Both the position numbers and the translations under genes were made by a program. This document shows, one piece after another, positions 1 through 41,290 of a stretch of 41,290 bases of DNA. The stretch is taken from the IMG/VR virus record IMGVR_UViG_3300017747_002462, positions 1 through 41,290 of that record; one strand, written 5' to 3'. The stretch comes from a virus (lineage: Duplodnaviria > Caudoviricetes). The notes below the pieces were generated by a model that was given only the letters and a program-made list of their open reading frames with translations, did no database searches and was not told the origin of the DNA. Every line of letters starts with the position of its first letter. Positions within the stretch are counted from its first letter, which is position 1.

Positions 1-123
1 AAGTCTGCCTTGGCTTGGCGCCTCCACTCGGAGCTGTGCTCCATATCCGCGATGAACCACTTCTTCAGGTTCAGATAGAGAGCATCCGTATCGAGCTTGG
101 ACGGCTCGCCTGTCGGCTCTACG
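1..123. repeat. Terminal direct repeat, copy 1 (circular assembly overlap)
   Basis: 1-123 is identical to 41168-41290; the portal ORF reads continuously across the join. Confidence 0.97.
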
Positions 124-152
124 TCTTCGGCGAGTTGTCCGTCCATGGTCAT
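1..152 (-). CDS. Portal protein, true N-terminus (continues at 41167 across the circular junction)
   Basis: ATG at 152 overlaps the upstream stop (ATGA); reads MTMDGQLAEDVEPTGEPSKLDTDALYLNLKKWFIADMEHSSEWRRQAKAD, in frame with the 661-aa ORF at 39226-41211. Confidence 0.9.
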   Translation of the reverse strand, partial: MTMDGQLAEDVEPTGEPSKLDTDALYLNLKKWFIADMEHSSEWRRQAKAD

Positions 153-394
153 ATTCCCTTGGCGCAGAGACCGGCGCTACGCGCCGCATCCTCGATGGTT
201 TCCCCGGCACGCTGCCGAGCGAGATTGACACCAATACAGTGGGGCTTGGACGCGCCTTCCTTCTGGTAGGTGAACTCAACGATGTTGCCCGTCACTTCGA
301 ACTTCAGAAGCTGTACGCGGGCGCCGCACGAGCCGTGAAAGGCCTCACTAACAATTGTTGCCGTGCGATCCATGCTGGGGTCGTGCGTGGCCAT
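149..394 (-). CDS. Hypothetical protein (81 aa) between terL and portal
   Basis: ORF in late-operon orientation, ATGA-coupled to portal. Confidence 0.65.
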   Translation of the reverse strand: MATHDPSMDRTATIVSEAFHGSCGARVQLLKFEVTGNIVEFTYQKEGASKPHCIGVNLARQRAGETIEDAARSAGLCAKGI

Positions 395-396
395 GG

Positions 397-735
397 TCAG
401 TGACCTTTCTTGCGGCGCGGCTGAATGTCGTTGATGTCGGCCACGGCTGGGTCACGCTTCCCTGCCATAAGCATCTGCGTCGACTCCACTCGACTCGACT
501 CGACCTCACTCGACTCTGGTGCACTCTGCGCGTGTAGGGATTCGATGGCTTCAATCAGCCAGAAGCGGGCTTTCGGATGCAGGAAGTCGTCCAAATACAT
601 TTCGGACTTCGCGCGCTTCTCCCAACGGCTGATGGCCGATTCAATCGCGGCCCTCTTGAATAGTCTGTCTGCCGCATCCGCCACGATCGGCTCCATGCCC
701 TCACGAATGTTCCTAATGTGCTTCGGCTCACTCAT
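397..735 (-). CDS. Hypothetical protein (~112 aa)
   Basis: ORF 397-801; ATG at 735 preceded by GGAGGG is the likely start. Confidence 0.6.
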   Translation of the reverse strand: MSEPKHIRNIREGMEPIVADAADRLFKRAAIESAISRWEKRAKSEMYLDDFLHPKARFWLIEAIESLHAQSAPESSEVESSRVESTQMLMAGKRDPAVADINDIQPRRKKGH

Positions 736-757
736 GCCCAATCCCTCCAACAAGCTG

Positions 758-901
758 TCAAGCTGACCATGCCGATCCTCCACCACGCTTCGCATCAACA
801 AGAGATGCCATCGCTAAAACAACCCCAGCAATCCATATGGACATGACATCCGCATTAACGCTCCCCAACACGTAGCCACCCAAGTAGCCAACGACTACCA
901 A
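758..901 (-). CDS. Small hydrophobic protein (47 aa) ending in the TerL C-terminal heptapeptide GGSAWSA
   Basis: TTG start with GAGGAG RBS right after the terL stop; MVVVGYLGGYVLGSVNADVMSIWIAGVVLAMASLVDAKRGGGSAWSA; below the ORF-track cutoff. Confidence 0.6.
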   Translation of the reverse strand: MVVVGYLGGYVLGSVNADVMSIWIAGVVLAMASLVDAKRGGGSAWSA

Positions 902-912
902 AGTCGTTCTCC

Positions 913-1653
913 TCAAGCCGACCATGCAGAACCTCCTACGTTGCTGCGCTTCTTGTATTCACTCGGAGCCGTGCGGGCTTCCCTGAGCATCATCACGCCG
1001 TAGCGAGTGGCGGACATCAGGTCGTCTCGCAATTTGACGATCTTGCCGTCCTTGCGATGGTAGAGGCGGAATTCCTCAAACCAGTCATTCAGGCCGGCGA
1101 ACACCTTCAGCCGCCCCGTCTCCATGCGCTCGAGCATCTCCATCAGGCCAGCCTCGACACCGTTCCCGCCCTCGGCGTGCTCGGCCTTGTCGTCCAGCAT
1201 TTGCAGGCCGTGGGTCTTGTATTGCTCCTTGAGCTGGTCGCCGCTGCCCTTGTCGTGCTGCAGTCCGTCATGAGGCCAGGCCACAGGTATCCACTTGCCC
1301 CAAGCCGAGATGGCAACCGAGTGAATCGCAGGCACAGCCTCCTTGCGCCGATAGCAGGCGCGGACATACACGCAGTCAGTGTCTCGATCCCATGCAAGAG
1401 CAGCAGCAGCGGTCGGATGATCCCAGCCAAAGTCCATGCCGACGATCTGAGGCCAGTGCTTGGGAATCTGGATGGGCTGGCAGGTGATCAGCGATTCCTC
1501 GACCGGGAAGATCCGCCCCGAGCCCATGGTCGGAATGCCCTTGGCCCTAGCCTCGCGCTCGTGCGGTGGATAGCTCGCAATGATAGATGCGCGCTCAGCC
1601 TCGCTGTAGTGCTCGACGTCATCAATCGTCATGCTGGTGACGGAGCGGGTCAT
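913..1653 (-). CDS. terL: Terminase large subunit, C-terminal part (end of ATPase plus RNase H-like nuclease), P22 gp2-like
   Basis: MTIDDVEHY..YPPHEREARAKGIPTMGSGRIF, GMDFGWDHPTA, WPHDG, DDLMSATRY motifs typical of P22-type TerL. Confidence 0.92.
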   Translation of the reverse strand: MTRSVTSMTIDDVEHYSEAERASIIASYPPHEREARAKGIPTMGSGRIFPVEESLITCQPIQIPKHWPQIVGMDFGWDHPTAAAALAWDRDTDCVYVRACYRRKEAVPAIHSVAISAWGKWIPVAWPHDGLQHDKGSGDQLKEQYKTHGLQMLDDKAEHAEGGNGVEAGLMEMLERMETGRLKVFAGLNDWFEEFRLYHRKDGKIVKLRDDLMSATRYGVMMLREARTAPSEYKKRSNVGGSAWSA

Positions 1654-1895
1654 TTAATCACCTTCAGCTTAGGCTCGTGGTATCCTTGCCCAAGCGCGAC
1701 TCCGCGGTGCATCGGCCTTGTTCTAAACTCGCAGAACACGACTCCATCATTGATGCTGCGTGAAACGGGCACGACGAACTGAAAACCTAGCGTTTCGTCG
1801 ATCTCGTTCTGCATCATGCCGCGCTCAATCTCGTAGCGAAGTTCATGCAGCAGCTTCTCGACTCGTTCGCGCCTGAAATTCGTCTTGTCGTTCAC
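1650..1895 (-). CDS. Hypothetical protein (81 aa) inserted between the two terL halves
   Basis: GTGA overlap with the upstream stop and ATGA overlap with the downstream start. Confidence 0.7.
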   Translation of the reverse strand: MNDKTNFRRERVEKLLHELRYEIERGMMQNEIDETLGFQFVVPVSRSINDGVVFCEFRTRPMHRGVALGQGYHEPKLKVIK

Positions 1896-2599
1896 TGTTG
1901 TTCCCCAAGCAAAAACAGGCTCACAACCTCCGACATACCCATGAGCGGAGTGAATGTCATGATTACGAACTGTCCCAACTGGCCTCTATTGGTTCTCGTC
2001 AAGCCTTCCGTATAGATGTCAAGCGGACTTTCTTCATCGAACCATACCCCATCCAGCGTCGGGCCTTGCCACTTCTCTCGGCCCTTCTCGTAAGACTTGA
2101 AGCTCAGCGTGGATACATTAGAAACATCTCCACCGCCGCCCCATCTTACTGTCACGTTGTCGAGCAGGTTGGGCACGCCCATTGCTCTATCCCAGTCCAC
2201 AAGCGCATCCTTGGGGATCATGCCGGTTCCCCAGGCTTCCTGCTGTGTCGGCGGGCCAACGAGCACGCGCTGCGGGTTATCTCGAGTGCTGTCGCCGGTC
2301 ACGCCGCTCGCCCACATGGTCACGGGCTTCTCAAACACAGCGCCTTCCCACCAATCAGGATAGCGCCCGGTCAGGTGCATCGCCCATTCGGCGCCACCTG
2401 AGAGGGTCTTGCCCAACTGATTTCCGGCCATGAACAGCCTTTCCGAGTGCGTCTTGCCCGCGGTGTGGAACTCGATCTGCTTCTTGTACGGCGTGTAGAA
2501 GTTGAGCCGGTTAGTGTTTCGTCTTCTCGTCGCTTCCCGTTCGAGTTGCTTCAGCAGCAATGACGGACTGCAGGGTAGCGAGAGCGCGAGCGAGGTCAT
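1892..2599 (-). CDS. terL: Terminase large subunit, N-terminal ATPase part, P22 gp2-like
   Basis: YTPYKKQIEFH Q-motif, Walker A MAGNQLGKT, Walker B VWFDEE, coupling motif TFTP. Confidence 0.92.
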   Translation of the reverse strand: MTSLALSLPCSPSLLLKQLEREATRRRNTNRLNFYTPYKKQIEFHTAGKTHSERLFMAGNQLGKTLSGGAEWAMHLTGRYPDWWEGAVFEKPVTMWASGVTGDSTRDNPQRVLVGPPTQQEAWGTGMIPKDALVDWDRAMGVPNLLDNVTVRWGGGGDVSNVSTLSFKSYEKGREKWQGPTLDGVWFDEESPLDIYTEGLTRTNRGQLGQFVIMTFTPLMGMSEVVSLFLLGEQQ

Positions 2600-2870
2600 C
2601 GTCAGAAAGCTCCTCGACCGTGGTTTTAGTGATGTTCAGTTCCTTGGGCAGAATGCCGGCGATCACCTTGAGATAGTCCGCTGGCTTGGTCTCCCTGACT
2701 TCCTGAATCGCGGCCACGCCGTGAGCCTCGAAGTCCTGCTGAAGCGCCGAGATGAAGTCTTCGCCGAGCTTGTTCTTGGAGCCCTTGGGGCGGCCAGCAG
2801 GGTTGCCAGAGACGCCCTTGACGAACGGCTTTCCAACTTGCTCTTTCTTGCCTGTTGTATCAGCGCTCAT
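2511..2870 (-). CDS. terS: Terminase small subunit (DUF5681-like)
   Basis: FVKGVSGNPAGRPKGSKNKL motif; directly upstream of terL. Confidence 0.8.
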   Translation of the reverse strand: MSADTTGKKEQVGKPFVKGVSGNPAGRPKGSKNKLGEDFISALQQDFEAHGVAAIQEVRETKPADYLKVIAGILPKELNITKTTVEELSDDDLARALATLQSVIAAEATRTGSDEKTKH

Positions 2871-3000
2871 TGAGGGTGCGCTCCCACTCTTCATTGAGCT
2901 TGTACATGACACGCATAACGGCAAACCAAGTGAGGAATGACCCCACGGCCACGCCTGCAAGAAATGCCACAGTCACCATGACGTGAGGATCAATCTGCAT
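2860..3000 (-). CDS. Small membrane protein (46 aa)
   Basis: One hydrophobic segment (VMVTVAFLAGVAVGSFLTWFAV); GGAG RBS. Confidence 0.5.
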   Translation of the reverse strand: MQIDPHVMVTVAFLAGVAVGSFLTWFAVMRVMYKLNEEWERTLNER

Positions 3001-3098
3001 TATGTTACTCCGTAGGCGTGACACAGGGTGACACTGGCTCTGACACAGGGTCGAGCACGGGCAATGCTGATGAATTCTTGCCCTTTGATTTCTTTGAT

Positions 3099-3356
3099 TC
3101 ATCCATCGGTGTCAGCCAGTGTCAGACGTTGTTCAATTAGGCGCTGCAACTTGAGCCCTTCGCGATAGTCTAAATAGCCTGTGTCAGTCGGTGTCTGGAG
3201 GGATGGTACAGGGTGGAGAGTGATGTGTGCTGGCGGCTGGTAGGCTGTGTCAGCTATTGCCATCTTGCGTCTGAACCTGCGCTCTCGCTGCTGCTCCAGC
3301 TCCTTGTAGCGGATGCGCTCTGAGCGGTTCATGTCAGCGATGCGCTTCTTGGGCAT
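3099..3356 (-). CDS. Hypothetical basic protein
   Basis: TGATG-coupled to the upstream gene. Confidence 0.5.
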   Translation of the reverse strand: MPKKRIADMNRSERIRYKELEQQRERRFRRKMAIADTAYQPPAHITLHPVPSLQTPTDTGYLDYREGLKLQRLIEQRLTLADTDG

Positions 3357-3685
3357 CAGACTGCAATCGCTAGTATGCTGAGTGTGCAACCTACGGTCGC
3401 CTCAAAAATCACATTGCCCTTGTAGCGAGGGCTATCCTTGTCGGCCGGCTGATTGCGGGCGTTCGTGTTCAGTTCGATAGCCACGGTATAGCCTGGCTCG
3501 ATCTGGACGTGCAGCAGCTTGGTCGTGCCAAGTTCTGTGAGCTTGGGGCTCGTGTTCGTCGGCGCAGCGATGCTGGCCTCTACGATCTCGCGAGCGATGT
3601 ATGGCTGCTTGAGAACCACGAAGCTGTCTGCCGTGTAATTGGCGACGCCGCTGTGGTTATAAATCGAGACCTTCACCGTGGCCAT
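3356..3685 (-). CDS. Hypothetical protein (109 aa, beta-rich)
   Basis: ATG at 3685 with GGGG RBS; first gene of the late-oriented cluster. Confidence 0.65.
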   Translation of the reverse strand: MATVKVSIYNHSGVANYTADSFVVLKQPYIAREIVEASIAAPTNTSPKLTELGTTKLLHVQIEPGYTVAIELNTNARNQPADKDSPRYKGNVIFEATVGCTLSILAIAV

Positions 3686-3864
3686 GAATTCCCCTGTGGA
3701 TAAACGGGGCAGGACCCCAATCCTGCCCCTGTATTCGACGCGAGAGAGTGACTTGTCGGGAAGCAAATACGGACCCGAGGCGGTGCGAATAGTTGCGTTC
3801 TACCACAGATGGTCAGTCCGTGACTTTACGCAGCCACGCAAACCACTGATGCAACTAACATAAT

Positions 3865-4326
3865 TTACTTGATTTTACAAGATTCAGCTATCCAGTGATC
3901 GATAGCCGCATTGATGAAAGCGGTTCGCGTTACCATCGCCGGCAGCATTCTCCGGCACCGATCAATCCGCTCAATGGTCTCGCTGCTGAGATAGAGCGTA
4001 ACGTGGTGCCCGGTTGCCGGCTTGGGCGGCATCCTGTCGAGCCCTAGCTCGAGTCCCTCAGCTATCCTCTCGGCCCGCTCAATGGCTTCCAGTGCCTCAG
4101 CGACCGTGGCCGAGAACCATTCGTCCTTGACGTGCTTTCCCGCCAGCTTGAGCAGCCGATGGGCTGTCCGCTCGATGAGCTCGGCGTTGGCCTTGATCTC
4201 GGTAAGGTGCGCGATGCCAGCGACGCCGCGGATCTCCTTGATCCGCTTTTCCACCCGGGTGGAGTGGCCGACTTTGACCAGGCCATTGTCGCCGTGGAGG
4301 ATGTAGATCTTGGCGTTGGCTCTCAT
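3865..4326 (-). CDS. GIY-YIG (T5orf172/MUG113-like) domain protein with C-terminal ribbon-helix-helix
   Basis: IYILH..LVKVGHS..VEKR..E..AH....EWF pattern; C-terminal VTLYLSSETIERID..TRTAFINAAI RHH pattern. Confidence 0.75.
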   Translation of the reverse strand: MRANAKIYILHGDNGLVKVGHSTRVEKRIKEIRGVAGIAHLTEIKANAELIERTAHRLLKLAGKHVKDEWFSATVAEALEAIERAERIAEGLELGLDRMPPKPATGHHVTLYLSSETIERIDRCRRMLPAMVTRTAFINAAIDHWIAESCKIK

Positions 4327-4502
4327 TTGGACATCTTCAGCACGTTAGAGACACCGGCCGCAGCCTTGCGGGCCTTCACATGCGCCTTCAGCACGACCTC
4401 TATGTAGTTGGTGAGGCTACGCGAATCCTCGTCGGCGAACGCCTGGAGGTCCGCTTTGAGGTCAGGATCTAGCCTGTGGCTAAGGGGAACTGTCTTTGAC
4501 AT
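4323..4502 (-). CDS. Arc/Mnt-like ribbon-helix-helix regulator (59 aa)
   Basis: MSKTVPLSHRLDPDLKADLQAFADEDSRSLTNYIEVVLKAHV; below the ORF-track cutoff; ATGA-coupled to the next gene. Confidence 0.8.
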   Translation of the reverse strand: MSKTVPLSHRLDPDLKADLQAFADEDSRSLTNYIEVVLKAHVKARKAAAGVSNVLKMSK

Positions 4503-4510
4503 GGCACTAA

Positions 4511-4599
4511 TGTAGCGCAGTCTGTGGCAAAGTCTAGCAAAATGATTTCTGTGGATAACAATTGTAGCGCTTGACGGATGCGCTACGATGCGCTACATT
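4511..4599 (+). promoter_or_regulatory. Sigma70-type promoter TTGACG-N17-TACATT overlapped by four TGTAGCGC(A)/TGCGCTAC operator repeats
   Basis: -35 at 4571-4576, -10 at 4594-4599; repeats at 4511, 4563, 4579 and 4589; divergent from the RHH gene. Confidence 0.75.
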
Positions 4600-4648
4600 T
4601 ACTTCATGAGCACCGGGCAGTCCGGTCTCACAATGGGAGAAACGGAAA

Positions 4649-4828
4649 ATGACCTACTCAATCATCATCGAGAACGCAGACCAGACCAAGACGATCAAGC
4701 ATCACATCAGCCTGGACGAAGCGACGGACCTGCACAGGAAAGCGATCGAAGCCAAGGCGAATGGGATCTGGATCGGAGACATCTGGGACGCGGACCACCC
4801 CAGGGAGATCGTGAACTACCGGAGATAA
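4649..4828 (+). CDS. Hypothetical protein (59 aa)
   Basis: GGGAGA RBS; MTYSIIIENADQTKTIKHHISLDEATDLHRKAIEAKANGIWIGDIWDADHPREIVNYRR. Confidence 0.6.
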   Translation: MTYSIIIENADQTKTIKHHISLDEATDLHRKAIEAKANGIWIGDIWDADHPREIVNYRR

Positions 4829-4888
4829 AGGAATGGAGTGGCGGGGGAGACCCCGCCACAACTCTCCAGGCAAAAGGCTAAACGGAAA

Positions 4889-5596
4889 ATGGACGACGAG
4901 GATTTGAAGATGGATAAGGATACGGACGGTAAGCTATTCGCCGCCGCGCTCTATGTCATCACGGACATGTGGGGAAAAGAGATGGGCGACCTACAGCGCG
5001 CATCGCTTGCCAACCAAATCGTTCGCGAGATTGAGCGGCGCGGGATCGTCATGCCGGCTGCAGCAGCCGAGCCACCTAGCAGTGGTGATGGCGTCATATC
5101 TGATTACGTGATGGTGCCGCGCAAGGCATCTGACGAGATGGTCGAGCAAGCGCGCATGACGCTGCCGGGCATAGTCGACATCTGCGACGCTGACATCGAA
5201 GACATTTACGAGACGATGATAGCCGCTGCTCCCCCCTCTCCCCGCTCAGATGAGGGGAGTGGGTTGACACCTCACAGCGCGGCTGTTTCGGCTATCGGCT
5301 CCGCCGATAAAGTGGATTGGCGCCAGCGTTATTTCGAGGCGCGTGACGCTCTCTTTCAGTTCAAGTATCCGCCCGATCCTAAGCTGTTGCGTGAGATCGC
5401 CGACGAGATCGACTGCGGCCGCGATTGCAAACACGGCAATACTGAGTGGGACACCAACGCCTTTGTGTGCTCGCGTTCGGATAGCAAGGAAGGATGCGAC
5501 GGCGAGAAGGCGTCGTGCCTGCGTCAGTTTGCAGATGCCATCGATGTGTGTGCTTCACTACAGCGCGAAGCGCTAGGCGAAACTCCCGTGGAGTGA
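4889..5596 (+). CDS. Mosaic accessory protein of three modules (middle one has a VPR..S.EM...MIAAAP phage Eaa/DUF551-type motif; last one is Cys-rich)
   Basis: ORF 4838-5596, likely ATG at 4889; module boundaries coincide with TGAC-hairpin ends at 5096 and 5265. Confidence 0.7.
   Translation: MDDEDLKMDKDTDGKLFAAALYVITDMWGKEMGDLQRASLANQIVREIERRGIVMPAAAAEPPSSGDGVISDYVMVPRKASDEMVEQARMTLPGIVDICDADIEDIYETMIAAAPPSPRSDEGSGLTPHSAAVSAIGSADKVDWRQRYFEARDALFQFKYPPDPKLLREIADEIDCGRDCKHGNTEWDTNAFVCSRSDSKEGCDGEKASCLRQFADAIDVCASLQREALGETPVE
5050..5096 (-). repeat. Orphan TGAC-hairpin-TCG-hairpin end (E)
   Basis: Read inward: TGAC gccatc aCCAC-tgctag-GTGGc TCG gctgctgcagccg; shares gcagccgag.c.cctagc...tggcgtca with the right end of cassette B. 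Confidence 0.65.
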
Positions 5597-5603
5597 GCCG
5601 TCA
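5265..5603 (+). mobile_element. Putative in-frame cassette C (339 bp) bounded by inverted TGAC-hairpin ends
   Basis: Left TGACacctc-ACAGC-gcg-GCTGT-tTCG-gc-TATCGGC-tcc-GCCGATA; right (inward) TGACggctc-ACTCC-acg-GGAGT-tTCG-cc-TAGCGC-ttc-GCGCTG-tagtgaag. Confidence 0.7.
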
Positions 5604-5743
5604 CATACTCAATACCTCGCCTCCCAGCCGAAAGGCCACGGGAGGCTGAGGGCGTAGAAGGCCCTAAAATAAGCCGGCCCGACGAGGCGTTCGTAGCGCC
5701 AAGCCGGGCCTAGATCGAACCCTATCACGACTAGGAGACGACC

Positions 5744-6793
5744 ATGCAAAGCCGATACTACATCAATTCGCTCGCTTCAACCATCGGCGGTGCTATTGCG
5801 GCTGGTTCTGCAATCGCGCTGTTGACAAGGGACGCCCAGCAGACCGGGTGGACCTACGACCATTCGATGATGATCCCGCTCGTAGGGCTCACCATCCTGT
5901 TTGGGCACGAGTCGCTTCGTGCTCTGAAGGAGTTCAAGATCGTTTCGTGCACCGCGTTCCTTGCGCTCGCAGTGTTCGGATCCTCGATCGTGATCTCCGA
6001 AACCATGGGCCGTCGCGCCGAAAGCCGTGACGCCAAGGTAAGCTCTGCAACTAAGGACGTCGACCAGTACGCTTCCCTGCTGACGAACCTCGACAAGGCG
6101 AACAAGCTCGCAGCCGAGGCCGAAGGCTGGGTTGCCAATGAGTGCAAGACGGGCCTTGGCCCCAAGTGCCGCGGTGTCACCTTCACCCGTGACCAGCGGC
6201 TTGCCTACGCCGAGAAGCTGAGGAAGGACGCCGAGGCCCACAAAGCCCCGGCTCCGGTAGACAGCAAGGCGGATCGCGTTGCAGCCGTGGCGGCCCTTCT
6301 GGGCTTCCGGGCTGATGTGGCAAAGAAGGCGGTTCACACGTTCGAGCCGTTCGTGCTGCCGCTGTTCCTCGAGCTGGGGGCAATCTTCCTGTTCGGGTTC
6401 GGCGTTCAGCATCGGAAAGTGAAGCCCTCGACGCTTGCCGACACCAAGCAAACGTCGTTTGCCTTCGATCCTGAAGCACTACGCTTGCTGAAGGGTGATT
6501 TGCCGGAAAACGACCCGCCCAAAGGCGGCAAGCGTCGGAAAGAAGATCGTTTGCCAGCACGTTTGCCGGCCAATGTAGTCCAGCTCAGGCAGTCAGTTGC
6601 CGGCAAGCATCCGGTCCTGTCGGCTCTTGAAGTTGCTGGCAAGCCAATGACGAATACCGAGCTTGCCGAGGCAATGGGCGTTTGCGGTGGCGAGAGTACA
6701 AAGCGTCGCCGTGAAGTTGCTCACTTGCTGGACGAGGTGACCATCGGCAAGTTCGTGATGGTGTCACTAAAGGCTTGGAAAGCGACGGCCTAG
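5744..6793 (+). CDS. Membrane protein (about four TM segments, coiled region) with C-terminal HTH-like domain
   Basis: AGGAG RBS; hydrophobic helices; C-terminal PMTNTELAEAMGVCGGESTKRRRE. Confidence 0.75.
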   Translation: MQSRYYINSLASTIGGAIAAGSAIALLTRDAQQTGWTYDHSMMIPLVGLTILFGHESLRALKEFKIVSCTAFLALAVFGSSIVISETMGRRAESRDAKVSSATKDVDQYASLLTNLDKANKLAAEAEGWVANECKTGLGPKCRGVTFTRDQRLAYAEKLRKDAEAHKAPAPVDSKADRVAAVAALLGFRADVAKKAVHTFEPFVLPLFLELGAIFLFGFGVQHRKVKPSTLADTKQTSFAFDPEALRLLKGDLPENDPPKGGKRRKEDRLPARLPANVVQLRQSVAGKHPVLSALEVAGKPMTNTELAEAMGVCGGESTKRRREVAHLLDEVTIGKFVMVSLKAWKATA

Positions 6794-6819
6794 TTTTTGG
6801 TGACGCCAACAAAAACCTC

Positions 6820-6851
6820 AACCCTCGGCTCAGGCCGGGGGTTTTTCTTTC
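6820..6851 (+). terminator. Intrinsic terminator between convergent units
   Basis: AACCCTCGGC-tcag-GCCGGGGGTT followed by TTTCTTTC. Confidence 0.75.
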
Positions 6852-6947
6852 TTGATCACGATCGCATCAACTGACACGAGCCAGATCGTCAACAAGACGC
6901 CGGCAATCAGCCCTAGCAAGAACCAGCTCATACCAGCCTCTTTCCCC

Positions 6948-7154
6948 TCACGACCCGGCTTCGATCATGCCAGCAATCACATCTGCTGGCGCTTCTAAAA
7001 TCTCGACTGTGCCGTCTTGATGAATGATGAGAGGCTTTTCCTCGGGGTGAACTGCAATTATCCAGCCGTTGTATTTGGTTATGCGAGTGCCTGCGCGAAG
7101 CTCGCAGATGACCCTAGAGCCGTCACGCTTTGGCCAATGCTGCTCATCTGTCAT
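6948..7154 (-). CDS. Hypothetical protein (68 aa)
   Basis: ATGA-coupled chain of small genes. Confidence 0.6.
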   Translation of the reverse strand: MTDEQHWPKRDGSRVICELRAGTRITKYNGWIIAVHPEEKPLIIHQDGTVEILEAPADVIAGMIEAGS

Positions 7155-7309
7155 ACCAGCCTCTTGCCTATCACGACTTTCTGGACCTTACGGGCTGCCT
7201 TCCTCTGGGCTATGGAAGTTCTAAACGTGATCTTCCTCACAAGCGTAGGCTTACCGTCTATTATCTTGACGGTGTAGCCCTTGGTCTTGGGGCGGTGGCC
7301 GGTGGTCAT
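7151..7309 (-). CDS. Small basic protein (52 aa)
   Basis: MTTGHRPKTKGYTVKIIDGKPTLVRKITFRTSIAQRKAARKVQKVVIGKRLV; ATGA overlaps on both sides. Confidence 0.6.
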   Translation of the reverse strand: MTTGHRPKTKGYTVKIIDGKPTLVRKITFRTSIAQRKAARKVQKVVIGKRLV

Positions 7310-7542
7310 GATGTGACGCCTTCGGAAGACGCTTCCTCGATTGCGCTCAAGCCGCGCGGCTCGTCGAGTTTGTGAATGATGGCGAGAGCACGCAACTTCA
7401 CGACCAGCCTCGTGTCATCGTCCACTGCCGACCATGGCGTGCCGACTGTTGACGGATCAGTCTCCCAAAGAGCGAACGCCATTTCCTCAACATTCACTTG
7501 CGCGCGCAGCGCAGGCGAGGAACCCGGTTCCGAAGCTGTCAT
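7306..7542 (-). CDS. Cassette-encoded hypothetical protein (~78 aa)
   Basis: AGGAGG RBS; begins MTASEPGSSPALRAQ and ends EPRGLSAIEEASSEGVTS, the same terminal peptides as the 15409-15762 protein. Confidence 0.7.
   Translation of the reverse strand: MTASEPGSSPALRAQVNVEEMAFALWETDPSTVGTPWSAVDDDTRLVVKLRALAIIHKLDEPRGLSAIEEASSEGVTS
7314..7541 (-). mobile_element. Putative in-frame cassette A (228 bp) bounded by inverted TGAC-hairpin ends
   Basis: Ends read inward: tgacgccttcggaagacgcttcctcgattgcgct and tgacagcttcggaaccgggttcctcgcctgcgct (26/34 identical). Confidence 0.75.
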
Positions 7543-7551
7543 GTCCACCTC

Positions 7552-7881
7552 CTAAACTCTCGAAGCCATAGCCAATCCCTCTACAGCACGTCTCAGAGCC
7601 GCAGGATCAAGCCTAGGCTGGATTGGTGCCTGTGGCATTGGTTTGGCCGCTGGCGGGGCCTCCACGGGGCGGGAAACGATACGGGGAACGACGGGCGCCG
7701 GGGCGATTTCAACGGGGCGAACTGCAACCGGAGCGATTCCCATCGAGGCCAGATCATACCGGAACTGCCCCCCAGGCGTGCGGAAGTGTTTGATTTTACC
7801 AGCCTTTGCCCACCGTCGCAAGGTTTGCAAGCTGACTCCCAAGGTTTCTTTCGCGATTGCAGGCGTCACATAGTGGTTCAT
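7552..7881 (-). CDS. MerR/excisionase-type HTH protein with Pro-rich tail
   Basis: VTPAIAKETLGVSLQTLRRWAKAGKIKHFRTPGGQFRY. Confidence 0.8.
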   Translation of the reverse strand: MNHYVTPAIAKETLGVSLQTLRRWAKAGKIKHFRTPGGQFRYDLASMGIAPVAVRPVEIAPAPVVPRIVSRPVEAPPAAKPMPQAPIQPRLDPAALRRAVEGLAMASRV

Positions 7882-8030
7882 TGGTTCGGCTCCTTGATCA
7901 TGAGGACGTAGAACTTGTTTTCAGGCTGGGGGATTGCTTCCCTCCAGCCACGGGTTGCGTAGTCTTCGACCTTGGAAGGCTGGACGTAGCGCCAGGCGAT
8001 GTCGGAGCGCTTGAGTTGGCGGAGTTTCAT
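7878..8030 (-). CDS. Hypothetical protein (50 aa)
   Basis: ATGA-coupled on both sides (MKLRQLKRSDIAWRYV...). Confidence 0.55.
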   Translation of the reverse strand: MKLRQLKRSDIAWRYVQPSKVEDYATRGWREAIPQPENKFYVLMIKEPNQ

Positions 8031-8485
8031 CGATCCACTCCCGGCATTGAGCGGGCTAGTCCGCCGAGCGAGCGGTGCCCCATGTTCGCCTCGCGCCATG
8101 CCTTCGCCTCGAGTTCGCGCCGAGCCTGATCCGCCCAATAGTCGATCAAGCGTTTTTCCGGCATGAGGTCGCCGATCTGGATCTCGTCGATCTTCACGCC
8201 AGCCATGAGCCGCTGCTTGACGCCGAGCACGCAGCACTGGCGCAGCTCTTTCGCCCAGCCTTCGCGCTCCGACTGGATGGCCCACGGGTGATCCTTGAAC
8301 CGAGACCCCCACACGCCGGTCATGGGCTCGATTTCGCCGGTCTTCTCGCAGCGCTGGCTGCCGCCGACGTAGTGGCGGGCCATGCTGTCTGCGCGGTCTG
8401 GCGTCATGTCGATCCATGCACGCGCCGGCTTGTCTTCGCGCTTTTGGCGTTCTTCCTGAGCGCTGTAGCGAACTTTGGTCATCAA
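8027..8485 (-). CDS. Hypothetical protein downstream of the replication initiator
   Basis: 152-aa ORF coupled to rep. Confidence 0.65.
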   Translation of the reverse strand: MMTKVRYSAQEERQKREDKPARAWIDMTPDRADSMARHYVGGSQRCEKTGEIEPMTGVWGSRFKDHPWAIQSEREGWAKELRQCCVLGVKQRLMAGVKIDEIQIGDLMPEKRLIDYWADQARRELEAKAWREANMGHRSLGGLARSMPGVDR

Positions 8486-9411
8486 AAGCCCTCCGGGATC
8501 AGGCCGGCTTCACGGAGCCAACCTTCCTTGGTTTTCGCGTCTGGTTCGTTGGGGTGGCGGCTGATCGTGATCGGCGACTTGGCGTGCCGTCCGTTGCCGT
8601 AGCCTCCGTCATGGAGTTTCGAGAAACTCGCCGGCTGAAGCAGGAAGTCGAGCGTTGCCCGCCAGCCGCGGTCGTTGGTGCCGGTCAGGAAGGCTGAGCG
8701 CTCGAGATTGGCAAGTGCCTTGTCCCAGCCGTCTTGCCCGTACTCTTTCAGCCGAGCTGAGATCTTGCGCTGACGGTCTGGGGTGAGCTTTGCCGCCTGG
8801 GGAATTGCCACCCGCAAGGCCAGCGAATTGTAAGCCTCAAATGCCCGTAGGCATTCGAGAGGCGTGCCCCCCTTGGGGGGTAGGGGGGTATTACCTTCTT
8901 CTAATTGTTTATTTGTTAGTGTGTTAATTTCTTGGTGTTGGCTTGGTGTTGGCTTGGTGTTGGCTTGGTGCTTTGCCTGGGATTTTGCTTGGTGTTCGGC
9001 CTCTTGCATAAGTTGATATTTTGAGTAATTACATATAGTTACGATCTGGATTTGGTTGGTGTTGCGCTTGGTGGGATGGTTGGCGCAGTGGCGAGTGATC
9101 ATCGCTTCGTTCTGCAAACGTTTCAGAAACCAGCGCACCTTGTCCGCGGTCCATTTCCAGCGAGTCGCAAGGTAGGAATGGGCCGCCATCAGATCGCCAG
9201 GATCGAGGACGATAACCGTCCCCTTGTTCATGGCGCGGCGGGGCTCGTAGGAGGCCATCGCTAGTAGCGACAACCAAGCCTCTAGGTCGGTGTACGACCT
9301 GTCACCGACGCCGACGATGGGATGGGAGAAGATTTCACGGCTGACAGCGAACCAATTACCGGCCCGGTCATCCTCGATCGGCGGTCCGCCGTTGTGTGTA
9401 TGGTCCACCAT
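8482..9411 (-). CDS. Phage replication initiator (lambda O/DnaD-like organisation)
   Basis: N-terminal wHTH (WFAVSREIFSHP..AWLSLLAMA..LATRWKWTADKVRWFLKRL), IVTICNYSKYQ, internal iterons, C-terminal FLTGTNDRGWRATLDFLL. Confidence 0.85.
   Translation of the reverse strand: MVDHTHNGGPPIEDDRAGNWFAVSREIFSHPIVGVGDRSYTDLEAWLSLLAMASYEPRRAMNKGTVIVLDPGDLMAAHSYLATRWKWTADKVRWFLKRLQNEAMITRHCANHPTKRNTNQIQIVTICNYSKYQLMQEAEHQAKSQAKHQANTKPTPSQHQEINTLTNKQLEEGNTPLPPKGGTPLECLRAFEAYNSLALRVAIPQAAKLTPDRQRKISARLKEYGQDGWDKALANLERSAFLTGTNDRGWRATLDFLLQPASFSKLHDGGYGNGRHAKSPITISRHPNEPDAKTKEGWLREAGLIPEGF
8900..8998. repeat. Replication origin: 11-bp iterons CTTGGTGTTGG plus adjacent AT-rich tract
   Basis: Three tandem copies at 8931-8963, partial copies at 8964 and 8988; AT-rich 8900-8930; inside rep, as in lambdoid origins. 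Confidence 0.8.
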
Positions 9412-9439
9412 TTATCCACCGCTCGCGTTCAAAATGCTG

Positions 9440-9590
9440 TTGCATCTGTCCAGCGATGGTGGTAAATAACCACGTATCGCTGGTGTGATTCGACTTACCG
9501 GTCCTGTCCACCACTCGTCACCGCCAAGTGACCCACAAACCGCCAACCCAGTTTCCGAACCCTTCAGGCGCCAACCTGAGGGGTTCTTTC
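9440..9590 (+). ncRNA. Putative antisense small RNA upstream of rep (OOP/ctRNA-like position)
   Basis: TTGCAT-N17-TAAATA promoter-like sequence at 9440-9468; terminator GAACCCTTCAGG-cgccaa-CCTGAGGGGTTC-TTTC at 9557-9590; opposite to the rep operon. Confidence 0.5.
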
Positions 9591-9591
9591 G

Positions 9592-10002
9592 TTATGCGAC
9601 CACGTAAGCGGTCAACCGACGCAACTTCCCCTTGGAACGGTCCCGAACCTGGGTCTTGACAAGGAGTCGGCCTAGAGCTGCCCCAAGGGCGTTTTCAGCT
9701 ATAGGCGTCTGGCCGTCCTCGTCGCAGTGCCACAGGTACAGGTTCCAGATCCCCCGCGGTCCCGACCAGGCTATTTCGCCGGTCAATCCCTCGGCACGCA
9801 GGAACGAAACAAACTGACAGGCCGCGGCGTATGCCGGCAGAGGCGGGGAGACGGGCCTTGGAGGGCAACCAGCCTCCCCAACCTCCACCGTACGGTCGGC
9901 CACTGCTTGAGGCGCATCGCCCCGCACAGGCGGATTGGCCGGCCGTACCCCCAACATGCCCAAGCTCAGGGCTTTCAAAAACAAGCCACCTAACTCGAGC
10001 AT
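9592..10002 (-). CDS. Hypothetical protein (136 aa)
   Basis: GGGG RBS; in the early replication operon. Confidence 0.6.
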   Translation of the reverse strand: MLELGGLFLKALSLGMLGVRPANPPVRGDAPQAVADRTVEVGEAGCPPRPVSPPLPAYAAACQFVSFLRAEGLTGEIAWSGPRGIWNLYLWHCDEDGQTPIAENALGAALGRLLVKTQVRDRSKGKLRRLTAYVVA

Positions 10003-10066
10003 AAATTCCCCCGAAAAGACCCCAGGACAGAGTGCCGTCCGCCCTGGGGAGTTGGTCTTAGGGAGA

Positions 10067-10546
10067 CTACTCTACTGACACCAAATGCTCCTGCTTGTGG
10101 CACGGAGCGCAAAGCCAGATCACAGAGAGGGGCATCGAATAATCACGATGATGAGCGTGCACCTTCTCAGCGGAACATTTGGCACATGGCTCGCTGACTA
10201 GCGCGCCGGCGGCCAGTGCTCTTTCGACCATCTTGTGGGCTGCCCGCTTCTCCCGGTTGCGAGCATCCCATTCGCGCTTCTTGGCGTTTGCACGCCTTCC
10301 GCGCTCGGCAAGGCAACTCCTGCACACGGGTCCATAGCGACGCCTCCCCCTGCGTATGCCATAGGCGTGCAGTACTTTTTCCTCGTGGTGCTTTTCGCAA
10401 ACGGTCAATGAAGTCCCCTGCCTCGCTGCGGATCGCGGCAGGGGAGAGCAGATGGTCGGCACGGGCAGGCGTGCCGCAACGGGCCCTGACCCCCTCCGCT
10501 GCCGTTCATAGGCAGAGGCCCATCTGCTCACCGCTGGCGCGGTCAC
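10067..10546 (-). CDS. HNH-type zinc-binding endonuclease-like protein (start uncertain)
   Basis: CAKC..KVHAHHRDYSMPLSVIWLCAPCHKQEH. Confidence 0.7.
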   Translation of the reverse strand: MTAPAVSRWASAYERQRRGSGPVAARLPVPTICSPLPRSAARQGTSLTVCEKHHEEKVLHAYGIRRGRRRYGPVCRSCLAERGRRANAKKREWDARNREKRAAHKMVERALAAGALVSEPCAKCSAEKVHAHHRDYSMPLSVIWLCAPCHKQEHLVSVE

Positions 10547-10605
10547 TCACTGTACAAAACGTGAACAAAATCAATCAATTGCATACAACTAGTGCGGGGA
10601 TTATA

Positions 10606-10860
10606 TTACGCTGCGTACCCTGTAGACGTCGAATGATCGACGCGACCCCGTTTCACGGGCGACAAACGCTTGAGCACATCGAGCGTAACGCCCTTGATTT
10701 TGCGACGCTTTGCCTTCTTGGCGACGTCCACCCAGTAGTACGACGCGATTGACGAACGATGACGCATCAACTTGACCGTCCCCTCCCTCACGCCGATGTC
10801 CCGCGCGAACTCGCACAGGCTAGGCCAAGCGCCGATGATGTCCCGATGGCTTTGGTACAT
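10606..10860 (-). CDS. cro: Cro-like HTH regulator
   Basis: Divergent from cI; HRDIIGAWPSLCEFARDIGVREGTVKLMRHRSSI; ATG lies a few nt after the -10 element (leaderless). Confidence 0.75.
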   Translation of the reverse strand: MYQSHRDIIGAWPSLCEFARDIGVREGTVKLMRHRSSIASYYWVDVAKKAKRRKIKGVTLDVLKRLSPVKRGRVDHSTSTGYAA

Positions 10861-10867
10861 GCGACGC

Positions 10868-10907
10868 AGATTACGGTGCGTAACCCGATTTGTCAACCCG
10901 ATGTAAC
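10868..10907 (-). promoter_or_regulatory. PR-like promoter TTGACA-N17-TAATCT with two GTTAC-N5-GT(A/T)(A/G) operators
   Basis: Minus strand: gttacatcgggTTGACAaatcgggttacgcaccgTAATCT. Confidence 0.85.
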
Positions 10908-10934
10908 TTGCCAGCGCAACTTGATGTGTGACAA

Positions 10935-11591
10935 ATGAACACTCCAAGCGATAGACTAGTGCGTGCAAGATTGAATGCAGGGTTCAAGGGGCCTAGGGCG
11001 GCATCAAGAGCCCACGGCTGGAAAGAGCAGACGTACAAAAGTCATGAGTCGGGGGGCAGGCAGTTCAAGCTGGAGGCGGCACTTGAGTACGCCAGAGCAT
11101 TCGGTGTTAGCGCTGGATGGATACTCACGGGGGAACAGGACATCCCACTTGCTGATTCAGATACGGCTCGCGTCCCTATCAAAAGGGTGCCCGTTATGGA
11201 TACCATCGATGTTGACTCGCTCGTAGCCGTGGCGCGCGGCAAAAAACCTAAGTCTGACAGGGATATAACGATAGATTCGTCCCCTGACATTTCCCCGCGT
11301 GCATTCGCCATAGAGATAGGCGGCACGGCCATGCTGTCTAAAGAGGCTGACAGCTTCGCCGCGGGCGATGTCGTGGTGATAGATCCAGACGCGAAGCCCG
11401 AGCCTGGCTGTTTCGTGCTCGCCGTCGTCGGTAACGAAGCGATGTTCAGGAAGTACCGCCCACTGCAGCACAGCCAGCTCACCGCATTCGAGCTTGTACC
11501 GCTCAATTCGTTCTTCCCCACGGTTAAGGGATCGACGGATGACGGGGCTGTGATCGTCGGCAGAGCCGTGCGCCACATTCGCAAGCTGTGA
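10935..11591 (+). CDS. cI: CI-like repressor (HTH plus S24-fold domain with degenerate catalytic residues)
   Basis: RLVRARLNAGF..YKSHESGGR..YARAFGVSAGWILTGE HTH; C-terminal FAIEIGGTAM..GDVVVIDP..FRKY..LVPLN..IVGRAV. Confidence 0.9.
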   Translation: MNTPSDRLVRARLNAGFKGPRAASRAHGWKEQTYKSHESGGRQFKLEAALEYARAFGVSAGWILTGEQDIPLADSDTARVPIKRVPVMDTIDVDSLVAVARGKKPKSDRDITIDSSPDISPRAFAIEIGGTAMLSKEADSFAAGDVVVIDPDAKPEPGCFVLAVVGNEAMFRKYRPLQHSQLTAFELVPLNSFFPTVKGSTDDGAVIVGRAVRHIRKL

Positions 11592-11650
11592 ACAAGTTCC
11601 TATAGAAGCTGTGGATAAAATTTACCGCGCCATACTTTTTGTGCGCGCGG

Positions 11651-11690
11651 GTTACTTTTTGTTGACATGACGGGTTACGGAATGTAACTT
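11651..11690 (+). promoter_or_regulatory. PL-like promoter TTGACA-N17-TAACTT with GTTAC-N5-GTAAC operators
   Basis: gttactttttgTTGACAtgacgggttacggaatgTAACTT; same architecture as PR. Confidence 0.85.
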
Positions 11691-11720
11691 AGGCAAATCA
11701 CCAGCCTGGGGGACAGACCG

Positions 11721-12056
11721 ATGCAATGGCCTTTTGAACACGACATCTACGAAGGCGAGTTCTGGCTTGCGACGATCGAGGGCATTGCCACGATCGAGGA
11801 AAATACAGGCTCCGGCATTCACGACGACTGGACGGTCTCCAAGATCCAAATCAGCGGCGTTCGCGAGCGCGGCAAGTGGGAGATGTTCACGCTCTCCGAC
11901 ACGTCCGAGCTGTACGAGACGATCCTTCTCCAGATCCTGAACGAAGACCGCCACGACATCGACGACGAGTGGGCCACCTACATCGTTGAGGCTCGCATTG
12001 GCAACCGTGCCGACGAGCAGCGGGACAACATGATCAGCTTTGGGCTGCACTCATGA
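11721..12056 (+). CDS. Hypothetical acidic protein, first PL gene
   Basis: GGGGGA RBS; 111 aa. Confidence 0.7.
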   Translation: MQWPFEHDIYEGEFWLATIEGIATIEENTGSGIHDDWTVSKIQISGVRERGKWEMFTLSDTSELYETILLQILNEDRHDIDDEWATYIVEARIGNRADEQRDNMISFGLHS

Positions 12057-12181
12057 GCATCCTCGCAATCGTCCTGACGATGATCGGCGCGGGTCTCTCA
12101 TTGCTTGGTTTCTGCATCGGCTACCACGTCGGATGCAAAGACACGCGACAGGAAATCCTAGAACGCGACCCATGGGAATGA
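12053..12181 (+). CDS. Small membrane protein (42 aa)
   Basis: ATGA-coupled; MSILAIVLTMIGAGLSLLGFCIGYHVG... Confidence 0.55.
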   Translation: MSILAIVLTMIGAGLSLLGFCIGYHVGCKDTRQEILERDPWE

Positions 12182-12291
12182 CCACAGGCCTTCTCGGCTC
12201 AATCGTTCTCATCGCTCTCGTCTGCATTGTCGGCGTGATCGTTTGGGGCGTGAGGCAGATGCAGCCATTCGACCATAACCACTACGACTGA
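12178..12291 (+). CDS. Small membrane protein (37 aa)
   Basis: ATGA-coupled; MTTGLLGSIVLIALVCIVGVIVWGV... Confidence 0.55.
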   Translation: MTTGLLGSIVLIALVCIVGVIVWGVRQMQPFDHNHYD

Positions 12292-12301
12292 GGAGTGAGA
12301 G

Positions 12302-12514
12302 ATGCGCGGCACGTTCGACATTCACCCTGACGGCCAAGAGTTTGAGGCGAAGGTGGCGACTCACGTTGTCGGCTTGCCGTTCTCCACTCTCACGCTCTCA
12401 ATCGGTGACTTCAGGCTCAACCTTTACGGCGCAGCCGACGACGCTCTGAAGCTGATCCGCGTCTCGACTTTGCTGAATGAAATTTTCTCGAGTGAGAAGG
12501 TGGAGGCAGAGTGA
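12302..12514 (+). CDS. Hypothetical protein (70 aa)
   Basis: GAGGAG RBS. Confidence 0.65.
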   Translation: MRGTFDIHPDGQEFEAKVATHVVGLPFSTLTLSIGDFRLNLYGAADDALKLIRVSTLLNEIFSSEKVEAE

Positions 12515-13311
12515 TGAGTGAAGTAGCACACGCATACGCAACCGGAACCAGCGCTAGCACCGCTCTTGCTCCGCAGCCAGTCGTCGCCAGCGAAACCGCA
12601 GCGATCATGTCGATGATCGAGCGCATGGCAACCGATGCCAGCATTTCGATTGAGCGCGTAGAGCAGACATTCAGCTTCTATCAGCGCGTCCAAGCTGATC
12701 GTGCTCGGCAAGCGTTCGATGCGGCGTTCGCTGCGATGCAGCCGGAAATGCCGGTCATCGAAAAGCAGGGGACGTCTCACAACGGCAAGTACGGGCGATG
12801 GGAAGACATCGTTGAGAAGATCCTTCCCGTGCTTGGCAAGCACGGTTTTTCTATTCGGTTCCGCGTGTCGAATGAGACCGGGAAGATCAACGTCCGCGCC
12901 ATCCTTGCGCATAGAGACGGACACCGAGAGGAAACGGCGTTCGACCTTCCTGCCGACACGACGGGCAGCAAGAACGCCATCCAGGCAATCGGATCTTCGA
13001 CCAGCTACGGCAAGCGATACACGGCAAGCGCTCTGCTCAACATCGTCACCCGCGACGAAGACGATGACGGCAACGGTGGACCGAAGCAGCGCAAGTCATC
13101 GTCGGCCGCCAAGAAGGACGGCACGACCGAGAAATTCAACGCGATCAAAGTCGCATTCGAGACGGCGACGAGCGTCGATCATCTCATGGCGCTCAAAGAG
13201 CAGCACTGGACCGAAGTGGAGACACTTCCGGCGCGCTGGTTCGAGCTTCTTGAGGACACTTACAGCATCATGTTCGACGACCTCAAGACTGCTGAGAGGG
13301 CGCGAGCATGA
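12511..13311 (+). CDS. erf: ERF-family single-strand annealing recombinase
   Basis: KNAIQAIGSSTSYGKRYTASALLNI..DEDDDGN motif. Confidence 0.9.
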   Translation: MMSEVAHAYATGTSASTALAPQPVVASETAAIMSMIERMATDASISIERVEQTFSFYQRVQADRARQAFDAAFAAMQPEMPVIEKQGTSHNGKYGRWEDIVEKILPVLGKHGFSIRFRVSNETGKINVRAILAHRDGHREETAFDLPADTTGSKNAIQAIGSSTSYGKRYTASALLNIVTRDEDDDGNGGPKQRKSSSAAKKDGTTEKFNAIKVAFETATSVDHLMALKEQHWTEVETLPARWFELLEDTYSIMFDDLKTAERARA

Positions 13312-13649
13312 GCAACCGCCAGCGCATCGTCACAGAGGAAGAACTAGAGAAGGCCCTCGATTGGCTGCGGGATTCTGCGCAGCAAATGGGCCAGTGCAAG
13401 GGCCGTCTCGTCAAGGCCCAGCACATGCTCTCGCACATCGAAGCGCTTCTTACCCTTCGATCCGACCAGAGCAGCGACACAAAGCGGCGGGCCGAAGCAA
13501 GGGCGAGCGAAAAGTATCTCGAAGGCATCAACGAGGAAGCAGAGGCCGCTGCTGAGTACGAGAAGATGCGCGCTCTACGTGAGGCCGCGGCACTCAAGAT
13601 CGAGACGTGGCGCTCAGAGCAAGCCAACTACAGGGCTCTCAAAGTATGA
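13308..13649 (+). CDS. Helical hypothetical protein of the recombination module
   Basis: Coupled to erf; ends KIETWRSEQANYR. Confidence 0.7.
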   Translation: MSNRQRIVTEEELEKALDWLRDSAQQMGQCKGRLVKAQHMLSHIEALLTLRSDQSSDTKRRAEARASEKYLEGINEEAEAAAEYEKMRALREAAALKIETWRSEQANYRALKV

Positions 13650-13969
13650 GACAGGAATTCTCCCGCAAGACGAAGGCGGAAGCCCTGGAGCGCTCTGGAG
13701 GCTGCTGCTGTAGCTGCCGCATACCTCTGACGCCAGCGACGGGCATTGAGTTTGATCACCGCATTCCTGACGCGGTGAACGGAGCCAACAGCGTTGGCAA
13801 CTGCGAACCGCTTTGCGGAAATTGTCATGGCGCCAAGACGTCTGGAGACGTCAAGGCAATCGCCAAGACAAAGCGCATTCGAGACAAGCACTCAGGGGCC
13901 ATGAAGACAAAGCGGGGCTTCCGCGGCTGGCGGAAAATGAACGGGGACATCGTATGGAAAAACAACTGA
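13646..13969 (+). CDS. HNH endonuclease
   Basis: CCSC..EFDHRIP..GANSVGNCEPLCGNCHGAKT. Confidence 0.85.
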   Translation: MRQEFSRKTKAEALERSGGCCCSCRIPLTPATGIEFDHRIPDAVNGANSVGNCEPLCGNCHGAKTSGDVKAIAKTKRIRDKHSGAMKTKRGFRGWRKMNGDIVWKNN

Positions 13970-14160
13970 ACATCGACGACTTCAGCCACCTGCCAGTGCG
14001 CCAATGGAACTATCTGATGAAGGCTTTAATGGATCGAAACCTCGCAGGACGGATCGCAAACAACTCCAAAGACATCAGGGACCATCAGCGATGGGCTCGC
14101 GTTGTCGAGCTTCTCGATCGTGACATTGCTCGCATTTCGTCTCCGGGGTGGCGGGCATGA
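13954..14160 (+). CDS. Hypothetical protein (68 aa)
   Basis: GGGG RBS; in the coupled chain. Confidence 0.55.
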   Translation: MEKQLNIDDFSHLPVRQWNYLMKALMDRNLAGRIANNSKDIRDHQRWARVVELLDRDIARISSPGWRA

Positions 14161-14384
14161 CCAAGTCAGAACAGCGCAAGCTCGCCATCACTCTCGCAAG
14201 AGCCAAGGATCTGATCGTGGACGTGTCTGAAAAAGACTTCTCGCCATTCCGCAGAGCACGAGCCCGCGGCGAGATCGTCAACATAGACCAGGCTATCCAA
14301 CTAATTCAGGAATCCGTCCAGAGGGCGACGGTACAGTGGCGGCGGCCTTTTCGGGGTTCAGGTCGCCGCTCCGTTAGATCATAG
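14157..14384 (+). CDS. Hypothetical protein
   Basis: ATGA-coupled ORF. Confidence 0.55.
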   Translation: MTKSEQRKLAITLARAKDLIVDVSEKDFSPFRRARARGEIVNIDQAIQLIQESVQRATVQWRRPFRGSGRRSVRS

Positions 14385-14393
14385 GGGGATGAG

Positions 14394-14987
14394 ATGACAG
14401 ATGAATCGACGCCTCACAGCACGGCTGTTTCGGCTATCGCGCAAGAGCGCGATGTAGGGAAGCCAACTGCGTACATGGCTTTTTCCAACTCACGCCCCAT
14501 CAGCCGATGGCTGCAATGGAGCCCGATTGTCGCTGATGCTGACGCGGGATTGGTGACCATAGTGCCGCTCTTCACTACATCGCCAAAGGCGATAAGCGAG
14601 GCGCCTACCAGCGCCGAAGCTGTCAAACCAACCCCCTCGATAGAGGTAGGGGAAATGGTCGAGAGCTTGAAAACGCAAGCGATCTGGGTCACCGCCTATG
14701 CTGACGGCGACGACACGTCAATTCCGCCGACGCTAGAAGCTGCGTGTGGAAGCATCTCCAGAGTCAGCCGTGAAGCCGCCTCCCTCCTTATCGCTCTCGA
14801 TGCTGAGAGGGCGAGACTACAGGAAGCGCTGAAGCCGTTTGCTGAAGCGCTTAAGGGCAACTGGTCGCATCAACAGGATACGTCATCAATCGTCGCAGGG
14901 CTTCATAGCAACGATCTGCGTCTGACGTTCTTGTTGGGTGACTTCCGTCGTGCCCGCTCTGCTCTCCCTGCCTCAGATGAGGGATAG
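14394..14987 (+). CDS. Mosaic accessory protein (N-terminal KPTAY..VPLF module inside cassette D; C-terminal EALKPFA..LGDFRRAR module)
   Basis: GGGGG RBS; shares TPHS.AVSAI and SDEG peptides with the 4889-5596 protein. Confidence 0.75.
   Translation: MTDESTPHSTAVSAIAQERDVGKPTAYMAFSNSRPISRWLQWSPIVADADAGLVTIVPLFTTSPKAISEAPTSAEAVKPTPSIEVGEMVESLKTQAIWVTAYADGDDTSIPPTLEAACGSISRVSREAASLLIALDAERARLQEALKPFAEALKGNWSHQQDTSSIVAGLHSNDLRLTFLLGDFRRARSALPASDEG
14407..14625 (+). mobile_element. Putative in-frame cassette D (219 bp)
   Basis: Left cGACgcctc-ACAGC-acg-GCTGT-tTCG-gct-ATCGCGC-aaga-GCGCGAT-gtagggaag; right (inward) TGACagcttc-GGCGC-tggtag-GCGCC-TCG-ctt-ATCGCC-ttt-GGCGAT-gtagtgaag. Confidence 0.7.
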
Positions 14988-14991
14988 ATTA

Positions 14992-15162
14992 ATGAGCAAA
15001 GCAACAACACGACTGCTGGCTATTTCGATCGTGTGCGCAGGGTACGCCGGAATGATTTGCGGGGTGTGGCTCGGTCAATCGTCGATGTTCTACGCGGCCG
15101 TAATTCTGGCCATAGGTGGATCGCTGGCTGGATGGTGCAACTCGAGAAGGAAACAGAGATGA
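14992..15162 (+). CDS. Small two-TM membrane protein (56 aa)
   Basis: GAGGG RBS; two hydrophobic segments. Confidence 0.6.
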   Translation: MSKATTRLLAISIVCAGYAGMICGVWLGQSSMFYAAVILAIGGSLAGWCNSRRKQR

Positions 15163-15416
15163 GCCGTCTCGGAACCTGCAAGCACTGCTTCCACATTCAG
15201 GTGATGTTCGAGGTCGGCGGGCAGCCTCACGATCGAGAGAGCCGCGTCGATCTCCCAGAGGAATACACATGTCAGTGGCTTGAAACTTTCAAACCGCTGC
15301 CGCCATCGATACAGCGTCGACACGGCGGCTTCGACATCAGGCATGATGATTGCGACCTGTGCACTCAGTACGAACCAGCGTCCGCGTGGCCATCGAGAGG
15401 GACGAATAATGAATGA
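15159..15416 (+). CDS. Small Cys-motif protein (CKHC...C...CDLC)
   Basis: ATGA-coupled; 85 aa. Confidence 0.6.
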   Translation: MSRLGTCKHCFHIQVMFEVGGQPHDRESRVDLPEEYTCQWLETFKPLPPSIQRRHGGFDIRHDDCDLCTQYEPASAWPSRGTNNE

Positions 15417-15762
15417 GGATGTGACGGCTCAGCCCACGGGGCTTTCGCCTGCGCTGCGCGCGCAAGAGGAAAAAGACTTCGCGCCGGGCAGTCACGGTTG
15501 CCACGAGGCGCTGCACATGGCGAGCTTTTTTGCCGCTGCCGTTGACTCGAACTTGTGTGACCACCCAGCGATTGCGCAAAACCCAGCGTGGATGGACTTA
15601 GCGCAAGACGCGGCCGACGCTTTGTTCAAGCTCTACCAAGCCATCGGCAACGAACACATGAAGGAAATCCCAGACCAGCCGCGCGGCTTGAGCGCAGCCG
15701 AGGCGCCTAGCGCCGCTGGCGTCACACCTGAATCAGACACGCCCGCAGAGGCTGCGCCATGA
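15409..15762 (+). CDS. Cassette-containing hypothetical protein (117 aa)
   Basis: GAGGG RBS; VTAQPTGLSPALRAQ...QPRGLSAAEAPSAAGVT flanks a helical core. Confidence 0.75.
   Translation: MNEDVTAQPTGLSPALRAQEEKDFAPGSHGCHEALHMASFFAAAVDSNLCDHPAIAQNPAWMDLAQDAADALFKLYQAIGNEHMKEIPDQPRGLSAAEAPSAAGVTPESDTPAEAAP
15422..15724 (+). mobile_element. Putative in-frame cassette B (303 bp)
   Basis: Left TGACggctc-AGCCC-acg-GGGCT-tTCG-cctgcgctgcgcgcgcaag; right (inward) TGACgccagc-GGCGC-tag-GCGCC-TCG-gctgcgctcaagccgcgcggc; inner segments nearly identical to those of cassette A. Confidence 0.75.
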
Positions 15763-16052
15763 CAGAGATATCCCACAACGGCATCTACACTCCCGCTGAG
15801 GCGGCGGAACTAGTGGGCGTCAAGCTGACCTTCATCAAGACGCAGATCAAGGAAGGCCGTCTTACTGCGTATCGTCTCGGAGCGAAGGTATTGAGGATCA
15901 AGGGGAGTGACTTGTTGGCATGGTTCGAAGGGCAACGGATACCGTCGGCAAGTATGGCCTCATGCGAACCAAGCAGGGATGGTTTGCCTTCTGGGACGAC
16001 AAAGGTCGCCGAGCGCGCGGCCGGATCGGTCTCCCGTTCTCTGCGTCAGTAG
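15759..16052 (+). CDS. xis: Excisionase (HTH_17-like)
   Basis: YTPAEAAELVGVKLTFIKTQIKEGRLTAYRLGAKVLRI; directly before int. Confidence 0.8.
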   Translation: MTEISHNGIYTPAEAAELVGVKLTFIKTQIKEGRLTAYRLGAKVLRIKGSDLLAWFEGQRIPSASMASCEPSRDGLPSGTTKVAERAAGSVSRSLRQ

Positions 16053-17023
16053 GCGAGGCGAGGGCAGCGTTTGCGTTGTGGGTGCGAAGCCGAGATGCGG
16101 CGCTCGCACAGGATGGCAAGCTGACAGTCGGCGAGATCATGGAACGCTACATCGAGGACCGGCGCAAAGAGGGAAAGCGCTCCGACAAGATGCGGTTTCA
16201 ATGGAAGGCGCTCAAAGCGACTTTCGAGCATCTGCAACCCGGCGACCTCGTGAGCGAGATCATCGTCGAAGGCGAAAAGCGCACTCGCTGCCACAAGTAC
16301 GCGGTCGAGCGATCAGCCAAGGGGATAGCACGCGACACCATCCATTCCGAACTCGCTCTACTGAGGACGGCAATCAATTGGGCAGTCGCACATGGTCACA
16401 TCAACCGCGTGAAGGTGTGGGTGCCGAGTCCGGGAGAAGCGCGGCGCACGGCACTGGATGCCGACCAGATCGTGCGCCTGTTGGGAGCCATCCTTGAGGC
16501 GACGCCGCATATCCGGCTGCTCATGCTGATCGCGATGGCGACGGGCGCCCGTATGCAGGCCATCCTCGACCTGACGTGGGATCGGGTTGACCTCGAACGC
16601 GGTGTGATCAACTTCAACCACAAGCGCGAGCGGAGCATCCTCGACACGTCTCACCAGAAGGGGCGTGCCGTCGTGGACATCGGCGACGAGCTGATCGTGT
16701 GGCTGCGCAAGCACCAGGAGTTCGCCGGCAATCGTCCCTATGTGATCGAGTACCACGGCAAGAAGGTCGGGAGCCCCAAGAAGGCAGTCAGGGCCGTGTT
16801 CAAGCGGGCAGGTGTCGAAGGACAGTTCCTCGGCTTGCACGCCTTGCGTCACACGCTGGCGACGTCAGCAGCAGCGGCAGGGATAGACATGCGGAAAGTT
16901 CAACGCATGTTAGGCCACGACGACATCAGGACGACAGAGAGCGTGTACGTGGAGTTTCAGCGTGGGGCGTTGAGCGAAGTCGCAAGCGTTGGCGATGCAC
17001 ATATCAAGAGGCTGGCGAGATGA
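15920..17023 (+). CDS. int: Tyrosine recombinase/integrase
   Basis: ATGARMQAILDLTW (R), QKGR (K), HALRHT (H-x-x-R), LGH, VY catalytic set. Confidence 0.95.
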   Translation: MVRRATDTVGKYGLMRTKQGWFAFWDDKGRRARGRIGLPFSASVGEARAAFALWVRSRDAALAQDGKLTVGEIMERYIEDRRKEGKRSDKMRFQWKALKATFEHLQPGDLVSEIIVEGEKRTRCHKYAVERSAKGIARDTIHSELALLRTAINWAVAHGHINRVKVWVPSPGEARRTALDADQIVRLLGAILEATPHIRLLMLIAMATGARMQAILDLTWDRVDLERGVINFNHKRERSILDTSHQKGRAVVDIGDELIVWLRKHQEFAGNRPYVIEYHGKKVGSPKKAVRAVFKRAGVEGQFLGLHALRHTLATSAAAAGIDMRKVQRMLGHDDIRTTESVYVEFQRGALSEVASVGDAHIKRLAR

Positions 17024-17247
17024 GCATTGACAAGAAAGTCGCGACATTTGCCCGCGAATGGTTCGCGGCATTCACCGGCGACGAAGACCACTACGACATC
17101 GAACGCCTGGATGGGAAAAGCCGGAACACCCATGCAACGCTCGATCAATTCGTCGACGAGCTTTGCGAGTTGATCATCGACGCGGAATTGGCGGCCAGGA
17201 AGGAAGGCCAGAGCACCCATTTTAACACCGTTAAGTCACGCTCGTGA
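17020..17247 (+). CDS. Hypothetical protein (75 aa) between int and attP
   Basis: ATGA-coupled to int. Confidence 0.6.
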   Translation: MSIDKKVATFAREWFAAFTGDEDHYDIERLDGKSRNTHATLDQFVDELCELIIDAELAARKEGQSTHFNTVKSRS

Positions 17248-17458
17248 CATATGATCTATAAGAAACTTACGGAATTGCGCGCTAAGTCATTGATTGGGAT
17301 GGTGGGCGGTGCCGGGGTTGAACCGACGACCCCTACCATGTCAAGGTACAGCGCGAAGCGTCGTAGAGTTGATTTTGTTGGTGTTTGGCGTGAGTTTGCC
17401 GCCAGAACGTATCGTGAATCGACGCGTAGAGGATTTTCATAAGTCACGGCTGTGACAT
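17232..17458. repeat. Pair of TAAGTCACG-N3-GTGACAT sites flanking the attP core (probable arm or accessory binding sites)
   Basis: 17232-17250 and 17440-17458, 16/19 identical, each internally palindromic (GTCAC..GTGAC). Confidence 0.7.
17300..17348 (-). other. attP: attP core: 3' half of tRNA-Val(GAC)
   Basis: Minus strand TACCTTGACATGGTAGGGGTCGTCGGTTCAACCCCGGCACCGCCCACCA = anticodon arm (GAC), T arm and CCA end, with no 5' half; downstream of int. Confidence 0.9.
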
Positions 17459-17477
17459 TAGAGAAGGGAGCACTTCG

Positions 17478-17837
17478 GTGGAAGACGAAATTGAGAAGTT
17501 AGCAATCAGCTACGCTGGCGCGAATTTCCGCGACCGCCAAAACAAGACCTACCGGCCTTTTCACGAGACCGCCTACGCGTCGTGGACGCTGCCGGAATTC
17601 AAGCGGCTGATTGATTACATAGCGGCCGATCTTCCAGAGGGCGCCGAGGATGTCACTCTGGAACTCGATGGCGGCCACGACGAGACCGCCAGTCTCAAGA
17701 TCGAGTTCGTCGCCTTGGAGAGCGAGGCCGACCAGCAGAACAGGATCTCCAAGGCCTTAGCCTACGCCAAGGACAAGCTCGACAGGGAGCGCAAAGAGTA
17801 CGAGCGCCTAAGGGGCAAGTTCGACCCAGCCGCATGA
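17478..17837 (+). CDS. Hypothetical protein (119 aa), moron next to attP
   Basis: GGGAG RBS, GTG start. Confidence 0.7.
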   Translation: MEDEIEKLAISYAGANFRDRQNKTYRPFHETAYASWTLPEFKRLIDYIAADLPEGAEDVTLELDGGHDETASLKIEFVALESEADQQNRISKALAYAKDKLDRERKEYERLRGKFDPAA

Positions 17838-17887
17838 ACACTGAACCACCTAGCTCCCTCCCCACAGGGTAGGAGAACTTCGATAGC

Positions 17888-18123
17888 GCCCGCACAGAGG
17901 GGTAGGAGGGAAGATGAGCATCTAGCAGGGCGGCGGCGTGGAAAGCAGACACGCGCGCTAGGAAATGGTGCTGGGGAGGTCGTCACGGGGCGCCCCAGAG
18001 CGTGTGGATGGCAAGGTAGGCCGTGAACTCGCCTTATCCTTCCCGACAGCCGGAGTAGCGCCCGGCCCGCCCTGCTAGATGCTCAACCGTTGATGCCCGC
18101 ACAGAGGGGTAGGAGGGAAGATG
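17888..18123 (+). repeat. 29-bp perfect direct repeat GCCCGCACAGAGGGGTAGGAGGGAAGATG (contains RBS and ATG)
   Basis: Copies at 17888-17916 and 18095-18123. Confidence 0.95.
17915..18085 (+). ncRNA. Putative tRNA-shaped structured RNA of unknown family
   Basis: 19-bp perfect closing stem (17915-17933/18067-18085), 2-nt linker, D-like arm GCGTG-gaaagcaga-CACGC, 94-nt middle, T-like arm GCCGG-agtagcgc-CCGGC contiguous with the closing stem. Confidence 0.65.
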
Positions 18124-18381
18124 GAAATTCGCATCGAGAAGAGTGAGCCGAAGCGTCTCGCCGAGTACCGCGAAGCCGCCCGCGCCCATTGCCTAGAGAT
18201 GAGCCCGCCAGCCACACGCTGGGAAGCTCGGCAGATTTACAAGTTCCATAGAGACGGCGGGTTCCTGATTCTCAGGTGCACAGCAGACAACACTGAGGCG
18301 ATTACGATCTCAACCTCGCCGAAGATGTCAAACCCCCATCACCCACAGATAGTAGAGCACCCTGACGGCGAGCAAGCCTAG
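18121..18381 (+). CDS. Hypothetical protein (86 aa), moron
   Basis: RBS and ATG supplied by the second 29-bp repeat. Confidence 0.65.
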   Translation: MEIRIEKSEPKRLAEYREAARAHCLEMSPPATRWEARQIYKFHRDGGFLILRCTADNTEAITISTSPKMSNPHHPQIVEHPDGEQA

Positions 18382-18410
18382 GGCTGCCCATGCCGTCCAG
18401 CACAGGAACG

Positions 18411-18611
18411 TCACGAGCCTTTCAGCACGACTGCGATCAGCTTTGCCACCGTTTCGGCTTTCAGGTGTCCAAGCAGCGCGGACATCCATAAAGCCAACAT
18501 GACGGCTAATCGCACGCTCCAATGCTTCACCTTCGAGACCGTAAGCTCTAAGGCCGTGACTCTCTGATCGATCTGGCCGACGCGAAACGAAAGCCCCTCC
18601 GTGTGTTGCAT
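18411..18611 (-). CDS. Small membrane protein at the end of the lysis cluster (holin/XhlA-like layout)
   Basis: Short coiled coil RVTALE followed by a TM segment. Confidence 0.5.
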   Translation of the reverse strand: MQHTEGLSFRVGQIDQRVTALELTVSKVKHWSVRLAVMLALWMSALLGHLKAETVAKLIAVVLKGS

Positions 18612-18628
18612 CGGTCATCTTGTCCCTC

Positions 18629-18892
18629 TCAGGATTTGGCTTTGTCTTGCCCAGGCACGCAACCCCAAGCCGGCCGGGCGTTGTTGTTACCTTCGATCTG
18701 CGATGCCGTGGCGTCGGTCAGCTTGTCGGCTTTGCTGATCGACTGGTGACGCCACGAGCGGCACAGTTCCTCGGCGGTGACGACGTAGGACTTCGCGCAA
18801 CCGCTAACAATCACGGCAGCTAGTAGAGCGGAGACGATCAGCGGCGCCCGGAGCTTTCGCTTTCTCGTGTGCTTTGGATGCGAGCTTTTCAT
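18629..18892 (-). CDS. Lipoprotein, probable o-spanin (Rz1-like)
   Basis: Signal peptide with lipobox IVSG-C; overlaps the upstream TM gene in another frame. Confidence 0.65.
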   Translation of the reverse strand: MKSSHPKHTRKRKLRAPLIVSALLAAVIVSGCAKSYVVTAEELCRSWRHQSISKADKLTDATASQIEGNNNARPAWGCVPGQDKAKS

Positions 18893-19052
18893 TCTTCTTC
18901 CCCTCTTGCTTGCTGGCCTCGATGACGGCCTCACCGCCTTTCTTGTACGCCTTGACGCCCACGATACCTGTCCACACGGCGAATGCCGCGACGAGGATAT
19001 GCCAAGGCTGCAGGAACCGAGTCCAAGCCAGCCATCCGATTACGATGCTCAT
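18804..19052 (-). CDS. Probable i-spanin (Rz-like)
   Basis: N-terminal TM, helical region, C-terminal CRDC; follows the endolysin. Confidence 0.6.
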   Translation of the reverse strand: MSIVIGWLAWTRFLQPWHILVAAFAVWTGIVGVKAYKKGGEAVIEASKQEGKKNEKLASKAHEKAKAPGAADRLRSTSCRDC

Positions 19053-19858
19053 CCGGGCTTCCCTTCCGATGCTGCCGAGAACCGGCGAGAGATGATGATG
19101 ATGATGCCGCCGATGGTCATGCAGCCGAGCAGCTCTATGGTGCTGACCTTGGCCGCCGATGCGACGAGGCCCAGCGGCGTCTTTGCCCCGGCAACCGTCT
19201 GCGCCATGTCGAAGCCCGACGATAGAACCTCATAGGCGGCTTCGACCTTCGCCATCACAAACGTGCCGCCGGCCGTGATCGCCCCCCAGATCGTCCAGCT
19301 TTCCTTTGCCGCCTCTGCGATGCGCGTTTCAGGCTTGCTGAGCGGCAATTCGTTTGTCGGCGATGGAGCTACAGCCGCTGGCGGATCGACCGCTGCAACC
19401 GCCTCCAGGGCCGCGGTAGGCAGCGCCAGCGTATGAGCCTGCGCCCACTCGTCTTCACTCATGGGGTAGGCTTGTCCGGCTTCCTGAAGTGCCATTGCCT
19501 GAGCGAGTGGGATTGCGATCTCGGGATTGCAGACCATGCCGCGCGTCAACACGGTGTCGGCAGTGACGCCGGCTTTCTTCTCGAGCACGGTCAGGTACGT
19601 AGACACGTAATAGCCGCCGCACCATTTCGTGATCGCTTCCCGAACCGTGCGCTTGCCGTCAGCGTAGGACGGGCTTGCGAGCAGATAGAACATCGCCGCC
19701 GCGCCTTGGGCATCGGTCGGGAACGTCGCTATCTTGTGCACGCCGTCCTTTGACTTGAGCGTTTCGAAGGTCGTCGACCCGAACCGCTTTGAGACGGCTC
19801 CTGGGTACTGAGCCCCCGGATTCTTATTGCGAATGCTTGCCGGAACTCGCTTGCTCAT
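19049..19858 (-). CDS. Probable endolysin (lysozyme-like SIRNxNPG family) with C-terminal hydrophobic segments
   Basis: SIRNKNPGA..FPTDAQGAAAM..TVREAITKW..AMALQEAG; position ahead of the spanin-like genes. Confidence 0.65.
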   Translation of the reverse strand: MSKRVPASIRNKNPGAQYPGAVSKRFGSTTFETLKSKDGVHKIATFPTDAQGAAAMFYLLASPSYADGKRTVREAITKWCGGYYVSTYLTVLEKKAGVTADTVLTRGMVCNPEIAIPLAQAMALQEAGQAYPMSEDEWAQAHTLALPTAALEAVAAVDPPAAVAPSPTNELPLSKPETRIAEAAKESWTIWGAITAGGTFVMAKVEAAYEVLSSGFDMAQTVAGAKTPLGLVASAAKVSTIELLGCMTIGGIIIIISRRFSAASEGKPG

Positions 19859-20952
19859 GAGAACACCCCCGTGAAGATGATCTTGTTAAGGATGATGGTA
19901 GGCTGCACGTTGTTGTGAGCGTCACCAGAGCCGGCAGGACCTGACAATGCACGATCAGGAGCCGTGTCGCGGCCCTGCGCGGTATAGGCAGCGTCGCCGG
20001 AGCCCGTGCGGGATTCCGACAGATAGTTGGTGGCGTCTGGCGTCGCGGTCGACCCACCGGAAGCGGTCAGAAGATGGTCATGGGTCGCTAGTTCTGCTTC
20101 TGTAAGCTCGTGCGTCTCAGCGCCGCCAGTGTCGCCGAGCGTGTCGCCGTCGAGGCCACCAGACTGATCCGTTAGCCGGTTCGCGCTCGTGCCGCCCATG
20201 TCGTCTTGACCAGCAACCACGCGACCGCGGATGTCAGGAAGGTTGAACGTCGTCGACCCGTCGCCGACGCCATACGTGGTCGAAATCGCCGTAAATAGGT
20301 CGGCATACGTGGTTCGGGAGATCGCCTGTCCGTAGCAGAGCAGCCAGCCATTCGGAGCGGTCGCCCCGGCGTAGTCGGAGACAGCGCCGACCATCGACGA
20401 AATCATGGTCAGGACGTTCTGCAGGCCAAGGCTTGCGCGAGCTGTCGCGCCGCTCTCTGCAACGATTGCCGTGCCGTTGCCGACGTAGAAGTTGCCATCA
20501 GCTACCGAAAGCGCATCAAACGCGCTTCCGTATGAGCTATGCAGAATCCATTCGTCAGTCGAGAGGCGATATGTGGCGCCATAGATAGAGCCAGCAATCA
20601 ACCTGCCTTCGACAATGTGCACAGTCGTATACTGGCGCAGAGCCTTTGCCCCGAGGCTGTCGACATTGATCGTTGCTCCGCTCGATCCGGTATTGCCTGA
20701 ATGACAGCGGAAGCAGACGGATATTCCATCCGCCAAGCTCGTGAACGTCTGATTGGTCGTCAGCGTGTACGTCGGCTGCGTGCCAGCCGTTGCGATCATG
20801 CCTGCGGTGTCGTCACGATACTTGGCCGTGGCCGCCATCATTGCGCGAGCAGACCCATTGACAGAGCCTGGGCTTTGCCCCTCCTGCCAATTGATAGAGC
20901 TGTCGGCAACCGTATTGCTGAGAGCGGTTTTTGACCAAGTAAATAGGCTCAT
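19855..20952 (-). CDS. Tail fibre protein with tail-collar domain
   Basis: GAVSDYAGATAPNGWLLCYGQAISRTTYADLFTAI..FNLPDIRGR...HNNVQPTIILNKII. Confidence 0.9.
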   Translation of the reverse strand: MSLFTWSKTALSNTVADSSINWQEGQSPGSVNGSARAMMAATAKYRDDTAGMIATAGTQPTYTLTTNQTFTSLADGISVCFRCHSGNTGSSGATINVDSLGAKALRQYTTVHIVEGRLIAGSIYGATYRLSTDEWILHSSYGSAFDALSVADGNFYVGNGTAIVAESGATARASLGLQNVLTMISSMVGAVSDYAGATAPNGWLLCYGQAISRTTYADLFTAISTTYGVGDGSTTFNLPDIRGRVVAGQDDMGGTSANRLTDQSGGLDGDTLGDTGGAETHELTEAELATHDHLLTASGGSTATPDATNYLSESRTGSGDAAYTAQGRDTAPDRALSGPAGSGDAHNNVQPTIILNKIIFTGVFS

Positions 20953-21146
20953 TTTTCTCTATCCTGCGACAGCGAGTAGCTGCTTGAAGACTCTTGAACC
21001 AGCGTCCCGTCCTTGATCATCGCTCGCACCGTCTCGCCGTCGACCTCGCCGACCTCGGAAAGATGCCAGCGTCCATCTATCGTCTGGTAGACGCGACGGA
21101 ACGCGCGCTGCTGCATAAGTGTGACGATTTGGTTCCTGATACTCAT
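20949..21146 (-). CDS. Small hypothetical protein (65 aa) between the fibre genes
   Basis: MSIRNQIVTLMQQRAFRRVYQTIDGRWHL...; ATGA-coupled to the next gene. Confidence 0.5.
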   Translation of the reverse strand: MSIRNQIVTLMQQRAFRRVYQTIDGRWHLSEVGEVDGETVRAMIKDGTLVQESSSSYSLSQDREK

Positions 21147-21150
21147 GTGA

Positions 21151-22500
21151 TCACCCGCAGTTGTAGACGCCAGAAACAACGATGAACTCGCCATCTGCTC
21201 CAGGGTAGGAGCCGTCCATTTTGTAGATGTAGACCTGAGTTGGTGCAGTGCCTTCGCCGCGAAACCATACTGGAATGTTTGCAGTCGCCGCCACGCCGAT
21301 GCCGTTGACATTGCCCGCGGCACCAGTGGCGATTGTCGGGAGGTCAAGCACGATCGCACCGGCAGCCGTGCCGTTGGTGGTGATCGTGATGCGCGCACGC
21401 CAGAAGCACGTTTTGCCGATCTTCTTAAATGCGCCCGCAGCGCTGGCGGACGTGAACGTGCCGCTTGTTGCTGCGACGGTCGGCGTTGTTGTTGTCCATG
21501 CGCCGCCGATGTCTTCGCCGTTTACCGCGAGCAGAACGGAGTCAATATCGGCCGCAGCAACTGCTGGCGTGATCGATATTGATGCAGCCTCGTATCCGAG
21601 CAAAAGCACGTTGGACGCATCGACGGCCAGAACATTCAAGTCAGCGCTGTTCGCTGCGTTTCTGGCGCGAATGGCTATGTTGTTGGGGATGATGATTGCG
21701 GCGTAGCTCTGCGAGCCACGAGAGAGATCAAGCCCAACTACTGTCGCCGCGCGTGATGCAAAAGCGGTATCGTCAACGGAATCCTCAGCGACGAGGAAGC
21801 CAGTGCGGAACGGCTCGGCGCTGTATGGGTTGGTCAGGAATCCCGCGTCACTCTTGGCCGTGCCCTCGCCGGTTGCGATAACGCCAGCGGCAAAGTTGTC
21901 CTTGTCGAAGAATGCGTGTGTTAGCTGATCGACAGCGGTGTTGTTCTGTACCCATCCCTCAAGTGCGATAAGGTAATCCCAAGCGACGTTCGTATCGCAT
22001 CCTGCGACGGCAACGGCGCCATAACCAGCGCCGCCTGTATCCATCACTGTGCCATGGAAGCGCCCACCCTCGACGAACGAACCGGACCCGCCGACCTGAT
22101 CCTGAGCTTCACCATAGACGGCAGTGGCCCGCGCAAGGCTCGTCGTGCTGTTCTTGAAGATCGAAGCGTAGATGGTCGCGTTGACGCTGCCGGCTGTCGT
22201 ATGCGCCCCGCTGGAGTGCTTCTGAGCAATCACCGCCGCGTCGATAGATGCTGACGGAGAGCCTGTGCTTCCCATCAAGAATTTTGCGATGGTCGCAGCG
22301 TCCGTGCCGCCGTAGTTGGCCGATGACGTATAGGTGCCTGTGCCTGCGAAAAACGCATCGCGATAGGCAGCAATCGCAGCCATAAGCGCGCGTGCGGAAT
22401 TGTTCACGCTGCCGGGTGACTGGCCCTCCCTCCAGTTGATATCTGGAAGGTCCGCCGTCGCGTTATCGATCGCGGTCGTGGACCAGTTCTCGACGCCCAT
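21151..22500 (-). CDS. Second tail fibre/receptor-binding protein
   Basis: N-terminus INWREGQSPGSVNNSARALMAA is homologous to the 19855-20952 fibre; Gly/Ala/Thr-rich body; C-terminal FKKIGKTCF beta domain. Confidence 0.8.
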   Translation of the reverse strand: MGVENWSTTAIDNATADLPDINWREGQSPGSVNNSARALMAAIAAYRDAFFAGTGTYTSSANYGGTDAATIAKFLMGSTGSPSASIDAAVIAQKHSSGAHTTAGSVNATIYASIFKNSTTSLARATAVYGEAQDQVGGSGSFVEGGRFHGTVMDTGGAGYGAVAVAGCDTNVAWDYLIALEGWVQNNTAVDQLTHAFFDKDNFAAGVIATGEGTAKSDAGFLTNPYSAEPFRTGFLVAEDSVDDTAFASRAATVVGLDLSRGSQSYAAIIIPNNIAIRARNAANSADLNVLAVDASNVLLLGYEAASISITPAVAAADIDSVLLAVNGEDIGGAWTTTTPTVAATSGTFTSASAAGAFKKIGKTCFWRARITITTNGTAAGAIVLDLPTIATGAAGNVNGIGVAATANIPVWFRGEGTAPTQVYIYKMDGSYPGADGEFIVVSGVYNCG

Positions 22501-22503
22501 CGA

Positions 22504-23370
22504 TTAGCCTCCGAGGCCTAGTTTTTGGCGCTTGGCGAGTGATGCCATGAGTGATTGCAAATCGACGGGACGTTGTGCCTGAGCGGGGCCTGCGAACATC
22601 GATTGATCCGGCTGGCCTGCGGCGGTTCGCATGGCTGATTGCGCGCCGGCAGAGTCGCCCTGCGGTCCGCTCGGAGCGCCCCCACCGCCTCCACCCATAG
22701 AGAATGGCGTACCGCCTCCCATGGGAGAGCCACCCATTCCAGCACCAGCAGAGCCACCGCCAGCCATGGTTGAACCTGCGGCTGCAGCAGTTCCCATTCC
22801 AGGAACGGCCATTCCTAGAAGCGTGGCGAGCATGGGCAGCATGGCGTCGTTTCCTTGTGCTGAGGCAGTTCTGACGGGAGACTGAGAAACGGGCGTCACG
22901 GGGCTTCCTTGGGGCTCCTGCGGGCCACCACGGAATAGGTCGTAGCCTTGCCGCCAAGTTTCAGGATTTACGGGACCGGCCGAGCCTCGACCTTCGTGCC
23001 TAGCCATCTTGTCGAAGAACTGAGTCATGCGCTCACGGTCGCCGATGAATGAATCGTCGACGATGGCGTTAGGGTCGAAGCCTTCAGGGACGTTGACGCT
23101 GCCGTTCCCGCCGCGCCACTTGGCGACAGCATCTCCGAGACGCATCCCGCGATAGTTGCGCGCGAAGTTGTCCATGTTTGCCGCAGCGCCGTGCGCCTCG
23201 GTCGGAAACTTCGCGATCTTGTGGCCGCCACCGATGACGCCGAAGCCCTCCATGCCGTACTTGGCAGCGGCAGAGCTTGGATACTGAGCGCCGGGGTTGT
23301 TGTAGCGAACGGCAGCCGTTCTCCCGTCGTAGGGAACGTCAAGCAACTGCCATGGGTATGGACCAGCCAC
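22504..23370 (-). CDS. Virion-associated lysozyme-like protein
   Basis: AVRYNNPGAQYP..HKIAKFPTEAHGAAA, paralogous to the endolysin domain; Gly/Met-rich tail. Confidence 0.7.
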   Translation of the reverse strand: MAGPYPWQLLDVPYDGRTAAVRYNNPGAQYPSSAAAKYGMEGFGVIGGGHKIAKFPTEAHGAAANMDNFARNYRGMRLGDAVAKWRGGNGSVNVPEGFDPNAIVDDSFIGDRERMTQFFDKMARHEGRGSAGPVNPETWRQGYDLFRGGPQEPQGSPVTPVSQSPVRTASAQGNDAMLPMLATLLGMAVPGMGTAAAAGSTMAGGGSAGAGMGGSPMGGGTPFSMGGGGGGAPSGPQGDSAGAQSAMRTAAGQPDQSMFAGPAQAQRPVDLQSLMASLAKRQKLGLGG

Positions 23371-24693
23371 CTATGCGCCCTCCTCAAGCTTGCGGAGAAG
23401 TTCAAGAAGCATCGGCTCGGATAGCTCTCTTGCGTCTCTAGGCTGCTGTGTGGAGTTCGCAGCGAGGCCGGGAGCGGAAGCATAGGGAGACGCCTCGATT
23501 GTGAATCCCTTTGTGAATTGGGCCTTGGCTGTCGTGTCCATGATGTTGCGATGACGCCTAGTTATCGCGTCGAGAGCGTCCTGCTTGTTTCTGATGGTGT
23601 GAGCAGGAGCGCCCGTGAAATCAGAGGCCAGCTTCTTGAGTTCCGGCACGCTCATGCCCTGCAAGCCCTGCAATTCGGCGGTAAACGCTTCCTCGTTGCC
23701 CATGGCGGCCTTGAGCCTTCCAGCGATTCCGCCACCATCTGCCATGCTGTTCACCACTACTCCCGGAGCGCTTCCCTTGGCGTTGTCGGCGCCAACCACC
23801 ATTGCCTCTGCGGTAGGCTCGCCCCGCGCTGCTGCCGCAGACATTCGCTTGTGACCGTCAACAAGATAAATGGTGCCATCCAATGCGCGGTATGCGGATG
23901 GCGGCGGCGGCTCACCTTTCACGCCTCCCCTAACCATGTCAGACACCGCCTCACCATCTACACTTTTCTGCGTCGCCCATAGCTTGCTGAGGTCGACAGC
24001 CTCCTTTTTATGGGGGAGCGTCGACCATTGATCCATTCGCACCACGTCTTCGTGGTTTGGAGGAAGGCGCGTATATTGGAACGGTACGGGGACGTCATCC
24101 TCGCTTGCGAACTTGCCCGATTTTATATGCTGCTCGAACTCTGCGCGGCGCACATCGTACGGCTTCTCAGCGATAGAATTGACCACCGTCCCCGGAGCGC
24201 TTCCCTTGGCGTTGTCGGCCATGACAGCGTAAGGCGTTGCGTTGGTGTTCACGGGTGCGCGGGGTGTTCCAGGCATCAACCCGTAGTCGTAGACGTGCGC
24301 CGCGCTCGTCGGGTTGGAAGCGTCGCGCATCGGCGCAAACTTAGGAATTTCGCCAACAGCGCTAGCCTCTGGATGCTGGCGCGCCAGATCGTCGGCGATG
24401 CGGAAATCGCGCCCAGGCCGCGTCACGGCGTTGGCAACGCCCATACCCATGCCTGCTAGCCCAAGCGGCGACATGACTTCAGCGGGTCCAATCAAGCTCG
24501 GGTCTTTTGTTCCATCGAGCCAATTTGCTGAAGTTCCGAGCGCAGATCGGATCATGTTCAGCATGGATATTCCGCCGTCCTTGTTCTCAGGTATGGCGTC
24601 TCTAAGCTGGCGCAGCGGATCAGCAGGCCTTGCGTATTCAGGCAGGAACTCGTCTTCAGGCTTGCGGCGGAATAGCTCGTCGAGGATGCCCAT
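23371..24693 (-). CDS. Modular protein in the ejection cluster: ParB/Srx-like and HeH/Rho-N-like domains separated by repeated linkers
   Basis: LSKLWATQ..YLVDGHKRMSAA (ParB-like); MSVPELKKLA..NKQDALDAI (HeH-like); ADNAKGSAPG.VVNS twice. Confidence 0.7.
   Translation of the reverse strand: MGILDELFRRKPEDEFLPEYARPADPLRQLRDAIPENKDGGISMLNMIRSALGTSANWLDGTKDPSLIGPAEVMSPLGLAGMGMGVANAVTRPGRDFRIADDLARQHPEASAVGEIPKFAPMRDASNPTSAAHVYDYGLMPGTPRAPVNTNATPYAVMADNAKGSAPGTVVNSIAEKPYDVRRAEFEQHIKSGKFASEDDVPVPFQYTRLPPNHEDVVRMDQWSTLPHKKEAVDLSKLWATQKSVDGEAVSDMVRGGVKGEPPPPSAYRALDGTIYLVDGHKRMSAAAARGEPTAEAMVVGADNAKGSAPGVVVNSMADGGGIAGRLKAAMGNEEAFTAELQGLQGMSVPELKKLASDFTGAPAHTIRNKQDALDAITRRHRNIMDTTAKAQFTKGFTIEASPYASAPGLAANSTQQPRDARELSEPMLLELLRKLEEGA
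23762..24219. repeat. 29-bp perfect direct repeat CCCGGAGCGCTTCCCTTGGCGTTGTCGGC flanking the ParB-like module
   Basis: Copies at 23762-23790 and 24191-24219; degenerate third copy near 23455-23495 (SAPGLAANS). Confidence 0.9.
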
Positions 24694-26828
24694 TAGCGGC
24701 CATCCTTCTGAGACTCGATTGCCTTCTGTCGGCCGCCTGACATGATCATCATGCCGACGTTGTTGATGGCGTTGCGCTGAGCGGCGCTGATGCCTCTCTG
24801 CTGCGCGTACTGCATGAGACCGCGAGCGACTTGATCGCGAGCCGCGCCTTGGGCAATGAGCATCTCGGCAGCGTCGGCTGCTATGCGGGCATTGCGCTCG
24901 TTCATGACGCCGCCTGTCAGCATGTTGGCGATGCGGTAAACGCCCTCCATCGCCGCGCCGCCAACACCCTTGCGGCCCAGCTCGCTTGCGAATTCGTCAC
25001 CAGCCGCAGCGTTTGGAAATTCCCGCTGAGCCTGTAGACGTCCGGCCGTCGCGCTGTTGCCCATGACGGCCTGGCGCGTCTGGTCGAATGTCGTCTCTGC
25101 ATCGAGACGGCGAGCGAGTTGTCCGCCAGCCTGCGGACCAGCAATCAAATCGAGCTTTTCGCGTGCGAAGTCAGAGCCGAGTGCACGACGCGCTGCCGTC
25201 GCCGCGTTCTCGCCGTGAGCCGTCGCCGCGTTGCCCATGACGTTGCGCACGCCCTCGCGAGCGCCGAGCAGGTAGCCGGCCGCTTCTGGCGGGTCCATGC
25301 CGCCGCGCGGCGGCTGCCCGACGCCAAACATCTCTGCGCGCATCTGGTCAGGCGTCAGTTGCTTGCCGACAAGAGCCGAGCGACCTTCGTCAACTGCGCC
25401 TTGAATCTGGAAATTCTCGCGCTCTAGGCGACGAGCTTGCGCCCACGGGCTTTGATCCGGCGCGCCGGGGCTCAGGGCCTCATCCACGCCCCCGCGAACC
25501 CGTCGCGACAAGTGGCCATAGATGCGCTGATCGTTGGCGTCCTGCCCCCTCGCAAGGCCGTCAAGCGCGCGCTTGATGTAATCCCACTCTGTAGCGTTTG
25601 GAACGCGGTCAATCTGGTATTGCCCGTTTGGCAACTGGCGAGCAAAGAACTGTTGCGGCCCTGCGGCCGGATCGATCGCAGCATACCGAGCCGCAGCATT
25701 GAGCACGCGCGGCTCGTTGACCAGAACACCTAGCGTGTCCTCTAGCTCCTGTGTGAACGGAACCGGGTTCTGCTGGAATTGCTGACGATGCGGCGCGGCC
25801 TGACCTCTGTAGTGCTGCGCCGTCGCCTCGATCGTCTCGGGAATGTTTGCCGCTGGTCCTAGCGCGTTGTCTACGTCCTGCGTGATGCGGCCTGCGGCAC
25901 CGTCACGACGAGCGTCAAGCGCTTGCGTTACGGTTCGCTGTCCTGCGCCTGGCTGATTAGCGACTGCACCAGCTTGCGCCCTGAGATTGCCGCCCATGTC
26001 AGCAAGCATTCCCTCGGGACCAAGGTCTGCAACTTGCTGGCGATAGGTGGCGGCTAGATCATCATCACCAGCGGCGCGAGCTACGCGATTGACGGCGCCG
26101 CGTTCGTACTGCTGTAGCGCCTGCGGAGCGCCCCTGAAGGCATTTCGCCCGGCCTCAACGGCATTGCCTATGCCGCGCGCTATCGGAACCGACGCGGCAC
26201 CAAGACCGAGACCGATGGCGCCGCCCTTGCCCGCCTCAAGCGCCCGCTCGCCAACATCCTCGCCCTGTCCAGCACCGTACAGAGCGCCATAGCCTAGGCC
26301 ACTGAGAGCTGCATTGCCCATCTGCGGCAGCATCGTAGCACCGCGGAAGACCTGAGCGATTGGTGCAACTGGAATAGATGCAATGCCACCAGCGACCTTG
26401 GCAACGTCAGCCGTCGTGACGGGTCCGGCGATCTTGCTCGCGCCCTTGTCGATCGCCCTGTCGGTCGCGCGCTGGTATTCAAGCGCTTCCTCGCGAGGCG
26501 TGCCCATCATCGATGCTGTCGCCGCGTTCGCTTCGTCCAGCCACGATCCGACAGGCGTCCCGCGCGCCATATTGCGAACGGTATCCGTCACGCCCTGCAT
26601 GACTCCGCCGCCTGCGCGCTCCTTGGCAACGTACTGGTCAGCCCATTGCCTCAATGCGCCCTTGCGCTGCGGCTCTGGCAGCTTCTCGATGGCAGCGCGT
26701 ACTTCCGGCACCGGAGCGTCGAAGTTGACCGCTGGCGGTGCCTCTGCGCCCTTTGCAGCCGGGAACATATCCCAGCCAGCCGGGGCGTTGTTCGCGACCT
26801 TCGGAAAGATGTCCCAAGCGTCCGCCAT
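24693..26828 (-). CDS. Large internal virion/DNA ejection protein
   Basis: 711 aa, Ala/Gly/Gln-rich helical; position typical of podovirus ejection proteins. Confidence 0.7.
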   Translation of the reverse strand: MADAWDIFPKVANNAPAGWDMFPAAKGAEAPPAVNFDAPVPEVRAAIEKLPEPQRKGALRQWADQYVAKERAGGGVMQGVTDTVRNMARGTPVGSWLDEANAATASMMGTPREEALEYQRATDRAIDKGASKIAGPVTTADVAKVAGGIASIPVAPIAQVFRGATMLPQMGNAALSGLGYGALYGAGQGEDVGERALEAGKGGAIGLGLGAASVPIARGIGNAVEAGRNAFRGAPQALQQYERGAVNRVARAAGDDDLAATYRQQVADLGPEGMLADMGGNLRAQAGAVANQPGAGQRTVTQALDARRDGAAGRITQDVDNALGPAANIPETIEATAQHYRGQAAPHRQQFQQNPVPFTQELEDTLGVLVNEPRVLNAAARYAAIDPAAGPQQFFARQLPNGQYQIDRVPNATEWDYIKRALDGLARGQDANDQRIYGHLSRRVRGGVDEALSPGAPDQSPWAQARRLERENFQIQGAVDEGRSALVGKQLTPDQMRAEMFGVGQPPRGGMDPPEAAGYLLGAREGVRNVMGNAATAHGENAATAARRALGSDFAREKLDLIAGPQAGGQLARRLDAETTFDQTRQAVMGNSATAGRLQAQREFPNAAAGDEFASELGRKGVGGAAMEGVYRIANMLTGGVMNERNARIAADAAEMLIAQGAARDQVARGLMQYAQQRGISAAQRNAINNVGMMIMSGGRQKAIESQKDGR

Positions 26829-28324
26829 CAGGGTCTAATCCTCTCGACGCCATCGGGACCGATGAAGCGTGTTCCCTTGGGTAGCGCCGCAGCTTCCTGC
26901 GTCGTCTTCGGCTGAGGAAGTCCGCCGCCGGCTGCTGGTGCCTGTGCGCCGCCCGAAATCAGCCGCTTCGTTTCTTCGGAAATCGCGGGATTGCGGTCTG
27001 ACCACTCCTGAATGTGCTCGTTTAGGCCCATCGTTGAGCCACGCGACCTGATGAAGCGCGCCGCCTCCGCATTCTGCGCGGTCTTGTACTTCTCCATCTC
27101 GATTGCAAGGCGGACCATCATCGCGTTGCCCTGCGGCGTGTTGGTCAGGCCAGGCACCATCGAGGCGAGGAAGTTTCTGTCCTGATCGGACATCGCGCCC
27201 GGCATTCCTTCGCCGCCTGCCGGATTGCGAAGCTGCAAGGCAAACTGCTTGCCGATGGAATTGAGAACCTCGGCAGGCCCTGCGTTGCCTAGGTCGATGC
27301 CCATTGCCGCGCCGAGTTTCTTCGCCTCGAGCACCCACTCGCCGCCCTTGCCCTGATAGACATCCGGGTTGCGGAGAAGTTGCTCCATCTGCAAGAGACG
27401 AGGGAGCTTGTCGCGGCTGGCCTGTACGGCCTTCTCGCGAACCTCGATCTGTTCGGCAGCATTCTTGCCGTCTGTCGTGGCAAACGAGCCAGCAGCCATC
27501 TGCGGCCCGACGTCACGAATGACACCGCCAGTGGCGCCGGAAACTATCTCGTTGCCGATATGCTTGATGCCCTTCGACGGATCAAGCGCAGTGCCGTCGC
27601 GAGTCCTGAGTTCTTCGATCTTGCGCTCGCCGCCTGATCCAAATTGCACCGAATAGAACTTTCCGTCCTTCCCTTGCACGACAGTTCCGGCCTTGCCGTA
27701 CTCGCTTCCAAGACCGAGCTTTTGCTTAAACAGCAGCGGCACGACAGACTTTCTCAGTTCCGGGTCTTGCATGATCATCCGCGCCATTTGCGGATCGCCG
27801 AGCTGCTGACCGAGAGCGGCAACGGTCTGATTGGTGTCTGCTTGGTCGCGACCCGTATTCATCATGTCGGCAACGCCGCCGACTAGGCCGCCGCTGTTGT
27901 ACCCACGCGAGAGGCGTCCGAGATGATCCCAGACATTCGCCTCGCGCTGTGGCGGGGCGGCTGGCCTCTGCATCGCTTGCGACTGCGGCTGAGGCATCTT
28001 CGCGGCGATGTCCTGCGGCACCATCCCTGGAGGCGGTGCAGCGTAGGGCACGCCCGGCTGCGGCGCGTCTTGCACGGGGCGTTCCTGCAGTGGGGGCACC
28101 GCAGGCGGGAGTTGCGCAGACGACGCCGCAGCCGAACTCGGGGAGAACATGCCGACGCGGCCCGTGTCAGGTGCCGGTGTCGATCCTGGATTGACCACGC
28201 CTTGTGTCTGGACCTGCTGCGACGCCTGCAGCTTGCGGAACAGATCGGCAAGCATAGCCTCTTGCGGGTCCGGTTCCGGGTTGCCCTGCATTCCGCCTGC
28301 AAACAGTGTGTCGAGCAGACCCAT
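26828..28324 (-). CDS. Internal virion/DNA ejection protein
   Basis: 498 aa; GAMSDQDRNFL motif, Pro/Gln-rich N-terminus. Confidence 0.7.
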   Translation of the reverse strand: MGLLDTLFAGGMQGNPEPDPQEAMLADLFRKLQASQQVQTQGVVNPGSTPAPDTGRVGMFSPSSAAASSAQLPPAVPPLQERPVQDAPQPGVPYAAPPPGMVPQDIAAKMPQPQSQAMQRPAAPPQREANVWDHLGRLSRGYNSGGLVGGVADMMNTGRDQADTNQTVAALGQQLGDPQMARMIMQDPELRKSVVPLLFKQKLGLGSEYGKAGTVVQGKDGKFYSVQFGSGGERKIEELRTRDGTALDPSKGIKHIGNEIVSGATGGVIRDVGPQMAAGSFATTDGKNAAEQIEVREKAVQASRDKLPRLLQMEQLLRNPDVYQGKGGEWVLEAKKLGAAMGIDLGNAGPAEVLNSIGKQFALQLRNPAGGEGMPGAMSDQDRNFLASMVPGLTNTPQGNAMMVRLAIEMEKYKTAQNAEAARFIRSRGSTMGLNEHIQEWSDRNPAISEETKRLISGGAQAPAAGGGLPQPKTTQEAAALPKGTRFIGPDGVERIRP

Positions 28325-29395
28325 TTACCTGCCTCCGCGCCGCTGGCGCATGATCTCAGCGGCCTTGCGCGTGGCTGCGTCCATGTTGACGGTCTTCATT
28401 CCACCAGGGCCGTTGTCGTCGACAGCTTCCGGGCTTGTCTGTTCGACGTCCTGCGCCATCGGACCCATATGAATGGTTCCGCTCGGGTCATCCTTGTATT
28501 TGTAGCGAAAGATCGGAGTGCCATCGGCCATGCGGCCGACTTCCTCGATGTCATCCTTTGCGCGCTCGTCAGAAAGAAGGTTCACACCAGCGCCCATGCT
28601 GGTGCCCTTAGTCTTGCTGACGCCTTTGCTGTTCTCTTGCCCGCCCAAGCCTGCAGCCGGAAACAGAATGCTCCCGTACTTGGCCAAATCGTCATAGGGC
28701 ATCGACTTGCGCTGCTGCTCGAGGTTGAGCATGTCGGTTGCGCCCTGGCGCTGCATGTCGAGCGCCGTCTGTGCAGCGCCTGCGCCTTGGCTGCGCAATC
28801 CCGCCCGCTGTGCGTCGAGCGCGCCTTGCGTCTGTGCCGTAGCTTGGCCAGCCCCATAGAGCGAATTCGCCGCGCCGATCTGGTTCTGCTGGTTCTTGTT
28901 GTACTGATCGAGCAGGAGGCCGAGCGTTCCCTGCGAAACGCCCCTGGCCGTCGACATCTGATTTGCGCCGCTGAGATCCCGGCCCGCGCCTGCAAACATC
29001 GCGTTGTTCCGGTTGGCGATGTCGTCGCCTACCTGCGTCAGCATCGCCTGCATCTGCGGGTTGCTCATCGGGTCGAGATACTTGCCCGACGCATAGTCTC
29101 CTAGCTGGCTCTGGAGGGTCTTGTAGGCGTCTCCAACCATCCCTGTGCGGTCTTGGGTATTGTAGAGATCGGAGGCCAGCCCGCCCTGCTGTGAGGCCCA
29201 TGGATTGCCTTGACCGGCCTGAGCTTTGAGCTGATCGAACGCCGCCGTCTGGTCTGGCGATTCACCGATACCGCCAGCGTTCCCCGCTTTCTTGAGGAAG
29301 TCCTGCAGATAGGGTATCGTCTCGTCCCACGGGTCGCGGTCGACGTCCTTGTTCTCGGTCTTTTTTTGGCTCGAGCTGCCGAAGTTCAGGCTCAT
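28325..29395 (-). CDS. Ejection/pilot protein with C-terminal intramolecular chaperone (peptidase S74-like) domain
   Basis: Gln/Gly/Ala-rich body; SDERAKDDI..FRYKYK..GPMAQDVEQTSPEAV. Confidence 0.8.
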   Translation of the reverse strand: MSLNFGSSSQKKTENKDVDRDPWDETIPYLQDFLKKAGNAGGIGESPDQTAAFDQLKAQAGQGNPWASQQGGLASDLYNTQDRTGMVGDAYKTLQSQLGDYASGKYLDPMSNPQMQAMLTQVGDDIANRNNAMFAGAGRDLSGANQMSTARGVSQGTLGLLLDQYNKNQQNQIGAANSLYGAGQATAQTQGALDAQRAGLRSQGAGAAQTALDMQRQGATDMLNLEQQRKSMPYDDLAKYGSILFPAAGLGGQENSKGVSKTKGTSMGAGVNLLSDERAKDDIEEVGRMADGTPIFRYKYKDDPSGTIHMGPMAQDVEQTSPEAVDDNGPGGMKTVNMDAATRKAAEIMRQRRGGR

Positions 29396-29448
29396 CTAAG
29401 GGCGCTCCATGCTCGGTCTTCTCAACGACATTGCACACATGCTCCGCT

Positions 29449-30708
29449 TTACGAGCCTGTCACTGTCCAGCCCTTGCCGGTGGCGATGGTTGGATCATCG
29501 GCCGACGTGCCGTAGTTTCCAGTCACCACAATCGTTGCCGTGACGCTCGGCAGGTTCGTATAGACCTCATCCAACTGCGCCGCCGCGTGACGTCCCGGCA
29601 GAGTGAAGCCTACAGGGCTGTATAAATTCGCCGTCCTCGATAGCGCGCTACAGCTTGCGAAGGCGCTCGTCGTCGTCGCAAGGCTTGTCGCCCACGATGC
29701 AGACGGGAAGATTAGTTCGCGCAGCACGAAATTGCTGTTGCACATATCGGCGATAGTTGTGACTGCGCCGAGAGACGTGATCTCCAAGTAGTTGAGCGAT
29801 CCCATGTTGCGGAAGGCGCTCGAAAGCGTCGTCGCAGCCGCCAAGCTAATCGTAAGTCGGGGGAGAGCCTGACAGCCGTTAAACATGCTCGACGCGCTGG
29901 TGATGGAGTCGAACGTCGTCGTGTCGAACAGAAGTTCCACCAGCGCCGAACAGTTTTCGAAGCAGTTAGTTGCCGTAGTCAGCGAAGCATCGAAGCCCCA
30001 GCCGCGCATATCTAGCCGCTGAAGGCCACGAGCGCCACTAAAGCAGCTTGCCATCGTCGTAACGGCGCCCATAGAGCTTGCGGGGTATTCAAGAACCTTG
30101 AGATTGACCATGCCAGTATGTTTGCTGGCCATGGTCGTGATGGCACCAAGGCCAGTGACGCGGATGCGCTCAACCCAATAGCATGACGTTGACGAGTTGA
30201 ACGTGAGTGCCGTGCAGGACGTCGCATTAACGAGAATGTCCAGCCACGTATTCATCGCGTTAGTGGAGCTAGGGCCGAGCACAATGCCCGTAAGATTTGC
30301 GCCGCCCGTGTTGGGCGTGATCGTGACCACAGCGCACTTATAGCCGCGTGTGGTTGCTGCTGGCAGATCGCCATCTGCGTATGTGTACGTGTGCGCAATG
30401 GTCGTTGCGCTGGTCACGCCTGTATCGCTGGTGCCATCGCCCCAACTGACATCATACGTTCCGGCTGAGGTCGTGATGTTGACCGCGACAATGTTCCCTG
30501 CGTCTGGAAACACGGCAGCAATCATGCTCACTTTGTTCGCCGCATCGGCTGGCAGCGCAGGCCAATCAGAGGGCCGCGTCCACTTGGAAAACTCGCGCAG
30601 GACGCTGAGCGTCGCCTTGCGGTCGGCTGCACCCTGAGAGAGCAGCACAAGTTCTGTTCCGTCCAGGGCGCTCGCGGTCGTCAGGGCGCTAATCTTGGCG
30701 TCAGCCAT
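29449..30708 (-). CDS. Virion-surface protein with BspA/DUF285-like leucine-rich repeats
   Basis: WTRPSDWPALP, DVSWGDGT and repeats such as SMFNGCQAL and NCFENCSAL. Confidence 0.7.
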   Translation of the reverse strand: MADAKISALTTASALDGTELVLLSQGAADRKATLSVLREFSKWTRPSDWPALPADAANKVSMIAAVFPDAGNIVAVNITTSAGTYDVSWGDGTSDTGVTSATTIAHTYTYADGDLPAATTRGYKCAVVTITPNTGGANLTGIVLGPSSTNAMNTWLDILVNATSCTALTFNSSTSCYWVERIRVTGLGAITTMASKHTGMVNLKVLEYPASSMGAVTTMASCFSGARGLQRLDMRGWGFDASLTTATNCFENCSALVELLFDTTTFDSITSASSMFNGCQALPRLTISLAAATTLSSAFRNMGSLNYLEITSLGAVTTIADMCNSNFVLRELIFPSASWATSLATTTSAFASCSALSRTANLYSPVGFTLPGRHAAAQLDEVYTNLPSVTATIVVTGNYGTSADDPTIATGKGWTVTGS

Positions 30709-32506
30709 TGATATATTCCGCCACGGTCAGAGTTGCGATTTTCTTCGTCGTGCCGCCCTGGACAATGACGGTCCACTCGTCGCCAGTCAGAGCCGAGGCC
30801 GACGACTGCGCGGGAATGCTGGTGTCAAGCTCTACGGGGTCTGTCGTCTCAAGCAGAAGCTTGTCGTCGTTCTCTTGCAGGATTTCATCGGCTACGCCCG
30901 CAACCGGCGTTACTTGCTTGACGTCGCTTGCCGCACCATCACCGACAGCATTTACCGCCCGCAGTTCAACGTCGTATTCAGTTGTGTTTGTGAGACCTGT
31001 GATCGTGAAGCTCGTCGTGCCGCCCGTCGATACCCAGGAACCACCATCAAGCCGATAGTCGATGTCTGTGATTGCGCTTCCACCGTTGGACGGCAGAGAG
31101 CTGATCGTGACGTCTGCCTCTGTGTCGCCAGCGACAATCGACCAGTCACCAACCGAGAAGGCGGCCGGCACAGTCGGGCCAACCGGGGTCTCTGCCTTGA
31201 CGTCGCTCGCTGCACCATTGCCTTCGACGTTCACCGCGCGAAGCTCGACGTCGTACTCCTGCGCGTTGTTCAGGCCGGTAATGGTGAACGAGACGACGCC
31301 GCCGCTCGAAACCCACGACCCGCCATCGAGACGGTATTCAACGTCCAGGATGACGCTACCGCCACTGTCAGGAAGCGAACTAATCGTGACGTCTATTTCT
31401 TCGTCAACGCCATCCGTCGACCAGTCGCCAACCTCGAACGCATCCGGCACGGTCGCCGCGACGTTGTAGGCGGTGAAATCATCGAACCCCATCGTGATGA
31501 TGGCGTCGCGGTCATAGTGAATGTCAGGCGAGCCGTAGCTGTCGGTATCCACCAGAGCCGCATTGGCATCGGCTGCAACAACCGCCGCCTGCGCCGCGCG
31601 CACGGTGTCGCGATAGGGTTGCGCCGTTGCCTTGATGCGGTTGACGATCATGCGCGTCGAGCTTGAGCCATAAGCACGGATGGCCGAGAACATGATTGGA
31701 AGGTTGGTCTCGTAGGCGTTCGCCTGCGTCTCGTTGCCTGCGTCGTTGGCGCCAAGATTGATGATGGCCGCCCGAATGTTTACGACAAACCCATCGCCCT
31801 CAAGATCGGCAATGGCGGCAACCAACGCGGTCTCAAAGTCCCCCCATTGATCGCCCGTCGATTGGTTCCACTGGACGTGAAGGCTGGTGCCGCTGAGTGC
31901 CAGTTTGACGTTGTAGAGAGGCGTGCCGATGTTGGTATTCCACTGGCGGCCGAACTCTGCTTCAGCGCCCCATTTGGTGCTGCTCGGTGTGCTCAGTTCG
32001 TTGTTGTTGACCGCGTTGTCGACAGCCGCGAATGTCGCGCCGGTCCAAGTATATTGATCGGTCGCCGTTTCGAGGTTCGCCGGAAGATTGCCCGCTGTCG
32101 TTGGGTGCGCTTCGAGGTTCGAGTCACCAATCCAGAGCACGACGTTTGCAGTAGGCTCAACAACGTCCGTGACATTGATCGTGAACACCTGGGTAATTGG
32201 ATCATCGACGCCGTTGTCAGCCTCGATGGTGACGTTGTGAGAGGTTGCAGTCTCATAGTTCAGCGTTGCGGAAAGCTGTAACTCGTCGTCGTTCGCGATC
32301 TGGAACTTGCTGTCTGGGTCCGCCGTGATCGTGAACGTAAACACGTCTTCGCTGTGAGCAACCGATAGGATGCCGACCACATCATTGATCGATCCGGGCT
32401 CTGCCTTCGACGATGCTGATATGACGATCTGCGGCGCTTCGGGCACAGCCTCGCCACCGAACAGAAGCGCCCGCGATCCGAGTGACGGCCTGAGATACGC
32501 CCTCAT
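30701..32506 (-). CDS. Multidomain virion protein: cadherin-like + SGNH (sialate O-acetylesterase-like) + two Fn3 domains
   Basis: LNYETATSHNVTIEA (cadherin); GDSN..GAND..DIHY (SGNH motifs); two YRLDGGSWVS..YDVELRAVN repeats. Confidence 0.8.
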   Translation of the reverse strand: MRAYLRPSLGSRALLFGGEAVPEAPQIVISASSKAEPGSINDVVGILSVAHSEDVFTFTITADPDSKFQIANDDELQLSATLNYETATSHNVTIEADNGVDDPITQVFTINVTDVVEPTANVVLWIGDSNLEAHPTTAGNLPANLETATDQYTWTGATFAAVDNAVNNNELSTPSSTKWGAEAEFGRQWNTNIGTPLYNVKLALSGTSLHVQWNQSTGDQWGDFETALVAAIADLEGDGFVVNIRAAIINLGANDAGNETQANAYETNLPIMFSAIRAYGSSSTRMIVNRIKATAQPYRDTVRAAQAAVVAADANAALVDTDSYGSPDIHYDRDAIITMGFDDFTAYNVAATVPDAFEVGDWSTDGVDEEIDVTISSLPDSGGSVILDVEYRLDGGSWVSSGGVVSFTITGLNNAQEYDVELRAVNVEGNGAASDVKAETPVGPTVPAAFSVGDWSIVAGDTEADVTISSLPSNGGSAITDIDYRLDGGSWVSTGGTTSFTITGLTNTTEYDVELRAVNAVGDGAASDVKQVTPVAGVADEILQENDDKLLLETTDPVELDTSIPAQSSASALTGDEWTVIVQGGTTKKIATLTVAEYING

Positions 32507-32931
32507 GTCGTCCTCTCGAACACGGCTTCACCGTTCATGCGCCCGGTCATGCGATATGTCGGCAGTACGCGAGCCCAAGCCTGCCGCCCGGCGAATTTGA
32601 CGCTGCTGACGCCCGACTGCCGAGCGTGCTTAGCCATCGTCTCGCCGAGCTGTTCCGCCCAATCAGAAAGGCCTGATCCTCCGAGCGCATAGACGCCGAG
32701 GAACTGCTTGGCCGTCTTCTCGTCGCGGTATGTGCTCGTGATGAAGGACGCGACAACCTCCATCCCATCCATGATGCACCACAGCGTCGCCTTGTCGGCG
32801 ATCAGGTCGCTGGTGAGTTCCTCGATGCTCGTGTTGGCTACCGAAAGGCCCTTGCTCAGATGCGGCTGAGCGTGCGGCCACAGAGCGGCGATGAAGTCGT
32901 GCGGGATGGGGAGGATTTTGATTTTGTTCAT
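32503..32931 (-). CDS. Conserved podovirus morphogenesis protein (GNAT-like fold suspected)
   Basis: 142 aa, GRQAWARVL motif; after the tail nozzle genes. Confidence 0.55.
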   Translation of the reverse strand: MNKIKILPIPHDFIAALWPHAQPHLSKGLSVANTSIEELTSDLIADKATLWCIMDGMEVVASFITSTYRDEKTAKQFLGVYALGGSGLSDWAEQLGETMAKHARQSGVSSVKFAGRQAWARVLPTYRMTGRMNGEAVFERTT

Positions 32932-33242
32932 CCCAAAGCCACCCAGAAAAACGTGCGGTCGGTCTGCGAGTTGTTCGCGTGCGTGATAGTGAACGTGCCC
33001 GAGCCTACAGAGCTGATCCGCAGCGCCGTTCCGCCAGATTCCGCCGCCGCATTGGCCGTCGTCGCCATCAGGAACACCCGCGAATCCGCGCCGACGTTCA
33101 GAGCCGTCACAACCGTCGTTGCGCTGCTCGCCGTGAGCGTCACCGTGCCGACAGCGTTCGATCTGCCCGCAAACAGGTCGCGTATGCCCTGTGCAAGCCG
33201 CTGGGGCCTGATTTCACCGACGCCGGGGACATTGCCAGCCAT
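32928..33242 (-). CDS. Small tail-associated structural protein
   Basis: 104 aa beta-rich; GTFTITHANNSQTDRTF. Confidence 0.6.
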   Translation of the reverse strand: MAGNVPGVGEIRPQRLAQGIRDLFAGRSNAVGTVTLTASSATTVVTALNVGADSRVFLMATTANAAAESGGTALRISSVGSGTFTITHANNSQTDRTFFWVALG

Positions 33243-34924
33243 CAGCGGCTCCCCTCGTAGACGACGTCAGGCTCGATTCCACCGGCAAAGGTCCAGGTCT
33301 CGCTTGCGGGGATACGGAGCTTCGCGCGAGCGTGCCGCGTCGATACACGTTGCGGGCAAAAGCCCTGCGCATTGATGGCCGTCTCTGTCGAGAACGATGC
33401 CGCGACCTTCAGCGACTCGCGCGCACCGACGCTGCAATAAGCCTCGTCGGCATCAGTGATAGGATACAGGCCGCGGATGAATAGACGCTTCGCAATGCCA
33501 GATTGCTCTGACGTGGTGAGCGTCGCCTCCTTGTTCGACCCGGTGAAATACGACAATTCAGCATCAGCATTGAACATGCCCAAGTTGTTCAGCGATGCGT
33601 TGGAGTAGTCGTCGAGGCTCGTGTCCAAATCGTCGATCGCGCCAGCGACATAGCCGCCAGACGTATAGGCATTAGAGAACGTCGAGCCCTGCAGGTCGAT
33701 GTGCGTCCCGTCGATGACGGTGATTGTCCACGTTCCATTGGCTTCAGTCGTGCCGCCGACGTTGTGAACGTCTTTGATGTCGCTCGTTGTCCATCCGGTC
33801 GTGCTGGAGACGGTGAGGCGAATGAGGCCCGCGCCGTTGTTAGCCGCGCCTGAAATGGCGATACCGTTGATTGCGCCGAGCGCCTCTAGCGTCAGTCCTG
33901 GACGGCCGATGGACCCAATCATGGTCCCCACAAGCTCTATAGGAGACCAGCGGTTGAGCTGAGCGTTGTAGACGAGAGCCCGATTGAACCGATCGCCTGC
34001 ATATGACGTCTCGTGGTACGTCCACAGGATCAGGTTATTGGCCGGATCGGACACCGCCTGAATTAGCCCGTGCTTGGCCTGGTCGGCGATGGCGAGGAAC
34101 GTTCGGTCGACGCGCTCGTGACCGATCGGGGAGATTTGCCCGTCACTGGTGAGGCGCACGAAGCCCTTGAGGCTCAGGCAGTAGATAAGCCCGTTGCTCT
34201 CGACCACGGACCACGGTGCGAACGTGCCAACGTCGGTGGCGATGCGGTCGATCTGGAATATGATGTCCGAGCCAGGCGTGAACGTCATCCGACGCACGGA
34301 TTGCTCTTGGATGATCAAGCCGTATTCACCGCCGACAACGCGCTGAACGGCGCCACCATCGGGCAAATCCTGATAGTCCGAATAGTTCGTGCCGACTGTC
34401 CATGTCGTGATCGCGTTGAGACCAGACCACTGCACCCGCCGCGGCTGGCCATTGATGTTCGAAGCCACGAGGAAGCGGTTGACGATAGCGAGGAATGCCG
34501 CCTGAGGTGGCGAGCCGGCGAGATCTGCGAACGCCGAATCCGACTCGACGTCGAACACTTGCATCACGTCGTTTGCCTGGGTGGCAATGACCTTCTGATT
34601 GAACTGGACGAATGACCAGTTTGCCGCCGTGGCAAGCGGGGAATACGTGCCGGCAGCCTTGCTGACATCGGTCCACTCGAGCGTGGTGTTGTCGAGAAGG
34701 TATAGCTTGTCATCCGTGCCGGCGAAGATGGCCAAGGTCTGATCGTTGCGGCGAGCCATGAATAGGCCGCGGGGATTGTCGGGGAGTGCGCCAGTGATAG
34801 CCGTTGCGTCCTTGACCGGCCCATACCCATCCGAACGCGGGATGACGTTCAGCAAAGTCGCGGTCGATTGACCGTTGAAATCGCTGACGTCAGGCCGGTA
34901 TTCGGGGAACGGGAGGACTGGCAT
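33242..34924 (-). CDS. Tail nozzle/packaged-DNA stabilisation protein (P22 gp10/T7 gp12 position) with a small inserted beta domain
   Basis: 560 aa, beta-propeller-like; insert ISGAANNGAGLIRLTV...NGTWTITVIDGTHIDLQGSTF. Confidence 0.7.
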   Translation of the reverse strand: MPVLPFPEYRPDVSDFNGQSTATLLNVIPRSDGYGPVKDATAITGALPDNPRGLFMARRNDQTLAIFAGTDDKLYLLDNTTLEWTDVSKAAGTYSPLATAANWSFVQFNQKVIATQANDVMQVFDVESDSAFADLAGSPPQAAFLAIVNRFLVASNINGQPRRVQWSGLNAITTWTVGTNYSDYQDLPDGGAVQRVVGGEYGLIIQEQSVRRMTFTPGSDIIFQIDRIATDVGTFAPWSVVESNGLIYCLSLKGFVRLTSDGQISPIGHERVDRTFLAIADQAKHGLIQAVSDPANNLILWTYHETSYAGDRFNRALVYNAQLNRWSPIELVGTMIGSIGRPGLTLEALGAINGIAISGAANNGAGLIRLTVSSTTGWTTSDIKDVHNVGGTTEANGTWTITVIDGTHIDLQGSTFSNAYTSGGYVAGAIDDLDTSLDDYSNASLNNLGMFNADAELSYFTGSNKEATLTTSEQSGIAKRLFIRGLYPITDADEAYCSVGARESLKVAASFSTETAINAQGFCPQRVSTRHARAKLRIPASETWTFAGGIEPDVVYEGSR

Positions 34925-35562
34925 CAGAACTCCATCGCTCTGATACGGCCCTTGGCCGCCTGCGTGAGCATGGCGGTGCGGCCCTTCAATTGGTCATAGG
35001 CTTCCTCGAGCGCCTGCGTCATCGTCTGAGCGAGGTCGATGTCCTTCAGGACGTGCAGGGCGAGTTCAGCCTTGGCGCGCGAGCGAATGAGCCGCTCGGC
35101 GTGCGTCATCCACGGGTTTGACGCTTCGCCATCGCTTGCCGGAGCCGCGACCTTGTACGAGGCACCAATGCGAACCGTGTAGACGGCATCTGGAGTAGGA
35201 TAGAGCCGGATCTGATCGCCGTACCACGTATAGGCCCATGGCTGCCCGGTGCCATCTGTGCCCGTGCTGTCGATCTCCATGTCTTCTGGGCGCTCATACT
35301 CGAGCTGATGCGCCTGAGTGCCGACGTACACGACGACGTAATCGATCTTCTGGATTTTGCCGATGTCGGCATCGTCGCTCGAGCTGTAGAATTCCTGATC
35401 GGCCACTGTGACGAACGTCAGCGCGCGAGATTCGTTGAAGTGGAACCGCTCGTCTTCGTAGGCGGCAATAGCATCAGTGATGGCGTAAGCAATCTGTGAC
35501 GTCAGATCGCTTCGCGCCAGTTCGTCGGCGATTCTCGCCTTCATGATGGTCTGTGTGGTCAC
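34924..35562 (-). CDS. Head-tail adaptor protein
   Basis: MKARIADELARSDL..GQPWAY..IRLYPTPDAVY; position. Confidence 0.75.
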   Translation of the reverse strand: MTTQTIMKARIADELARSDLTSQIAYAITDAIAAYEDERFHFNESRALTFVTVADQEFYSSSDDADIGKIQKIDYVVVYVGTQAHQLEYERPEDMEIDSTGTDGTGQPWAYTWYGDQIRLYPTPDAVYTVRIGASYKVAAPASDGEASNPWMTHAERLIRSRAKAELALHVLKDIDLAQTMTQALEEAYDQLKGRTAMLTQAAKGRIRAMEF

Positions 35563-36032
35563 AGGATCTCCAGCGTGATCTCAAAGACCTCAGAACTCGT
35601 CGGCGTGTAGGTGCCGATGGCTTGAATTAGCCCGTAAATCCTGGAATTCAGGGCTGGCAGCTTGAACACGGCACCGTTCGTGATCGTGAACGCCTTCCAC
35701 AGATACGCGGTGCCCGACATCGCGCCGGTCGTCATGTCCGCCGCAATGGAGTCGATGTAGTACTGAGCTGTGCTAACGGCGAATGCCCCGTTGTCGCCGT
35801 TGGTGACGACGGGAGATGCCGAGAACAAGTGAATGCGGAAGCTGGCCTGCGTGGCGACGTTGGATGACTTCGCCACGCGAATACGAGAGATGTGGCCAGC
35901 AGTGCCAACACCGTTGGTTGCCCATGACAAAGGCGTCACGGAGCCAGCGGTTGCACTGTTGGCAATCAGGTCGTTGGCATCGTAAGCGGTTGTTCCGCTC
36001 ACTTTGGTCATGGTGGCGAATGGCGTGTACAT
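35559..36032 (-). CDS. Putative structural protein (157 aa)
   Basis: GGAGG RBS; beta-rich; in the head cluster. Confidence 0.65.
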   Translation of the reverse strand: MYTPFATMTKVSGTTAYDANDLIANSATAGSVTPLSWATNGVGTAGHISRIRVAKSSNVATQASFRIHLFSASPVVTNGDNGAFAVSTAQYYIDSIAADMTTGAMSGTAYLWKAFTITNGAVFKLPALNSRIYGLIQAIGTYTPTSSEVFEITLEIL

Positions 36033-36042
36033 TTCGCCTCCC

Positions 36043-36426
36043 TTAGAGAGCCTTGACGACCATGAAGTAGATTTTTAGCGTTCCATCCAGCGCCACAGCG
36101 GAGGCGTGAAGATTGGAAATCTTGAACTCCACCGTGCTCGCCGTGACAGTCGCTCGGGTCAGCGTCGGCGTGCCTGCGGTACAGGTGCCGAAGCCGATCG
36201 TTGCCAGCACGAAGTCGCCAGCAGCAACCTCGCTATTGGTCAGCGTGACCGTGGCGACGGCGTTCTGAGCGCTCGTAAGTGCTTCAGTCGTGATGATGCC
36301 GATGCGCGAGTTGATGGTGACAGCGGCAGACGATGCAGTGCCAAGACCGATCTCAGACGAGAGGCCAGCCAACTGCATAAACATATTGCGGTTTTCGGTA
36401 TTGATACCTGCGGCGCCCGTGGGCAT
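36043..36426 (-). CDS. Putative head decoration/structural protein (127 aa)
   Basis: AGGAG RBS; Thr/Ala-rich. Confidence 0.65.
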   Translation of the reverse strand: MPTGAAGINTENRNMFMQLAGLSSEIGLGTASSAAVTINSRIGIITTEALTSAQNAVATVTLTNSEVAAGDFVLATIGFGTCTAGTPTLTRATVTASTVEFKISNLHASAVALDGTLKIYFMVVKAL

Positions 36427-36450
36427 GTGCTTCTCCTATGAGAGAGGTTA

Positions 36451-36472
36451 GGGGGAGACCGAAGCCTCCCCC
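36451..36472 (-). terminator. UUCG-capped hairpin after the capsid/decoration genes (weak terminator or mRNA stabiliser)
   Basis: GGGGGAGGC-TTCG-GTCTCCCCC on the minus strand; no long U tract. Confidence 0.5.
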
Positions 36473-36481
36473 GTCATGCCC

Positions 36482-36898
36482 TTAGTAGGCGGTGCGCGGG
36501 TTCGGGAAGATGTACATGGCGTACACAACCGCCGAACCGGCCGTGATCGTCGAACCCGACGTGATGGAAGCAACGATCGAGATATCGGCGGTTGCCGAGT
36601 AATCGTTGTTCGCCACATGCGGGTCGGTCGAGACGTCGCGGATATGGCCGGCAGTCGTCATGACGAGCGCCGAGCCGAAGGCGTCGGGATCGTCGGACGT
36701 GCCGAGATCCATCACCACAGAGCCCGCAGTGAAGGCCGTGGTGACAACGGCGCCGACCTGGATCACGACAGCGGTCGGCGGGATCTTGCCAATTGTGACC
36801 ACAAGGTCATCATCGGCGAAGGTCAGCGTCTTCGCGACGTAGTGCACCATGCTCTGATGGTATTCCTGGCCCTGTGCGCCAGCGGTGTTCGTAGCCAT
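36482..36898 (-). CDS. Capsid cement/decoration protein
   Basis: 138 aa directly after the capsid gene; IGKIPP.AVV...VVTTAF...DLGT..DPDAF. Confidence 0.65.
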   Translation of the reverse strand: MATNTAGAQGQEYHQSMVHYVAKTLTFADDDLVVTIGKIPPTAVVIQVGAVVTTAFTAGSVVMDLGTSDDPDAFGSALVMTTAGHIRDVSTDPHVANNDYSATADISIVASITSGSTITAGSAVVYAMYIFPNPRTAY

Positions 36899-36925
36899 GT
36901 GTTTGTGCTCCTATTCGCTGGCTGA

Positions 36926-37999
36926 TCAGGACGAGGCGGTGGCGTAGGACGAGACAACGATGCTGCCGAAGTCGACCGAGTTGAACACGGTCTTCTTGAG
37001 CCCGCAGATGCCCCACGCCGAGACCTCGAGCTTGCGCTTGTGGTCCAGCAGTTCCTCGTTCCAGCGGTATTTGTTGACCCCGGTGTTCTTCTTGCCGTGG
37101 GCTGCAACCGCCGCCTGGGCACCAAGGAGGACCGCGCGACGAACCGTGGTGATGGCCGCACCCGACGAGCCGTTGACGCCCTGGGTGACGTCCTGAGACG
37201 TGCGGAGGATGACGCCGTTGTACTCGCCGAGAGCGCCGGAATAGATCGGGCTCTTGCTCGACTCCATGCCGGCCATCGCGGCCTTCTGGATGTCCAGCCA
37301 CTGGCCAGTCGAGGCGTTCGTACGCATCGAGGTGACCTGATAGGGGTGGAGGTACATGACGTACTTCTTGCCGCCGCCGATGCGGACAGGCTTCACCATG
37401 TTGTTGCCAACCTTGGCCATCTCGACCGCCTGGTCGATGAGGTTCAAGGTGAAGGTGTCGGCGCTGGTGATGTCTTGGTCAGCGGTACCGGAGCCGGCAA
37501 CGATGCGGCGCGTGGACGACGGAGCAACAACAGCGTTTAGGCCGGTGTACTTCGTGTTGGTTTGGACAGTGTAACCGCACATTTGGTTGAAAAACCATGC
37601 GGATTTGCGGTCAGCCCACCATTCCGCGAGAGCGTCCTTGGCTTCTTCGCGCAGGTTCATGTGGACGCGCTGTGCGTCGATGGTGTTTTCCGACTTCACG
37701 CCGACGATGTGACCAAGCTCGTTGATCAGGATCGAGTCGGAGTAGATCGAGAGCGCTTCGCCGTTGCCTTCAGCGACTTCGTTTTCCGTGCGGCCGTCGC
37801 CAGCGAGGCGCGTGCGCAGGGCAAACGTCACCTTGTCGCCGGCGCCCTTGCTGGTCTCATCCTTCACATGGATGATCGAGTTGGGATCGCTGCCGAATAG
37901 CGGGGCTATGTCGAGCATTTCGCGCTCGGCAACTGCCATGGACTTTGCGTAGAGCTTTACCGCGAGAGCGTCATTGACGCCGAATGAAGTCATAGCCAT
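36926..37999 (-). CDS. Major capsid protein (N4 gp56/DUF4043-like)
   Basis: KGAGDKVTF.L..L.G.G..EGNGEAL, YVMYLHPYQ, GALGEYNGVIL, RAVLLGAQA, GLKKTVFNSVDFG. Confidence 0.9.
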   Translation of the reverse strand: MAMTSFGVNDALAVKLYAKSMAVAEREMLDIAPLFGSDPNSIIHVKDETSKGAGDKVTFALRTRLAGDGRTENEVAEGNGEALSIYSDSILINELGHIVGVKSENTIDAQRVHMNLREEAKDALAEWWADRKSAWFFNQMCGYTVQTNTKYTGLNAVVAPSSTRRIVAGSGTADQDITSADTFTLNLIDQAVEMAKVGNNMVKPVRIGGGKKYVMYLHPYQVTSMRTNASTGQWLDIQKAAMAGMESSKSPIYSGALGEYNGVILRTSQDVTQGVNGSSGAAITTVRRAVLLGAQAAVAAHGKKNTGVNKYRWNEELLDHKRKLEVSAWGICGLKKTVFNSVDFGSIVVSSYATASS

Positions 38000-38242
38000 G
38001 AGTGGCCGCCCTTCCTGATGAGGATGTTTTCAGGTGCTGCGCGGTATCGCTGCGCGGGCGGAACGGTCTGGCATCAGCCATAGAGACCGGGGCTATGTGC
38101 GGTGTGGTTACGGACCGCAGCCGGAACGGCAAAACGCGCCGGGACAAACCAACAAGTGGTTCGCCGCGTCGCTCTCTCGCACTGGATCTTGGGGGATCTT
38201 AGTCTTTGATGGAAGTTGCGGTGACCAGCCGCTCCATCGGTA

Positions 38243-39229
38243 TTAGCCGCCCATCAATTCCCGCATCTTGGCTTTACCCAACTTCGCGGAGACGGCTGCA
38301 AACTGTTCTTCATCCATATCTGCAAGTGCGGCTAATGTCAATCCCTCACCAGATGTTCCACCAGCATTTGTTAGCGACGCGCCTGCTGTTTTCTGCGCTT
38401 GTGCAAGCTCGCCGATACGTTTCATCGGATCGTTTGCCGCGTCCTTTGCCTGCGCAGCGGTCGCTCTGAATCCGCGAGCAATCGCGATCTTGTGCAGCAT
38501 CTGCGCAGGCGACATGCGAGACTGAAACGCATTTTGCACAATCGACCGTTCCTCTTGTGCGATAAGGCGATTGCGTTGCATGACATCGTGCACGCCTGCG
38601 GCCTCAAGTTCCTGATGACGCGACGACATGAGGTAGCCGTAAGCGTCTTTGAAGTCGGGCGTCTCGCTCAGGTACGACTGAGCATCACGCATGTAGGCAT
38701 CTTGCATCGCTCGCGAGTTCTCACGGGCTTCGCCTTGCTGCCGCGTGTTGTTGATCTCCGCCTCGAGCTTCGCAATCTTGCTCATTGCGTGGTTGAGCGC
38801 GCCGATGGGATCTGTGTCCGGGTTCGGCTCAGGCGTGCCTGGGTTAACCGGCTCGCTGGCCTTGCCCAAGATGTCGTTCAGGACGTTCAAGCGCTCGTCG
38901 GCGCGGGCCATCTTCTCCCGAGTGGTGTGGAGTTCGTCCCGTGTCGCCTTGTACTTCTCTCTGACCTCATGAAATGCCTGGTGAGGGACGAAGCGGCCCT
39001 TGCCGTCTCGTGGCTTGCCGTCCGGGCCGAGCGTGACGAGTTCGTCAGGGTTGTCGATGTCAAGATCAGGCGATTTCTGCACAGGTTCTGGCGATGTGTT
39101 CGCCTCCTGCACACTTCCGTTGTTCTCTGCCTCAAGCCCCGCCGTATCAGTGCCCCCGCTCTTGAAATAAGCAGCCTCAGCCGGAGTGAATGACTCGCTG
39201 CTGTCGCCTGTAGACATTTCAGTGCTCAT
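38243..39229 (-). CDS. Scaffolding protein
   Basis: Between portal and capsid; acidic N-terminus, RFVPHQAFHEVREKYK coiled coil, LADMDEEQF C-terminus. Confidence 0.8.
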   Translation of the reverse strand: MSTEMSTGDSSESFTPAEAAYFKSGGTDTAGLEAENNGSVQEANTSPEPVQKSPDLDIDNPDELVTLGPDGKPRDGKGRFVPHQAFHEVREKYKATRDELHTTREKMARADERLNVLNDILGKASEPVNPGTPEPNPDTDPIGALNHAMSKIAKLEAEINNTRQQGEARENSRAMQDAYMRDAQSYLSETPDFKDAYGYLMSSRHQELEAAGVHDVMQRNRLIAQEERSIVQNAFQSRMSPAQMLHKIAIARGFRATAAQAKDAANDPMKRIGELAQAQKTAGASLTNAGGTSGEGLTLAALADMDEEQFAAVSAKLGKAKMRELMGG

Positions 39230-41290
39230 TGTGCCCCCATTGCTCCATTAGGTACTGTCGGCATCGTCGGAACCTGCGGCCCCCTGTTCTGGTCGCTCTG
39301 GCTTGGCTCGACGATCATTGGATCAGAGATGCCCACGCTCGGCGTGCCTTCCAATAGGTCGGCTTGGTGACGTGCAAGGTTGGCCTGAGCGCCAGCAACC
39401 GCAGCGTTGGCGAGGTCCAGCACGCCCTTGGCTCGTGCGGCAGCAGCGCCTGCGCTGTTCTTGTCGGCCGTGGACTTGTTGACCTCGATCTTGGCCATAG
39501 CGTCGGCGATCATGAGCTGCTTTTGCTGCTCTGCGTCGGCGTTGGGCTCGCTCGCCTTCTGTGCCAGCTCCTTGAGGCTCTCGACGACCTTGGACGGCAG
39601 TGGCGAGAATTCCAGCAAGGTCAGCGCTACCTCTGGCGTCATGAAGTCCTTGAGCATCGGCATGAGCTGGATGATGAATTGCCACGTCTCCTGCTTCTGG
39701 TTCGGAGACGTCGGCGAGTCGTCAATGATGACCTCGAACTTGCCGAGCGTGTGGTCCTTCAAGAGCGGGACAGCCTTCATTCCGTCCTGACCAGCCACGC
39801 GGATCATGCGGCCATCGGCGAGATAGGTCTGGATGAACACCAAGCGCACTCGGCCTACGTTCTTGCGGAACCGCCGAAGCGAATCGAACATCGTGGCGAG
39901 GATGGTCATAGCGGCTTGCTTGCGCTGAGCTTCGAGCACGCCCGGCTGATTGGCGTCTCTCATCCCGAGCAGTTCGAGGTTGATGCCAGTTACGTCACGG
40001 ATGGACGACACGGCGAACTCGAGCAAATTGACATAGGCTGTTGGGATGCCGACGCCCGGCTTCTGCATGATCTTGCCCTTGGAGATCGCTCCAGGGGCCG
40101 TGAATGTGATTGCATCGGGCTGCGCGTAGGTGTCTTGGGCCTCGCGCATGTCCTCGAACGAATCCTTCTCGGCGAGGATGCCGCCCTTGGCCGTGGTGTT
40201 CAGGATGTGCAGCGTCTGGCTGAGCCACTTGTTCGCCCACATCTGCGGATCGCGCATGAGGCGGATAAGGCCGAACCATGTTCCCTTGTTGCGATCACGC
40301 TCGCCAGTGATGCAGCTATAGGTGAACGAGTCGCGGGCCGGGCAGTCCATCACCTCGCCGATGATGACCTTGCCGAGAAAGGCGTGCTTGTAGACCTTCC
40401 TCGTCTGCCTGACGTGCGTGTATTGGATGCCATTGGAGCGCGCGAGCTGCTCGAACTCGTCGAAGCGGGCCTGGTCTAGCTCAGCCTCCTGCGGCTGATC
40501 GCCTGGGATGGCATAGCCGACACGAAACACTGATTTCCGCTCGATCCACTGAGCATGAACGATATAGACGTCGTTGTCCGCTGATCCAGTGGTGTTCTCA
40601 TCGCGGCGGCGACGTTCCTCGACGGCCTTGCCCGGCTCAGTCTCGGCGCCCACAGCCCACGACGCGTCCAGGTCATCGTCCATGATGTTCTGAGCGCCGA
40701 TCGATGCCGCGAAGTCCTTGGCTTCGTCCAGGCTCATCTTGCGCACCCGGAACACACGCCTTGCATCGTTCAGGTTCTTCGCACGAGCCGATCGATCCCA
40801 ATACATTTCGAGGGGATCAACCTTCGTCTCGACGTACATCCCGTTAGGGTCTTCCTCATAGGATATGCGGGCCTCAGTCCAGCCCATGCCGACGATGATA
40901 GCGTCTTGGAATGCCTCGCTCTGCTCGTCCTCAGCGTCACAGCCATCGGCCATCCACTGGCTTGCAGACGTCAGCAGCTCATTGGCCTTGATCGATCCGG
41001 GCTCGTTGCCTCTCGGGAGATAAACGGTATCGTGCCGCCCATTGATCTCGATGCCAGCAACGGCCTTGATGATGGACAGCGCCCGATTGAACGTGATGAC
41101 CGGCCGCTTCTGCTCGCTCAGTGCGGCAGCATCCTCGGAGCTCCACTGGTCGCCAGCGGCAAAGCCGAAGTCTGCCTTGGCTTGGCGCCTCCACTCGGAG
41201 CTGTGCTCCATATCCGCGATGAACCACTTCTTCAGGTTCAGATAGAGAGCATCCGTATCGAGCTTGGACGGCTCGCCTGTCGGCTCTACG
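39226..41290 (-). CDS. Portal protein, P22-like (N-terminus continues at 1-152)
   Basis: GDQW..RPVITFN, FGLIRLMRDPQ..NK, TGIN.ELLG, GKFEVIIDDSP motifs. Confidence 0.92.
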   Translation of the reverse strand, partial: VEPTGEPSKLDTDALYLNLKKWFIADMEHSSEWRRQAKADFGFAAGDQWSSEDAAALSEQKRPVITFNRALSIIKAVAGIEINGRHDTVYLPRGNEPGSIKANELLTSASQWMADGCDAEDEQSEAFQDAIIVGMGWTEARISYEEDPNGMYVETKVDPLEMYWDRSARAKNLNDARRVFRVRKMSLDEAKDFAASIGAQNIMDDDLDASWAVGAETEPGKAVEERRRRDENTTGSADNDVYIVHAQWIERKSVFRVGYAIPGDQPQEAELDQARFDEFEQLARSNGIQYTHVRQTRKVYKHAFLGKVIIGEVMDCPARDSFTYSCITGERDRNKGTWFGLIRLMRDPQMWANKWLSQTLHILNTTAKGGILAEKDSFEDMREAQDTYAQPDAITFTAPGAISKGKIMQKPGVGIPTAYVNLLEFAVSSIRDVTGINLELLGMRDANQPGVLEAQRKQAAMTILATMFDSLRRFRKNVGRVRLVFIQTYLADGRMIRVAGQDGMKAVPLLKDHTLGKFEVIIDDSPTSPNQKQETWQFIIQLMPMLKDFMTPEVALTLLEFSPLPSKVVESLKELAQKASEPNADAEQQKQLMIADAMAKIEVNKSTADKNSAGAAAARAKGVLDLANAAVAGAQANLARHQADLLEGTPSVGISDPMIVEPSQSDQNRGPQVPTMPTVPNGAMGAQ
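41168..41290. repeat. Terminal direct repeat, copy 2
   Basis: Identical to 1-123. Confidence 0.97.

Follow-up and report, generated by a model that had tools for sequence, protein, structure and literature searches.

Covarying hairpin ends around in-frame phage gene cassettes as putative G4-type priming signals

The origin of the many small accessory genes of phages, and the way in which these genes pass between genomes, has long been an open question, and the process is commonly credited to illegitimate recombination. In lambdoid phages, short shared boundary sequences at module borders act as exchange points between mosaic genomes. The DNA ends that we describe here resemble these boundary sequences in marking module borders; however, they are covarying structures, they lie inside proteins and they occur in unrelated groups of phages as well as in ssDNA phages.

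Other described systems share further features with these ends. The complementary-strand origins of G4 and alpha3, signals (ssi) at which DnaG and SSB start priming, likewise form tandem hairpins with mini-hairpin loops on a single strand, begin with a purine-rich, C-free stretch followed by GAC-GSC...GSC, and have the polarity that we find in microviruses. The G4 origin, however, occurs as a single copy in its genome and has three fixed stem-loops and CTG, whereas our ends come in many copies with a variable hairpin 1; its GGAC is paired within hairpin I, whereas TGAC is unpaired here, where CAG is in the minority and the ends are translated as linkers and bracket cargo. In the excerpts available from two reports (PMC8567376, PMC13037366), the ssiA and ssiB sites of RSF1010 are hairpin priming sites in inverted orientation, one on each strand, but they are read by the plasmid's own RepB' and belong to one origin without exchange of cargo. 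Among the 62 window ORFs scanned, no primase gene was found.

REP dimers and REPINs, including CGTC-tagged REPs and those associated with TnpA-REP, also carry a tetranucleotide 5′ of a bulged hairpin and occur as tags-outside dimers, singles and tandems, with occasional in-frame translation. Unlike them, our ends have a YGAC tag and a second hairpin, are viral rather than chromosomal, have no TnpA-REP nearby and enclose spacers the size of genes or domains. A check against known REP families, which the earlier note had proposed, gave no match to any definition tested: the tag 5′ of the hairpin is TGAC or CGAC instead of GTAG/GTGG or CGTC. Integron attC sites and the CALINs of phages are similar in conserving structure over sequence, in folding asymmetrically between strands, in carrying gene-sized cargo that includes an anti-defence domain, and in residing in phages without their enzyme. 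In contrast to attC, where each cassette has a single site and the sites follow one another in direct orientation, our ends are commonly inverted pairs and also tandems, and the cargo is fused to them in frame; RYYYAAC/GTTRRRY boxes are absent from all nine sites on either strand, as had been claimed.

The ends were recognized in a 41,290-nucleotide genome of a tailed phage (IMGVR_UViG_3300017747_002462), hereafter the window, in which the following features are relevant.

4910..5596, plus strand: mosaic ORF across the ninth end and cassette C
5050..5096, minus strand: ninth end, unpaired, with one mismatch in the inner stem and in-frame read-through, AAAEPPSSGDGVI
5265..5308, plus strand: left end of cassette C (TGAC, hairpin 1, T, hairpin 2)
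5554..5603, minus strand: right end of cassette C, providing the TGA stop of the ORF
7306..7542, minus strand: cassette A protein, 78 aa (P0137)
7314..7368, plus strand: the end of cassette A that lies downstream relative to coding, PRGLSA...EGVT, with a partly disrupted outer stem
7493..7541, minus strand: the end of cassette A that lies upstream relative to coding, ATG overlapping TGAC
12511..13311, plus strand: Erf-like single-strand annealing protein
14394..14987, plus strand: mosaic ORF with cassette D inside
14407..14462, plus strand: left end of cassette D, CGAC variant
14570..14625, minus strand: right end of cassette D, 6-nt loop, in-frame read-through
15409..15762, plus strand: cassette B protein, 117 aa
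15422..15466, plus strand: left end of cassette B, VTAQPTGLSPALRAQ
15673..15724, minus strand: right end of cassette B, QPRGLSAAEAPSAAGVT
15920..17023, plus strand: phage tyrosine integrase

All nine sites reported previously were recovered. A structural scan, whose pattern was composed after the sites were known, found eight of them at their expected coordinates, compared with a mean of 0.87 (maximum 3) in 60 dinucleotide shuffles. Covariance model R2, trained on a set that contained three of the nine, found all nine, the ninth as 5060-5102 on the minus strand (E 0.008, the following match being at E 0.38). Structure had been said to be conserved over sequence, and we found that both stems indeed covary, as does an outer 3-bp stem (RSC...GSY) that closes hairpin 1 and had been overlooked. 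Hairpins 1 and 2 are linked by a single T, and the outer flank is almost free of C, with G at -4. The overall architecture stands as it was described, while the TCG and the 5-bp stem, presented as fixed features, are dispensable in the wider family, where the length of hairpin 1 lies between about 11 and 28 nt. Among 112 sites, which were chosen by their tag, 107 have TGAC and 5 CGAC. A reading of TTGAC as the -35 element of a sigma-70 promoter was dropped on inspection, as hairpin 1 varies too much in length. A likeness to hammerhead ribozymes, seen by eye, was limited to L041 and L045, both of which fail the stem test.

Recomputed lengths of the four cassettes A to D (228, 303, 339 and 219 bp) are all multiples of 3 and the ends lie in the claimed phase. 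The right end of cassette C puts TGA in frame, so that its ORF terminates within that site. Inverted pairing holds for eight sites of the window around these four cassettes but fails as a general rule, for elsewhere the ends are also found singly and in tandem. Shufflon-type inversion would not keep the frame open: read in the inverted phase from each of the four downstream ends, it closes within 19-69 codons and so does not extend to the opposite end.

Next we examined how far the ends have spread. The family gives 78 matches in 657 kb from 13 virus records versus 2 in the control, and it is spread over unrelated tailed phages and microviruses, with up to about a dozen copies in each tailed phage, in both orientations. 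An alignment search for relatives returned 19 loci at 27-33% identity; these served as a control, and their 197,513 bases contain 1 weak site. Bacterial genomes are nearly devoid of the family: the strict type-1 pattern, on which this count rests, has 5 matches in 185,579 genomes, one of them with full pairing. A loose pattern, too unspecific for anything beyond a check of copy number, showed no high-copy genome among 301 sampled Pseudomonadota, a sample that need not include the true host. When the ends and the cargos were compared by BLASTN with GenBank phages and PLSDB plasmids, chance matches alone were returned; Rfam covariance models gave none to the element, and no close IMG/VR relative was found via the integrase and a 349-aa protein. 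We found no description of the element in the literature searched, in which coverage of subscription journals and of the classic ssi and G-site papers was thin.

Single ends in L077 and L065 lie between conserved structural genes, often adjoining a stop codon or ribosome-binding site. This location would suit a REP-like repeat, either selfish or regulatory (an mRNA stabilizer or a binding site for a protein, for instance), that inserts at the borders of genes, with cargo shuffling a mere consequence of homologous recombination among its copies; intragenic in-frame REPs are indeed known from the portion of PMC3733652 that was available. We regard such a repeat as improbable, because the ends occur in both orientations relative to transcription, their loops favour folding as DNA of one strand, no means of spreading is named, and the sharp in-frame capture of 37 unrelated groups of cargo is left unexplained.

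These groups emerged from a profile of the linker peptides, which detected 59 protein clusters; the 42 cargo middles that were scored made up 37 unrelated groups. One linker-bearing cluster contains the anti-defence domain Tad5, and almost every other cargo lacks a Pfam family (53 of 56). Spacers between ends correspond to whole genes or domains of 100-3,000 bp. Contigs of other studies show the same ends around other cargos, in frame in six out of six, and include an empty allele. At the locus of cassette A, one relative has no insert and two more have different genes; cargo C recurs in other phages with differing right hairpins and flanks. The cargo of cassette B (~65 aa) matches 49 other proteins, 0 of which were flagged for linkers. 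Furthermore, at orthologous sites of L122 and L056 the sequence has changed while the pairing is kept. Collectively, paired ends, diverse cargo, preservation of frame, empty alleles and conservation of structure support the earlier proposal of cassette or domain shuffling.

The second part of that proposal, that a recombinase or transposase acts on the ends, is so far unsupported, because no such gene is common to the carriers, solitary ends exist and homology breaks at several places within the site and around it. Its broadest form is the chief rival to the priming signal that we favour below: ends recognized by structure, attC- or REP-like, as recombination or cleavage sites for an undiscovered tyrosine recombinase or HUH enzyme of a host or helper, with crossover at TGAC and cassettes inserted or exchanged at G/T-rich secondary sites. 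Homology between near-identical relatives (L067/L047, L072/L159) ends abruptly at TGAC, exactly at TGAC-G in two with flanks 96% and 99.7% identical; this and a loose end at 7313 suit this rival, as does the empty allele of L065, which has TGAG at the position of TGAC in L077. A tag, a bulged hairpin and tags-outside dimers together make up REP architecture in the excerpts seen of PMC6006769 and PMC3733652, and phages hold attC clusters without an integrase according to the portion available of PMC9892861. Other exchanges, however, lie between the hairpins or further inward. No Y1 transposase turned up in any of the 5 phage records, a search that left aside 7 metagenome loci; shared-gene clustering found no enzyme family common to all 13 records, by a home-made gene caller that possibly missed small or odd genes, and none adjoins the sites, TnpB doing so in L050 only. 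The window's integrase has no orthologue common to the carriers; the closest named homologue, at 59%, is from a Hyphomicrobiaceae MAG. REPs and attC have chromosomal reservoirs, in contrast to the single fully paired bacterial match, and the rival leaves location and polarity in microviruses unexplained. We therefore consider it unlikely, though the most serious of the alternatives.

Inverted TGAC...GTCA termini and a 104-bp element in L077 (4100-4203), in which two ends are joined end to end, could also be read as what is left of terminal inverted repeats (TG...CA) that once bounded a DDE transposon or MITE. This is very improbable: as had been claimed, there is no target-site duplication (none symmetric above 2 bp, 4/4 cassettes), structure rather than sequence is conserved, and no transposase lies between the ends of any pair examined. 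Left and right ends of IS200/IS605 elements should both lie on one strand and come with tnpA/tnpB, but here the ends are inverted; a reading as IS605 right ends was dropped since the GAA 'guide' is missing from many variants.

We hypothesize instead, with a probability of roughly 52%, that the ends are G4-type signals at which the host primase starts, and that their inward-facing pairs would let phage annealing proteins capture and swap cargo. Location in microviruses points to a priming signal over a recombination site. TGAC-type sites lie 12-48 nt upstream of a nick-like plus-strand hairpin in L193, L205 and two L158 genomes, on the strand opposite the genes, and the site of L083 is at the homologous place; polarity and intergenic location agree in 5/5 TGAC-type microvirus copies, the spot being a putative rather than annotated complementary-strand origin. 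GGAC variants, intermediate in form, occupy the same location in L200, L204 and L206, and in L204 and L206 the second hairpin has, by eye, a TGC loop like that of L205. Against a priming role, the TGAC type is present in only 2 of 20 GenBank microvirus relatives, and the intergenic spot may be the sole place that tolerates insertion.

The annotated G4 primer is on the same strand and reads AG..GGAC-GGC...GCC, with a second hairpin that begins TATCGG. Its first C is at position 9, according to the part of PMC6783573 available, which would fit the register of the C in TGAC if priming starts at -5. Among 112 distinct flanks, 86 have G at -4, and C takes up 2 of 336 letters at -4 to -2. At the predicted start, YAG is found in 34 of the 112, versus 2-10 in background windows; CAG in the exact G4 register is found in 7, and in 2/9 window sites, although this G4 triplet may not be that of the host primase. 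Mini-hairpins mark the priming sites of G4, alpha3 and RSF1010 in the excerpt of PMC13037366, and tandem stem-loops are present in the element on the template strand 5′ of the putative start, with GNA triloops in 19 of 27 distinct triloop hairpins. Model R1, however, does not match either origin. By a flank-plus-hairpin score the G4 origin is third in its own genome (9.4, versus 17-26 for true sites) and the alpha3 origin is outside the top three in register, while a 13-nt flank profile ranks them 14 of 11,128 and 74 of 12,148, respectively.

Under the priming hypothesis, the strand ending in hairpin-GTCA would fold as ssDNA, a choice of strand that follows from hairpin-2 loops reading GNA on it. 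DnaG and SSB would prime without a helicase, from a point ~5 nt outside TGAC, and synthesis would proceed inward. The short new strand, which includes an end, may then anneal through its 3′ tail to the border of a foreign gene and be elongated as a tailed primer is in PCR; a pair of captures of this kind on opposite strands would give an inverted pair without duplication or transposase. Erf/Red-type annealing between ends of ~50 nt would shift cargos among loci and phages, for which the Erf-like protein of the window is a candidate helper, and selection would retain in-frame fusions, which would account for the recurring linker peptides that the ends encode. A universal host enzyme agrees with the absence of a common phage enzyme and of chromosomal copies. 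The breaks at TGAC-G, suited to site-specific crossover as well, count against priming, and an Erf homologue clustered in only 5 of 13 records counts against the annealing step.

A recognizable covarying end at the junctions of dozens of unrelated modules makes capture and exchange directly testable. The linker peptides provide a search handle for candidate counter-defence proteins, as the Tad5 cargo illustrates. If the ends are priming signals, the classic G4 origin is linked to gene mobility and the complementary-strand origin of a microvirus group is identified; should they prove to be sites of recombination, there is a new ssDNA recombinase still to be discovered. More tentatively, priming signals of ssDNA phages may have spread into tailed phages of Hyphomicrobiales-like hosts, where inward-facing pairs would act as natural tailed PCR primers in a primase-driven capture, free of any dedicated enzyme, of foreign genes (anti-defence domains such as Tad5 among them) as in-frame cassettes, and annealases would swap the cassettes between genomes.

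Nine folded sites had been proposed from reading the window, and all nine exist: a structural scan recovered eight of them in place (60 shuffles average 0.87), and the ninth, at 5096, came from a covariance model. Read inward, an end comprises a C-poor flank, YGAC, a first hairpin closed by RSC...GSY, one T and a second hairpin, beyond which some ends have a third hairpin, followed by a purine-rich tail. We measured pairing without selection by using a pattern with four unconstrained stem pairs, and found perfect pairing in 8 of its 14 IMG/VR matches. With a stricter pattern applied to genomes and metagenomes, 24 of 33 matches, counted outside the window's own three loci and with some contigs present in both collections, have the outer pair and every unconstrained position paired. 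In alignments whose rows were chosen for pairing and are related to each other, 99.5% (26 distinct sites) and 96.2% (13 distinct sites) of cells are paired, both sides change in 5/8 and 6/8 stem pairs, respectively, and the covariation score was reached in none of 500 shuffles. Both stem arms have also changed in place between orthologous sites. The two-sided changes and the covariation agree with the earlier view that structure is conserved over sequence. Furthermore, 19 of 27 distinct triloop hairpins beyond hairpin 1 read C-GNA-G on the opposite strand, a stable DNA mini-hairpin according to the accessible part of PMC13037366, and we accordingly infer that the GTCA-terminated strand folds as single-stranded DNA.

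Cargo B is matched over about half of the query by 49 other proteins, none of which is flagged by the linker regular expression, and four weaker matches carry both linkers around different middles. A linker profile built from 16 linker-bracketed proteins retrieved 59 protein clusters among 1.84 billion representatives, several of them training proteins. Both linkers scored in 42 clusters, whose middles form 37 groups without BLASTP relation, which is the diversity of cargo between paired ends that the earlier note had named as support. Pfam assigns 3 of 56: Tad5 (positions 3-121 of 123), DUF3850 (1-77 of 77) and an HTH. Because the Tad5 and DUF3850 spans cover almost the entire protein, the captured units are near-whole domains. 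In protein cluster P0151, the Tad5 anti-Thoeris domain sits almost complete between the two linker peptides.

The two ends of cassette B are joined across different letters in contigs from four other studies, and the length change is a multiple of 3 in all six joints of known length (+60, +57, -114, -90, -45 and +30; chance 0.0014). Across whole records, 15 of 22 adjacent inward pairs keep this 3n spacing (11/18, p 0.014, after removal of the window's three and one homologue), and the other seven are mostly long multi-gene spans. Empty alleles were found as well: locus A is vacant in one contig (joint 7309-7571), and carrier record L065 is the empty allele, at 68% identity, of a single end at L077 2631. 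In L038, locus A is occupied by an unrelated gene that lacks ends, and in a further contig by a different cargo; cargo C is accompanied by different right hairpins and flanks in L069 and in two contigs from run X7. Our analysis demonstrates that the cassette system is real and that it fits no tested family.

At L028 2236-2256, two ends stand back to back with a 19-bp AT-rich spacer between them, as expected for a cassette junction. In the window, the segment 4910-4945 holds an ORF start, MDKD, that is common to cassette starts in L038 and L051; a possible decayed end (GGAC...TTCGCC) follows, which could once have paired with the ninth site. A second type of short shared segment, a CCCC...TCAGATGAGGG-like hairpin translated as SDEG, occurs at module borders adjoining ends, recurs in L031 and L069, and lies in the window at:
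5230-5262, SDEG-type segment
14632-14652, SDEG-type segment
14960-14985, SDEG-type segment

The family extends beyond the window: across 13 virus records totalling 657,102 bases, a general scanner gave 78 matches (4 deemed false by eye; 2 of the 9 window ends missed) against 2 in the reversed control. Among the carriers are microviruses as well as unrelated tailed phages of 40-110 kb. A strict pattern matched five times in 185,579 bacterial and archaeal genomes, with full pairing once, on a 4.7-kb contig, and BLASTN found no match to ends or cargos in cultured phages and plasmids. Rfam gave no match to the element, and no description was found in the literature covered, mainly main texts of non-subscription papers.

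Integron attC boxes (phage attC as described in the available text of PMC9892861), REP tags (as defined in the accessible parts of PMC3733652 and PMC6006769) and duplications are all absent, in line with the earlier note on attC and target-site duplications. Single ends occur between conserved structural genes, as at L077 2631, and tandem ends and one 104-bp end-to-end unit exist. In two comparisons of near-identical sequences (96% and 99.7%), homology stops precisely at TGAC-G; in others it stops between the hairpins or past them. In a strict sense, the ends are not termini of a transposon. The recombinase or transposase role once proposed for them has so far found no support: five phage records contain no Y1 transposase, no protein family is shared by more than 6 of 13 carrier records, and no mobility gene recurs beside the sites in Pfam annotation. 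That a host recombinase or HUH enzyme reads the end structure is the main rival explanation, which we consider less likely than priming.

A TnpB (IS605-type) gene at L050 6784-7887 stops just within an end that has a broken second hairpin. A repeated intergenic motif at L041 203 and 874 (minus strand) and L045 413 (plus strand) matches the pattern and lacks the stems; judged by eye, its opposite strand resembles a hammerhead core, and Rfam gave no match for L041.

Among microviruses, L083 and two genomes within L158 each have a single copy of the element, in the long intergenic region and on the strand opposite the genes. L158, an 11.3 kb record, contains two or more distinct microvirus genomes arranged end to end and is probably an assembly chimera. 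Among 20 GenBank microvirus relatives (19 picked by capsid likeness, one by DNA match), 18 have a nick-like hairpin, which we take to be a putative plus-strand origin. The TGAC type lies upstream of this hairpin in L193 (48 nt) and L205 (21 nt); by eye, L200, L204 and L206 have a GGAC variant and L197 a TGAT variant, and the hairpins of L191 and L201 start like the alpha3 origin. A strict scan of these relatives showed no copies at other places or on the opposite strand.

The G4 record places its annotated primer on the same strand as the microvirus elements; the primer starts AG, runs to GGAC-GGC and closes with GCC, and the next hairpin starts TATCGG. According to the accessible part of PMC6783573, DnaG and SSB suffice for priming at this origin, at a CTG 3′ of three stem-loops, and the first C is primer position 9. 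If the C of TGAC is placed at position 9, a purine is expected at -5 and G at -4, with no C between. We found a purine at -5 in 84 and G at -4 in 86 of 112 flanks, and 2 C in the 336 letters at -4 to -2; the scanner required a C-free flank, and the same bias appears in 61 flanks that predate the filter (1 C in 183). YAG is also enriched (34 versus 2-10 in the background). Ribosome-binding sites and stop codons may explain part of this bias.

From these sequence comparisons, we hypothesize that the ends are priming signals, with a probability of roughly 0.52. Against this reading, covariance model R1 matches neither the G4 nor the alpha3 origin, the profile ranks of both are modest, CAG stands in the exact G4 register in a minority of flanks, and most microvirus relatives have other hairpins at that place. 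Under the priming hypothesis, synthesis would start at each end and run inward, so that a pair would be arranged like two PCR primers, an arrangement similar to ssiA/ssiB of RSF1010 in the available text of PMC8567376. In a presumed capture step, a released nascent strand carrying an end could pair with the border of a foreign gene and then be elongated; annealases would swap cargos via the common ends, and selection would retain the reading frame. Priming, capture and swapping together would yield inverted ends without duplication, single ends and variable inner junctions, and would need no dedicated enzyme.

The window comprises a whole circular genome whose ends overlap by 123 nt, and its 62 scanned ORFs include a repressor, an O-like initiator, an Erf-like annealase, an excisionase, a tyrosine integrase, portal, capsid and terminase. 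As the closest named homologue of the integrase (59% identity) comes from a Hyphomicrobiaceae MAG, the host probably belongs to the same group. A T5orf172-domain protein at 3865-4326 (minus strand) falls outside the families common to at least four carrier records. The large terminase appears as two ORFs, 1892-2599 and 913-1653 (minus strand), matching successive parts of phrog_2 and split by an unrelated 81-aa ORF (1650-1895) that overlaps each by 4 nt.
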